The position numbers and the translations under genes are program-made. From Squalus acanthias (taxonomy: Eukaryota), in the NCBI GenBank assembly GCA_030390025.1, contig CM059432.1, positions 33,544,001 to 33,608,000 of the forward strand: 64,000 bases of DNA. The letters run 5' to 3'. Positions within the stretch are counted from its first letter, which is position 1. Every line of letters starts with the position of its first letter. The notes beneath the pieces were generated by a model. That model worked only from the letters and a program-made list of their open reading frames with translations. It searched no databases and had not been told where the DNA came from. This document shows, in pieces, positions 1 through 64,000 of this stretch.

Positions 1-699
1 TGCAACCACAGGCCTAAGTTTGAGCCCTGGAGTATTGTAACTCCTGTGCCTCGTATGTGTGCCAAATGGACGGAAAGCAGCAGCTGGCCATTGGACCAGT
101 GGTTACCAGCTGTTACCAAGGGAATACTCTCCAGCAAGCAAGTGAGTAACAGGGAGGACATTTCAGGAGGGTTTCATGGGACGGAAGGGAGGGAAGTCTG
201 AGCCAGGGGAGGCCATGACCTTCCTGCTCCTCCTGGCTGCACAAAGGAAAGCTTGTTACTTACCATGGAGGGCCTCTTCATCCTTCCCGAAATGCCAGCC
301 TGCCCTCACCTAGTAGGATAGCCATGGAAGCTTTCGCGCTCAGGCTTGGGTTAAAGTGCAATCGGGGTCCCATTGACGTGATAGGCCCCTGATATGAATA
401 AATTCACAAGGCTCCCACCTGCTTATGGCGGGCGCCTCATCCCCCTCATCCCCATAACCGCAGTAAGCAGTTAAAATGGTGGCCAGCGTGATTCTAGCGG
501 GAACAAGGAAGTACCTCTCAATGCTTCATTTTAAAAGCCCCCCTCTCTGTTCCTTTCAGGTGGGCTGGGTTAAAGGTGACTCCAAAATATACAGCACCGA
601 TTTTTGGAAAGAATGCTATCCCTTCAATTACACCATTAATAAAAGAGAGAAAGAACTTGTGCTTTTCATTACCTCAGAAGATTGTGATAATGACCAGAT

Positions 700-1040
700 C
701 AGGTGGACGTAAATGATCTCATGGCACTATTTCAAAGAGCAGGGTAGTTCTCCTCGGTGTCCTGGCTAATTTATTTGGGCAACAAATGCTGGCCTTGCCA
801 GCAACACCCAAATCCCATGAATGAATTTCAAAAAAAATTCCTCAACCAATACCACTAAAACAGATTATCTGATCATTCTCTAATTGCTTTTTGTGGGACC
901 TTGCTGTGTGCCTATTGGCTGCCACGTTTCCCTACATTACAACAGTGACTACACTTCCAAGTAATTCATTGGCTGTAAAGTGCTTTGGGACGTCCTGAGG
1001 TTGTGAAAGGCGCTATATAAATGCAAGGTCTTTCTTTCTT
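700..1040 (+). mobile_element. DeuSINE 3' half
   Basis: Deu domain plus tail AAAGGCGCTATATAAATGCAAG. Confidence 0.8.
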
Positions 1041-1328
1041 TCCCCTAACATCACTCAGCCATGATTGTCATAAGTATGGCAAAAGCTCTGGTGAGATCCT
1101 ATGCTTTTCTACATTCACTGACAGGGTGTAGTTTGATTTTCTGCATGAGTACCACAATTTTGCGTAAAAGATTCCTAGATCTAGCGTAAATCCTGGTTTC
1201 TGAGTTGGACCTGAGCCATAAGAGACCACTCACGCTGGTCATAAGGGCCACCTCCAGAATGAAAGAGTGGCAACTGCAGGTGGTGCATGCACCTTGTTCT
1301 CTTCTTGACTTTACATTTGACAGCATAA

Positions 1329-1747
1329 ATGAGTTACATAGTTAGTTCAAGTCTCCTGTGCCTAGTAGCACATGAGGCAACCCATTTCTTCCATTGCTGT
1401 CTATCACTGTCAAGTTATTTGACTTCGATCAGAGTTCCACCTTGCCTTACGTCCAGCAGATTGTGGTTCTCCACAGTCGATGTTTATATTTTCCAGTCTA
1501 TAACAGACTCGTCCTGTCTCTGGGTTGTTTCCGTAATGAAAGGCATTTTTACGTAGACAGGTTGTTAGCCTGGCTCACAAGCACCTACCAGGAGGGCCGT
1601 GGACTGCCTTTAGTCTGGCTCCTACCTTTTGACCTGTCTGGCTTGGGTGGTCCTACCAGAAGCAATACTCCTACCAGCATGGCTCCCAGGGTCGTAAGAG
1701 CATGCAAGCCTTCTCGCCACATCAAGGTGCAATCCCTAGGGAAGGGT
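1329..1747 (-). mobile_element. RTE-clade-derived short non-autonomous retroelement
   Basis: 5' CACCTTGATGTGGCGAGAAGGCTTGCATG...GGTAGGACCACCCAAGCCAGACAGGTC resembles RTE 5' UTRs; the 3' end reads DRQQWKKWVASCATRHRR followed by a TAAC-like tail. Confidence 0.68.
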
Positions 1748-2543
1748 AAAATAAGAGAACCACCCCTCAGCTACCTCTTGTCGGTAAACGTAGAAATTCA
1801 CAGGATCTCACCAAATCATTTACCATATATTAACAAAATGATTTTCTCTGGTAAAACTCATTTGAAACCATGAGAAAGGGCACTCAGCGAACACAGGCAC
1901 TTTCTTCTGCTCACTCACTGACTGAGCAGCATGTGCTGATGGGATGCTGGAATGTGATGTGTACGGAGTTCCAGCAGACAGCTGGCCTCTACACACGGAA
2001 CAAATTCTATCTGCAGAAATATAAACAGAGAAATGCCATCACACGGCATGAATACAGGCTCGCTGCACTCTTGCATACTTCTCATTATTTCTGAAGCGAG
2101 AAGATTTAACAGTTTGGTCGGATCTCAGAGTTGATTTTTCAACAGAGGATGTAAATGTATCAGTCCAGGCTTATGTGTAGGCTGGGAGAAGATGTGAACA
2201 ATGCCCATTAGATCCACAACACATACTCCACTGTCTTTAAGGATAAATCCTGGTTTGTTGTCGGACTTGGCTCAGTGGGTAGCACTCTCGCCTCTGAGTC
2301 AGAAGGTCGTGGGTTCAAGCCCCACTCCAGAGACTTGAGCACATAATCCAAGCTGACACATCAGTGCAGTGCTGTGGGAATGTTGCACTGTCGGAGGTGC
2401 CATCTTTCGGATGAAACGTTAAACCGAGGCCCCGTCTGCCCTCTCAAGTTGACATAAAAAATTCTATGGCACTATTCATAGAAGAGCAGGGGAGTTCCCC
2501 GTGTGTCCTGGCCAACATGTATCCCTCAACCAACACCTAAAAC

Positions 2544-2730
2544 CATGATGCGGAGATGCCGGTGTTGGACTGGGGTGGATAAAAGTGAGAAGTCGCACAA
2601 CACCAGGTTATTATCCAACAGTTTTATTTGAAATCACAAGCTTTCGGAGCGGATGCTCCTTCGTCAGGTGAAGGATGACGAAGGAGCAGCCGCTCCGAAA
2701 GCTTGTGATTTCAAATAAAACTGTTGGACT
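2544..2730. mobile_element. Penelope-like element terminal fragment (inverted repeat) with 12-bp TSD
   Basis: AACACCTAAAAC at 2532-2543 and 2731-2742; 53-bp inverted arms 2614-2666 / 2676-2728 with one mismatch. Confidence 0.8.
2634..2671 (-). ncRNA. Minimal hammerhead ribozyme motif
   Basis: UCAC-CUGACGA-A-GGAGC(AUCC)GCUCC-GAAA-GC-UU-GUGA: intact core, stem II and stem I pairing. Confidence 0.65.
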
Positions 2731-3130
2731 AACACCTAAAACAGAAGATCTGGTCATTTATCACATTGCTGTTTGTGGGACCTTGCTGTATGCAGATTGG
2801 CTGCCGCGTTTCCTACATTACAGCAGTGACTAAACTTCAAAAATACTTCATTGGCTTTGACATGTCCTGAGGTCAATAAAGTCCCTTGATTGTGAGGAGG
2901 AGTAACCAAGTACTGCACTGATCTCTTCTGTCCTTAAGAATCTTGTCACATAGGTGAGGAGCCACTTACAATTCACCTCCCTCTTTCACCTTTGAACCTC
3001 AGTAGAAATGCTGGTCCATGTGTGTCTGGGTCTCATCCACAGGTTGCCAGCTCCAAGATGTTTCAGAGCTCAGATATGAAGAAATAGAAAAAAAGAGCAA
3101 GTGAAGCAGTGCGTAAAAAGAGAAAAACAC

Positions 3131-4880
3131 TGAGTGGGAAAAATTGGTGATCGCCAACAAAGCAGTTGGTGTCACCGCCAACTGCCATTAACGGCTGCCC
3201 GAAATGGCCGCATCGCTAACCGACCTAAGTTGGTGTGGGGGACATGGAGGTAGGTGGCGCAGCGCTAACCTTAGGTACAACGCCATCCTGGTGGCATTGC
3301 ACGAGGGATCCGGGACCAATTTGCAGTCCTGGTGCGGCGTTGCTGCTTCCCCGAGTGTCTGTGTGCGAGGCTGTGAAGCTCGCAATGCATTGTGGACAGT
3401 GAGGAGCTCTGAAATTTAAAGGGGCCACGCGCATTGAAGCAAGACAAAATAAAATGCACTGATTCAATACATTTTTCAGCCCTTTCTGTCTTTTTACAAA
3501 TATTCAATATTTAAAAGAAGTTCCAAATGTCATTATTCAGTTCTTAAAGTTGAATTACCTTCCTAAACTGAAATGGGAAAACTGCCTCAGCACTAACACA
3601 AATGGCTCAGCAAGCCAGGGAAGGGGTACCCATTGTCTCGCACGCAGCACTCCAGCTTTGTACAGGGGGTCAACACTACAAGACTGGCCCTCTACCCACA
3701 GGGGCCAGGAGGCCTTCCAGAAAGAACAATGTGGGAGTACATTACCAAGGCCGTCACTGCCAGCATTGTCGCCCCCATGACCTGGCTCCAGTGCTCCATG
3801 AAACTTCATGAACTCAGACCACTGGTCAAGGTCAGTGAATGCATCTTCAAAAGCTGTCATCTACCAACTGCACCACGAGCCTCACACACTGCTCAATGCA
3901 GGAGCCCCCAATCACTCACCTACCAACAATCTGCACCAATGACGAGGCACATCTACCATTCCTAGCATCACCTCACCCCCTTGGAGGAGACGGTGCAGGC
4001 CATTCCTGGCAGGGGCATGGCTGAGCCCTTGGCCAGCGGCGGGGCTGAAAGGATACAAGATGCGGGCATCTTCATACGTTATCCCCCTTCTGGCATGCAC
4101 CTCTAGGTTTCCCACCCTCCCGTCAGCACAACTCCACCCTTGTATCGCCCTCATTTCACACACCCAAGAAATGCAACCTGCCCAGCCAGTGGGTCAACAA
4201 GAAGAGGTCACCTGCCCAGCCAGTGGGACCGCAGGCAGATGATTCCATCCCGGATATCCCGGCCACAAAGGGTCTGTCTGGGATGCATCCTTTTGTCTGA
4301 TTCCTCCTCTTCGGTTTCCTCCTCTTCTGCGTCTTCCTCTTCTGTGTCTTCCTCTTCTGCGTCTTCCTCTTCTCTCTGCAAGCGAATGCTGTAAATGTGA
4401 AGACTGGCCCTCTACCCACAAATATCAGTTGGTCAGGCAGCATGTCGACCTGCGGCGTGAACTCCACGGATGTAGCGTGACCTGCTGAGTATTCGCAGCA
4501 TGTTCTGTCTTCTCAAAGGCGTTCACTTACCATCCGAGCTCTTGCAAACCTCTAGCAGCACTCCCAAAACACTTAAAAAACCTTTCACATATATTGCAGC
4601 AAGCCACCACTTCAATAAAATCCAACAAACCAAGGCCAAACCCTTCCATAAAAACTTACCTGATTGATGTGTGTGTCCCTTTAACAGCTGCAGATATCGC
4701 CCCTGTCAGCGTCTGTCAGCCTGCTTGCATGCCAGGTTAACCTTCTTTTTTACAGGGCGTGCTGGTTATCAGTAGCGCAAAGGGGCCCACGAATATGGCG
4801 GCCGCCGCGGGGACTGCCTCCATTTTTGCGAGAATCGCTGGCACTAATAGGTGGCAGTAAGTATATGAATTTCTCACCCA
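3131..4880 (-). mobile_element. Decayed Harbinger element, divergent family
   Basis: Myb exon-1 relic on + 3602-3830 (MAQQARE...WEYITKAVTASIVAPMTWLQCSMKLHELRPLVK|gt); exon-2-like HLTPLEETV at ~3970; acidic transposase-like C-terminus on - at ~4225-4380 (EEEDAEEEDTEEE...RDIRDGII); degenerate TIR-like ends. Confidence 0.72.
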
Positions 4881-5139
4881 CAATATGTTTAAAATATAAG
4901 CAAATGGAGTTGCTTTTCGATGGGCCTGTGAGAATGTCCTTCGAGCAAATCACTGCTCAAGATTGTGGCCTTTAATGAAAGATTAGTGAGTATTTGAGTC
5001 GAGGGTAATCCATAAGTTGTACCTTAAACTGCACCTCAGTTGCTCTATTATATGCTGAATTCATGGGAATTTATAGATTCTTCCCCTCCCCAGGTTAGAA
5101 GGTCACCCAGCTCCAATTTGCATCTCTCTTGAAGCTATT

Positions 5140-5195
5140 TGATTGGATCGATTAGGTTGGATTGGATTGGACAGGATTGGATTGGATTGGCTTGG
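5140..5195. repeat. (GATTG)n microsatellite
   Basis: Direct observation. Confidence 0.8.
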
Positions 5196-5267
5196 TTTTT
5201 GATTGCTATCCAGATCCAGGAGAAATGTTTGGTCTCAACATCACTTTTCACAAACAGTAGGTAAGAG

Positions 5268-6240
5268 AAAGAAAAAACTTGCATTGATATAGCACCTTAT
5301 TATATCCTCAATGCACCAAAGTGCTTTACAAGCAACTAATTATTTTTGAAGTGCAGCTATTGTTGTTATGTAGGCAAACACGGCTGTCACTTTGCACACA
5401 ACAATGTCTCTCAAACAGCAAAATTTGCGGTGCACTCTAGGAGAACCCATGGGATCTTTTACATCCACCTGAGTCGGCAGAAAGGGCCTCAGTATAATGT
5501 CTAATCCAAAATGCGCTGGGTTCAATTTTCACTCCCTTCACCAGGTGTTAACGGGGTGGTAATGGCCTTAAATGGGATCAGTAGCCTTAACGCCTTGTTC
5601 CTACTGGCAATGCGGCTGGCTCTATTTTGAAAGGGGCCTACCGCCTGGTGTCCAAATCCCACACTTGTTTCATGCAATAGGTAGCTTTTAATGTGGAAAT
5701 CTGGGTCCCATGCCATAAATAGGACCCCTATTGCCACTTTAGGTCGGAACTGGTCAGGTGCTGCGCCGTGCACACGCCGACCAGCTCCACGTGTGTTGGA
5801 ACCGAAGAGGCCCAGCCAAAGGTAAGCGTCAAATTATTTTTGTGGGCCCCGGAGAAGCCGCTGCTGCCCGTGACCCCCACCCTCCATGATCGCGACCCCC
5901 CAACCCCCACGAGCCAGTCCAAGCTTGAGGCCTTAATTCAGCAAGCTGTACCGGGCCGCCTGTTTGGCGCTCTGCAGATCATCTGCCAGATTTAAATGAG
6001 GCCGGGGCCTGAAAATCGCGAGGGCCACTTCACCGCTGGAATGGCCGGCCGATCAGCAGGCTCCGCCGATCGGTCACCCAAAAGTCAAAACAGACCCCAT
6101 CCTCTCTGACAATGCTGTGTTCACTCAGTCCTGCAATGAAGTATCAACCTAAATGATGTGTTCAAGTCTGTAGTGTGGCTTGCACCCCCGACCATCTGAC
6201 TCAAAGATAATAGTGGTAGCAACTGAGACATCCTGACAAC
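5268..6240 (-). mobile_element. DeuSINE split by a MITE
   Basis: Degenerate match on both sides of 5518-6098. Confidence 0.7.
5518..6098. mobile_element. Harbinger-like MITE inserted in a DeuSINE
   Basis: Ends GGGTTCAATTTTCACT / revcomp GGGGTCTGTTTTGACT; GC-rich interior; SINE sequence continues on both sides. Confidence 0.65.
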
Positions 6241-6669
6241 AAAATGGAGGCTTTGTTCAGAAGTAACTTTTGCACATACCTGAATGTACCTGCAAAATAA
6301 TTCTGCTCAGGTGAAAGCAATACAACATTTGGGTGAGTAACTTCGCGATGTGAATGGAAAATGACTTTCCCAGTCAAGATAGTTGTAGTTGCACAGGATT
6401 TTTTGAGCAACAGACAAAGGTCATTAGATCTAAAAGGTTCTTTTCTGATCAACCTCGACTCATCTACAATATCTCTAGGATTCCCACTACACACCAGAGG
6501 TCAGTTAATTATCTGGATGGACCGCTCTCTGCTCTGGCCTCTCTACAGGTTTCCAGTTCTGCAACAGTAAAGACATCAACCAGTCCTTCACACCTCAGCC
6601 TTAATATTCCCTGGGCTTTCAGAAATCAGAAATTTGATTTGGGAATACGCAACTATATTAGGGTAGAAA

Positions 6670-7975
6670 TATACCTATCAGAAACAGGCTGGGGTTCTTT
6701 TCTCTAGAAAAGAGAAGACTGTGGGGTGACCTGATAGAGGTCTTTAAGATTATGAAAGGGTTTGATAGGGTTGACATAGAGAAGATGGCTGGAATTTTGC
6801 CGGGCCTCAGAGTGCGGGATTGGAGGCGGGACCGCTGTCAAAATCGCTGTCAACCCGCCTCCAATCAATCTCACCAAGTGTCAGGTCCCCGGTTTGCACA
6901 TGGACCCGACACCTAGCGGCAGGAAGAGGATTATAGCCACTTACCTGCCTGTTAACAGGTACTTGATACTTGTTAACAGGCTCTTTTTCAATTTTGCCGC
7001 TTCTGCCTCGGGGTTCCCGATGTCCAAACACCACGCCAGGTAAGTGTGGCGTGTTGTGAGTCTGCTGTAATGATTCTGCATTGATGACAGCTGCAAAAGT
7101 GGTGTAAAGGATCCAATGGTGCACTGGTGAGTTTCAGAGGTAAGAAAATGTTGGGAAAATCATTTTTAAAGCCTTTACACTTTTCTGTAGGTAACAAGTT
7201 TTGAATTGGCTGTCTAGTCCCACCTCATTGGGAGAACCTCTCTCACCAGTGACAGATCGCTTCTGTAACCTCACCTGCAGCTGCCATCTGTTCTAGCCTA
7301 TGGAGGGAGTCATTGGAGAGCCTGGGTGCAAGAGCTCACCTTTGTACAGTGATTGTCAGTGTTTGCAGCACCTCAATGCTGTCAAACACTGAGAAATGAG
7401 CTGTCAAAAAAAATTGTGTGTGGTCCCTTTAAGAAAACCGGCAGATGACGCGTCATCAAATGACGTCATCTGACCGGCTTCCTCTTAATTGGCTGGCAAG
7501 CCCGCAGGGTGGGCTTAACGAGGTCAGTCGATGTAAACTCACGTCCGTGGGCCGGATGCAGTTGGGGGTGGGACTGGAACCCGGAAATCAGCTGACCCGC
7601 TCCCAAGCCACATCCATTTGCAAAATCGTGGCCAATGTTTCCACTTGTGGCTGAGACCAGAACTAGAGGCCATAAATATAAGATAGTCACTCATAAATCC
7701 AATGGGGAATTCAGGAGAAACTTCTTTACCCAGAGAATGGTTAGAATGTGGAACTCGCTACCACAAAGAGTAGTTGAGGCGAATACCATAGATGCATTTC
7801 AGGGGAAGTTAGATAAGCACATGAGGGAGAGAGGAATAGAAGGATATGTTGATGGGGTTGAGATGAAGAAGTGTGGGAGGAGGCTCGTGCGGTGCATAAA
7901 CACCGACATGGATCTATTGGGCTGAATGGCCTGTTTCTGTGCTTGTAAGTACTTTGTAATACTTTGTAAATTCTG
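6670..7975 (+). mobile_element. CR1 3' fragment split by a MITE
   Basis: TRTRGHKYKI...RRNFFTQRMVRMWNSLP. Confidence 0.85.
6787..7633. mobile_element. Harbinger-like MITE inserted in a CR1 3' fragment
   Basis: Ends GGCTGGAATTTTGC / revcomp GGCCACGATTTTGC; flanks GAT/AAT; removing it restores CR1 GAGAAGATGTTTCCACTT (EKMFPL). Confidence 0.78.
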
Positions 7976-8467
7976 ATTTGCCTGCTCCTCATACATCAGG
8001 ATTTTTAACCTATTGGTCTTTGAGTGTCTTCTGTTGACAATCTGATTGGCCAGTTGCTAAACTGAATCACCCAATAACATAGTGCAATGTTTTCAAGTGA
8101 AGTGGTGAGTCATTGCCTTGGTTCTATGTTGCCCTTTCGGTTGAATACTTTTGATTCAATGAGCACTTTTGATTACATCACCAGGGAATCTGCTGAGGAG
8201 GAGTTATGGCGAATAAGGGTTTGCGAGAACTGAATGAGCATGAATAGGGATAGTCATTAACCCAGGGTGCCTTAGTAAATCTGTCATTTCACTGCTTGTT
8301 AATTCAGCTCTCTCATGCCGTGTGGTTGAGGAATTCCTGCCAACCAGTTCTGCGATGATGTCGTCAGCGTTCTGCATTTCAACCAAATATTCCATAGGAA
8401 AAAGGTCAACAGAAATCAAAATCAAAAATCTGTCAAATTCAGGAGTTACATTTTTTAATGGTGTCCT

Positions 8468-8605
8468 GGGGGGACTGGGTGGTGCAGTAGGTTAACCACG
8501 AGACTTTGACTCCTGGGAGTTGGGTTCAAATCCAGACCGCAGTGATGGAATGAAAATCTCCTCTGTCTGCTGGCTGTCAGGGTCTTATGTGAAATGAGTC
8601 TGGGA
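8468..8605 (+). mobile_element. LF-SINE-like 5' fragment
   Basis: GGGGACTGGGTGG...GGGTTCAAATCCAG...GGCTGT...TATGTGAAATGAGT resembles the LF-SINE head as I recall it. Confidence 0.6.
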
Positions 8606-9461
8606 GATCATTACCAGCAAGGGATGCTCCTGTCAGTTTGGGGATTAGGTGTATCATTGAACTAAAGTAGAGGGAACCTTGATTCTGAATTTAACCATTC
8701 TCTAACTGAGCTTAGAGTGCTTGATGCTGGCAAGAGGGGGTCAATAATGCAGGTAATGTGAGCACCTGTGCACAAACAAGTTGCCCTGGCTGCATAATAC
8801 AAGATCAGCTCATTTGCATGATTTTCTGGCAACTTGAGTACATGGATCATGATGAACTTGAGCTCGAAGTGACAAGGCCGAATATCATGTAACAGCAGCC
8901 AGTAAAGGGCTGATGGTTGCCTGTTCTGCATCAGATGCTTCTCTGGTTTAGGGCATGGGGCACCAGGCAGGAGGCATGGTGGGGCACTGGACATGGGTGC
9001 CACGGGGGGTGTCGGTGTGTTGGGGGCCTCGGGTACAAGTGGCTAGGAATTTTTCTTTCTATAATATGTGTCTCTTATTCAACACCCATTCCAAGCAGCT
9101 TCAGCATAGAATGGGTGCTGCTTGGGTGCTACATCTGCATTATAAGGACACTGCCTAATTTAAATGAAAGTCAGGACCTAATGAGCGTGGCATGCAGCTT
9201 GCGTGCAAATCCCCAGCTCTCTTTGCAGTTATTACCTGCACTGAGGTACACAGGGTACCTGGGGTGCAATGTAGGCCTCGGGCCTGTGTGCTGATAATAC
9301 AGGGAGCAAGTGTGCGATGCCCTTTAGGTGTTGCTTTGTTGTTAATGGGGACCGGATTCACATTCCAAGAAGAAGCATAGAAGGGAGCCACTGCAATTCC
9401 TCACTGAATCCTGAAAGTTAAACCAAATCACCAGAAACTTCTGTGGGAGTTCTCTCGATCT

Positions 9462-9910
9462 AAAAGAAATAAAGAACTTACATTTATATAGTGCCTTTCA
9501 TGACCTCAGGATGTCCCAAAGCGCTTTACAGCCAATGAAGTACTTTTGAAGTGTAGTCACTGTTGTAATGTAGGAAGTGTGGCAGCCAATTCACACACAG
9601 CAAGGTCCCACAAACAGCAATGAAATTAATGACCAGATCATTTCTTTTTGCTGGTGTTTGTTGAGGGATAAATGTTAGCCAGGACACCAGGAAATAGTGC
9701 CATGGGATCTTTTATGTCCACCTTAGAGGGCAGACGGGGCCTCAGTTTAACATCTCATCCAAAAGGCGGCACCTCCGACAGTGCAGCACTCCCTCGGTAC
9801 TGCACTGGAGTGTCAGCCTAGATTATGTGCTCACGTCTCTGGAGTGGGGCTGGAACGCACAACCTCTGACTCAGAGATGATAGTGCTACCAACTGAGCCA
9901 CAGCTGACAC
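9462..9910 (-). mobile_element. DeuSINE
   Basis: Head, Deu domain and tail on - strand. Confidence 0.88.
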
Positions 9911-9978
9911 TAGTCTACTGCTGTAACTTTGACAGGAGATTGGCAGAAACCTCAGAGAAATGATCTCAATGGCTGTTT

Positions 9979-10410
9979 TATATCAGACACTTGATTAGTG
10001 TATTGATCTATTCCATCTCTTATATCTGATGCTTGATTAGTGTATTGATCAATTCCATGTCTTATATCTGACACTTGATTAGTGTATTGATCTATTCCAT
10101 CTCTTATATCTGACACTTGATTAGTGTATTGATCTAATCCATCTCTTATATCTGATGCTTGATTAGTGCATTGATCTATTCCATCTCTTATATCTGATGC
10201 TTGATTAGTGTATTGATCAATTCCATGTCTTATATCTGACTTTTGATGAGTTTATTAATCCATTCCATGTCTTATATCTGACATTTGATGAGATTATTGA
10301 TCCATTCCATGTCTTAAATCTGACATTTGATGTAGTGTACAGATCCGTTCCGTGCTTTCTATCAGACACTTAATGTAATGCAGTGATCCATTCCATGTTT
10401 TGTATCTGAT
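9979..10410. repeat. 42-bp minisatellite, ~10 copies
   Basis: Unit TATATCTGACACTTGATTAGTGTATTGATCTATTCCATCTCT, degenerating rightwards. Confidence 0.92.
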
Positions 10411-10769
10411 GCAGTCTGTTTATCAGAATGCAACATGAGAAAATGAGGGGCAGAAACCAGCTGGTACAGGTTGTGCTGGTGGAGGTTGTTACATCTGAAC
10501 TGTTCTGAACATGTGTCCTGCACCTCTATTCAGTACAAGCATATGGAATAAACACTCCAAGTAGGTTAGTGGTAAGTAAAAAGGCCTAATGATTCCAGCA
10601 CACCCATCTTTGGCCGCTCGCGGGATGAACAGGAATTGATCCCTTCGCCTGAGCGTGCACTCGCAGCCCATCATATTGGAGGGCATTTAGCACCCAAACA
10701 ATGGGCACTGCTTGGTCGAATTTCTAGGCTAAAGTCTTTAACGTCTTTTGGATTTGTTGTTAAACCAAG

Positions 10770-11050
10770 TCTGGCCTTTCAGGTAGACGTAAAAGACCCC
10801 ATGGCTCTATTCGAAGAAGGGAAGGGCAGTTCTCCTGGTGTCCTGGCCAACATTTATCCTTCAACCAACACCACCAAAAGCATTGCATTTTGTGGGATCT
10901 TTTTGTGTGCAACTTGGCTGCTACGTTTCCCTACATTACAACAGTGACTACACTTCAAAAGTACTTAATTGACTGTGAAGCACTTTGGAATGTCCTGAGG
11001 TCGTGAAAGGTGCTATATAAATTCAAGTCATTTCCTTTCTTTCTTTCTTT
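10770..11050 (+). mobile_element. DeuSINE 3' half
   Basis: Deu domain and tail. Confidence 0.82.
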
Positions 11051-12264
11051 CTCTCTCATCTTTTTTGGGGAAATAAACTTGGAGCAGCTTGGAGCTGGAT
11101 TGAGATTCCAGGCTATGTCCAATCAGGGATTTAGCACTGATTGGCAGTTCAGTTACAAACTGATATTGCTTGACTTGCCCCCAAACAGCGATAAGTGCCT
11201 CTGTGGCCTCAGCATAACAGGGTGGCCCCATCAGCCGTCAAATGATAGAGTGAAAAATAATCAAACACTGGGGGTGAGCTAATGGAAAATAAATACCCAA
11301 AAGGCCAGTCTTGTTGGACACACTTTTTCCATCAATTTTGATTCGTCTCTGAAACATGAGCCAATTAAACTCGAATTACGAGTGATTAAGAATAATTAAT
11401 TCCATAATCTCACAATGCTATGTTTTCATTGTCTGCTATTCACTCAAATACATGAGAGACCACAATATTATTTCCAACGCCAAATAATTTAACATGACAA
11501 GGGAAATCTTTGGTCCGTCTTCAGAAAGAAACAGAAAAAAATATGCAAAACAATGACTCAACAAAGGAATCCGGGGAGTTGATTTGTGCAGTGAAGCACT
11601 TGCTGTAACAGACAGGAACCAGCTCCCTATGGCTTCCCTTTAGAACTAAACCTCAAACTCTTTTGTTTCTTTTGAAACTCCACTCTAGGACTTGAGCACA
11701 TAATCTAGGCGGACACGATAGTGTACTACTGAGGGAGTGCTGCATTGTTGGGCGGGGACGGCAGTCATTTGAAGGAGACATCAAACTGCGGTCCTGTCTG
11801 CCTGTCCATGTGGACATTAAAGCTGTCTTTGCAGGCTCCTTGCGTTGCCGACTCCTGACACGTGGGTCTCGCACACCAAATGGCAACCCCGATGTAAATT
11901 GTGTCAGATTTGCTACCACCGGTCACTGAAGAGACCTGCTAAGAAACAAGTCTCCCTGATGTTAACTCTCAGCAAATTTACATTGGGATCATTGCCAGCT
12001 GTGCATGAGCAAAACATTGAGAACCAGAGACTAAAGCACCCTGTAAGAACAATGCAAAAACACAGCTTAAAGATTCTGTGGAGCTATTCAAAGAAGTGCA
12101 AGGAGTGCTGTCAATGTCCTGACCAGCAATCCTCCCTCAATCAACACCACCAAAAAACACAACCCTCTCATTTCTGTTTCTGTGATATTGCTGTTGTTTG
12201 GCTACATAACGACAGTCTCTGCTAATTTTTGGATTTACACTAGAAAAACATACTAAGAAAGCTT

Positions 12265-13925
12265 CCGGATTGTTGTAAAAATCTAACTGGTTCACTAATG
12301 TCCTTCAAGGAAGGGAACCTGCCATCCTTACCTGGTCTGGCCTATATGTGACTCCAGTCCCCCACTCTGTAGTCGATTCTTAATGCCCTCTGAAGTGGTC
12401 AAGGAAGCTACTCAGTTGTAAACAATTGCTACAAACTTTAATAAGAATAAGAAAACTGGCCAGACCTATTGGCAGTGATCCACTCACCATATCAGGGTAA
12501 GCCTAGACAGTTTCAGCCCTGTCAACCCTGCAAAGTCATATTTTTAACACTTTGGGGGCTAGCACCCAAATTGGGAGAGTTGTCCCACAGACTAGTTAAG
12601 CAACAGCCTGACCTAGTCATACTCACAAAAATCTTTCAGACTCTTCCATCACCATCCCTGGCTATGTCCTGTCCCACTAGCAGATAAACCCACCAGAGGT
12701 GGGGACACACTCAATTGAGTGGGAGTGGACATGGAAGTCCCCAACATTGAATCTGGCTTCAGGTTAAACAAGGCCAAGGGAACCTTGTACTAATCACCAC
12801 TTACCGCTCCCTCCACTCCTCAATTGACAAATCAGTACTCCTCCATGTTGAACATCATGGAGGAAGCTCTGAAGGAAGCACGTTCACAGAAAGCATTCTG
12901 GGTGAGTGGGCAGGGGGGTGGTGGGTGGTGCTTCAGTGTACTCTACCATGAATGGCTCAGTAGTGCAACCACTGACCGAGCTGGGCGGCTTCTGAAGGAA
13001 ATAACTGCCAGACTGGGCCTATGTCAGGTGATGAAGGAACCAACATGAGGAAGTAACCTACTTGACATCATTTTCATTAACCAACATATGTACATGATAG
13101 CACTGGCAGAAGTGACCACTGTACGGTCATTGTGAAGACAAAGTCTCATCTCCACCGTGAGGTCATTCCTCTATTGTGTAGTGTGACACTACCACCTTGC
13201 TAAGTGGAACAGACTAAGAACAGATCTAGCAGCTGGAAACTGGGCATCCATGTGGCGCTGTGGACCATCAACAGTAGAATTGTATACCACCACAATCTGT
13301 AAGTTGTGGTTGTTGCAGGCCAGTCTTCACAGCCCCGGGACATCACTGCAGGAGCTCCTCACGACAGTGTCCTCAGTCTAGCCATCTACAGCTGCTTCAT
13401 AAATGATGTTCTGTCATAAGGTATGGGGAGGGACTGCTCGCTGATGATTCCACAGTGATTAGCTCCATCCAGAACTCCTCTGATAATGAAGCAGCACATG
13501 CCAGGTTACAACAGGACGTGTATAACATCCAGACTTAGGCCAACAAGTGGCAGGTAGATTTTGTGTCACATAAGTGCCAAGTAATGATCATCTTGAATAA
13601 GAAAAAGCCCAGCCACCTCCCTATGACCTTCAATGACACCACCATCACCCAATCATCCATCATCAAAACCCTGGGGGTTACAATTGACAAGATGCTGAAC
13701 TGGGCCAGCCATATCAACGCTGTGGCTACAAGAGCAGGACAGAGGCTGGGTACTCTACGATGAGTGGCTCACCTCTTCACCCCTCAAAGCCTCTCCACCA
13801 TCTACAAGGCTTAAGTCAGGAGTGTGATGGAACGCTCAACGCTTGCCTGGATGCAGCCGCAACAACACTCAAGAAGCTCAACATCATCCAGGACAGAGCA
13901 GTTCACTTGATCAGCGCCCCGCCAC
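12265..13925 (+). mobile_element. CR1-group LINE family B, 5' UTR + endonuclease + RT remnants, heavily deleted
   Basis: KLGELSHRLVKQQPDLVILT, QVMKEPT, HKCQVMII, LGVTIDKMLNW. Confidence 0.85.
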
Positions 13926-14379
13926 TCACTTCAGACTTACCTTATCACATCCATCTGCCAACTAACAATATTCACTAGATTTCAGGTAGCTTTCAAGACA
14001 TTAGGATCACATCTGGTGGAAAGAAGCCACTAACCACTCTCTGGAACACCGAGATTATGCACCTTAAATAGAATCTTATTCACCAGCCTCAGAAAAGCAG
14101 CTTCATGGTGAATTGGTGGTTCCTGGCATTGGTACTTAACAAGTCTATGAAGACAAAGAGATGATCTTTGTTTTTAAACCACAAATGACAAAGATGAGCA
14201 ACATCCCGTTACAGGCTTGTTCTGATGTCACGTTCTGATGTCATGTTCAGGAGAGGAGTAATAATAGCAACTTGTAGGGCTTTGGAATACTGACCTGGAG
14301 AGCTATGTTGAAATCTCAACTAATACTCACACTTGAACTTCCTCTGTATCTGGAGAAAACTTCACCAATCTCCTCAGGA

Positions 14380-14842
14380 TCATTTAGAGACATTTAATGA
14401 GGAAAAATGTAACTGACAAGGTGTCATCTCCTACATCTTTCTAGTATTCTCCTTGATGAATTGCCTATTGATTACATGGTTGATTCTGGGAGCATGTCCA
14501 TAAGCTGGTAATTCTCCTTCCCCAAAGAGGGGCATTGCTAGATACAATCATTTCAGAATATAACATTTTGAGATACAGTATATGAGTTTTTGAGGCATAA
14601 AATGTGGTATGTGCTCAGGAGGAACAGGTGATTTGGGACCTATGGTTCTCAAAGCTCTCCACCACTGGGGGTTTTCGTCGCCTCATGTTTGGTATGTTGT
14701 AGAATAATTGATCGCGATTGATTGCTCTGATTAGTCAACAACTCTATTATTGTTGTATCATGTGCCTACTAGGGTGGTAGAAGGGGAACTAAATGGACTT
14801 TGGGGTTTTTTCATCTAGCAATTCCTATGTCCCTATGTTCCT
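14380..14842 (+). mobile_element. CR1-like 3' end, third tail type (related pieces at ~15060-15260 and 60445-60690 -)
   Basis: CTAGATACAATCATTTCAGAA...TTTTTCATCTAGCAATTCCTATGT shared among the loci. Confidence 0.6.
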
Positions 14843-15348
14843 ATATATCCAATGACCCAATGGATGGTTGACATTGCTATCAGACATACTAAGAGTGACT
14901 AAGCTGTATAAATCAGATTTTGTTAATGTAATAAAGATTGAGAGAACACTAATATTCCATCACTAAATATCCATAGCATATTTGATAGGCAATTGTGTTC
15001 AAAATTTAGCTTGTTATGGACTTCTTTAATTCTGTTAAAAACCAATTCTACTCACAGAAATCATATCCCAGCTTAATTCAAACTACTTGGTGCAACACTT
15101 ATAATATATATTAGAAATTGCTAGATACAATCATTTCAGAAAATAACATTTTGAGATACAGTATGTGAGTGATTTGAGACATGACATGTGACAAGTGTAG
15201 CCTGCTTGGGAGGAAGAGGTGACTTTGGACCTATAGTTCCCAAAGCTCACCATCAATGGCGCAACATTTAGTTGGGTTGTTCCCCAGCAGTTGCTTGATG
15301 GAGGAGCTGAGCCATTCAATACAAACATTTTGTGTGAATTGTTCAAAT

Positions 15349-15804
15349 ATAGAAACATAGAAACATAGAAACTAGGAGCAGGAGTAGGCCATTCGGCCCG
15401 TCGAGCCTGCTCCACCATTCAATACGATCATGGCTGATCATCCAAATCCAGTACCCTGTCCCTGCTTTCTCACACAGAATCCCCATCGAGCCTGCACCGA
15501 CACATATCCCACCCTATCCCCGTAACCCCACGTATTTAATTCCCCCTAACATATCCCATCCTATCCCCGTAACCCCACATATTTAATCCCCCCCCTAACA
15601 CTAAGGGTCAATTTATCATAGCCAAATCAACCTAACCCGCACATTTTTGGACTGTGGGAGGAAACCGGAGCACCCGGAGGAAACCCACGCAGACACGGGG
15701 AGAATGTGCAAACTCCACACAGACAGTCACCCGAGGCCAGATTCGAACCCGGGTCGCTGGCGCTGTGAGGCACCAGTGCTAACCACTATGCCACCGTGTT
15801 GCCC
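15349..15804 (-). mobile_element. HE1-type V-SINE, full length
   Basis: tRNA-like head (GTGGCATAGTGG...GGTTCGAATC), V-domain TGCGTGGGTTTCCTCCGGGTGCTCCGGTTTCCTCCCAC, CR1-derived tail. Confidence 0.92.
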
Positions 15805-15971
15805 TATATGTGTTTGATTGACAGTTATTTAAATTTACTGGATCCCAGATTGTTTATAAGATATTTATCAGCCTGTCTTTTTTCAAATCTGGAGCCTCCA
15901 AACAGAGTTAGAAAGGGGCCACGAAGTAAGGGCATTACTTCGACCTTGGTTTAGCACAGGAGCTTCAAACT

Positions 15972-16265
15972 CAGGGGTTTGATAGAGTAAATAAGGAGAA
16001 ATTATTCCCACTGGCAGGTGGGTTGGCAACCAGAGGACACAGATTTAATGTAAAAGAACCAGAGGGGAGATGAGGAGACATTTTTTTACGCAGTGAGTTG
16101 TTGTGATCTGGAAGGTACTGCCTGAAAGGGTGGTGGAAAAGGAAAAAAATTGCAGGGCTGTGGGGAAAGAGCAGGGGAGTGGGACTAATTGGATCGCTCT
16201 TTCCAAGAGCCAGCACAGACACGCTGGGCTGAATGACCTCCTTCTGTGCTGTTAGATTCTATGAA
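15972..16265 (+). mobile_element. CR1 3' fragment
   Basis: GFDRVNKEKLFP; GGGCTGAATGACCTCCTTCTG...ATTCTATG tail. Confidence 0.8.
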
Positions 16266-16489
16266 CCTATTGATTATTTTTTGTTATATGAGGAGATAGT
16301 TAAGATTATGAATCACTGTAAAAAATGAGTGCCATTATGCCTTTACCATTAACTTTTACTGTTTAATAAATTTGTTTGAGATATAAAATCTGAGACAAAG
16401 TTTAGTGCTGTGATATTCTGCCACCTTCAGAAGACAAGGAGAATTCCATGAAGGCAAGGCACAGAACCAGTAGCTGAAATAAAAGTAAG

Positions 16490-16710
16490 AAGGAAGGAAC
16501 TTGCATTTATGTAGCGCCTTTCACATCCTACGACGTTGCAAAGCGCTTCAACAGCCATTGAGTTACTTTGGAAGTGTAGTCACTGTTGTAATGTAGGCAA
16601 AGGCAGTAGCCAATTTGTGCACAGCAAGATCCCACAGACAGCAACAAAATAAATGACCAGACATTCTGTGTAAGTGCTGTTGGTTGAGGGAGAAATGTTG
16701 ACCAGGATTA
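16490..16710 (-). mobile_element. DeuSINE 3' part
   Basis: Tail and part of the Deu domain. Confidence 0.78.
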
Positions 16711-17169
16711 ATCTGAAACAAGCTCTCTGTTCACTATCCAGGCATGCTACTAATTGTACCTAGATCTCAGAGCTAGTGAATTCTCTTCCTGGGATGTTGG
16801 GAGTTAGAGCTCACCTACAACAGTAGTCTGAAACATGGAAGCCAAAAATATCTAGGGACACAAAAAACCTAAAAGAAACACAAGAAATTCAGACATTTCT
16901 GTGCTAACTTTGTGTGCAGTTTGACTCCTGAGATCCTAAGTTAAACTCCTCCAAATCAGACACTTGGGTTCTGAACGAACTTCTGCAGAATCCTCAATCT
17001 AACAGAGAGGAGAGACGATGTTGAAAAATATTAAATTGGCAGATAAAAATGCAGACTCCTTAGCATTTAGTGCTAGTCATTTAAAGATATCCATTTTCAT
17101 TTTAAGAGGATTAATCAATCTTCTGTGACAGAGCAATTTCATGAATTATGACAGTGTATATATACATTT

Positions 17170-17385
17170 TGTGCTTTGTGATAGATCCATCCCGTGTTTC
17201 AAAATTGATCCATTGCATTAGATCATTCCATGTTTTGTGATGGATCTATTCTGTCAATCGTAGATCCATCCTATATTTTGCAATGGATCTGCTCCCTGTT
17301 TTGAGGTAAATCCAGTCCATGTTTTGTGATATTACATCATGAATTTCTTCCATGTTTTGTCATTGATCCATTCCGTGTTTTGTGA
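17170..17385. repeat. Degenerate ~21-bp tandem repeat
   Basis: GATCCATTCCATGTTTTGTGAT-like units. Confidence 0.6.
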
Positions 17386-17754
17386 ACGATGTAGCCAGCT
17401 GCGTGATTGACACAGGAAGTGTTCTGAGGTGTGAGCTCATGGCTGAGGGAAATGGTGCAATGAACAGTTTGCTCAATATATTTAAATGACAAATATGCTC
17501 CGTGTCCTTTATTCAGTACACACAGTATGCAAGGTAGAATAACAGATGACTGGAGGGGAGTTACAAGACTGTAACGTTCAATTGATCAGTTCTGTTATAA
17601 ACCACAATGGTGAAGCTTGGCAATTACTGTGTTGGTCTATGCTTTCTGCTATTGTATACCATACACTGAGGATACTGGCTAGGCTGAAGACAGTAATGAA
17701 ATCGTGGGGTTTGGATCATCCAATAAACCACAAGAGCACAGCTCAGGCAGTTAA

Positions 17755-18180
17755 AGAAAGAAAGCACTTGCATTTATAGAGCGCCTTTCACAACCTCAGG
17801 ACGTCCCAAAGCACTTTACAGCCAATGAAGTACTTTTTGAAGTGGAGTCGCTGTTGTAATGTAGGAAACGCGGCTGCCAATTAGCGCACAGCAAGCTCCC
17901 ACAAACAGCAATGTGATAATGATCAGATAATCTGTTTTAGTGATCTTTGTTGAGGGATAAATATTGGCCCAGGACACTGGGGAGAACTCCCCTGCTCTTC
18001 TTCGAAATAGTGCCATGAGATCCTTTACGTCTGCCTGAGAGAGCATAAGTTTAACGTCTCATCCGCAAGACGGTGCCTCCAACGGTGCAGCACTCCCTCA
18101 GCACTGCGCTGAAGTGTCAGCCTAGATTTTGTGTTCAAATCTTTGGAACTTGAACCCATGACCTTCTGACTCAAAGGCAA
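17755..18180 (-). mobile_element. DeuSINE
   Basis: Near full-length match. Confidence 0.88.
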
Positions 18181-19148
18181 GATTGGATCGTTCATCATTT
18201 CTGAGAATGTACAGTTGTTTTTTGATTCTTGGTGCTACTGCCACCGTGTGAGCCTTGGCCTCACAGAATGCTGGCTCACTCAATGGTGAATTATGAGAGG
18301 AATTCACCATCCTCCAATAGGCTGTGTGAACCTTTCTATCTATATCCAAACACCTTCAGATTCCGGGCAGGTGGGTATCGAGGTGAGTTGGAAACTCGCT
18401 CGCTGCTCCAGAAAAGAGGGCCGGGCTATTAAAACTCCCGGCCCCATGTAAATCCCATTGGCCGACCCCATTTTGAGGCCGTTACCACCCGGTTAACGCC
18501 AGCCGCAGGCAGACGGAATCTTACCCGCTGTCTTGAAAGGCCAGAGGTGCTCAGAGAGATGCCGCTGCCTGTGGAACCTGTACCCCGGACCTTCAGGGAG
18601 GAGTGGGCGGAGATCTTGTCGGTCGATGGGGAGGGGGAGGAAATGAAATGAATGACGTCCGTAATTGTGAATATGGGTTGGTGTAATTGCAAAATAAAGG
18701 GCGATGGATGACAGCCAGAATAGAGTTCCTCTGACTGAATTTTATGAGCTTTCCAGTGACTCAGTTTTCAATATGAGCAACCCCTGCTATTACCACAGGA
18801 CCCCAGTGTGTAATAATAATCTGGCAATACATCATTGCACAAACTGAAAGGGTGAACGTTATATTCCCTCTGTGCAACTTCATAAAAGAAAAGTAACAGT
18901 TGCCTACAGAGGATCCCAGCCCATTCATCAGACCAGAGGAGGGGGAGGGAGGGGGGTTGTGAGGTTATGAGGGTTTGGAGGGGCACTTGAAAATCATTAA
19001 ATGGCGGCTGTTGTCAGGCACAACTTCTTGTGTGCCTCTCAGCATCGCAGTCTGCTAGTGGGTGTGGAGGGGGAAAGAGAGTGACAAAAGAAAGGAGGGT
19101 GGGAATTGGGACAGTGAGTTGTCAATAACAGGGTTTTAAGAGATGGTA

Positions 19149-19666
19149 GGGGCCTAAATCTGGAACGTAGCGACCTGAGGATCGAACTAAATTCGCCACC
19201 AGGCTTCATTGTAATAATTCAGCTGAGGCCCACGGGTGGTGGTGGGAAAAGTTGATCAGGAGGGTTGAGGGTGGGCTGACAGCATTCCTGCTCCTTCCGA
19301 TTCCACAAACAACAATATTTCTGATGTTTTGGGGCCTTTTTGTTTGAGCGGCCTCTAGCGGTCCCTTTAAGGATGGCTGGTTAGGCTGCTCAAGACCAGG
19401 AAATACCAGTCGGAGCTTGTGCGTCGGAAGCTCCGGCTGGTCCGATTAATTTATCAATCCGGGTCAGAAATTAGCAATATTGAAATGAGGTCTGCACTCA
19501 TTTCAGGTGGCTGCCAGGGCTGCCTAAAAAAAGTCCCTGACCAATTTAACAGAGGGCCGAACGCCCGTGCAGATCGGGCGCAGGCCTCTGCCCTGCTAAG
19601 CTGGTCACCGCTGTGCCCATTTTAGGCCCGTAAAATGGAGCACAACAATGTTAAATTTAAACCCCC
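19149..19666. mobile_element. Harbinger-like MITE
   Basis: Ends GGGGCCTAAATC / revcomp GGGGGTTTAAATT; interior closely similar to 20600-20990. Confidence 0.6.
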
Positions 19667-20599
19667 AAAGGGTTTAGTTGAAGAACTGTTTAGTATGGAT
19701 TACTTCTCAGTAAGGTCGCTGAATAATCAATCACTTTTATCGTGGCAGCTTGTGCAGCCTTTACTTTTGAGGGTGGAGTGGTTAAGCTTAAACTTTGAGT
19801 CAGTTGCCTGCTTAAAAGGAGCTGCCTGTATTTGCCTCTCACTAAATAACTTTTCGTTGGCTCTGCTGTGATTTTTTTCTTTTTACAAATCATTTATTTT
19901 CTCTAACACTTCGGTTGCTTCGTGTCAGGTGCCGATGCAAAGGCCCGAGAAGGGCGGGAAGCAAATTGTTCCTGGGTTCTTGCCTGCGCCATGTCGTAAC
20001 TAACCACTACGATGTGTGCGTGAGGCGCTAAGGGAAATCAAATGGACTTTAGTGTCTGGATTAGTTCAGTCAGGTGCCATGATATTAAACTGCTGTTTAA
20101 TGAGTAATAGACTGTCTGCTTCGCAACAGCAGCGCCTTCCTGCATTTATACAGTATCCCTCATGTAGAAGGACATCTCAGAGCCTTTGACAAGAGGAAGA
20201 GGAGCCAGTGACAAAAAAAACATGAATTATTAAGGGGTGAGGGCATGATCTAAGAGTTTGATTTTTGAAAGAGGCTTTTGATGGATTGAAAAGAGTCAGC
20301 CAGGCGAAATGATTTTGGGAGAGATTTCTAGAAGTGCAGCGATGGAAGGATCAGCCTCAGATGTTTAAGTGGAGAGCACGGGAACCAGGCAGGAATCCAG
20401 AGTCAAAGGGGCAGAGGGCTAGGACATACAGATAGAGGAGATCCTACAGTAAAAGTGGAGTGAGACTGTGGCAGATTAAAAGTAAGGAGGAGGATCTTGA
20501 AATCCATGTGTGGGGAACTGTCAGGGAGCTGTGCCAGAGAGGCCATGGGTCACAGAACTCTGGATTAACGGGTTTATGTTACTCTAGGAGGAGCCAAGA

Positions 20600-20990
20600 G
20601 GAGCATTCCTCCTCCTTCCGATTCCACAAACAACAACATTTCTGAAGTTTTGGGGCCTTTCTCTGAGCAGCCTCCAGTGGCTCCTTTAAGGATGGCTGGT
20701 TAGGCTGCTTAAGACCAGGGAATACCAGTCGGTACAGGAAATACTTATGCCAATGAATTTATCAATCTGGCTCGAAAATGAGCACAGGAGCCTTATTTCA
20801 ATGTTGAACTGCCTAAAATAAAAGCTCCGATCAATTTAGCAGTGGTCCGAATGTCCATGCAGATCGGGCGTGAGCCTCTGCCCTGCTAAATGCATAGAAT
20901 CATAGAAATTTACAGCACAGAAGGAAGCCATTCAGCCCATCGTGTCTGTGCTGGCTAAATTGGTTATCATTGCGCCTGTTCTGGTTTTCA
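20600..20990. mobile_element. Second partial copy of the 19149 MITE, interrupted by a CR1 tail (~20893-20955)
   Basis: Shares GCATTCCT.CTCCTTCCGATTCCACAAACAAC...CCTTTAAGGATGGCTGGTTAGGCTGCT...ATACCAGTCGG. Confidence 0.65.
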
Positions 20991-21068
20991 GTTTTGCATT
21001 GATGGGTGCTACAACTCAGGTGTGAAGTTGGATTTTGGGCATGGTGTGCGAGACCCAGTTAGGCATAT

Positions 21069-21909
21069 GGGGCTAAATATTCGGCCATTTTTTCAGGCGC
21101 TAACCGGTTTACTAAGTCCCTAATTTGATGGGCAGGAATCACGTGCACATTTCCAGCTGGAAGTGCAGTACCAGCCATACAGCTGAAGGATAAAAATAGG
21201 TGATCAGGGCCCGCGCCTGAAACAGGTGCTAGACCCATTGCAAATCAGGGGCCTAACGCCTGTTTGAGGCCCACACCCCACACTGCAAGCTGGGTTTGCT
21301 CTGAGGCAGCCGAGGCTCGTGCTGGCTTCAGTGAGTAAAACCAGACCGTGGGACCACCTCATACCAACAAGGTAAATTTTAAAGTGCTCCTCCCAACCCT
21401 ACATTTAAAGAAGGTAGGCTGCCGTCACTCCTGCCTTCCCCCCACCACCACTTACCGCCTGCCCCCGCCCCCCCCCCCCCCACCCGACCGCTGCCACTCC
21501 TCCCTGACCCAGCCTCCTGTCCCGCTTCACATTCTCCTATCTTACTCCTGGTCTCCTAACTCCTGACCCCTGGCCTCCGATCCCCATCGTCGTCCTCCTA
21601 TCTCCCCCTGCCCCCGGCCCCTGATCTTCCGACCCCTGTCCTCCGATCCCCCTCCCCACACCCCCACATCCTTCGGATCTCTTGGTAGGCCCAGTCTCCG
21701 ATCTCCCAACCCCCAGCCTTCATTTACATGAGGGCCTCGGTGACTTGAGCAACCGCCCGATCTTTGTCACCTCTTCACCGGTGGGTTCTTCTCGCCTCGC
21801 TGGCTCAATTGAAAAGAGGCCTGAGGCCCAATATTGAGAGCACCTCGGGCCTCACTATTCAGGCGCTGGGAATGCACCAATCATCCTCCTGCGCCTGAAT
21901 TTCGACCCC
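21069..21909. mobile_element. Harbinger-like MITE
   Basis: Ends GGGGCTAAATATTC / revcomp GGGGTCGAAATTC; GC-rich with a C-rich interior. Confidence 0.65.
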
Positions 21910-22319
21910 ATGATTTCACCTGTAAGATAAGTGCAGGCATTGCAAAGCAACCTATTTAAACACATTTTTTTACTATTTTACTTTATCGGAGACCATTATC
22001 AGGGTGCCGGAGAGATCGAGGGATCGGGGGGTGGGGGGGGACATCGATGGGGGGGTGGGAGGGAGCCTGGAGAGAGCACGCCTGCACCTCCTGGCCCACA
22101 AGCAGTGCTGGAAGGGCCTCGCTTCTCTTCAGCTGCCGGGTTTCCCAAGGCCAGAGTTAAAGCTGGAACAGAGAAAAAATCTTAGTCATGCAGCCTCGTG
22201 AAAATATTTAACTGAGGGGACCGCCTCCTGAGAGTGGGTTGGTGCCTGTCCCCATCCCATCTCCGTTAAAACCGGAAGTGGGTGGGTACGAGGCAGATTC
22301 GGTTCGGGTTTGAAATGTT

Positions 22320-25150
22320 TAAGTCACCTGGTCCAGATGGAATGCATCTTAGGTTGCTGAAAGAAGCAAAGGTAGAAATAGTAGAGGCATTGGTCACAAT
22401 GTTTCAATCCTCATTGGGTACAGGAGGAGTGCCGGAGGACTCGGGGTTGCTAATGTTATACCGCTGTTCAAGAAAGAGGAGATGGATAAACCTGGAAACT
22501 ACAGGCCAGTCAGCCTAACATTGGTGGTGGGAAAGTTACTGGAAACCATTATCATGGACAAAATAAACTTTCATTTGGAAAAGCATGGGTTAATCAAGGA
22601 CAGCCAGCATGGATTTGTTAAAGGCAAATTGTGTCTGGCTAACTTGATTGAATTCTTTGATGAGGTAACAGAGAAGGTTGATCAAGGAAGTACAGTAGAT
22701 GTTGTATATATGGACTTTCGGAAAGCATTCGCAAAGTGCCACACAGAAGGCTTATTAAGAAGATAGAAGCCCATGAAATTAAGGGGAAAGTGGCGGTATG
22801 GATACAAAATTGGCTCAGTGACGGGAAGCAAATGGTGGTGGTGGTGGATGTTTTTCAGACTGGGAGGTGGTTTGCAGTGGTGTTCCCCAAGGGTCAGTTT
22901 TGGGTCAATTACTCTTTGCAATTTTTATAAACGACCTAGACTCGGGTTAAGGGAGCAGCATTATAAGGTTTGCAGATGATACGAAACTTGGTAAAGTAGT
23001 AGATAGTGATGAGGATAGTTATAGGCTTCAGGATGACATAGACAGGATGGTGAAATGGGCAGAAGCATGGCAGATGGAGTTCAATGTGGAGAAGTGTGAA
23101 GTGATGCACTTCGGGAGGACTAATGTGGAAAGGCAGTATACTATAAATGGCACGATTTTGAAGTGTAGATGAGCAGAGAGATCTTGGTGTCCATATACAC
23201 AAATCCTTAAAGGTGGCAGGGCAAGTTGATAAGGTGGTTAAAAAGCACATGGGTTACTTGGGTTTATAAATATAGGATTGGAATATAAAAGCAAAGAGAT
23301 CATGCTAGAACTTTATAAATCACTGGTTAGGCCTCAGCTGGAGTACTGTGGACAATTCAGGGCACCAGACTTCATGAAAGTTGTAAAGGCCTTAGAAAGG
23401 GTACAGAGGAGGTTTACCAAGATGTTACCAGGGATGAGGGACTTCAGTTATGAGGAGCGGTTGGAAAAGTTAGGACTGTTCTCCTTGGAACAGAGAAGGT
23501 TAAGAGGTGGCCTAATAGAGGTTTTCAAGATGATGAGAGGTTTTAATAGAGTAGATAGAGAAAAATTATTTCCTCTGGCGAGTGGGTCAATAACTAGAAG
23601 TATGGGTTAGAAAATCATTATAGCCCAGCAATGGGCGGTATCTTTAGAAAAGTTTGAGAATTAGCGCCAGGTGCTAATGCTTTAGACAGCATGCAAAATT
23701 AATTCTCACTGCTCAAAGAAATGATTGGGGCACTAAATCAAGTCTTAAAGGCCTAGCTCAGTGGCGTTACACTCAAAGGGTGGACCAATATCAGGTGCAG
23801 TCTAATCTCAACTCACATTGCCACAGGCTTTTCCCAGTACTTAATAGGGAGGTTCATTGACACTGCAGCACCTCATTCTCAGCATTGCTGGCTGTGCAGC
23901 TGCCTCAGCAAGGAGAAGCACATCAAGGAGAAGGAGCCGGAGGACTGAAGCAGGTGTGCTCATGGCAGATCCACCTCAGTCGGGTGGTCAGGGTGATTGA
24001 ATGCTTCAACAAAAGCTACATACCACCATCTGTACCACAAGCTTCACACACTGCCCAAAGCACCAGACCCCCAGCACTCACCCACCAACAATCTCTACCT
24101 ACCAACACTCACACCCACATCTCACGCCTTGCACACAATTACAGCTACTCAGCTATGGCAGGCACAAGGTACATTAGTTATTAGAATGAATGTGATATGA
24201 GTGATATGTTTATGCATAAATTTATTAATGGAGTTTGCAAAATTTTGTGGTCTCTCTCATTTCACCTTTGCACCCAGGAGGATGCTGTGATATGGCATGA
24301 CACAGGGATGGTATGATGGGCATGTGGTGAGCAAAGGGGTCTGGGGTTTAAGTCATCCTGGTGTGAGCCTGGAGATCTGTTTGGAGGAGGTTGCAGAGTT
24401 CTGTAACCACCACCTTGGTGATGCGGAGCCGTCTAATACACTGCTCCTCGCTTAATTGAAGGTAGGACAGGTGCTGTCGGAATACCCTCGGAGGGTAAGG
24501 CCTCCTGGTGAGAACCCTGATGTCCCTCCTCATCCCTCTGTGCGCATGTTCTCGTATTAATGCCGATGCCTTTAAATAACGTCACTGGAGCCGGCTTCCG
24601 CTGGCTGTGCACCTGCTCTCCCTGTCGCTGTCTGGTCAAGGTGGAAAGGTAAGCGCCGAAAACCAATTTTGAAGATCAGCCGTCAACACGCTCGATGACG
24701 TCACGATCTGCCTGGCGTTGACATCCCCGGCAGTACCTCGTACCGGCGGCGCAACGGGGGTCTGAATATGTCGCTGGATTTGCCTCGCCCTGGCGCTACT
24801 GCATCAGCGCCCTGTTAGCACCAGCTGCTGGCACTAACGGGAGGCGCTAACCAACTGAATTTTCCCCAGATTCAAAATCATTGGCAAAAGATCTAGAGGG
24901 GAAATGAGGAGAAATTTTTTCACTCAGAGGATTGTTGTGATCTGGAACGTTCTACCTGAAAAGGTGGTGGAAGCTGATTCCATAAATAATTTTAAAAGGG
25001 AGTTGGACAGGTGCTTGAGGATGAGGAACTTACAGGGTTAAGGACAAAAAGCGGGGATGTAGGACTAAGCACGACAGCTCTTCAAAGAGCCAGCACAGGC
25101 ATGACGGGCCGAATGGCCTCCTTCTGTTCTGTAAGTTTCTCTGATTCTGT
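22320..25150 (+). mobile_element. CR1 LINE 3' portion, decayed, split by the Harbinger derivative
   Basis: KSPGPDG, NYRPVSL, QHGF, DFRKAF, FADD, YKSLVRPQLEY; tail GGCCGAATGGCCTCCTTCTG...GATTCTGTG. Confidence 0.9.
23604..24867 (-). mobile_element. Internally deleted Harbinger derivative inserted in a CR1
   Basis: Right end revcomp GGGGAAAATTCAGTTGGTTAGCGCCTCCCGTTAG resembles the intact left end. ATTAGCGCCAGGTGCTAAT at ~23660. Transposase N-terminal relic 24348..24533 (RRPYPPRVFRQHLSYLQLSEEQCIRRLR). CR1 sequence resumes at 24868. Confidence 0.88.
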
Positions 25151-25739
25151 GAACTTTCTACCCGACCCAAACCCACCTGTTTTTTTGGAGTTAAAATTAC
25201 CCCCATTAATTCTGAACCTTTGGCCAACATTCAGCTTGCTAATGTTTGTACACATGTGTCAGCCCTACTTAATCCATTGTAAACCATGGCCAAGTAAGGA
25301 TTATTCAATAACTTAGCAATATACGCTGGATGTATTCTATTCATGAAGGTCCATGTATATTCTCACCACGATCCATTATTTTGTTTCAGACTGTCCCAGA
25401 GGAGGAGGAGAAGTAGACTAGCAACCCAAACATGTAAAATGTTACTGCACAGGAACAGGATGATGTAGAATAGCAGGGAAGACAGGAACCAGGAACCACA
25501 TCCTAAATGGAACCTCCCCCCAACTTTCACTTCCACCCTGACTATCAAACCCAACAGAGGACTGAAAGCCACATGGCACAGGGTATGCCTGAGACAAGCC
25601 TATAGGCTAGCATATCTGGAAAAGAAACAGGAAGACTGCAAGGGAAATGGGCAAGCGGAAGGCTATGTCGGAACAAGTGGGTGCTGAATTCCCATCCAAT
25701 TTCCTTAAGGTCTAGAGGGAGGATTTGACCCACACAATG

Positions 25740-26120
25740 TTAATCTGGATGAAGTGAGGGATGCATTGGAGTCAGTTCAATGATTCATTAAGGAACTGGT
25801 AGTGATATGTTGGAGTCAGGTCAATGATTGGTGGAAGGGCTGAGAATTACATATTGGACACAGGTTAATGATTGGTGGAGGAACTGGTAATGATGCATTG
25901 GAGTAAGGTCAATGATTGGCGGGGGAGCAGGTGACTTATTGGAGTCAGGTCAATGATTGATGGAGAAGCTGATAGTGACACGTTAGAGTCAAGTCAATGA
26001 TTAGTGGAAGTGTTGAGAGTTACAAATTGGACACAGGTTAATGATTGGTGGAAGAACTAGTAATGACACATCGGAGTCAAGTGAATTATTGGTGAGGGAG
26101 CTAGTATTTATACATTGGAA
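25740..26120. repeat. Degenerate ~42-bp tandem repeat
   Basis: ATTGGAGTCAGGTCAATGATTGGTGGAG..ACTGGT units. Confidence 0.8.
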
Positions 26121-26409
26121 GCCTGGGAACAGTACGTAGTGGTTTTGTTACTGGACTAGTAATCCAGAGACCTGGACCAATAATCCAGAGAACGCAAGTT
26201 TAAATCCCACCAGTTTGAAAATTTGAATTCAGTTTTAAAAATCTGGAAATAAAAAGCTGACATCAGCAAAAGTGACAATGAAGCTGTCGGATTGTCGTAA
26301 AACCCAACTGGTTCACTAATGTCCTGTAAGAAAGTCTCTTGTCCTTACCTGGTCTGGCCTACATGTGACTCCAGAATCAATGTGGTTGATTCTTAATTGC
26401 TCTCTGAAG

Positions 26410-27190
26410 TTACGTGGAGAGACTAGTGAAGCTGAGATTGTTCTCCTTAGAGCAGAGAAGCTTAAGAGGAGGTTTAATAGAGGTGTTCAAAATTTTGATA
26501 GAGTAAATATCATGAATGGTTTTGATAAAGTAAATAAAGAGAAACTGTTTCCAGTGGCAGAAGGGAACACAGATTTAAGGTGATTGGCAAAAGAACCAGA
26601 GGTGACATGAGGAAATTTTTTTTTACACAGCGGGTTGTTATGATCTGAAATGCACGGCCTGAAAGGATGGTGGAAGCAGATTCAATAGTAACTTTCAAAA
26701 GAGAATTGGTAAATACTTGAAGGGGAAAAAAAATTACAGGGCTAGGAGAAAGAGTGGGGGGGGTGGGGTTGAGATTAATTGGATAGCTCTACCAAAGAGC
26801 AGACACAGGCACGGTGGGCTGAATGACCTCCTTCAGTTCTGTATCATTCTATGATTCTATGAAATAAGAAAAACCTGTTTCCACTGGCAGGAGGATTGGT
26901 AATCAAAGGACAAAGATTTAAGATAATTGGCAAAAGAACCAGAGGGAAGATGAGAATTTTTTTTTTTTTACACAGCGAGTTGTTACGATCTGGAATACAC
27001 GGCCTGAAAGGATGGTGGAAGCAGATTCAATAGTAACTTTCAAAAGGGAATTGGATATATAATTGAAAAGGAAAAATTTACAGGGCTGGGGGGAAAGAGC
27101 AGAGGGGTGGCACCAACTGATTAGCCCTATCAAAGAGCTGGCACAGGCATGATGGGCTGAATGGCCTCCTTCTGTGCTGTAAGATTCTAT
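26410..27190 (+). mobile_element. Two tandem CR1 3' fragments
   Basis: Two successive ORF2 ends with ATTCTATG tails at ~26860 and ~27190. Confidence 0.82.
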
Positions 27191-27701
27191 GGGGTAAAAA
27201 TTCACTTGGTTGCGCCTCCCGTTAGCGCCTTAAGAGGGCGCTAATGGGGCGTTAAGCCGCTAACGCCCGGGCGCAGCGATGTTTGCGCCGCTCGAGAACT
27301 TAACTTGAGATTGTGCGGCGGCGCTAAAACTTACCGCTGCGACCACCTGCGCGCGCAGATTATGACGTCATTCCATGGTGCAACGCCCTTGGGGCGCCCC
27401 GGAGCGGAAATTGAGTGGCGCCCCCTGCCTTACCGCCTGGCGCTTCCAACGACCGGAAGACTGGAACGCTATCAATCGGTGTGGGGCTGGGGGGGGCGCT
27501 ATTTAAAGGGGGCCTCTTCCTGTCTTTTTCTGTGGTCGACATTTATGCACCACTCGTTCTGAGAGAGAGAGAGAGATTCGGAGAGAGAGAGAGAGAGACT
27601 TCTACATTGACTCAACGCTTTGTGAGGTAGTTTTGCCTATTCATCCTAACTTTGTTGCTACTTTAGTTGCTGTACCTCATTACTTTTCTGGCAAAGAGAA
27701 T

Positions 27702-28862
27702 ATGGGAGCTGCACTGATTGGGGGCGTCGTCCTGCTCCAGCTGAATCGGAGGATACAGAGACACAGACAGAGAGTGGCAATGATGGCCAGACGGAGGAGG
27801 GCCATCAGGCGCATGTACAGGAGAGCTTACCCTCCCAGGGTATATCGTGAACAGCTCTCCTACATCCATATGTCCGAGGAGCTGTGTTTGCGAAGGCTGC
27901 GATTCAGCAAGGAGGTGGTCACTGAGCTCTGCCACCTGCTGCAGCCAGATCTGCAGCCTCAGCTGAGGTCCAGGACGTCTCTGTCGGTGGCAGTGAAGGT
28001 CACAGTGGCTTTGAACTTCTACGCCACTGGCTCATTCCAAGCTGCTGTTGGGGACCTCGCCAATATCTCCCAGTTTGCGGTGCATCGCTGCATCCGGCAG
28101 GTCACCAATGCCCTCTTCAGAAGGAGACGAGACTTCATCTCTTTCCCTATGACCCCAGACAAGCAGCGTGACCGTGCTCTGAGCTTTGCGAGGGTAGCGG
28201 GCTTCCCCATGGTGCAGGGCGCCATTGACTGCACGCATGTGGCTTTGCGTGCTCCGCGAGAGAATGCAGAGGAATTCAGGAACAGAAAGGGGTTCCATTC
28301 CTTGAATGTCCAGTTGGTCTGTGACCACAGACAGGTGATACTCGCTGTCAATGCCCACTATCCGGGCAGCTGCCACGATGCTTTCATCCTGCGCCAGACT
28401 ACTGTGGCAGAAGTTTTTGAGGCACCGCATCAGCCAGTTGGTTGGCTTCTGGGGGACAAGGGGTACGCATTGAGCACCTGGCTGATGACACCGCTCCGTA
28501 CGCCAAACACCCCTGCTGAGCTGCGGTACAATGAAAGCCATCAAGCAAAAAGGAACATTATTGAGCGCACAATCGGCGTGCTGAAACAATGGTTCCGCTG
28601 TCTGGACCATTCCGGAGGAGCCCTGCAGTACTCGCCTGAGCAAGTTTCGAACTTCGTAGTCGTGTGCTGCATGTTGCACAACATGGCAATCCTCAGGACC
28701 CAGCCAATGCCACCAGGCCTTGTAGCACCACCAGAGGAGGAGGAGGAAGAGGAGGAAGAGGACGAGGATGATGATCATCAGCAGCACCAAGGCAGGAGGG
28801 CGGCCCACAATGGTCAAACTGCAAGGGCCGTCCGTCAACGACTAATAGCAAGCCGCTTCTAG
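27702..28862 (+). CDS. Harbinger (HARBI1-family, DDE_Tnp_4) transposase, 386 aa from first ATG
   Basis: Open ORF with motifs GAIDCTH, NRKGFHSLNVQ, PGSCHDAFI, LLGDKGY, IIERTIGVLK, CCMLHN; N-terminal HTH-like region (ALNFYATGSFQ...ISQFAVHRCI); acidic C-terminal tract. Confidence 0.93.
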   Translation: MGAALIGGVVLLQLNRRIQRHRQRVAMMARRRRAIRRMYRRAYPPRVYREQLSYIHMSEELCLRRLRFSKEVVTELCHLLQPDLQPQLRSRTSLSVAVKVTVALNFYATGSFQAAVGDLANISQFAVHRCIRQVTNALFRRRRDFISFPMTPDKQRDRALSFARVAGFPMVQGAIDCTHVALRAPRENAEEFRNRKGFHSLNVQLVCDHRQVILAVNAHYPGSCHDAFILRQTTVAEVFEAPHQPVGWLLGDKGYALSTWLMTPLRTPNTPAELRYNESHQAKRNIIERTIGVLKQWFRCLDHSGGALQYSPEQVSNFVVVCCMLHNMAILRTQPMPPGLVAPPEEEEEEEEEDEDDDHQQHQGRRAAHNGQTARAVRQRLIASRF

Positions 28863-29156
28863 GGCCCCTGCCATTGCTACAAACATTAATCAACCCAGCA
28901 CGCAACCCCTAAGCCGGCCAAGGCACCAATAATTCCAACCACCAGCCATGTATATTTTGAATACAGAAACTTATTTATTTTACAAACTCTGTGTGTGTCA
29001 ATTCCTCATGACAAACTCATAGAAATAAACACAAAAAAACAGTCAATAACATAACTGGTTCTCACAACCTGGAGATAATGTCCAAAACACTAAACAAAAG
29101 TTGGACCATGAACCTCGGCCTTTAATAAAAAAATGACCAGCATTTTGGCACACCTC
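28863..29156. terminator. Shared AT-rich convergent 3' region with candidate polyA signals
   Basis: AATAAA on + at ~29024 and ~29124; TTTATT (AATAAA on -) at ~28974; lies between the two stop codons. Confidence 0.5.
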
Positions 29157-30136
29157 CTACTTTTTGCCCTTCGAGGGTGATCTCCTTCCCTTGCGCACTT
29201 CCCCCCTTCTAACCCTACTGCTCCTCCGTAATGGGACCTCAGTGGCTGCAGCAAGGCTGGTGGAAGGCTGCTGCTCGTCAGACCCTGACACTGCAGATGC
29301 CCCTGAAGGACGGCCTCGACCACTTCTGGGCCTGGAGGGCCCGGCTGCAGACTGCACCAACTCTGCATGGGCGGCAGCAGTCTGTCCTACAGGCGGTGGC
29401 AAGTGCAGTGGAGAAGTGACAGTGTTGGCAGCAGGAATGCTGTCATCGTGCGAGAGGACAGCAACTCCCTGCTCGCCCGACACACTGGCACTCCCACGGG
29501 GCAGCACTTCAGCATCCGGAGCAATCTGCCGGAGAACAGATTGCTGGCCTGCTGCGGCGCGATGACAGCCCCGGGGACATGTACACGAACCATCGAGGTT
29601 GGCAGCAGTCTGTGCTCGCGTGGCCTCCATCTGAGTCTGTATGAGAGCAGTCAGAGGTGGGATCACGGCAGCCAGTGACTGAATTGCAGCACTAAGCGTT
29701 AGTGTGGCATCCGCCTGTGCTACAGCGAAGTGCTCCACACTCCTTGCCAGTGACTCAATGCATTCGGGCACCCTTCCCACTGCACCCATGAGCTCAGTGT
29801 GCATGCCCACCGCCTGGGTGTTCATTTCTGCAATCAGCCGCTCCTCCTCTGCGTCCATTGCAGTAGGAGTGTCTGGCATACTCTCCCTCTGGGGAGAAGG
29901 CCCCCGTTCTTCCCTACCCCCCCCATGGCGTTGCTGCAGCCCGCTGGGTCCTGGAGCTTCACCATCATCAGCCCCTTCCCCCCTGCTCCCCTCCGGGGAA
30001 AGCGTGTTCCCAGTGTGGGCATGGGCTTCCTCGGGAGAGGGTGGCACTGATGCTCTGGCTTCCTCTTCCTCCTCAGCTGCAGCATCACTCCCAGTGGCAG
30101 CTTTAGGGCCCGTCTCCTCAGCTGGTGAATCACCAT
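29157..30136 (-). CDS. Harbinger Myb/SANT-like protein, exon 3 (980 nt, ends TAG)
   Basis: Acceptor CTCCCTGCTTTCAG; the phase-1 join runs in frame into ORF 29157..30047; acidic stretch, helical middle, basic C-terminus RRSSRVRRGEVRKGRRSPSKGKK. Confidence 0.82.
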
Positions 30137-30295
30137 CTGAAAGCAGGGAGGTACAAGAGTGGCTTTAGCGTGAGGACAGGGTGGCAGTAAGGGAGGAATA
30201 AGTGCAGCGAGTTAGCAAGTTGGATTGAAAGTGTCAAAGGCTGGTGTTGTGAGGGACAAGTGGAAGGACAGAGGACAAAAAGGTGATGACCTTAC

Positions 30296-30458
30296 CATTG
30301 CTGTCCACAACGGGGTCGGCGTCTCCAGTGGCGACGGGACCGATCACCCGGCTTGCCACAATCCTGTGGACGTGCTCCTCCAGATCGCTGAGGGGTTGCA
30401 GCTGAGGCCGCCCTCCACCTGTCCGTTGCTGCTGTCTCCGATTGTGCGCCAGCTTGGC
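30296..30458 (-). CDS. Harbinger Myb/SANT-like protein, exon 2 (163 nt)
   Basis: Acceptor TTTTTCTTACAG; AKLAHNRRQQQRTGGGRPQLQPLSDLEE carries the TGGG..L..LEE motif typical of NAIF1/MSANTD-like proteins; GTAAG donor, phase 1. Confidence 0.88.
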
Positions 30459-30487
30459 CTGTAAGAAAAAGGACAGCATCTGAGTAA

Positions 30488-30647
30488 ATATACAGCCATG
30501 GTCTTGCCTGATGTGCCTCCCATATGTGAATAGCCCTTACAATATACAGCCATGGTCTTGCCTGATGTGCCTCCCATAGGTGAATAACCTTACAATATAC
30601 AGCCATGGTCTTGCCTGATGTGCCTCCCATAGGTGAATAGCCCTTAC
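30488..30647. repeat. ~3 x 55-bp tandem repeat in Myb gene intron 1
   Basis: ATATACAGCCATGGTCTTGCCTGATGTGCCTCC...GTGAATAGCCCTTAC occurs three times. Confidence 0.9.
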
Positions 30648-30795
30648 TGTATGCAAAGTGTGGAATGTGTGTGTGTGTTTGATGAAAGGGCCATAGGTGT
30701 TGGATGAGTGTTGTGCATTGGGGTTTTAAGACCCTCTGGCCATATAGTGAGGTTGAGATGGAGGGATGGAGAGGTATTGAGAAAAAGCCACTCAC

Positions 30796-31032
30796 CCTGA
30801 CGACCCGAGTGAGGTCGTTGTACTTTTTGCGGCATTGAGTATGGGTCCTGGGCACCATGCTCCTGGAGGAGACGCTCTGAGCCACCTCCCTCCACACTCT
30901 TCTGAACTCGCGTGGCAAAGTCCTCCTGCCACTCTCAGGGAACAGCATACATCGTCTGCGCTCCACTGCGCCAACCAGAGCATCCAAGGCCCGCTCGGTG
31001 AAGCGATGAGCGCGTTCTCTCACCCTCTCCAT
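30796..31032 (-). CDS. Harbinger Myb/SANT-like DNA-binding protein, exon 1 (79 codons)
   Basis: ATG at 31032; MERVRERAHRFTERALDALVGAVERRRCMLF...VWREVAQSVSS...PRTHTQCRKKYNDLTRVVR is a trihelix Myb/SANT pattern; GTGAG donor at 30795. Confidence 0.88.
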
Positions 31033-31404
31033 GCTTGGCAGCAAAATGGATTCACAGGTCTCTCCAGGCTGAGATTCAAGGCTGCAATGAGCAGGGTGTG
31101 GCTGGGGAGCAAGTGGCCCCCCCCCCCCCCGCTTTAAGAAGTGTCCGGCGCCAGTGTGTCTGTGTTCCCTCGCTAACTGGCAGCAGCTGCGCTGCGCTCG
31201 CGCGCTGAGTTAGCGCCTCACTCCTTGGCCTTTGCGCCTTAAGACAGGTGTGCAGCGCCTGCTTTAGCGCTCCACTCACCTCCCAGGGCGGTAAAAGTGA
31301 AGTTTCCTGTCAGTGCCGATAATTAGCGCCAGGCGCTAATATTTGCGTCCGGACGATATTTGCGCCCCAAATGGGGCGCGACCTAATTTCTACCCCTATG
31401 ATTT

Positions 31405-31650
31405 CAAAAAAATGAAGGGAGAGATTAGAAGATTTATTTTTTATGCAGTGTGTTGTTATGACATGGAATGCCTGACCAGAAATAGAGGTGGAAGCATCCA
31501 TAATAGGTTTTAAAGGGAAATGGATTAATAATTGAGAAAGGAAAATCAAAAAGCGTATGGGAAAAGGGCAAGGGAAGGAGACAAATGGATATTTCTTTCA
31601 GAGAGTTGTCCCTGGCATGATGTGCTGAATGGGATGTTCCATAACTCTGT
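31405..31650 (+). mobile_element. CR1 3' fragment, older
   Basis: Degenerate match to the other CR1 ends. Confidence 0.65.
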
Positions 31651-32739
31651 GACAAGACTGGACCCCCAAGTCACATTCCTTTCTCAATCCCTCCCACTGG
31701 CTCTTGGAGGAGAGAAATGCTTGGAAGGCACTTGGGGATTGTGGGGAATATCTGTTAGGGGTCAAAGAAAGATGCTTCCCTTTAGCGTTGACAGCGTCCA
31801 TGCTAATGCCCTGCGAGTTGGAGTGACCAACTTGGGAGAGAGGGAAGAGGATACGGGTGGCGGTTGGGGGCGGGGGGAGAGAATAGAGAGAAAGAAATTA
31901 CAAGCTTAAGTTTAAAAAAATAAATCTTTAATTGGCCTCCAACATATAACCAGCTCAAATGTCAGTGAAAGCTGTAACTTAGCTCCAGTTCAAACAGAAT
32001 AATGGCAAGGGAAAATTTGTGTTGGCATTGGGCATCAATCTGAGCAACTCTCTTCCCAGCTTCGTTTAAAAACAGTATAAATCTCAACCCGTTTCGAACT
32101 AAATGCTTCAGGCAAACATTTTATACAGCAATTTACATGTCATCATTAGCAGTAATCTGTTTTTCTTTTTTTTTCTAGTCCGTCTCCTTATTTTCTGATT
32201 TTTCTTCTTGCTTATCCCATTTATTTTATCGGCCTTCAGTTTTCGCCTCCCAATTCCCTACCCCCATCCCTTCTCTCCCCCTCTGCCGAAGATGCCCGCT
32301 CTCACTTGCGTATGGTTCCACAGGTCTCGTCACCCTTTGGCACCTACTTCAAGCTGCCCATTCGTCTCAGGTGACAAGGCCCAGGGTTTTTTCCTTTGTG
32401 TGATGGGGCAGGTCTCCCGCTGACCTGACTGACTTGGCGCTGACCTCGGCAAAGTTTCTGGGGTCAGTTTAATTTGCATAATCCAGGTGGGCTCCCCGCC
32501 AGTATTGCTGACAACTACATAGTGTGAGACTGGAGTCACGTGTAGGCCCAGACCAGGTAGGGTGTGGCAGGTTCCCTTTCTCTGAAGGTCATCAGTGAAA
32601 CAGTTAGGTTTTTACAACAATCTGGCAGTTTTCATGGTCATTTTCTTTCTGGGGCTAGCCACAAATTACCCGATTTATTGATACCATAACCACTAGGCTG
32701 CTAAACCCATAATACTAGCATAGAATTAAAAAACAAAAT

Positions 32740-33110
32740 TCTCAGGATGTGGGCATTGCTGGCAAGGCCGGCATTTATTACCAATTCCTAGTTGCCCTGA
32801 GGTGGTAGGCCAACTGAGTGACTTGCTTCAGAGGGCAGTTATGAGTCTGGGACTGGAATCACATATAGGCCAGACTGGCTAAGGATGGCAGGTTTCCTTC
32901 CCTAAAAGACATTAGTGAACCAGTTGTGCTTTTGTAACAATCTGACAGCTTCATGGTCAATTTTACTGATACCAACTTTTTATTTCCAGATCATTTATTA
33001 AATTGAATTCAGATTCTCAAACTGCCTTGGTGTGATTTGAACTCATGTTCTTTGGGTTATTAGTCCAGGTCTCTGGAGGTAAAAGAAAACAGTAACATAA
33101 CCACTACTTT
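32740..33110 (-). mobile_element. tRNA-like-headed SINE sharing 5' and 3' sequence with LINE family B (other copies ~26135-26410 +, ~32520-32710 -, ~37920-38210 -)
   Basis: Core CTGGTTCACTAATGTC...CCATCCTTA...GTCTGGCCTATATGTGA.TCCAG also starts the LINE at 12265; the 3' end equals the family B tail. Confidence 0.7.
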
Positions 33111-33283
33111 ACAGTCCAAAGATGTGCGGGTTAGGTTGATTTGGCTATGATAAATTGACCCTTAGTGTTAGGGGGGATTAAATACGTGGGGTTACGGGGA
33201 TAGGGTGGGATATGTGTCGGTGCAGGCTCGATGGGCCGAAATGGCCTCTATCTGCATTGTGGGGATTCTGTGATTCTGTGATT
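33111..33283 (+). mobile_element. HE1-type SINE 3' half with single-tail architecture
   Basis: Body matches the others; ends GGGCCGAAATGGCCTCTATCTGCATTGTGGGGATTCTGTGATTCTGTGATT. Confidence 0.85.
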
Positions 33284-33659
33284 ACCACAGCCCTAAATGC
33301 ATTGTTCCCCATTTGATTGTGAATCCTATATTGGGCATTTAAATTCTTTTCAGCAATGGCAGCTCACTTAACGATGCTGGTTGTCTGTTGTATCATGACC
33401 AGCACCATTGCATCATCCTTAATTCCTTGTTTGAATACGCTTCTGGGAAAGTGACACTGGAAAATCATGGGAGAAATGGGTTAGGATCTGATGTTTCCAG
33501 TTCACAATCCAGTTTACACATCTTCCCGCCTCAGTACCAGTGCTAAACTGGCAGATGAGGAAAACCCCAGACCCACTGAGGTGACCTAGCTGATGTAATG
33601 GCAGCTGTGGCACCCAGGGGACTGTATACCGCATGAATAAGCACTTTCCAGTGCCTTTT

Positions 33660-35065
33660 TAAAAATTTGTTTATGGGAAGTGGGCGTCGCTGGCAAGGCC
33701 AGCATTTATTGGCCATCCCTAAATGCCCTTGAGAAGGTGGTGGTGAGCCGCCTTCTTGAACCGCTGCAGTCCGTGTGGTGAAGGTACTCCACAGTGCTGT
33801 TAGGGAGGGAGTTCCAGGATTTTGACCCAGCGACGATGAAGGATTGGAGATATACTTCTAAGTCAGGATGGTGTGTGACTTGGAGGGGAACTTGGAGGTG
33901 GTGGTGTTCCCATGCGTCTGCTGCCCTTGTCCTTCTAGGTGGAAGAGGTCACAGGTTTGGGAGGTGCTGCCGAAGAAGCCTTGGCGAGTTGCTGCAGTGC
34001 ATCTTGTAGATGGTACACACTGCAGCCGCGGTACACCAGTGGTGGAGGGAGTGAATGTTTAAGGTGGTAGATGGGGTGCCAATCAAGTGGGCGGCTTTGT
34101 CCTGGATGGTGTCGAGCTTCTTGAGTGTTGTTGGAGCTGCACTCATCCAGGCAAGTGGAGAGTATTCCATCACACTCCTGACTTGTGCCTTGTAGATGGT
34201 AGAAAGGCTTTGGGGAGTCAGGAGGTGAGACTGCCACAGAATACCTAGCCTCTGACCTCCTCTTGTTGCCACAGTATTTATGTGGCTGGTCCAGTTAAGT
34301 TTCTCGTCAATGGTGACCCCCAGGATGTTGATGGTGGGGGATTTGGTGATGGTAATGCCATTGAATGTCAAGGGGTGGTGGTTAGACTCTCGCTTGTTGG
34401 AGAAAGTCATTGCTTGGCACTTGTGTGGCACGGATGTTACCTGCCACTTATCAGCCCAAGCCTGAACGTCGTCCAGGTCTTGTTGCATGCGGGCATGGAC
34501 TGCTTAATTATCTGAGGAGTTTTGAATGACACTGAACACTGTGCAGTCATCAGCGAACATCCTCATTTCTGACCTTATGTTGGAGGGAAGATCAGTGATG
34601 AAGCAGCTGAAGATGGTTGGGCCTAGGACACTGCCCTGAGGAACTCCTGCAGTGATGTCCTGGGGCTGTGATGATTAACCTTCAATCACCACAACCATCT
34701 TCCTTTGTGCTTGGTATGACTGTAGCCAGTGGAGAGTTTTCCCCCTGATTCCCATTGACTTCAGTTTTAGTAGGGCTCCTTGATGCCACACTTGGTCAAA
34801 TGCTGCCTTGATGTCAAGGGCAGTTACTCTCACTTCTCCTCTGGAATTCAGCTCCTTTGCCCATGTTTGGACCAAGGCTGTAATGAGGTCAGCAGCCGAG
34901 TGGTCTTGAGTAAGTGCCGCTTGATAGCACTGTCAATAACACCTTCCATCACTTTGCTGATGATTGAGAGTAGACTGATGGGGCGGTCATTGGCCAGATT
35001 GGATTTGTCCTGCTTTTTGTGGACAAGACATACCTGAGCAGTTTTCCACATTGTCAGATAGATGC
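33660..35065 (-). mobile_element. CR1-group LINE family B, 3' part, decayed
   Basis: ORF pieces RPISLLS, DIKAAFDQVWHQGAL, YKAQVRSVMEYSPLAW; characteristic 3' end. Confidence 0.9.
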
Positions 35066-35459
35066 CTGACTCGTGACTTCCATGTATGGTGTGTCTGGCC
35101 TCTCCTGAGTGAGCTGATTCCAGTAGTCATCGATAGCGGTTCCATAACTGGCCTCAGTGCTTTTGATTGCTATCTGGCAGTGTCCAGATAGTGCGTGTGT
35201 TTGATTATACGGGTGATCGTATAATAAATCGTCATACAGCCCTGCCGCCATCGTGATTAGCTGGCACTACCTGGACTCACACGTGAAGAAAGATAACGTC
35301 GGTGAGGTAGTGGAGGGCTTTGCCACCCATGGAACCAGAAACAGCCTGAATTAGCACCCCGAGGTTTATAATCAATGACTTCTATTCATGGTGTGTCTGT
35401 GGGACCACTGTTTGTACAAAGCAAGGGCTCTAGCCACGCGGCAGAGTGCCCAACCCTGG

Positions 35460-35872
35460 GTATCAACCTTGGCTCAGTAGTAGCATTCCCGCCTCCGAGT
35501 CAGTAGGTTGTAGATTGACGCCCCACTCCAGAGACTTGAGTACATAATCCAGGCTGACTCTCTGGAGGGGCCGTCTTTTGGATGAGTTGTTTAACTGAGG
35601 CCCCGACTGCCCTCTGAGGTGGACGCAAACGCTCCCATGGCACTACTTTGAAGAAGGGCAGGAGAGCTCTCCCCAGTGTCCTGGCCAATATTTATTCCTC
35701 AACTAACATCACTAAAACAGATTATCTGATCATTATTTCATTGCTGGTTGTGGGACCTTACTGTGTGCAAATTGACTGCCGTGTTTCCTACATCACTACA
35801 GTGACTGCACTTAATTGGCTGTGAAGTGCTTCGGGACATTCTGAGGTCGTGAAAGGCGCTATATAAATGCAA
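35460..35872 (+). mobile_element. DeuSINE
   Basis: Head, Deu domain, tail. Confidence 0.85.
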
Positions 35873-36352
35873 GGATGATACCAGAATTGAGAAGTTTAAA
35901 CCTACTAGGAACGATTGAGCAGGCTGGAGCTCTTTTCTCTAAAAAAGAGAAGGCTGAGGGGTGACGTGATAGAGGTCTTTAAGCTTATGAAAGGGTTTGA
36001 TGGGGTTAACACAAAGAAGATGTTTCCACTTGTGGTGGAGTTCAAAACTATGGGCTATAAATATAAGATAGCCACTAATAAATGCAATGGTGAATTCAGG
36101 AGAAACTTCTTTACCCAGAGAGTGATTAGAATGCGGAACTCACTACCACAAGGAGTAGTTGAGGTGACTAGCATAGATGCATTTATGGGGAAGCTAGATA
36201 AACACATGAGGGAGAAAGGAATAGACGGATATGCTGATAGGGTTAGATGAAGAGGGGTGGGAGGAGGTTCATGTGGAGCATAAGCACTGCCATGGACCAA
36301 TTGGGCCAAATGGCCTGTTTCAATGTTGTACATTCTATGTAATTCTATGTAA
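35873..36352 (+). mobile_element. CR1 3' fragment
   Basis: LFSLKKRRLRGDVIEVFK...RRNFFTQRV; ATTCTATGTA tail. Confidence 0.88.
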
Positions 36353-36699
36353 ATTCTTTCTTTCTTCTCAGCCAACTCTTTATAGATAACTGAAGAACGT
36401 ACACAGCTACTGTAGACCTTCCCAAGCCTCAGTAGGCTATGGGAAACCAGCTACAGGTTATTGGTATGTCTGTCCAGTATCTGGTGATCTATTCGGATGA
36501 ATGCACTGTATGAGATATCTTCACTCCCTGATAGTCTGCTGGCAAAGCTGGTAGGTGCCTGGCAGCCTTGTGATAGAGAAACATTTGCCAAGTCCCTGAT
36601 CGATCAGGTGGGAAGAGGCAATAGCATCTGATAACCCGGTGGTTACACTGCGCCCATTCCACATGGCACAAAATGTTGAACAATGGCTTTTTGATTTCA

Positions 36700-37239
36700 T
36701 CAGTGGTACAGGGTAGGGTAATAAGGTCAGTGGTACGGGGCAGGGTAATAAGGTCAGTGGTACGGGGTAGGGTAATAAGGTCAGTGGTACGGGGCAGGGT
36801 AATAAGGTCAGTGGTACGGGGTAGGGTAATAAGGTCAGTGGTACGGGGCAGGGTAATAAGGTCAGTGGTACGGGGCAGGGTAATAAGGTCAGTGGTACGG
36901 GGCAGGGTAATAAGGTCAGTGGTACGGGGCAGGGTAATAAGGTCAGTGGTGCGGGGCAGGGTAATAAGGTCAGTGGTACGGGGCAGGGTAATAAGGTCAG
37001 TGGTACGGGGCAGGGTAATAAGGTCAGTGGTACGGGGCAGGGTAATAAGGTCAGTGGTACGGGGCAGGGTAATAAGGTCAGTGGTACGGGGCAGGGTAAT
37101 AAGGTCAGTGGTACGGGGCAGGGTAATAAGGTCAGTGGTACGGGGCAGGGTAATAAGGTCAGTGGTACGGGGCAGGGTAATAAGGTCAGTGGTACGGGGC
37201 AGGGTAATAAGGTCAGTGGTACGGGGCAGGGTAATAAGG
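36700..37239. repeat. 27-bp minisatellite, ~20 near-perfect copies
   Basis: Unit TCAGTGGTACGGGGCAGGGTAATAAGG. Confidence 0.97.
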
Positions 37240-38389
37240 AGGCAGACCCAACTGAATGCTGAAGTAGAAAAACACAAAACTGAGCCGGGAATGAAGCAAT
37301 CAAGTGGTTGATGTTACTGGGAAGTTGGCAAGTTACCTTGTTTTTTTCAGATCGTCAAAGCCGGAGATAACTATCTCTCCTCCCCCCCACCGCCCCTCCC
37401 AGCTCCCCAGGCTAGTTGGCTAGTGGAATATACCAGCCCCGTGCATAAATCATCTCTTGGCTGCAGTTAGTTTTCCTTTTGGGGCCCAAGTAGCAGCATC
37501 TGCTTTAAAGAAAAATGCGCTCTGTACAAAATAAAAATATTACAGGTGTTATTTTTGGAGAAAATCTTTTATTTCAAATGTGATTTAAATTTGAAAATAA
37601 AGTAGGACTTGTTGTGAGTCCTCGCCTCCCGCCTCTGTGCAGTTGATCCCATTCAGCTAGCCTAATGTCAAAGGTTAGCCCGAATTCCAGCGGGTAGCTG
37701 AGTATAGAGATGTGGGCCTTGAAATTCTATCTTTTCAGGGTTCAATATGGCAGTGCATGTGCCCGTCATATGCCAGAAGTGCGCCGCCCGCCATATTAAC
37801 TCCTCTGTAGACGTCCAGGGCGGGCATGAAACAGGCATTAGTCTTCCTTGCAAAAGTTCTCCCGGTGACCTAACCAATATTTATCCCCTAACCAACATCA
37901 CTATTACACATATTGCTCGGCTATTTCAGAGGGCAGTTAAGAGTCAACCATGTTGGTGTGGGACTGGAGTCACACATAGGCCAGACTGGGATTGGATGAA
38001 TCAAAACTTGCTGTAACTTAAGGATGGCAGGTTTAACTTCCCTAAAGGACATTAGTGAGCCACCTGGGGTTTTGTGATAGCTTCATGGTCTTTCTGATAG
38101 ATTGCCAGTTTTTTAAAAAACTGAATTCAAATTTTCAAACTGTAATGGTGGGATTTGAACTCTCAGTGGGATTACTAGTCCAGTAACAAAACCACTACAC
38201 CACCATACCCGTACTTAATTGGAGATGAGACAGTTGTAGAGATCGATAGAAGTGTCAATGCCATCCCAGATTTAGGGAAGTTTGAGAGGGCACGTATGAT
38301 GGAGTTGGGAGAATGTTTTTCCAGGAGTGTTAAGAATTTTGGCAAAGGGGGTCATAGGAGAAAGGAGGTGATGAAGTGATTGGATGCCT

Positions 38390-38825
38390 TTAGTGTCACC
38401 TTGGCTCAGTGGTTGTACTCATACCTCTATGTCAGAAGGTTGTGGGTTGACGACTCCAGGACTTGTGCGCATAATCTAGGCTCGCACTCCAGTGCAGGAC
38501 TGAGGGAGTGCTGCATTGCCCAGAGGTGTCGCCTTTCAGATGATATGTTAAACCCTGCTGCTCCCTGTTCAGGTGGTTGTAAACAATCACACAGTACTAT
38601 TCAAAGAAAAGCAGGGGAGTTCTCCCAGTTTCCTGTCCAACATTCCTCTCTTAACCTACACCACCAAACACAGATTTAGTGATCATTTATCTCCTTGCTG
38701 ATTGTGGGACCTTGCTGTGCACAAATTGGCTGCCGTGTTAGCTTAGAGAATAATGGTGACTACACTTCAAAGGTAGTTCATTAGCATTGAGGATATGAAT
38801 GGCACTATATAAATGCAAGTTATTA
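38390..38825 (+). mobile_element. DeuSINE
   Basis: Head, Deu domain, tail. Confidence 0.82.
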
Positions 38826-38879
38826 CTTTCTGTGATGAAAAGGTTACAGGGGAGGCAATGTGCATACGAATGGGGAGTT

Positions 38880-39760
38880 GAATGTGGAGAATGAGGTTGA
38901 GGGAGCTAAGCAGTGCAAGGAGAATGGCTGTGGTGGAGAAAAGAGAGAGAGAAAGAGAAAGAAAGAGAGATAATACTTGGGATAATATGATGCTCTATTC
39001 TGCCAAAATTGGTTTAAGCATTGGAATTTAGAGAGAAGAGCAGGACAATGGAGCCGAGAGAGAGAGAGGAGGGGGTGAAAATGGAGTTGAGAGAGAGAAG
39101 ACAGGAGATAGAGAAAATGATGGCAATGGAGAGGGGAGTTTACTGAAAGGGGAGAGAGACTTACAGAAATTGTGGAGAATGGAGCTGAGTGGCACGAGAG
39201 AGAAAATGGAGCTTATGGGATGAGAGAAAGTAGTTGAAAGAAAGAGGGAAAAGAGAAGGTAGAGCCGAAAGAAAGGGGAGAGAGAATGGAAACAATAGAG
39301 AGGATGCAGGAGAGAGAGAATGGTGCTGAGAGAGGAGAAAGACTATTACATGCTGGCTTCAGTCCAGCTTGAAGGAGAGACAGACAGAGAGTGAAGAGCT
39401 CTCAGGAACAATTTTCATTATAAGCTGGCCCTAGTTCAGCTTATTTATGAGACAGAGAAAGGGAAGGGAACTCATCGAGAAAGGCCTCGCTATAGACTGG
39501 TCTCTGTTCAGCTGGTTTATTTGAGAGAGAAAGAGACAAAAAGACAATGAGTGAGGCCTACAAACAGGCCTCACTGTGGACTGATTCTAGCCCAGCTGTT
39601 TATGACTGTGTGAGAGAGACGATAGAACACTCTGAGAAAGGCCTCACTATAGTCTGGCCTTAGGCCAACTTGTTATGTGAGAGAGAGAGGCGAGTGAGAG
39701 AGATGGAATTCAGAGGGAAAGGAATCACTATAGATTGGCACTGCTCCAGCTTGTTTTGGA
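38880..39760. repeat. Purine-rich tract followed by a degenerate ~60-70-bp tandem repeat
   Basis: GA-rich; recurring CACTATAGACTGG..CTAG.CCAGCTTG..GAGAGAG. Confidence 0.65.
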
Positions 39761-40134
39761 GTTGAAGTATTCCTTCAGCTCTTTAAAGGGTTCAAAAGGG
39801 TTCACGAATTCTACTAATTAAAACAAAATAAATATCTCCTTCAGATTTCCACTTGATCATTTTGAAACAATTTACACATTCCATAATACAGCCAGACTGG
39901 GATGGACAAGCTGTGTGCGATTCAGGAACAGCTGAAACCCCACAGAGACAGAGCAGTGCACTTGTTGTTTGTAGAGCTTAATGGAAAATACATATGCTGA
40001 GCTCGGCCTTAAACATGTACATCTGGCTATTGTTGATAGCCTGCTGCAGGAGGTTTGTGTAAAGAATGAGCTGCTATTTTTTTCCTATAACAATTCTGAG
40101 CACAATTCTCTTACACACAGCTTTCTCCTCTTCA

Positions 40135-40310
40135 TAGATTCTTACAGCACAGAAACTGGCCATTCGGCCCATCGTGCCTGTTCCGAGCCTTTGAAAGAGC
40201 TATGGAATTAGTCCCACTCCCCTGCTCTATCCCTTAGCCCATCATTTTTTCCTTTTCAAGTATATATCCAATTCCCTTTTGAAAGTTACTATTAAATCTG
40301 CTCCTACCAC
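40135..40310 (-). mobile_element. CR1 3' end
   Basis: Reverse complement of the CR1 tail. Confidence 0.75.
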
Positions 40311-40841
40311 CTCAGCTCAGCAATGGGGATGGGCCGATTCAGTTTCAGAGGTCTGAAATTTGCCTGTTACGCCTTGCCTATTCTCACTAGGTTTAGCATG
40401 CCAAACGAGGCACGTTCCCGGTGTGTGGTGCTTAGCGAGAGATGGGCGAGTCGTCAGGACCAACTGCGAGTAAAACCACCCTTCTGGGTGCAGTTGCTTG
40501 CCATGCAGAGATCCTACCTTTAGGGCTCACCCCATGCACCCCAATGTTAAGGCTGACACATGAATAAAAGGCCCACTTTGGGTGAGATATATGCCTACAG
40601 AAGGGAGAACACTATAGAGGAGAAACAATTGTGGGGAAAGAGCCTGGCAGTTCATTCGTGGATTTGTTTTTCTCCTCTTTTTGAAAGCACCCAGACTTCT
40701 GGCTAGTCACCCTTCTAAAGGCACAGTAGAAATGAACAAACTACCGAGTGGGAAAGCACAAGCTGTCAACCTGCCAGCTACTAGCTGTGCCTTTATACGT
40801 CAATAGACTAAAGTACTTTGTTATTTTCCTATCACCCCAGT

Positions 40842-41215
40842 TAAGCTTGGCTCAGGGGTAGCACTCTTGCCTCCGAGTCAGAAGGTTTTGGCTTCAAGAG
40901 CTACTCCAGGACTTGAGAACATAATCCAGGTTGACAGTCCGCATTTGGGGATTGTTAAGAGGTGCTGTTCTTTGGATTAGAAGTTAAACTAAGGCATTGT
41001 CTGCTTGCTCCAGATGGATATTAAAGATCCCATGGCACTATTCAAAAAAGAGCAGGGAGTTGTCCTGGACAACATTCCTCCCTCAACCAATGTCACCATG
41101 CCAGGGTCATTCATCCAGTTGCTCTTTGTGGGATCTTGCTGTTTACCTACATAGTAACAGTACATGACGCATTTTGAGACCTTTCTGAGAGATATGATAA
41201 GGTGTTATTTAAACT
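40842..41215 (+). mobile_element. DeuSINE, degenerate
   Basis: Head and Deu domain. Confidence 0.75.
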
Positions 41216-41487
41216 TTCTCAAGCTGTAATGAATGCGCAACACAAATACTAAAATTCAAGACTACCCTAGTGGGTTGGGGGAAGGGGGTCTGCGTTGCCG
41301 CAGTGCAAGTTCATCAGAAAATGTGAAATAGAATAGACACTGGAGAGCGGGTCGATTGGACTGCAGTCCTCATGCAGAAAACACACACCAACCTGGAACC
41401 AATAAGAGAATTCTCACACTGTTATGTTGCTATGGCAACAGTCAGTTGCTGTTAGGCTTGGCTGCTATAGCAGGGTACAGAGCCATG

Positions 41488-41610
41488 GACACACAGACAC
41501 ACAAACACACAGATGCACAAACACATGTAAGCACACACACACACTCACACACACAGATAAATGCACACTCACACACTCCCTCTCTACACACCTATGTATA
41601 AACACACACA
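41488..41610. repeat. Imperfect (CA)n tract
   Basis: Direct observation. Confidence 0.75.
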
Positions 41611-41841
41611 ATAACATAAAGGCACACAGCTGCATAAACATAAAACTACAGGAGGTGATTATACAAGATGAGGCCCCCAGTACAGACCTTTGCAAACGGC
41701 GATTATGGGATGGATAATCAGTGCCTCAATGTTGTAGCCCCATGTCCAAACAGTTAGTGAGGATCCAGAGAAACACACACACATGAACACGTAGAAGTTA
41801 TCTGTACCTCACAAAGGAGTAATGCCTTCATAGGCATGATG

Positions 41842-42025
41842 CTGCCAGTGGCAGTAAAGGTGACAACTGCCTTGAACTTTATTGCCTTGGGTTATTTCCA
41901 GGGTACCAGGGTGGACATCAGCAACAACAATCGATCTGCAATGCATCGCTGCATAAAATAGGTGACTGATGCCTTGCTAGAGCAAACAAGTACATCACTT
42001 TCTCTATGGACACCAGGGAGCAAAA
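41842..42025 (+). pseudogene. Harbinger transposase fragment
   Basis: Translates LPVAVKVTTALNFIALGYFQGTRVDISNNNRSAMHRCIK*VTDAL, matching LSVAVKVTVALNFYATGSFQAAVGDLANISQFAVHRCIRQVTNAL of the intact copy; contains a stop and a frameshift. Confidence 0.85.
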
Positions 42026-42999
42026 GTCCCAACTGATTCCCACAAGTGCAGGGGGTAATTTATTCCACCCATATTACCTTTCATATACACAAATAGACAC
42101 AGACAGACAGATATGTAAATATACACACAATTACAGATACACAGTTACAATGCATAGACAGTCATATAAATACACAAATCATAGATACTTGTACGAAGAC
42201 ACACACATGCTTCTTTACTGCTCCAACATGTTGTCATGTGCATGTCCACTCTATGGTTGTTGTGGGGATGGAACAGGTTGGTTGATGAAGGGGTGGAACA
42301 GGTTGGTTGTGCGGGCGGCACTGGTTGGTTGTTGTAGAGGTAGAATAGGCAGGTTGTTAGGGTGGCAAAGGTTGTTTGGTGTGGGAGTGGCAAAGTTTGA
42401 TTGGTGTGGGAAAAGGAAAGAAAGTCATAACGGTGCAGTACAGGGTGCCATTCTAGGGTTGGGACTAAGGATCATTACTGGGACAGTTAAAGGGAGCTTT
42501 AGTCTGCATCTAGCTGTGCTACACCAGACCTGGACATGCTTGATGCTGACACTAGCACCAGGTATTTCCTCGGAGAGTTCTCCCGATTGGCTGCTATAAT
42601 TTCAGCAGAAGATCGGTGTAAATCCAGTTTATCTGGGGTTCCTGACGCTCTTCCGCCGAAGTTGATCAGAGACTCCCCAAAGAAATTCCCAGTGTCAGTA
42701 TCTGAAATGGGAAAGAATTCCATCCTTTAACACAAATATCCCACACTTTAACTATAAATCTGGATTTATGGGGCCCTGCAACAAATAGAAGGTATCTCCA
42801 CATGATGGGTCACAGTAATGGCACAGAGAAACGGGACCATATAGATCAGGAGGTCCCAGGTTTGATCCAATCTCAGCCAAGGCAGCAGTAGGATCTTTAC
42901 AATCAGCTTCAGTGAACGATGACCCTACGCCAGAGCAGGGAAAATCAGCCAGAGCTCCAGATCCTAATCTAGTAACTCCTGCTGGACAGCTATCCACAA

Positions 43000-43400
43000 C
43001 AATGAAGTACTTTTGAAGTGTACTCACTATTGTAATGTAGAAAATGTAGGGGCCAATTTGCACACAGCAAGGACCCACAAACAGCAATGTGATAAATGGT
43101 TAGATAATCTGTTTGTTTAGTGATGTTGGTTGAGATTGAAATATTAGCCAGGACACCAAGGAGAACTCCCTACTCTTCTTCGAAATAGTGCCGTGGGATC
43201 TTTTACGTCCACCTGAGAGAGCAGACAGGGCCTCGGTTTAACATCTCATCCGAAAGACGGCACCTCTGACAGTACAGCACTCCCTCAGTACTGCACTGGA
43301 GTGTCAGCCTAGATTTTTGTGCTCAAGTCTCTGGAGTGATACTTGAACCCACAACCTTCTGACTCAGAGGCAAGAGTTCTAGCACTGAGCCAAGGCAGAC
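43000..43400 (-). mobile_element. DeuSINE
   Basis: Well-conserved match on -. Confidence 0.88.
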
Positions 43401-44234
43401 GCATACCGGGAAATTAGGGCAGTGGCTAGTGTTGCAAACTTGGAAAATTGCTCCCTGTGCGTGCCTTTCTTTCTCCCCCCCCCACCCCCCCAGAAGTTCT
43501 GCATGTGGGAAAATTCCATTGCGTTGCACTTGTAGGAAACAGATGAAATTTCATAACATGGAGCCTCACAATCAATTCCACCCGCTCTGTTTCTGCTTTA
43601 TTTCCTCAGCTGATCCCCGTGCAAAGAAAATACAGCATCGGCAGGCAGTGGTGAAGTGAAAACATCCTCAGGGTTTTATTGTTTTCCGCAGGGAGTGAGT
43701 TCCAACCTTTTCACCTTTTCTCGGAGACACTGCGTGGAAAGTTTGCAGCCTCTGGCTGAAGTTCCTGAATTAAGAGAGTTATTCCGGTTTGGAATTTTCT
43801 TTCTGTACCTGGCTGATGCCTTGCTGCTTTCTCACTTCCTGCAAAAGAAGTCTCCTGGAAACCTACTTTCTAAAAAATCTGCAAGCAGTTCCCAACCCCC
43901 CTCCCCCTCCCCTCTCCCTCCCCTCTTGCTCCCCCTTAATCTTTCCCATGTGACCTCCTCTTCCTCTTGAAAAGTGCTTGGATATATTCCGTGTGAAGGG
44001 AGGTATCTAAATGCAAAGTAAAGAACAAAAAATAATAAAGGCTTGCACTTACATAGTTCAATTATCTCAGAAACATCTCACAGACAATAAATTACTTTGA
44101 AGTGCAGTCGCTGTTGTTACATGGATAAAAGCAGCAGCCAATTGATACACAGCAGGATCCCATGCATAGCAATTTTGGTGGTGCTGTTGGTTGAGGGAGG
44201 AATTTTGGCCAGGAGAAACTACCATTCTCACAGT

Positions 44235-44620
44235 AGGTATTGCGTAAATTAGATGCAGAGTAAAGATCCCTCCACATAGTCTGATCCAGTCAAGCACTCC
44301 CAGGTTAGGTAGAGCATGGGTTATGTACAGAATAAAGCCCCTTCTTCACTGACTGATCTTATCAAGCATTCCCAACTCAGGTGGGTTCCATACAGTGTAC
44401 AACTCTCTCTATGCTACTCGATCAAACACTCCCAGGTCAGTTACAACGCAGGCTACATACAGAGTAAAGCTCCCTTTACACTGACCCATTAAGCACTCCC
44501 AGTGGCAGGGGTAACCTAGGTTGCATACGCAGTAAAGCTCTGATTCTATCGAGCACTCCGAGCTCTTTGTGCATCAACTACTCCCAGGTTAGGTATACTA
44601 GTGTGGTATAGCTCACATTA
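44235..44620. repeat. Degenerate ~55-60-bp tandem repeat
   Basis: Recurring CAGAGTAAAGCTCCCT...TCAAGCACTCCCAGGT. Confidence 0.75.
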
Positions 44621-44784
44621 CCCTTGTACCAGTGTTCCTTTATCATACTTTTAAAAGAGCATCCTCTAGTGTACCAGTGTGATCCTGGTATTTTCCATCC
44701 CTGTACTTACACGATCTCTCTGGCTGAGATTGCTGCTAAATTAGAGATAGGTTTGAGGGATGGGTTTGCACCCAATTTTAAAAA

Positions 44785-45070
44785 AAAATATTTGTTCTCG
44801 GGATGTCGGCGTTGCTGGCAAGTCAGAATTTATTGCCCATCTCCAGTTGCCTTGAGAAGATGGTGGTGGGCCTTCTTCTTGAACCATTTGTGGTAATGGT
44901 GCTCACACAATGATATTAGGTGGGGACATTCCAGGATTCTGACCCAGTGATGATGAAGAAACGGCGATTTATGTCCAAGTCAGGATGGCATTTAACTCAG
45001 AGTTGAACTCGCAGGTGGTGATGGTCCCATGACCTTGCCGCTCTTGTCCATCTCGTTGGTGGAGGTCAAG
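44785..45070 (-). mobile_element. LINE family B 3' fragment
   Basis: Matches 33660-33950. Confidence 0.75.
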
Positions 45071-45504
45071 GGAGTTAAGATTGGCGCAAACTTATCAAAC
45101 CCAAAGATTTTATTTCATTAATCTGGGCTGTATATGAACCCAGGTCTCAGAGGTGAATGGCTTGCACCAACTAGCCACCTAACAAAGAGCAATGGTTTTC
45201 ATCCTATCTGTCTAGTTTGCATTCAAACCTGGGGGAGAAAGAAGAAAGTCTAACCTAGTGTGTCACCGTTTTCTCCATTCAGAACACTTAAAAAATATTA
45301 AACAGGAGCTGATATTCACTGGAAGATTAGCCAGGAGAGTTTAATGTCTAATGTACTCAATGACATAAAAATAACAGTTCTGGCAGTACAGTTACTGGTG
45401 AGGGAACGCCTCTCTGTAATACAGAGCTGCTCACAGTCCAGAGTCTTGCCTTCCTCCTACAATGTAATGCTTTTAAAACCCAAGTTTTGTGTCACCTAAT
45501 CAGT

Positions 45505-45875
45505 AAAAGAAAGACTTGAATTTATATTGCACTTTTCACGACCTCAGGACGTCCAAAAGCACTTTACAGCCAAATAAGTACTTTTTGGAGTTATAGTCAC
45601 TGTTGTAATGTAGAAAATCTTGGCAGCCAATTTGTGCACAACAAGATCCCACAAACAGCAATGAGATAAATGACCAGATAATCTGTTTCTTAGGTGTTGG
45701 TTGAGGGATAAATTAGCCCAGGCCATAGAGGAGAACTCCCCTGCTCTTCTTCGAATAACACTATGAGATCTTTTACGTCCACCTGAGAGGGCAGACGGGG
45801 CCTCGGTTTAATGCCTCATCTGAAAGACGGCACCTTCAACAGTGGCAAGAATGCTATCACTGAGCTAAGGATGAC
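45505..45875 (-). mobile_element. DeuSINE
   Basis: Tail, Deu domain, partial head. Confidence 0.85.
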
Positions 45876-46769
45876 CTTTGAACTCAAGTACTAGTTGATT
45901 TGCCTGGTCTCTCCTATTCTTTCCAGCCTCAGTAGCACTATTCCCTGCAGATCTAGGTTTCTCAGTATAGAAAAAAAGTATCAGTTTTCCGAGGTTTTTA
46001 TGAGTCTGACAATTTCAGCTGCACAATACAATGAGACAACCATCCATCAGCAAACTCTGACATCTGAAATTCCTTTCGGTCTCTCTCTCTCTCGTGCTAT
46101 TTTTTTTTCAATGACCTGGGAACTGGAGCTGAAGTCAAATTTCCTGCACTGATGAAAAATAAAGAAAGATGATTTGATATTCCTTTGGAAATCCCGGTTT
46201 CCTCTCACTGGGATCAGCTGCTTTCCATTCGCCTGCAAAAAGCAGCACATCGCACGTGTGAGAGTGTGAGAGACAACCTGATCCTCGCAACCACACCCGG
46301 GCAGATGATTGACAGGCTACAGGGAACAAACTGCCACCACCAGTTCCAAGTACCTTCCGCCTTTTAACCCTTTCAGGACCTCGGAGGAAGGCAGGGCTCA
46401 CTCTTAGGCCAAGCCAGACTGCAGTACAGTTCACGAAAAAAAAGAAACACACAGACTTCACCAGTAGAGGGCAAGAACTTTCTATTTTCTGAACATAATC
46501 TAATTACACATTTGGAAGGGTAACGCTACAGAAGGGAGGCTGAGGCTGGAGCGAGGTTGTGATTTCCTGCTTTTAACTCCTGGCCCAACTTTAAAAATGA
46601 AAAAAATTGTTACAGAAATAAATGTCTCTCTTCTACAAACTCATCATCTCGATTAGTGTACAGCTCAGGAAGCAAAAAGGGTCTTTCACCGAAGGTCAGA
46701 AAATGGTAAATAAAGAGTTTATCCAGAGCAAGCTGCCTGAAAGTACAGAGTGAGCACAGTTCTCTCAAA

Positions 46770-46935
46770 TTAAAACAGAAAATGCCCAGCAGGTCTGGCA
46801 CCATCTGAAAGACAGAAGTCAAGGGTTAATGTTTCAGATGTAAACTATTTGCAGGCTCTCCACCTCATATGTTAACCTGTCTTTTCTCTTACAGACGATG
46901 ACGACTTGCTAAGTATTTCCAGCATTTTCTTTCTC
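46770..46935. mobile_element. Older Penelope-like inverted fragment
   Basis: Degenerate match to 50555-50777. Confidence 0.55.
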
Positions 46936-46944
46936 TCTACTGCA

Positions 46945-47140
46945 ATTTAACTCATTACCAGCCATCTATTTCCTCCATGTAATTTACTACCAGCTGTCCA
47001 CTGTTTCTGTGTAACTCACTACCAGCCATCTATCACCTCTGTGTAATTCGCTACCAGCCGTCTATTGTCTCTGTGTAACTCACTACCAACTTTCTAATTC
47101 CTCCGTGTAACTCACTACCAAACATCTATTTCCTTGATGT
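46945..47140. repeat. ~31-bp minisatellite, left half
   Basis: GTAACTCACTACCAGCCATCTATTTCCTCCGT units. Confidence 0.85.
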
Positions 47141-47240
47141 CATTTATTTTTCATTCACGGGATGTGGGCATCGCTGGCAAAGCCAGCATTTACTGCACAT
47201 CCCTAATTACCCTTGAGAAGGTGGTGGTGAGCCGCCTTCT

Positions 47241-49912
47241 GTACATAAGAACATAAGAACATAAGAAATAGGAGCAGGAGTAGGCCAATCGGCCCCTCGA
47301 GCCTGCTCCGCCATTCAATAAGATCATGGCTGATCTGATCCTAACCGCCAATCTACTATCTATCACAGAACCATCTCCTGCATCTAACAGAATTGCACAC
47401 ACGAAATAGGAGCAGAATCAGGCTACACGGTCCCTGGGCCCGCTCCACTACCCACAGGGCCATGACCGATCCGAACCTAGACTCATGTCCAAATTCCTGC
47501 CCGCTCCCCGTAACCCTTAATGCCCTTTACTTCTAGGAAACTGTCTATTTCTGTTTTAAATTTAATTAATGTTGTAGCTTCTACAGCTTTTTGTGGCAGC
47601 ATATTCCATGGACCTACCACCCTCTGAGTGAAGTAGTTCCTCCTCATCTCAGTTTTGAAAGAGCAGCCCCTTATTCTAAGACTATGTCCCCTAGTTCTCG
47701 TCTCACCCGTCATCGGGAACATCCTCCCCGCATCCACCCGATCCAACCCCTTCACAATCTTATATGTTTCAATAAGATCGCCTCTCATTCTTCTGAACTC
47801 CAATGAGTAGAGTCCCAATCTACCCAACCTCTCCTCATATGACCACCCCCTCATCCCCGGGATTAACCGAGTGAACCTTTTTTGCACTGCCTCGAGAGCA
47901 AGGATGTCTTTCCTTAAGTAAGGACACCAAAACTGTATGCAGTATTCCAGGTGCGGTCTCACCAATACCTTGTACAACTGAAGCAATACCTCCCTATTTT
48001 TATATTCTATCCCCCTAGCAATGAAAGCCAACATTCCATTTGCCTTCTTAATCACTTGCTGCACCTGCATACTAACCTTTTGAGTTTCGTGCACCAGGAC
48101 CCCCAGATCCCTTTGCACTTCAGTACTCTCCAGTTTCTTGCCATTAAGATAATAAATTGCTCTAGGATTTTTCCTGCCAAAGTGCATCACCTCACACTTT
48201 CCAGTGTTGTATTCCATCTGCCAAATCTCTGCCCACTTACTTAGCCTGTCTATGTCCCCTTGCAGGTTTTTTATGTCCTCCTCACTCACTACTTTCCCTC
48301 CCATCTTTGTATCATCTGCAAATTTTGATATGTTACACTTGGTCCCTTCCTCCAAATCGTTAATATAGATTGTGAAGAGTTGGGGACCCAGCACTGACCC
48401 CTGTGGAACACCACTAGTTACTGATTGCCAGTCTGAGAATGAACCATTTATCCCAACTCTTTGCTTTCTGTTAGATAGCCAATCCTCTATCCATGCCAGA
48501 ATATTACCCCCAATCCCGTGATTTTTTACCTTAAGCAATAATCTTTTGTGTGGCACCTTGTCAAATGCCTTTTGGAAGTCTAAATACACTACGTCCACCG
48601 GTTCCCCTTTATCCACTCTAAATGTTACTTCCTCAAAGAACTCCAGCAAATTTGTCAAACATGACTTCCCCTTCGTAAAACCATGCTGACTTTGTCCTAT
48701 TAAATTATGATTATCCAAATGTCCTGTTACTGTTTCCTTAATAATGGACTCCAAAATTTTACCTACCACAGATGTTAGGCTAACCGGTCTATAGTTACCA
48801 GCCTTCTGTCTACTGCCCTTTTTAAATAAGGGTGTTACATTAGCAGTTTTCCAGTCTGCCGGGACCTTAGCGGAATCCAGGGAGTTTTGAAAAATTATTA
48901 CCAATGCATCTACAATCCCTACCGCCACTTCCTTCAAGACTCTAGGATGTAAGCCATCAGGTCCAGGTGATTTATCCGCCTTGAGTCCCATTATTTTACC
49001 GAGTACCACTTCCTTAGTGATTTTGATCGTGTTTAGCTCCTCTCCCCCTATAGCCCCCTGTTTGTCCAGTGTTGGGATATTCTTAGTGTCCTCTACTGTA
49101 AAGACTGATACAAAATATTCATTCAGTGTTTTTGCCATCTCCATATTTCCCACCATTAATTTCCCGGTCTCATCCTCTAAGGGACCAACATTTACTTTAG
49201 CCACCCTTTTTCTTTTTATATAACTATAAAAACTCTTACTATCTGTTTTTATATTTTTTGCTAATTTACTTTCATAATCTATCTTCCCTTTCTTAATCAA
49301 TCTTTTTGTTATTTTTTGCTGCCTTTTAAAGTTTTCCCAATCCTCTGTCCTCCCACTAGATTTCGCTACCTTATATGCCCTTGTTTTTAGTCGAATACTA
49401 TCCTTAATTTCTTTACTTAGCCACGGATGACTGTCCTTTCTTTTACACCCTTTTCTTTTCAGTGGAATATATTTTTTTTGGAAGTTGTAAAATAACTCCT
49501 TGAATGTACACCACTGATCATGTGTCGTCTTACCCTTTAATCTATTTTCCCAATCCACTCTACTCAATTCCGCTCGCATACCTTCATAGTCTCCTTTATT
49601 CAAGCTTAGCACGCTTGTTTGAGATCCAACCTTCTCACCCTCTAATTGAATATGGAATTCAACCATGTTATGGTCACTCATTCCAAGGGGATCCTTTACT
49701 AGGACATTTTTAATTAATCCTGTCTCGTTACACAGGACCAGATCTAAGGTTGCTTGCCCCCTGGTCGGTTCAGTTACATACTGCTCAAGAAACCCATCCC
49801 TAATACACTCAATGAACTCATCCTCAAGGCAGCCCTGCCCCATTTGATTTGTCCAATTAATATGATAGTTAAAATCCCCCATAATTATAGATGTTCCCTT
49901 ATTACATGCCTC
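47241..49912 (-). mobile_element. Young 5'-truncated CR1 LINE (family A)
   Basis: Open ORF2, 3' UTR and (TCTTATGT)n tail at 47241-47265; inserted into another LINE. Confidence 0.95.
47483..49882 (-). CDS. CR1 ORF2, N-truncated: C-terminal part of APE endonuclease + reverse transcriptase
   Basis: 799 codons without a stop; GDFN, LDL, SDH (endonuclease); [37 protein letters not shown] (RT). The frame stays open upstream of the ATG to the truncation point. Confidence 0.92.
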   Translation of the reverse strand: MGDFNYHINWTNQMGQGCLEDEFIECIRDGFLEQYVTEPTRGQATLDLVLCNETGLIKNVLVKDPLGMSDHNMVEFHIQLEGEKVGSQTSVLSLNKGDYEGMRAELSRVDWENRLKGKTTHDQWCTFKELFYNFQKKYIPLKRKGCKRKDSHPWLSKEIKDSIRLKTRAYKVAKSSGRTEDWENFKRQQKITKRLIKKGKIDYESKLAKNIKTDSKSFYSYIKRKRVAKVNVGPLEDETGKLMVGNMEMAKTLNEYFVSVFTVEDTKNIPTLDKQGAIGGEELNTIKITKEVVLGKIMGLKADKSPGPDGLHPRVLKEVAVGIVDALVIIFQNSLDSAKVPADWKTANVTPLFKKGSRQKAGNYRPVSLTSVVGKILESIIKETVTGHLDNHNLIGQSQHGFTKGKSCLTNLLEFFEEVTFRVDKGEPVDVVYLDFQKAFDKVPHKRLLLKVKNHGIGGNILAWIEDWLSNRKQRVGINGSFSDWQSVTSGVPQGSVLGPQLFTIYINDLEEGTKCNISKFADDTKMGGKVVSEEDIKNLQGDIDRLSKWAEIWQMEYNTGKCEVMHFGRKNPRAIYYLNGKKLESTEVQRDLGVLVHETQKVSMQVQQVIKKANGMLAFIARGIEYKNREVLLQLYKVLVRPHLEYCIQFWCPYLRKDILALEAVQKRFTRLIPGMRGWSYEERLGRLGLYSLEFRRMRGDLIETYKIVKGLDRVDAGRMFPMTGETRTRGHSLRIRGCSFKTEMRRNYFTQRVVGPWNMLPQKAVEATTLIKFKTEIDSFLEVKGIKGYGERAGIWT

Positions 49913-50554
49913 AACTGCAGTCTGTGTGGTGAATGTACTCCCACAGTGCTGTTAGGGAGGGAATTCCAGGATTTTGACCCAGTGACGATGAAGGAACAGC
50001 GATATATTTCCAAGTCATGATGGTGTGTGACTTGGAGAGGAACTTGGAGGTGGTGGTGTTCTCATGCGCCTGTTGCCCTTGTCCTTCTAGGTGGTAGAGG
50101 TCGTGGGTTTGGGAGGTGCTGCTGAAGAAGCCTTGGTGAGTTGTTGCATCTTGTAGATGGTACATACTGCAACCACAGTGGGCCAGTGGTGGAGGAAGCC
50201 AGGAGCTGAGTCACTCGCTGCAGAATACGCAGCCCATGACCTGCTCTTGTAGCCACATTATTTATGTGGCTGGTCCAGTTAAGTTTCTGGTCAATGGTGA
50301 CCCCCAGGATGTTGATTGTGGGGGAATTCGACAATGATAATGCCACTGAATATCAAGAGGAGGTGGTTAGACTTTCTCTTGTTGGAGATGGTCATTGCCT
50401 GGCACTTGTGTGGTGTGAATGTTACTAGCCACTTCTCAGCCCAAGCCTGAATGTTGTCCAGGTCTTGCTGCATGCGGGCGTGGACTGCTTCATTATCTGA
50501 GGAATTACGAATGGAACTGAACACTGTGAAATCAGCGGACATCACCACTTCTAA

Positions 50555-50777
50555 TACAAATGCAAAATACTGCGGATGCTGGAAATCTGAAATAAAAACA
50601 GAAAATGCTGGAAATACTCAGCAGGTCAGGCAGCATCTGTGGAGAGAGAAACAGAGTTAACATTTCAGGTCGATGACCTGGTTCTGACAAAGGGTCATGG
50701 ACCTGAAACGTTAACTCTGTTTCTCTCTCCACAGATGCTGCCTGACCTTCTGAGTATTTCCAGCATTTTCTGTTTTT
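50555..50777. mobile_element. Penelope-like inverted-repeat fragment (second family) with 14-bp TSD
   Basis: ATC(A/C)CCACTTCTAA at 50541-50554 and 50778-50791; ~80-bp inverted arms; degenerate hammerhead at 50681-50715. Confidence 0.78.
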
Positions 50778-50950
50778 ATCCCCACTTCTAACCTTATGAT
50801 GTAGGGAAGGTCATTGATGAAGCAGCTGAAGATGGTTTGTCTTAGGGCACTGCCCTGAGGAACTCCTGCAGCGATGTCCTGGGGCTGAGATGATTGACCT
50901 CCAACAACGACATCCATCTTCCTTTGTGCTAGGTATGACTCCAGCCAATG

Positions 50951-51380
50951 GACAACACGGTGGCATAGTGGTTAGCACTGGTGTCTCACAGCGCCAGGGA
51001 CCCGGGTTCGAATCTGACGTCGGGTGACTGTCTGTGTGGAGTTTGCACATTCTCCCTGTGTCTGCGTGGGTTTCCTCCGGGTGCTCCGGTTTCCTCCCAC
51101 AGTCCAAAAATGTGTGGGTTAGGTTGATTTGGCTATGATAAATTGACCCTTAGTGTTAGGGGGGTATTAAATATGTGGGGTTATGGGGATAGGATGGGAT
51201 ATGTTAGGGGGAATTAAATATGTGGGGTTACGGGGGTAGGGTGGGATATGTGTACTGTGGGGATTAAAGCAGGGACAGGGTACTGGATTTGGATGATCAG
51301 CCATGATCGTATTGAATGGTGGAGCAGGCTCGACGGGCCGAATGGCCTACTCCTGCTCCTAGATTCTATGTTTCTATGTT
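50951..51380 (+). mobile_element. HE1-type V-SINE, full length
   Basis: Same head, V-domain and tail; nested in LINE family B. Confidence 0.92.
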
Positions 51381-51935
51381 TCCCATTGACTTCAATTTTA
51401 CTAGGGTTCCTTGATGCCACACTCAGTCAAATGCTGCCTTGATGTCAAAGTCACTCTCACCTCACCTCTGGAATTCAGCTCTTTTGTCCATGTTTGGACC
51501 AAGGCTGTAATGAGGTCTGAAGGCAAGTGGTCCTGGCGGAACCCAAATTGAGCATTGGTGAGCAGGTTATTGGTGAGTAAGTGCCACTTGATAGCACTGT
51601 CGACGACACCTTCCATCACTTTGCTGATGATTGAGAGTAGACTGATGGGGCGGTAATTAGCTAGATTGGATTTATCCTGCTTTTTGTGGACAGGCCTTAC
51701 CTGGGCAATTTTCCACTTTATTGGGTAGATGCCAGTGTTGTAGCTGAAAAGGAACAGCTTGGCTAGAAGCGCGGGTAGTTCTGGAGCACAAATCTTCAAC
51801 ACTGCAGCCGGCATGTTGTTGGGGCCCATAGCCTTTTCTGTATCCAGTGCGTTCAGCCATTTCTTGATATCTCGTGGAGTGAATCGAATTGTCTGAAGAC
51901 TGGTTTCTGTGATGGTGGGGACCTCAGGAGTAGGC

Positions 51936-52102
51936 CTCGCTACCAGCTGTATATTTCCTCCATGTAACTCACTACCATCCGCTATTTCCTCCGTGTAACT
52001 CACTACCAGCCACTATTTCCTCCGTGTAACTCACTAGCAACCGTCTATTTCCTCCATGTAACTCACTACCAACCATCTATTTCCCTCGTGTTACTCACTA
52101 CG
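51936..52102. repeat. ~31-bp minisatellite, right half
   Basis: Same unit as 46945-47140. Confidence 0.85.
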
Positions 52103-52694
52103 AGCTGGAGGAGCTGGAGAGCCTTCTTTGTAAATCCGGAGCCCACCCTTAGAGAGCGGCCTGGAGGTAATTGTTGGTTTTCTTTCTTATTTTGTGTGAC
52201 ATAATGCAGTGTGATGCAATACAGTGCGACAGACAAGTACTAGGCACAAGCCTTTTATATGTAGATGCATAGATGTCACTTGGAGCCAGAGGCCTAGTAC
52301 ACTTTGTTGTTGGCTGTTTATTTGCACTGTATGATTGCAACCAAGGCATCACATCATTTAGTCACTGAGTAAATAAAGCTCATCTAAACCAATAAACTGT
52401 TTGTTTGAAGTTTCAATCGGTTGAGTTCATCCACTTGGTGCAGTTATTTTTGGCTGTAGTGACACACGGATGTTTAACTAGCACAATCCTGCCAACTGGG
52501 AATCTGCCAAAACATTTATTTATTTGCTGATGCTGTTTGAGGTGAGGGAACGTCAACACTGTGGAATGGATTACTTTTTTGCATCTTGCCCCTGGTCTGA
52601 ATTTTGCCTATTGGAAAGTTGCATTAAGCTTATGTGGGCCAATCCCTGATGGCAGGAGTACTTGTGTACCTGTCACATGGAGGCAGTAGATTGG

Positions 52695-54360
52695 GTGGCA
52701 CTACCACCGTGCTAAATGATATAGATTCAGAACAGATCTAGCAGCTCAAAACTGGGCATCCATGAGGCACTGTGGGCCATCAGCAGCAGCAGAATTGTAT
52801 TCCATCACAATCTGTAACCTCATGGCCCGGCATATCCCTCACTCTACCATTACCATGAAGCCAGGCGACCAACCCTGGTTCAATGAGGAGTGAAGAAAAG
52901 CATGCCAGGACCAGCGCCAGGCCTACCTAAAAATGAGGTGTCAACCTGCTGAAGCTACAACACAGGACTACATGCATGCTAAACAGCGGAAGCAGCATGC
53001 TATAGACAGAACCAAGCGATCCCACAGCCAACGGATCAGATCAAAGCTCTGCAGTCCTGTCACATCCAGTCATGAATGGTGCTGGATAATTGAACAACTA
53101 ATGGGAGGAGGAGGTTCCATGAACATTCCCTTTCTCAATGATGGTTGAGTCCAGCACAAGTGCAAAAGACAAGGCAAATGCATTCGCAACCATCTTCAGC
53201 CAGCAGTGCCGAGTGGATGATCCATCTCTGACTCCTCCTGAGGTCCCCATCATCACAGAAGCCAGTCTTCAGCCAGTTCGATTCACTCCACATTCTATCA
53301 AGAAATTGCTGAGTGCATTGGATACAGCAAAGGCTATGGATCCCGACAACATCCCGGCTGTAGTGCTGAAAACTTGTGTTCCAGAACTAGCCGCGCCTCT
53401 AGCCAAGCTGTTACAGTACAGCTACAACACTGGCATCAACCCGACAAAGTGGAAAATTGTCCAGGTATGTCCTGTCCACGAAAAAGCAGGACAAATCCAA
53501 TCTGGCCAATTACCGACCCATCAGTCTTCAACAGTGCTATCAAGTGGCACTTACTCACCAATAACCTGCTCACCGATGCTCAGTTTGGGTTCCGCCAAGA
53601 CCACTTGGTTCCAGACCTCACTACAGTTTTGATCCAAACATGAACAAAAGAGCTGAATTCCAGAGATGAGGTGAGAGTGACCATCCTTGACAGGAAAGCA
53701 GCATTTGACTGAGTGTAGCATCAAGGAGCCCTAGGAAAATATCAAAAACGAAACTGGAAGAGCCACATAAATACTGTGGCTACAAGAGCAGGTCAGAGCC
53801 TGGGTATTCTGTGGCGAGTGACTCGGCTCCTGACTCCACAAATCTTTCCATCACCTACAAGGCACATGTCAGAAGTGTGATGGAATACTCTTCACTTGCC
53901 TGGATGAGTGCAGCTTCAACAACAATCAAGAAGCTCAACACCATCCAGGACAAAATAGTTTGCTTGATCAGCACCCCATTCACCACCTTACTCATTCACC
54001 GTGACTGCAGTGAGTACCATCTACAAGATGCACTGCAGCAACTCGCAGCACCTCCCAAACTCATGACCTCTCCCACTAGAAGGACAAGGGCAGCAGGCGC
54101 ATGGGAACACCACCACTTCCAAGTTCCCCTCCAAGTCACACACCATCCCGATCTGGAAATATATTGCCTTTTCTTCATTGTTGCTGGGTCAAAATCCTGG
54201 TACTCCCTCCCTAACAGCATTGTGGGAGTACCTTCATCACACGGACTGCAGCGGTTCAAGAAGGTGGCTCACCACCACCACCTTCTCAATGGCAATTTGA
54301 GACGGGCAATAAATGCTAGCCTTGTCTGCGATGCTCGCATCCCGTGAACGAATAAATTAA
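52695..54360 (+). mobile_element. CR1-group LINE family B, decayed with internal deletions
   Basis: KAMDPDNIPAVVLK, AQFGFR, VRSVMEYSSLAW; 3' end GCATCCCGTGAACGAATAAA. Confidence 0.88.
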
Positions 54361-54594
54361 AAGACATGGGAGAATTAGGACGAGGTAAATAGAATGGAGT
54401 AGCTCCCTTTGATGGCTGGAAGTATAACTGCACAGTCTGGTACACAAGTGAGCTCTACAGACCAGGAAGGTCCCAGCTTTAATCCCAGGTTTGTGCTGGG
54501 TTAGCTGATCTCAGGGCAGTCAGTGAGGGTTACTACAACGGGCTTCAACAACTTAGGCTTGGGAAGGGGAAACACTCAGCCAGGTTGACAATGA

Positions 54595-54975
54595 TGAAGA
54601 CAACAACAATATCTTGGATTTCTATAGCGCCCTTAATGTAGAAAAAATTCCCAAGGTGCTTCACAGGAGCGTAATCAGACAAAAATCAACATCGAACTAA
54701 AGAATGAGAGATTAGGAGGTTTGACTAAAAGCTTGGTCAAAGAGGTGGGTTTTAAAGGGGGTCTTAAGGAAGAGAGGGAGAGGAGTTTAGGGAGGGAATT
54801 CAAGTGTATAGGGCCTAGGAGGCTGAAGGCACGCTGCCAATGGTGAGGCGAAGAGAGTGGAGTGTGCACAAGAGGCTACAGTTAGAGGAATGCAAAGTTC
54901 TTGGAGAATTGTAAAGCTGGAAAAGGTTACAAGAGATAGGGATGGGTGAGGTCATGAATAGATTTGAACCTGAAC
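54595..54975 (-). mobile_element. L2 3' fragment
   Basis: Similar to 60880-61220. Confidence 0.75.
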
Positions 54976-55565
54976 ATATTAACAGGAGTAGGCTATTCAA
55001 TCCCTCGACCCGAATCCACCATTCAGTTAGATCAGGGCTGATCTGTAGCTGAACCCCATTTATCCGCTTTTGACCCAGATCCCTTGATACCCTTACCTAT
55101 CAAAAATCTATGGATTGCAGTTTTGAAAGGTTCAATTGACCTACCTGAAGAGGTAAATAGTCTCTCAAGACTCAGTCACTCAGGAAGAATTACCACATTT
55201 TAAAATGTGTTCTCAGGATGTGAGAAGATCCATCCTTAGTTGTCCTGAGAAGACGGTGGTGGTGGTGATGGTGGTGGGCTGTCTTCTTGCCACTTCAAAG
55301 GACAATAAAGGTCAACTACATAGTGCAGGACTGGAGTCAAGTGCAGGCCAGCCTCATCATGGGGGGACTGGAACTCACAATCTCGATGATCGGGAATTTT
55401 ATCGGAGCTGTTTCACTCTGCCAGATTTACTTCACCGGAAGTTTGGTGGAAACACCGTTTCTGTGCGGAGCGGGACCAGCTCTGAGTAATATCCCAGGTT
55501 GCTGGCCCTGTGCCATAACCACCACAGTACCACACTCTTGGGAAAAGTACTAGAGGCAATCTCTG

Positions 55566-56570
55566 AGTAAAAGTGGCGTTCCCCAAGGTTCAGCACTAGG
55601 ACCACTGCTGTTTTTGATATACATTAATGACTTGGACTTGGGGGTACAGGGCACAATTTCCAAATTGCAGATGACATGGAACTTTGAAATGTAGTAAACA
55701 GTGAGGAGGGTAGTAATAGACTTCAAGAAGACATAGACAGGCTGGTGGAATGGGTGGACACTTGGCAGATGAAATTCAATGCAGAGAAGTGTGAGGTGAT
55801 ACATTTTGGTAAGAAAAATGTGGAGAGACCATACACACTAAATGGTACAATTTTAAAGGAGGAGCAAGAACAGAGAGACCTGGGGGTGCTTGTGCACAGT
55901 GGCAGGACAGGTTAACAAAGCAGTTAATAAAGCATATGGGATCCTGGGATTTATAATTAAAGGCATCGAGTACAAAAGCCAGGAATTTTTGCTAAACCTA
56001 TATAAAACACTAGTTCGGCCCCAGCTGGAGTATTGTGTCCAATTCTAGGCACCACACTTCGGGAAGGACGTGAAGGCTTTGGAGAAGGTACAGAAGAAAT
56101 TTATTAGAATGGTTCCAGGGATGAGGGAATACAGTTACGTGGATAGACTAGAGAAGCTGGGGTTGTTCTCCTTGGAGCAGAGAAGGCTAAGAGGAGATTT
56201 GATAGAGTTGTTTAAAATCATGAAGGGTTTAGATAGAGTAAATAAAGAGAAACTGTTTCCAGTGGCTGAAGGGTCAATAACGAGAGGGCACAAATTTAAG
56301 GTGATTGGCAAAAGAACCAGAGGCGACATGAGGAAAAATATTTTTACGCTAGAGTGGTTAGGATTTGGAACGCACTGCCTGATAGAGTGGTAGATACAGA
56401 TTCAATAGTAGCCTTCAAAAGGGAATTGGATAAATACTTGAAGGAGAAAAAATTGCAGGGATATGGAGAAAGAGTGGGGGAGTGGGACTAACTGGATTAC
56501 TCTTCGAAAGAGTCGGCGCAGACTCGATGGGCCGAATGGCCTCCTTCTGTGTTGTACTATTCTATGATTC
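55566..56570 (+). mobile_element. 5'-truncated CR1 LINE flanked by 79-bp direct repeats
   Basis: GVPQGS, LEKLGLFSLEQRRLRGDLIE, ATTCTATGATTCT tail; direct repeats at 55487-55565 and 56571-56649. Confidence 0.9.
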
Positions 56571-57728
56571 TAATATCGCAGGTTGCTGGCCCTGTGCCAT
56601 AACCACTGCAGTGCCAAACTCTTGGGAAAAGTACTAGAGGCAATCTCTGCTCATGGAGTGATACTACCCTATGACTCATCGACTTGAGGAGAGAAGAGGA
56701 AAGGGGAAATCAGTGGAGAAAGAAAGACAGAGTCTGGTTCTTATCAAGAAATTGTCTCACTTACTGATAATTACATTTCTACTTGTAGAAGACTATCCTA
56801 GTGAGGCAGTGACCTGAATTAACTGGCTTGTGACCAATGCAAAGCATAATCCATTCTACAGCTATTGGGAACAGAAGAGCTTTTCTCAATGTTCATCCTT
56901 TTTGGGAGCTGCCAGATTAGTGTATAACCAGCTCAATATTTCCCATCCTTGAATCTATAGGGGGAACGGACATAAAAAGGGAGTTGAAGAGTTTTCCGCA
57001 AGAAGCAGCCCATGCATAAAATGCACTAAAATGGCTTCTCACCATAAAAAGGACAGGATTTTATGGTCCTTGAGCAAGTAGCAGTCAGATGGTAATAAAG
57101 GATACGGTCACCTCTACCAGAGACATTCATTACTAATGGTAAATCAGCCTGACTCCTGCTCCCCAGATAGTTGCACAATGCATAAATTCAGAGATATCAT
57201 GAAAATTAAATAAAAGTTTTTTTTCCCAAAATGAAAGGTTAACATGTTCTAGGGTGAAAGGAGATTGAATAGTGTTCAACAGAACAAATTCTTGGAGAAA
57301 TTGCACTTTTATTTAAATCAGATCGGATCCAGAATCTTTTTATATGTCCCTCTATTCTTTGGCAGTTCCTTGCTGAGGAACAGTTGTATGAAGAAAGAAT
57401 TCGCATTTATATCATACCTTTCACATCCCATGCGGCCAAGGAGGTCCTTTTGAAGTGCAGTCTCTTTGAGTTGCTGATTGTCCTACTGATCATTTCCAGC
57501 AGTTCCTGTTTTTAAGGAAAGCCTCGTTATGCGGATACACTTTAATTCTCCTCCTTTGCAGATTCGATGAAAGGAGGCTTCAGAAGTCAAGTACTTGACC
57601 TCAAAGCTCAACATGGTGGATCTCACAGGTTCTGAGCACCTGGGAGTGAGTGACAATCAACATGTCTCATTCCGCTGGTTATTGTGTCAGTTTGGCTCAG
57701 TTGATAGTTCTCCAGCTCAGATAGTTGT

Positions 57729-58176
57729 GGACAACACGGTGGCATAGTGGTTAGCACTGGTGCCCCACAGCGCCAGGGACCCGGGTTCGAATCCGGCCTC
57801 GGGTGACTGTCTGTGTGGAGTTTGCACATTCTCCCCGTGTCTGCGTGGGTTTCCTCCGGGTGCTCCGGTTTCCTCCCACAGTCCAAAAATGTGCGGGTTA
57901 GGTTGATTTGGCTATGATAAATTGACCCTTAGTGTTAGGGGGGGATTAAATATGTCGGGTTACGGGGATAGGATGGGATATGTTAGGGGGAATTAAATAC
58001 GTGGGGTTATGGGGATAGGGTGGGATATGTGTCGGTGCAGGCTCGATGGGGATTCTGTGTGGGAAAGCAGGGACAGGGTACTGGATTTGGATGATCAGCC
58101 ATGATTGTATTGAATGGTGGAGCAGGCTCGACGGGCCGAATGGCCTACTCCTGCTCCTAGTTTCTATGTTTCTATG
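57729..58176 (+). mobile_element. HE1-type V-SINE, full length
   Basis: Near-identical to the 15349 copy; nested in a DeuSINE. Confidence 0.92.
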
Positions 58177-58404
58177 GACTTGCGGCCCACACGAGGACTC
58201 ATGTGCATAAACTAAGACACTCCAGTGTAGCAGAGAGAGTGCCCAATTGTCAGAGGTGCCATCCTTCAGATAAGACATTAAACCGCAGCACCATCTTGTC
58301 AAGTAGATCAAGTGGATGATAACAATTCCACGCTACTATTTGAAGAACAGCAGGCAATTCTCCGAGTGTCTGGGCCAATGTTCCACCTTGAACTTTATAA
58401 CCAA

Positions 58405-58920
58405 TTAAGTATTTTTAAAGTGTAGTCGCTGTTATTTTCTAGGCAAACACAGCAACCAATTTGCACACAGCAAGGTCCCACAAACAGCAATGAGATAAAT
58501 GACCAGATAATCTGTTTTAAAGGAAGACTTGCATTTACATAGCAACTTTCATGACCTCAGAACATCCCAAAGCACTTTACAGCCAATGACGTACTTCTGT
58601 AGTGCAGCCACTGTTGTAATGGAGGAAATATGGCAGCCAAATTGCAGACAGTAATGAGATAAATGACCAGATAATCTGTTAGTGATATTGGTTGGGGGAT
58701 AAATGCCAGGACACTAGCAGAGCTCCCCTGCTCTTCTTCAAAATAGCACCATTGAATCTTTTATGTCCACCCGAGAGGGCAGACGGGGGCTTGGTTTTAA
58801 CATCTTATCCAACAGACAGCAAATCCGGCAGTGCAGCACTCCCTCAGTACTGCACTGAAGTGAGACTTGAACCCACAACCTTCTGACTCAGAGGCAAGAA
58901 CATTACCACTGAATCACGGC
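58405..58920 (-). mobile_element. DeuSINE plus adjacent partial copy
   Basis: Two Deu segments in tandem. Confidence 0.8.
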
Positions 58921-59784
58921 TCGTGGTGCTGAGGTACAGGAGACAACAGCCATCCAGTACCTCACTCAATTGGCCGCAGGATATTCAACCATCACAACTA
59001 AGACCCAACTGAGACCAATCCTGCCCTCACCTGAAGTCCATATGCATGAACATTGCTGCAGCGATTAGTGGATCGGGATCAGGAGCAGAAACCCTGGCCA
59101 ATAGCTTTTCCTCTCCCTAGCCCAGAGGTGCTGCCAGTTAAGGGTCCTTACTCCATCCCAGCTGAGATCTGCTGACTATTCATATACTGGAGTTTGAACC
59201 AGGGACCTCCCTCTTCTGTATGGCTCAGTGGTGGATGCATTTACTCAATTGAGCCACCAAGGGAGCTGTTCCTGTTTTCTTGTTAATTCAGTATTTTTCT
59301 CTCTTACCTCTAACTGGGCTCCCTGTCTTAGTCTGCACCCTGTAAAGTGGGTTGGTTGTGAATTCAGTTTAGCAGACTGGCTGATATTTGAGAACAGGAA
59401 AAGCTATGTTGCTGAGATTCAATTATCTAACAATTTAATTTGATAATTCATATATGGAAGTGGATGATCCAAGTTTCATCTGCCTGGATCTGGATTAAAT
59501 CCAAATTCCCATTTATCATTGAATTAGTGTATTCGTTCAGATCTATTGTTTCCCTGTTATTCCCCTCACAGTGAGTCCGCTGGGTAATTTTTCTGATAGA
59601 AGGGAAATCGGAGACTGAGTCGAACTCTCCCACTCCCACCGGCAAACAGCTCTTAGTCAGCAATTAGCAACAACAACTTGCACTTATATAGCTTTTTTCA
59701 TTTAACAGTGCCAAAGCATTTTCCAAGGAGACCTGAAGACCTTAAGCTAGAGTGGGAGAGATATCAGGCAAAAGTGTGGGAGAG

Positions 59785-60065
59785 AAAGAAAGAAAGAATA
59801 AACTTGTATTTATATAACGCTTTTCACAACCTCAGGACATCCCAAAGCGCTTCACAGCCAATGAAGTACTTTCCAAAAGTAGTTACTGCTCTAATATAGG
59901 AAACAGGTGCAGTCAATTTGCGCACAGCAAGATTCCACACCAGCAATGAAATAGATGACCAAGATCATCTGTTTTAGGTATAGGTTGAGGGATAAATGTT
60001 TGAATACTGCTATGGGATCTTTAACGTTCACCTGAGAGGGTAGATGCGGCCTCAGCTTAACATTT
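59785..60065 (-). mobile_element. DeuSINE 3' half
   Basis: Tail and Deu domain. Confidence 0.8.
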
Positions 60066-60879
60066 TATTTTGGTCAAATCTCTTGATGCATCCTGTCGTG
60101 ACATCTTTCACTGAAACACGCTACCAGGGAGGGTGCCAGAGTCCTGAAAGTCACCATTTACGTAGCTCATGGTTCTCATTGTCTGGCAGATCCTTCAGGG
60201 AAAAAAAGTGACGTCAACTGAAGTTTTCAAGATTATGACCGGAGTTGACAAGGCTGGCACAGGCCATGCTCGCTATAGCAGAAGGTTAAAATACACGAGG
60301 GAAACAAGTTTAAAATTATAGTATAAAGCTGCAAGTAAGAAAGGAGGACCTTTCTCAGATAAAAGGGGTGATAGAGTTGTTCAAGAAGTTAGCTGGGAAG
60401 GCCACTGAGTCAGACGGTATAAATGGTTTCAAAGTGCAGTTAGCACAAGAACATAAGAATTGCTAGATGAAAAAAGACCAAGGTCCATCTAGAACGCCTT
60501 CTACCATCCTGGGAGTCGCATGTTTCTCCCTAGTATGCTACACTAACCACATGTCACGTCTCAAATTACTCATACACTGTATCACAAAATATTATTTTCT
60601 GAAAAAATTCTCTATCTAATTTGCATTTTAATGAATCAATACTAACTGTTTCCACCATCTCTCTAGCGAGTCTGTTACATAGATTTGCTACTCAAACATG
60701 AGGGGACCGGTAGGTGCACTGGATTAGACACTTGCCTTTTTTCTCTGATACTTCAATCAAAATTCAACCTCGACCAGAAGGATGAAAGTTCTTGGTCTCT
60801 GTTAGCTTTAGGATTCTACATGAAATTATTTTGGGTGGTCTCAATTCAGCTCCTAGGTGGCAAGGGCCAACAGCATAAA

Positions 60880-62690
60880 ACAATAATAACTTGTATTTAC
60901 ATAGTGCCTTTAACATAGTAAAACATCCCAAGGAGCTTCACAGGAATGTTATAAAAACAAAATTTGACACCGAGCCACATAAGGAGATATTAGGGCAGAT
61001 GACCAAAAGCTTGGTCAAAGAGGTCGGTTTTAAGCAGCATCTTAAAGGAAGAAAGAGAGGCGGAGAGCTTAGGGCCTCACCAATGGTGGCGCGATTGAAA
61101 TCGGGGATACTCAAGAGGCCAGAATTAGAAGAGCACAGATATCTCGGAGGATTGTGGGGCTGCAGGAGATTACAGAGATAGGGAGGGGCGAGGCCATGGA
61201 GGGATTTGAAAACAAGGATGAGAATTCTAAAATCAAGGCGTTACTTAACCGGGAGCCAATGTAGGTCAGCGAGCACAGGGGTGATTGAGTGAACGGGACT
61301 TGGTACAAGTTAGGACATGGGCAGCAAGTTTTGGAAGACCACAAGTTTACGGAGGGTAGAACGTGGGAGTCCAGCCAGGAGTGCGTTGGAATGGTCAAGT
61401 CTGGAGGTAACAAAAGCATGGATGAGGGTTTCAGCAGCAGATGAGCTGAGGCAGGGGCAGAGTTGGGCAATGTTCTGGAGGTGGAAATAGGTAGTCTCAG
61501 TGTTGGCGCGGATATGTGGTCGGAAGTTGATCACGGGGTCAAGGTTGCGAACAGTCTGGTTCAGCCTCAGATGGTTGCCAGGGAGAGGGCTGGAGTCAGT
61601 GGCTAGGGAATGAGTTTGTGGCGGGGACCGAAGACAATGGCTTCAGTCTTCCCAATACTTAGTTGGAGAAAATTTCTGCTCATCCAGTACTGGATGTCGG
61701 ACAAACAGTCAGACAATTTAGATGCAGTGGCGGGGTCGAGAGAAGTGGTGGTGAGATAGAGCTGGGTATTGTCAGTGTGCATGTGGAAACCAACGATGTG
61801 TTTTTGGATGATGTTGCCAAGGGAAGCATGTAGATGAGAAATAGGAGGGGGTCAAGGATAGATCCTTGGGGGACACCAGAGGTAACGATGCGGGAGCAGG
61901 GAAGAGAAGCCATTTCAGGGGATTCTCTGGCTATGATGAGATAGATATGAATGAAACCAGGCCCAGCCAGCTGGACGACGGTGGAGAGGCGTTGGTGGAG
62001 GATGGTGCGGTCAACCGTGTCAAAAGCTGCAGACAGGTCGAGAAGGACGAGGAGGGATAATTAACCACTGTCACAGTCAAGTAGGATTTAATTTGTGACT
62101 TTGATGAGAGCCGTTTCGGTACTGTGGGAGGGGTGGAAACCTGATTGGACGGATTCAAACATGGAGTTCCAAGAAAGATGGGCACGGATTTGGGAGGTGA
62201 CAGCACATTCAAGGACTTTGGAGAGGAAAGGGAGGTTGGAGATGGGGTGGTAGTTTGCAAGGACAGAGGGGTCAAGTGTTTCTTTTAAGGAGAGGGGTGA
62301 TGATGGCAGATTTGAAGGAGTGGGGGACAGTACCTGAGGAGAGAGAACCATTAACAATATTAGCTAACATGGGAGCCAGGAAGGGAAAATGGGTGGTCAG
62401 CAGTTTAGTGGCAATAGGATCGAGGGAGCCGGAAGTGGGTCTCATGGACAAGATGAGCTCAGAGAGGGCATGAGGGGAGATAGGAGAGCAACTAGAGAAA
62501 GATCTGAGTTCAGGGCTAGGCCAAGGGGGAACCTTAGAGGAAGTTTGGCCTGGTGGGCTAGGGGAAGGAAGGGAAGTGGCACAGGCAGTTGATCGGATGG
62601 TCTCAACCTTAGTGACAAAGAAGTCCATGAGCTCCTCGCACTTGTTGTTGGAGGTGAGGGTAGAGGAGACGGGGAGAGGGGCCCTTGTGC
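60880..62690 (-). mobile_element. L2 LINE 3' portion, decayed
   Basis: FFVTKVETIRS, LDPIATKLL, NYHPISNLPFLSKVLE, QSGF...HSTETAL, GVPQGSILDP, AETLIHAFVTSRLD; L2-type tail. Confidence 0.92.
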
Positions 62691-63544
62691 AATGAAATTA
62701 TGCCAAGCATGAAGGAGGTACGGTGTTAACAGGGTTGAGAATGCAATTAAAGTTACCATCTACTGTTTTATAAAGACACATTCTGGGCCAGTGTCACAAG
62801 GAGATTGTGACATATCAATGAGAATCAGGGTACTGCCCTGATGGTTTATATGAGAATGGATGCAAGACATATTGGACTTCCATAGTAACAGAAAATGGGA
62901 TTGTAAACCAATGTAACAGTATGAGAAGGCTGAGTTGTTTTCAGACTAAGATGCAATGGAATGCTATTCATATGCTTTAACCAAACCTTGACAGGTTTGG
63001 TAATTGAACACTCCTTCTAGGATTAGAGAGGTGAAAAGCTGGTCAGCCAATACAAACTGTGTTAGCTTTCGATAACAACATAATTTATTTTAAGAACAGG
63101 AAAAGACTAGAAACCCAACAAGCCCATCCCATTTTTATAGCTCAACGCCACCCACCCACCTTCTTACCCTATCCCTTCTCTACCTAAACACATCCAGTGG
63201 CCTCATTTATAGTTCTAAGAACTTCCCTGGTAACTTATTAATCAACTTTTTTTATCTGTCAGGTGAAAAGGTCTCATCTGACTTCCCTTCTGACTCTTAG
63301 CTTTCCCAATTCATGTCCCCTGGTATTTGACCCTTCACTATAGTAAATTATTTGCCTGGATTCATTTGGTCAGTTCCCTTCACAATCTCAAACGCCTTTC
63401 CTTAACCTATCCTCAAACCAACTTCCGTAACCTATCCTCAGAGCTCAAAAACCCTTATTTAGGATTATCTTTGCTGCCCCCTCTGTACCATCTCAGAGGT
63501 TATAATGTCCTTCTCTTGATTAAGTGACTAGTGCCTCATACTGT

Positions 63545-64000
63545 GGTGTCAGCCTTGGCTCAGTGGTGGCACTCTTGCCTCTGAATCAGATGTTGTGCGT
63601 TCAAGCCCCACTCCAGAGCCTTGAGCATATAATCCAGACTGACACTTCAGTGCAGTACTGAGGGAGCGCTACTGCACTGTTGGAGGTGCAGTCTTTCGGA
63701 TGAGACGTTAAATCGAGGCCTGGTCTTCCCTCTCAGATGGATGTAAAAGATCCCATGACACCATTCGAAGAAGAGCACCAAAGTTCTTCCCGGTATCTTG
63801 GCCAATACTTATCCCTCGACCAACAGTACTAAAACAGGTTATCTGACTATTAGCTCATTGCTGTTTGTGGGACCTTGCTGTGTGCAAATTGGCTGCTGCA
63901 TTTCCTACATGACAACAGTGACTACACTTCAAAAGGTACTTAATTGCCTGTAAAGTGCTTTGGAACATCCTGAAGTAATGAAAGGCGCACTATAAATGCA
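63545..64000 (+). mobile_element. DeuSINE, full length to the window edge
   Basis: Head, Deu domain, tail. Confidence 0.88.

Follow-up and report, generated by a model that had tools for sequence, protein, structure and literature searches.

The pairing of a transposase with a Myb-like protein in Harbinger transposons is textbook knowledge. According to the portions of the published accounts drawn on here and below, the Myb-like protein of other Harbingers binds the element ends and imports and recruits the transposase (PMC9392472). Zebrafish Harbinger3_DR has the same two genes as the shark element described here, a DDE transposase and a Myb-like protein (PMC3016246, PMC9392472), but was reconstructed, whereas native shark copies often have both frames open. 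Harbinger-Snek of sea kraits, like the shark lineage, has expanded greatly in a vertebrate and includes intact native copies (269 of them in a single sea krait) as well as non-autonomous derivatives, and its expansion has now slowed (PMC8437027). NuwaII and NuwaI, of the PHIS superfamily, likewise combine DDE and Myb/SANT ORFs with short TIRs beginning with GG in elements of 4.1 to 4.7 kb (PMC4482050). The rice mPing/Ping/Pong group resembles the shark lineage in joining an autonomous two-gene element to a MITE and in making a 3-bp duplication but differs in its strict TTA/TAA target and proven activity (PMC4561436). Among cartilaginous fish, the consulted parts of a survey of fish Harbingers report none in the elephant shark and propose other species for testing (PMC9179366), and those of a grey reef shark genome paper put DNA transposons at only 1.58% (PMC12498223).

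Within the 64-kb window, by which we mean the whole stretch of DNA analyzed, we delimited a Harbinger-type element of 4,206 bp (positions 27191-31396; Table 1). An earlier note had described a 4.2-kb unit with TIRs of the form GGGGTA(A/G)AAATT and a perfect TAT duplication, and a sequence check confirmed all of these. The two TIRs, 12 bp each, match at 11 of 12 positions, and no second pair of such ends is present within the window. The GC-rich motifs of the left subterminal region are likely binding sites for the Myb protein, and the spacer between the two genes probably comprises their 3' untranslated regions. The abundance of retained CpGs, to which the note had also pointed, is real (observed/expected 0.56 in the element versus 0.38 and 0.33 in the flanks) and is strongest at the ends. 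We rejected it as proof of activity because CpG positions in the copies decay at about three times the rate of other sites (1.85% versus 0.57%).

Table 1. Features of the Harbinger-type element and its insertion site (window positions)
Feature	Position	Strand	Remarks
Host site: LINE 3' fragment, with the element inserted in the 8-bp tandem tail	26866..27190	+	
Left target duplication copy (TAT)	27188..27190		
Left TIR, 12 bp	27191..27202	+	
Left subterminal region, CpG-rich, repeated short GC-rich motifs	27203..27500		CpG observed/expected 1.15
DDE transposase, single exon, 386 aa	27702..28862	+	
AT-rich spacer between converging stop codons	28863..29156		GC 0.39, CpG observed/expected 0.30
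Myb-like gene exon 3, 980 nt, low complexity, basic C terminus	29157..30136	-	Without Pfam match
Myb-like gene exon 2, 163 nt	30296..30458	-	
53/54-bp tandem repeat, 3 units, in intron 1	30487..30647		
Myb-like gene exon 1, Myb/SANT domain	30796..31032	-	
Right subterminal region, CpG-rich	31150..31384		CpG observed/expected 0.96; motif list
Right TIR, 12 bp	31385..31396	-	
Right target duplication copy (TAT)	31397..31399		

The stop-free DDE transposase that the note had reported was borne out: its frame has no internal stop, the motifs GAIDC, GDKGY, and IERT supply the catalytic acids D176, D252, and E288, and it matches Pfam DDE_Tnp_4 (E=1.3e-37). All three acids are retained in 41 of 41 copies. 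A sequence search of solved structures gave no match better than E=0.31, and Foldseek with the transposase model (mean pLDDT 89) returned none at E<=0.001, its weak matches being DDE transposases and integrases. The closest database proteins, 60 to 65% identical over their full length, are elasmobranch sequences named putative nuclease HARBI1 (Pristiophorus, Mobula, Narcine, Heptranchias, Carcharodon, and others); none is near-identical, and they are named as host genes, not transposon families. Such shark and ray matches agree with the shark-like host proposed earlier, and the best bony-fish match reaches 50%. The window copy carries four private transposase changes (R21H, G161S, T283K, and R297W), so that its conserved core residues are not all unchanged. 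T occurs in 103 of 120 homologues at position 283 and R in 81 of 120 at position 297, and an alignment of 39 sequences shows conservation of R297 of at least 90%. Because T283K and R297W lie, in the structural model, on the helix (residues 271-297) that bears the catalytic E288, the window copy is probably impaired; judged from conservation, its transposase is probably weakened or dead despite the open frames. The earlier description of the element as intact therefore stands for its reading frames but not for conserved residues with private substitutions.

The convergent Myb/SANT gene with three in-phase exons was likewise verified. Its exons are separated by GT-AG introns and join into 459 aa plus a stop, and exon 1 matches Myb_DNA-bind_5 (E=2.3e-10). 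We examined 23 sister copies, near full length and picked from 40 fetched, and found the four splice dinucleotides kept in 23, 21, 23, and 22 of them, a retention that extends across subfamilies; exon 2 changed length in none and intron 1 in 22, and the intron 1 tandem repeat differs in unit number among copies. The window copy has two private Myb-domain changes, P38T and F71Y. None of 102 candidates was a longer relative of the exon 1 peptide at E<=0.001. Contigs from two sequencing runs guessed to be RNA cross the intron boundaries unspliced, with a splice joint at none of 13 displayed joints, and these runs may contain DNA or intronic RNA. Among sequencing runs on record as RNA, none contains the element; one raw-read RNA run with another organism label had no reads on it and provides no test.

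Exact matches in the genome numbered 5,142 for the left end, 9,015 for the right end, and 7,663 for a 22-mer from the catalytic region, with 0 for each control, so the copy-number check yielded thousands of similar dispersed copies. The alignments of thirty copies fetched from the best matches span the whole element or stop no more than 4 bases short of its ends (26 of 30 have an identical left TIR end), and chance is excluded because this holds for all 30, at different genome places. Both frames are open in 24 of these 30, five of which are also free of rare changes in conserved parts; to judge from their sequences, competent copies may survive elsewhere in the genome. For unbiased samples we used the first 34 Mb of one contig. 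Its first 47 transposase matches include 38 that span 90% or more of the element and 26 whose transposase frame is open. Both frames are open in at least 10 of the 47; scaled from 10/47, this amounts to about 800 to 2,700 such copies genome-wide (95% interval). Full-length elements are accompanied by an 893-bp MITE with related ends, about 94% identical in the left subterminal region; the first 60 left-end matches on that contig comprised 48 MITEs and 12 full-length elements. The lower-bound estimate of the lineage's share of the 3.7-Gb genome is about 0.8% plus 0.1% for the MITE, unlike the 8 to 12% of the genome occupied by horizontally transferred Harbinger-Snek (PMC8437027). With a DDE_Tnp_4 transposase, a Myb/SANT ORF, and TIRs plus a 3-bp duplication on dispersed copies, the lineage belongs to the PHIS, or PIF-Harbinger, superfamily in the broad sense, which upholds the earlier classification as a two-gene Harbinger-type element. 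The window element is one complete copy of this abundant lineage of cut-and-paste transposons.

Among 116 distinct insertions we counted 90 whose 3-bp duplication is perfect; the imperfect remainder (26/116) represents an excess of junction errors. The target is palindromic over about 15 bp, roughly A-R-A-n-W-C-(3 bp, middle A/T)-G-W-n-T-Y-T, with A/T in the middle of 84 of the 90 perfect duplications. The central triplet, scored in 67 perfect duplications, was ATA/TAT in 22, TAA/TTA in only 15, and CWG in none, which fits neither PIF/Harbinger in the strict sense, defined by a TWA duplication (PMC4482050, in part), nor the NuwaI group with its CWG duplication. The commonest letters to the left of the triplet, AAACAC, equal the published Harbinger3_DR consensus, and both targets are palindromic, but the shark triplet is loose. 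In symmetrized sites, C at -2 and G at +2 each occur at 0.68, recalling the C-TNA-G site of NuwaII (PMC4482050), and first T with last A at 0.59, looser than TNA. Since the target is palindromic, the same positions of abundant repeats are recurrent landing sites. The LINE fragment that hosts the window element is 49% identical to the C terminus of the window's reverse-transcriptase ORF (E=2e-12), and an uninterrupted copy of it lies just upstream; we take this LINE to be of the CR1 type. Tail-type sites made up 10 of 65, against the 4.8% predicted by a position weight matrix (p=0.001) that assumes independent positions, takes its background from 221,646 local bases, and goes with a detector that missed the window's own site. 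We set aside a special homing to LINE tails, since sequence preference is the simpler reading. The empty allele of the window's site had 0 matches in the assembly, which, being a single assembly, is uninformative.

The subfamilies form a ladder whose identities lie between about 99% and about 82%; of 47 rows, the bottom three (62 to 82%) are partly misaligned. Pairwise dN/dS between subfamilies was 0.20 to 0.40, and 0.11 to 0.28 in the catalytic core. Single-copy changes in the 30 best matches were 72 nonsynonymous or stop to 33 synonymous in the transposase (p=0.59) and 96 to 36 in the Myb gene (p=1.0); widely shared transposase changes were 4 to 11 (Fisher p=0.003). By these two measures, single-copy changes fit neutrality and the ladder appears to have evolved under purifying selection on the transposase. 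The median terminal branch measured 0.39% in the 41 full-length copies and 0.46% in the 48 MITEs, and private changes averaged 0.26%. Terminal branches are lengthened both by the sampling, which took 41 copies out of about 1,000, and by mosaicism, with 438 of 861 site pairs failing the four-gamete test. The copies' own changes, about 0.3 to 0.4%, correspond to millions of generations at the only rate measured in a shark, which comes from another shark and is based on five mutations (95% CI, 1.4-14.1e-10 per generation). The family that had been called recent is young in substitutions, but the slow shark clock weakens the description as recent.

We think it quite likely that the window element is an inserted, now neutrally decaying and impaired copy of a very large two-gene Harbinger lineage whose transposition wave is over. 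The lineage looks vertically inherited. In favor of a recent entry by horizontal transfer, as with Harbinger-Snek, runs of seven organism labels contain more than half of the sampled 31-mers and contigs of two other labels align with few changes (e.g., 563 nt with 2 differences), but these organisms may be close relatives with the same slow clock. The subfamily ladder within the genome and top protein matches that are all elasmobranch, and at best 60 to 65% identical, also weigh against such a transfer, which we consider quite improbable. Database homologues named HARBI1 might suggest a domesticated HARBI1/NAIF1-like host gene pair, and a segmental duplicate or an assembly artifact could be imagined as well. 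Copy number and distinct flanks refute these readings, whose probability is negligible: a domesticated locus is single-copy, TIR-less, and selected, and here 7,663 matches, with TIRs and their own duplications, are dispersed, single copies decay neutrally, and the element recurs in independent sequencing runs.

The earlier note's suggestion that the window copy is a working autonomous element draws on its open frames, canonical splice sites, DDE triad, intact TIRs, perfect duplication, and confident transposase model. We find this very improbable and the copy a poor candidate, given the private changes at conserved positions on the E288 helix, those in the Myb domain, and 17 private substitutions in all, above most of the 41 copies. 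The nearest of these differs at 45 sites; therefore, none sampled descends from the window copy. Compatible with an impaired window copy, though unlikely, is continued low-rate transposition of the family in the shark germ line through copies with two open frames, the MITE being the latest cargo moved. The two-frame copies, the renewal of the lineage through many subfamilies, and the youngest MITE clade, with a median of 2 differences from its center and over-dispersed (mean 3.5, variance 9.0), speak for it, as does one MITE (of 28 others) that lies between different flanks on a different contig and has the same sequence as the query MITE. That pair needs no present activity, because a few percent of unmutated copies are expected (Poisson P0=0.03 at the clade mean), and the unbiased sample held no identical pair among 66 full-length or 1,128 MITE pairs. 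Moreover, the most similar full-length pairs, at 3 and 11 differences, contain neighbors with shared flanks or junctions that look like local duplications, and pairwise comparison of seven copies from another young subfamily gave 11 to 35 differences in about 3,050 sites.

By analogy with other Harbingers, the Myb-like protein would bind the element ends and import and recruit the transposase, which, as described in part for mPing (PMC4561436), would make staggered cuts at the 3-bp duplications before insertion into a new target. Acting in trans, the proteins could also have moved damaged copies and MITEs, and the wave that made the window copy would have peaked millions of generations ago. 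A bolder and decidedly unlikely proposal is that the vertically inherited lineage is still mobile, with about a thousand native two-gene copies, that the long palindrome it targets directs its insertions to LINE tails and other repeats, and that the loose triplet leaves a scar, excised ends carrying the donor's three bases so that duplications are often unequal. If so, native shark copies would be a vertebrate Harbinger system needing no reconstruction, and the shark genome would be a natural record of Harbinger transposase cutting.

The novelty that the earlier note had proposed to check is limited. Intact native vertebrate Harbingers are already reported (PMC8437027, as far as consulted), PIF-Harbinger is already listed for shark genomes, and the element is not a new kind, as there are precedents for its architecture, for its target preference, and for intact copies in vertebrates. 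Nevertheless, a single Harbinger lineage, most of it in the form of full-length two-gene copies, makes up about 0.9% of this 3.7-Gb shark genome. That is useful to know for the study of how shark genomes evolve and provides a large stock of native copies to test; a demonstration of present activity or of the donor-triplet mechanism would make it more valuable.

All parts of the two-gene Harbinger transposon proposed in an earlier note on this DNA, with its terminal inverted repeats (TIRs), TAT duplication, DDE open reading frame (ORF), and Myb/SANT gene, were located, and the description was correct. The TIRs are 12 bp long and identical at 11 positions. The transposase ORF carries a DDE_Tnp_4 domain (E=1.3e-37), and exon 1 of the Myb-like gene encodes a Myb/SANT domain (E=2.3e-10). 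In 23 near-full-length sister copies chosen from 40, the four splice dinucleotides of the Myb-like gene were intact in 23, 21, 23, and 22 copies; exon 2 kept its length in all 23, and intron 1 was altered in length in 22. This conservation backs the three-exon model of the predicted gene. CpG retention was also borne out (observed/expected ratio of 0.56 across the element and about 1 at its ends, versus 0.33 to 0.38 in the flanks).

Features of the window, in window coordinates
Feature	Position	Strand	Description
Harbinger element	27191-31396		4,206 bp, flanked on both sides by the triplet TAT
Transposase ORF	27702-28862	+	386 aa; D176, D252, E288
Myb-like gene		-	three exons, 237 + 163 + 980 nt, GT-AG introns; 459 aa when joined
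Myb intron 2	30137-30295		98-100% identical across subfamilies with transposase genes at 91-98% (compared with loci L091-L128)
Older Harbinger relics	24357-24476, 24786-24863, 41842-42081		two pieces of transposase and a stretch resembling the left end
Minisatellite	36700-37239		27-bp unit, 20 copies, 98% matches
5'-truncated, fairly intact LINE	47486-49951	-	822-aa ORF with a reverse transcriptase domain and part of an endonuclease domain, then a tandem tail

The earlier note had taken the element to be one of a family, and searches of the 3.71-Gb host genome found thousands of copies. A 22-mer around D176 had 7,663 exact matches, and there were 5,142 exact left ends and 9,015 exact right ends; the control for each matched nowhere. 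Of 4,986 candidates in the whole-element search, 35 were scored, and 34 of these were full length at 98 to 100% identity; all 107 places scored in the protein search were 98 to 100% identical, with 106 free of stops. We drew two samples, both from one end of a single host contig, C1. The first 60 left-end matches there comprised 48 MITEs (short nonautonomous relatives, 874 to 896 bp) and 12 elements of 4.1 to 4.3 kb, which extrapolates genome-wide to some 4,100 MITEs and 1,000 full-length elements sharing this exact left end. Because the MITE ends are only about 94% and 86% like those of the window's subfamily, the MITE derives from a relative of that subfamily. Among the first 47 transposase matches, 38 spanned 90% or more of the element, the transposase frame was open in 26, and at least 10 had both frames open, a floor because 14 Myb genes could not be modeled. 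These copies form an identity ladder from 99% down to about 82% relative to the window's transposase gene; together they make up about 0.8% of the genome, and the MITE adds 0.1%. Roughly 100 kb away from the element in the window is a further 99% copy (G000:C8:33676945-33680793, minus strand), its right end short by about 360 bp. Three pairs of near-identical adjoining elements with common flanks or junctions (L059/L060, L118/L119, and L075/L076) look like local duplications, not fresh jumps.

The target profile, built from 67 perfect duplications in a set of 90 loci (two repeat another site), is palindromic, with A at -5/T at +5 in 0.91 and C at -2/G at +2 in 0.68. From -7 to -2 the most frequent letters, AAACAC, are the same as the Harbinger3_DR target consensus quoted in PMC3016246. 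The central triplet is loose (ATA/TAT, 22; TAA/TTA, 15; AAA/TTT, 8; CAA/TTG, 8). Independent insertions repeatedly used the same base of abundant repeats; one repeat, for example, was hit four times, with both orientations represented, and one LINE tail three times. The window's element interrupts the tail, built of 8-bp tandem units, of a LINE 3' fragment; the match of such tails to the target profile explains this site. Two MITEs, L049 and L081, lie 11 bp apart in neighboring units of one 8-bp LINE tail (about 905 to 1800 from the start of the first).

The window's copy itself, put forward earlier as an autonomous candidate, was not supported in that role. At 32 sites it departs from the majority sequence of the 30 best genome hits; in a set of 41 full-length copies it carries 17 private substitutions, and the nearest copy is 45 differences away. 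Its private changes are R21H, G161S, T283K, and R297W in the transposase and P38T and F71Y in the Myb domain. Among 120 homologues, G occupies position 161 in 73, T occupies position 283 in 103, and R occupies position 297 in 81, where W is outside the six commonest letters; R297 is conserved at 90% or more in a 39-sequence alignment. The predicted structure (mean pLDDT, 89) places residues 283 and 297 on one helix with the catalytic E288. We infer that catalysis would be impaired. This copy is probably impaired, and it is very improbable that it works alone. Both frames are open, with no rare change in transposase residues 40 to 331 or Myb residues 1 to 100, in five of the 30 best hits; therefore, better candidates exist.

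Target triplets were unequal in 26 of 116 distinct insertions (loci L001-L090 and L131-L160), with one mismatch in 15, two in 8, and three in 3, versus 2.8 to 8.1 expected from 0.4 to 1.2% decay. Changes at the element ends in the 30 best hits affected 8 of 240 positions within the outer four bases and 7 of 1,200 within the twenty that follow. Some cases resemble shifted boundaries or junction deletions of 1 to 3 bp. For mPing, PMC4561436 proposes a staggered transposase cut at the duplications and states that altered duplications inhibit excision. By analogy, donor bases carried on an excised end may fail to match a target triplet of another sequence, or copies with damaged ends may stay put and accumulate; error-prone gap filling is a third reading, and mismatch counts alone do not tell the three apart.

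Pairwise dN/dS between subfamilies was 0.20 to 0.40 (0.11 to 0.28 for residues 170 to 330). In the 30 best hits, single-copy changes matched the noncoding mutation spectrum in both the transposase (72:33, p=0.59) and Myb (96:36, p=1.0) genes. Transposase changes common to at least four copies stood at 4:11 (p=0.003), an effect not seen for such Myb changes (8:3). The pattern is that of a working lineage shedding decaying copies. Copies are mosaic, with 438 of 861 site pairs incompatible, and the uniformity of Myb intron 2 is in line with exchange among them. A young subfamily (L093, L094, L100, L108, L114, L117, and L121; 7 of the 47 sampled) has a duplication of about 88 to 91 bp in Myb exon 3 that shifts the frame in at least three copies, with the transposase mostly open; it may have spread using Myb protein supplied in trans.

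The earlier view of a recent, possibly autonomous family stands as to low divergence, with a median terminal branch of 0.39% for the 41 full-length copies (0.46% for 48 MITEs) and a mean private change of 0.26% per copy, but is weakened as to recency. At the epaulette shark rate of 7e-10 per base per generation given in PMC10587355, 0.26 to 0.4% corresponds to 3.7 to 5.7 million generations (1.8 to 28.6 million across its interval), an estimate that leans high because unsampled relatives and mosaic copies lengthen branches. No identical pairs occurred among 66 full-length or 1,128 MITE pairs; a targeted search compared a MITE with 28 others, of which one, at an unrelated site, was identical, a number compatible with chance. 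Seven coded organism labels had runs containing over half of the element's sampled words, and two other labels had contigs that align to the element with few changes. The labels do not give the degree of kinship, and this wide presence fits an amplification that would predate the split of close relatives. Continuing movement of the family is unlikely.

By every structural test the element belongs to the PHIS superfamily, and it would work like Harbinger3_DR and Ping/Pong. Against the definitions in PMC4482050, which counts 88 "potential active" PIF/Harbinger families, its lineage departs from strict TWA and from CWG and agrees in part with the NuwaII target. The nearest database proteins, from elasmobranchs and annotated "putative nuclease HARBI1", reach 65% identity at most. 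The whale shark has PIF-Harbinger on record (PMC8455134), the grey reef shark has Tourist/Harbinger (PMC12498223), a survey of the elephant shark did not detect PIF-Harbinger (PMC9179366), and sea kraits provide a known vertebrate case of intact native copies (PMC8437027). Our literature search, largely confined to papers outside subscription journals, listed none with a family-level account of a shark Harbinger. The points to follow are the size of this family in a shark and its junction errors.

Follow-up and report, generated by a model that had tools for sequence, protein, structure and literature searches.

Three exons on the minus strand, between positions 29157 and 31032 of a 64,000-nucleotide stretch of Squalus acanthias DNA (hereafter the window), very probably make up a single gene, the Myb-like (ORF1-type) accessory gene carried by a full-length transposon of PIF/Harbinger type that belongs to a young, multi-copy family. 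An earlier note on this DNA had proposed a spliced Myb/SANT (trihelix) gene as the partner of the neighboring transposase, and Pfam matches, profile comparisons and the ends of the element all bear this out. The two-gene design is a textbook one, the Myb gene is of the expected type, and knowledge of the mechanism is unchanged.

Predicted structure of the spliced Myb gene

The gene is read from the minus strand throughout. Exon 1 (30796-31032, 237 nt) encodes aa 1-79 and contains the Myb/SANT trihelix domain; exon 2 (30296-30458, 163 nt) encodes aa 80-133, comprising the end of trihelix helix 3, a TGGG motif at aa 92-95, and then a further helix; and exon 3 (29157-30136, 980 nt) encodes aa 134-459 and the stop codon. 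Both introns are of the GT-AG type. Intron 1 (30459-30795, 337 nt) lies in phase 0, contains three 53-54-bp repeats (30487-30655) and keeps the frame of exon 1 open, and intron 2 (30137-30295, 159 nt) lies in phase 1 and has a length that is a multiple of three, yet its retention runs into stop codons. The joined exons total 1380 nt and encode 459 aa plus a stop, with no internal stops. When sites within the gene span are ranked by a simple consensus score devised for this analysis, both acceptors tie for first place among 152 AG sites, and of 87 GT sites donor 1 ranks first and donor 2 ties for second with three others. An open frame as long as exon 3 arose in only two of 20,000 first-order Markov simulations, and a run of 112 open codons, which is what the frame of exon 1 has across intron 1, was equalled in 464 of 20,000.

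Support for the splicing pattern comes from related proteins. The unspliced 246-aa frame that begins with the Myb domain was searched against a database of 1.84 billion representatives and yielded 53 proteins at E≤0.001; with such a query they were chosen by exon 1 alone. Nonetheless, on the spliced model 40 of the 53 alignments extend past aa 100, as against three on the unspliced frame, and seven reach aa 340 or further. The best full-length homologue is a sawshark protein, P0003, which aligns over aa 11-456 with 37% identity. Thirty of the 53 were looked up; 25 are shark, ray or skate entries and the remainder come from an eel, a paddlefish, a frog, an unnamed cluster and a cluster with mussel members. 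Most of the homologues are computational gene models. Two other sawshark proteins, P0001 and P0002, have two or three tandem Myb modules like that of the Myb partner.

A profile built from 17 chosen homologues, with the window sequence excluded, matches exon 1 up to profile position 107, and its match to exon 2 (E 1e-13) starts directly after this, at position 108. This set was picked after the alignments had been seen, and the profile was repeated with all 53 homologues, again without the window. The larger profile matches the three exons in order and in their predicted frames (exon 1, E 8e-37; exon 2, 6e-13; exon 3, 5e-20), with exon 3 scoring 58 bits and none of 200 shuffled sequences exceeding 5.6 bits; no match to the introns or to other frames was seen beyond a single trace of negative score. 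The coordinates, splice sites, phases and protein length put forward in the earlier note are exact, the profile falls on the exons and on neither intron, and the three-exon gene model is confirmed at the level of sequence. Word-based protein searches at E≤0.001 returned nothing for exon 3 (8000 candidates scored) or for exon 1 (102 candidates), which reflects the limits of their sensitivity since the unfiltered search did find homologues. Masked BLASTP with exon 2 alone likewise recovered none of the 53 homologues, while the profile search detected this exon.

Comparison of exon 1 with Pfam, suggested earlier as a check, gives matches to both Myb_DNA-bind_5 (E 2.3e-10) and Myb_DNA-bind_4 (E 2.3e-6). 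In a structure model of the homologue P0003, trihelix helix 3 spans the position of intron 1, and it is this splice that would complete the trihelix domain. The gene had also been described as hidden from the list of open reading frames. It is not fully so: an unspliced ATG frame of 246 aa (31032-30292, within a 305-codon frame) starts with the Myb domain, which Pfam detects there (E 1.6e-9) and which is visible in the list because intron 1 has no stop in the frame of exon 1, and a 335-codon open frame contains exon 3.

The surrounding element and its copies

The element occupies positions 27191-31396 (4,206 bp) and contains two convergent genes arranged tail to tail. Its 12-bp terminal inverted repeats lie at 27191-27202 on the plus strand and 31385-31396 on the minus strand, match at 11 of 12 bases and start with GGGG; immediately outside them the triplet TAT is present as a target-site duplication at 27188-27190 and 31397-31399. 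The left subterminal region (27203-27520) is CpG-rich, with an observed/expected CpG ratio of 1.1 against 0.33-0.38 in the flanks. It contains the sequence GGCGCTAA at 27222, 27237 and 27320, and the right subterminal region (31097-31384) contains it at 31210, 31323 and 31332. Each of these regions thus has three copies of the motif, a candidate binding site for the Myb protein, while the interior of the element has none, and three of its four further occurrences in the window sit in related remnants.

The second gene, at 27702-28862 on the plus strand, is a single exon encoding a 386-aa Harbinger DDE transposase (Pfam DDE_Tnp_4, E 1.3e-37). The acidic residues D176, D226, D252 and E288 are present, within motifs at aa 173-179, 222-226, 249-255 and 287-292. 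There are 374 homologues at E≤1e-20, the best of them from sharks and rays at 55-65% identity, and a PDB sequence search with the transposase returned nothing under E 0.3. Residues 283 and 297 differ from 34 of 39 and 36 of 39 aligned homologues, respectively, and the sequencing runs carry the common letter at both; given these departures from conserved letters, this transposase copy may be impaired and the element decaying. Between the two genes (28863-29156) there are putative poly(A) signals, AATAAA at 29024 and 29124 on the plus strand and AATAAA at 28979 and ATTAAA at 29126 on the minus strand, and these could make the 3′ ends of the convergent genes overlap.

The structure is that of a PHIS element, with a DDE_Tnp_4/HARBI1-type transposase, a Myb/SANT second gene, 12-bp ends and a 3-bp duplication. 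Excerpts of PMC4482050 give short terminal inverted repeats starting with G or A as a criterion for PHIS elements, and a mean element length of about 4,124 bp, compared with 4,206 bp here. The TAT duplication of this single copy fits none of the consensuses TWA (narrow PIF/Harbinger), CWG (NuwaI), ANT (Pangu) or C|TNA|G (NuwaII) that the same excerpts (Han et al. 2015) list for the groups, and we leave the subgroup unnamed because one copy cannot give a family consensus. The repeat that received the element ends in an octamer of the ATTCTATG type, and it is this octamer that the insertion splits (27171-27190 and 31397-31416), with flanks reading ATTC-[TAT]-GATT. The repeat itself, which we take to be CR1, recurs at 26766-26853 and 25056-25143.

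The stretch was found in 14 sequencing runs under seven organism codes, none of them listed as an RNA run. The analysis used three of these, X12, X1 and X3 (between them with the organism labels F, A and B), which gave 167, 1459 and 2541 contigs, respectively, at 90-100% identity. These numbers, together with an internally deleted relative at about 23605-24867 of the window, show a dispersed multi-copy family. The contig depth near the element ends is far above that of the interior, and in X1 there is a contig in which 27650 is joined directly to 31123, both as expected of internally deleted derivatives. We do not claim horizontal transfer, as slow divergence of sharks would give the same sharing across the coded organisms.

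None of the contig joints listed for X12, X1 and X3 falls at a predicted splice junction. Contigs pass the intron borders unspliced, also in X1 and X3, where they cross the exon-1 donor and, in X3, the exon-3 acceptor too; X1 and X3 were guessed to be RNA, but they look genomic because their contigs also cover the element ends and flanks. The RNA run X15 had no aligned reads even with the flanking repeats included and is uninformative on splicing. Among the six indel entries for X12, X1 and X3, the only one in an exon is an in-frame 3-nt deletion at 29917 in exon 3, seen in all three runs; 1-nt indels are confined to intron 1 (such as an insertion at 30587 in X3) or lie upstream of both start codons. 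This pattern fits the spliced gene model. Of the differences listed (40 of 184), ten fall in the Myb exons, eight of them non-synonymous, two synonymous and none creating a stop, and five of the eight non-synonymous changes lie in the linker; in the transposase, 11 of the 18 differences among the same 40 are synonymous. Constraint is visible on the transposase, and at such depth there is no sign of it on the Myb gene.

Other Harbinger-related sequences are present in the window, with at least four such pieces besides the main element within the 64 kb. The relative at about 23605-24867 is older, internally deleted and in the opposite orientation, with a left end 76% alike, and is inserted in LINE-like sequence. 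Two parts of the genes remain in it, a piece from the 5′ part of the transposase (24531-24364, 73%) and a segment that runs from the last part of Myb exon 1 across the donor into intron 1 (23973-24166, 67%); the donor is kept, and frame-breaking small indels occur throughout intron 1. A short non-coding MITE-like element at about 21072-21909 has inverted ends starting with GGGG and GGCGC-rich subterminal motifs, a broken Harbinger transposase remnant lies at 41842-42081 (42% over 89 aa), and there is a weak Myb remnant at 3597-3962 (E 6e-4). The window also contains an 822-codon frame at 47483-49951 on the minus strand with endonuclease and reverse-transcriptase domains, a piece of a LINE-type ORF2, and a homogeneous tandem array of a 27-bp unit at 36565-37374.

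Exon 3, its helix and the related proteins

Exon 3 encodes an acidic linker (aa 134-228, 23% D/E), an amphipathic helix of about 110 residues, a low-complexity tail and a basic end, with no globular domain. Taken with the trihelix and the TGGG motif, this is the layout that had been read from the sequence at the outset, and Pfam, AlphaFold2 and residue composition agree with it. The basic C-terminus, made up of the last 29 residues (aa 431-459; 29160-29246, minus strand), is 41% K/R and is NLS-like by composition only; a basic cluster is present in the last 40 aa of 20 of the 53 homologues. The tail also contains the motif RGRP at aa 407-410, which is presumably AT-hook-like, but as it is found in the last third of only four of the 53 homologues we do not claim it as a feature.

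The helix corresponds to aa 229-337 (29526-29852, minus strand) and is predicted to be coiled-coil-like. AlphaFold2 places helices at aa 229-318 and 320-337 (residues 95-184 and 186-203 of exon 3), with pLDDT above 90 over approximately aa 235-284 and low values elsewhere (mean 60, pTM 0.28), and the model of P0003 has the same two long helices. Hydrophobic residues recur in aa 229-337 with a period of 3.5-3.6 residues, a regularity matched by three of 2000 shuffled sequences. A helix profile built from five homologues with the window excluded gives the window protein 46 bits and also picks up six homologues beyond the five, with scores of 24-154 bits, so that 11 of the 53 homologues carry the helix; 120 transposases used as controls score no higher than 4.4 bits. 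All 11 come from sharks, rays or skates, and the profile gives no score to the homologues from the eel, paddlefish, frog and mussel.

The earlier statement that the long C-terminal part has no recognized domain holds, with Pfam, PDB sequence searches, Foldseek and the ESM Atlas naming none. Exon 3 has no Pfam and no PDB match, and the PDB search with P0003 gave nothing under E 0.3. Foldseek returned no matches with the exon-3 model, a lone long helix being a poor query. In the ESM Atlas, exon 3 retrieved one unnamed chordate cluster (0.91) and Myb_DNA-bind_5 clusters (0.77-0.78), which serve as leads only, and the helix alone gave no usable match. When residues 88-215 of exon 3 were modelled together with aa 25-335 of the transposase, without alignments, the complex scored 0.00 and 0.01, which weighs neither way. 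No paper describing this helix, or how shark Harbinger elements are built, was found in the literature covered, which included few subscription papers and neither Repbase nor supplements. As judged from these comparisons, the helix is the sole feature of the Myb partner still without a description, and it is specific to sharks and rays.

A tree of the Myb proteins, from which P0045 was left out as a partial repeat and to which five cluster members were added, contains two conserved clades. The first has 12 members joined by short branches (support 100/97) and spans sharks, rays and a skate (P0007, P0010, P0011, P0015, P0024 and their kin); five of the 11 helix-bearing homologues belong to it, and it is probably a domesticated host gene that keeps the long helix. 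The second has seven members from several shark and ray orders (support 100/99; P0016, P0021, P0030, P0026, P0037 and P0050 among them) and is probably a domesticated gene as well. The Myb protein of the window falls outside both, in a poorly supported region of the tree where its nearest neighbor is P0003. Some sets of transposase-like proteins also differ little between distantly related sharks and rays (P0087/P0088/P0128, P0103/P0105, P0069/P0070 and P0076/P0077), and these, some with altered catalytic motifs, are candidate domesticated transposases.

Two readings of the locus other than a spliced transposon gene have to be considered, and both are very improbable. If the product were the unspliced 246-aa protein ending at 30292, with exon 3 a separate or non-coding frame, the 112 open codons of intron 1 would be accounted for, as would the contigs that cross the donor unspliced in two possibly-RNA runs. 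However, the read-through part of this frame has no homologue and no profile match, a protein so made would lose both the end of helix 3 and the TGGG motif, and intron 1 tolerates indels, one in run X3 and many in the relative within the window. Alternatively, the two genes could be a domesticated, fixed host pair like HARBI1/NAIF1 or MSANTD and no longer mobile. The intact frames of both genes, the short-branch clades of related Myb proteins across sharks and rays and the presence of the stretch in runs under other organism labels are what such a pair would show, but it would hardly keep its inverted ends, target-site duplication and subterminal motifs intact, occur as numerous variant contigs and as derivatives with deletions, or sit in the tail of a repeat as an insertion, and the window protein belongs to neither conserved clade.

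The role of the helix is less readily assigned. It is quite possibly a protein-contact module that pairs the transposon ends through coiled-coil self-association, holds the transposase, or both, though we place this somewhat short of even likelihood. A doubtful but serious alternative is that it serves only for self-association or for binding a host chromatin protein, contact with the transposase being made by exon 2 through the TGGG motif and the helix that follows. Exon 2 is conserved well beyond sharks while the helix is confined to shark and ray homologues, even though the transposases are alike across vertebrates, and the probable host gene retains the helix; against this, lineage-specific co-evolution with the N-terminus of the transposase would yield the same distribution. 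That only sharks and rays have the helix, and that a probable host gene retains it, would suit self-association or the binding of a host partner just as well. More specific, and rather unlikely, is the combined proposal that the helix is an undescribed conserved domain of a lineage-specific shark/ray Myb partner that oligomerizes, holds the transposase and was kept when one member was domesticated as a host gene now shared by sharks, skates and rays.

Comparison with known Harbinger systems

The closest characterized system is Harbinger3_DR of zebrafish, which, as far as it is described in the sources at hand, also has a DDE transposase, a Myb/SANT/trihelix gene, short inverted ends and a 3-bp duplication. 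Its Myb-bound motif of 9 bp is repeated in both subterminal regions, a position taken here by the candidate GGCGCTAA sites; the Squalus element differs in this motif and in its TAT duplication. The Myb partner is also longer, with 459 aa compared with the 300-400 aa given as typical in extracts of PMC9710019, and it has the long helix, which among the homologues only those of sharks and rays share. PMC8437027 gave no further detail about introns. In the rice Ping/Pong system, a plant system with a TTA duplication, both ORF1 and TPase are needed, the Myb-like domain is needed for excision, and short derivatives are mobilized in trans, according to passages of PMC2836001. That the Harbinger Myb-like protein as a whole binds the transposase and acts in nuclear import is stated in parts of PMC9392472, PMC9710019 and PMC2836001, citing Sinzelle 2008, so that binding and import of the transposase by the Myb partner would be an expected property and no surprise.

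If the element works as its zebrafish and rice counterparts do, its spliced mRNA would be translated into the 459-aa protein, whose trihelix (exon 1 and the start of exon 2) would bind GGCGCTAA-type subterminal sites. The Myb protein would also bind the transposase and bring it into the nucleus, with import probably signalled by the basic tail, and onto the transposon ends. The transposase would then cut and paste the element, and internally deleted copies would be moved as well.

Four database proteins, P0003 and P0004 from Pristiophorus and P0008 and P0014 from Heptranchias, have the same architecture over nearly their full length at 28-37% identity, and are labelled as host genes, either ‘uncharacterized’ or ‘myb-related transcription factor, partner of profilin-like’. 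Entries named ‘putative nuclease HARBI1’, up to 65% identical to the transposase, likewise carry host-gene annotation. For the family of the element itself, the database entries found go no higher than 65% for the transposase and 37% over the full length of the Myb protein. The vertebrate genes NAIF1 and MSANTD1-4 share a Harbinger-derived trihelix Myb-like domain and a multi-exon structure with the gene described here, but excerpts of PMC9392472 describe them as single-copy, syntenic and without transposon ends, whereas this gene has intact ends and is multi-copy. The Myb partner is not a domesticated gene of the NAIF1/MSANTD type. No named NAIF1 or MSANTD1-3 was present among the 30 of 53 homologues looked up, and one member of the mussel cluster is MSANTD4-like.

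Part of a published survey reports no Harbinger in the elephant shark and urges checks of other species (PMC9179366), and an excerpt of PMC8455134 already includes the Harbinger superfamily among those of the whale shark. The element described here supplies a complete two-gene Harbinger element for the cartilaginous fishes, and with it a trio that can be tested, namely the Myb domain, the GGCGCTAA motif and the transposase. Many shark and ray gene models named ‘HARBI1’ or ‘MYPOP-like’ are probably transposon genes, and the helical segment merits a family model of its own. If the helix does prove to be a conserved domain retained on domestication, then this young family, near-identical across several organism labels, would offer the matching mobile pair – transposase and Myb partner, with their binding motif – for decoding the role of the domesticated gene.
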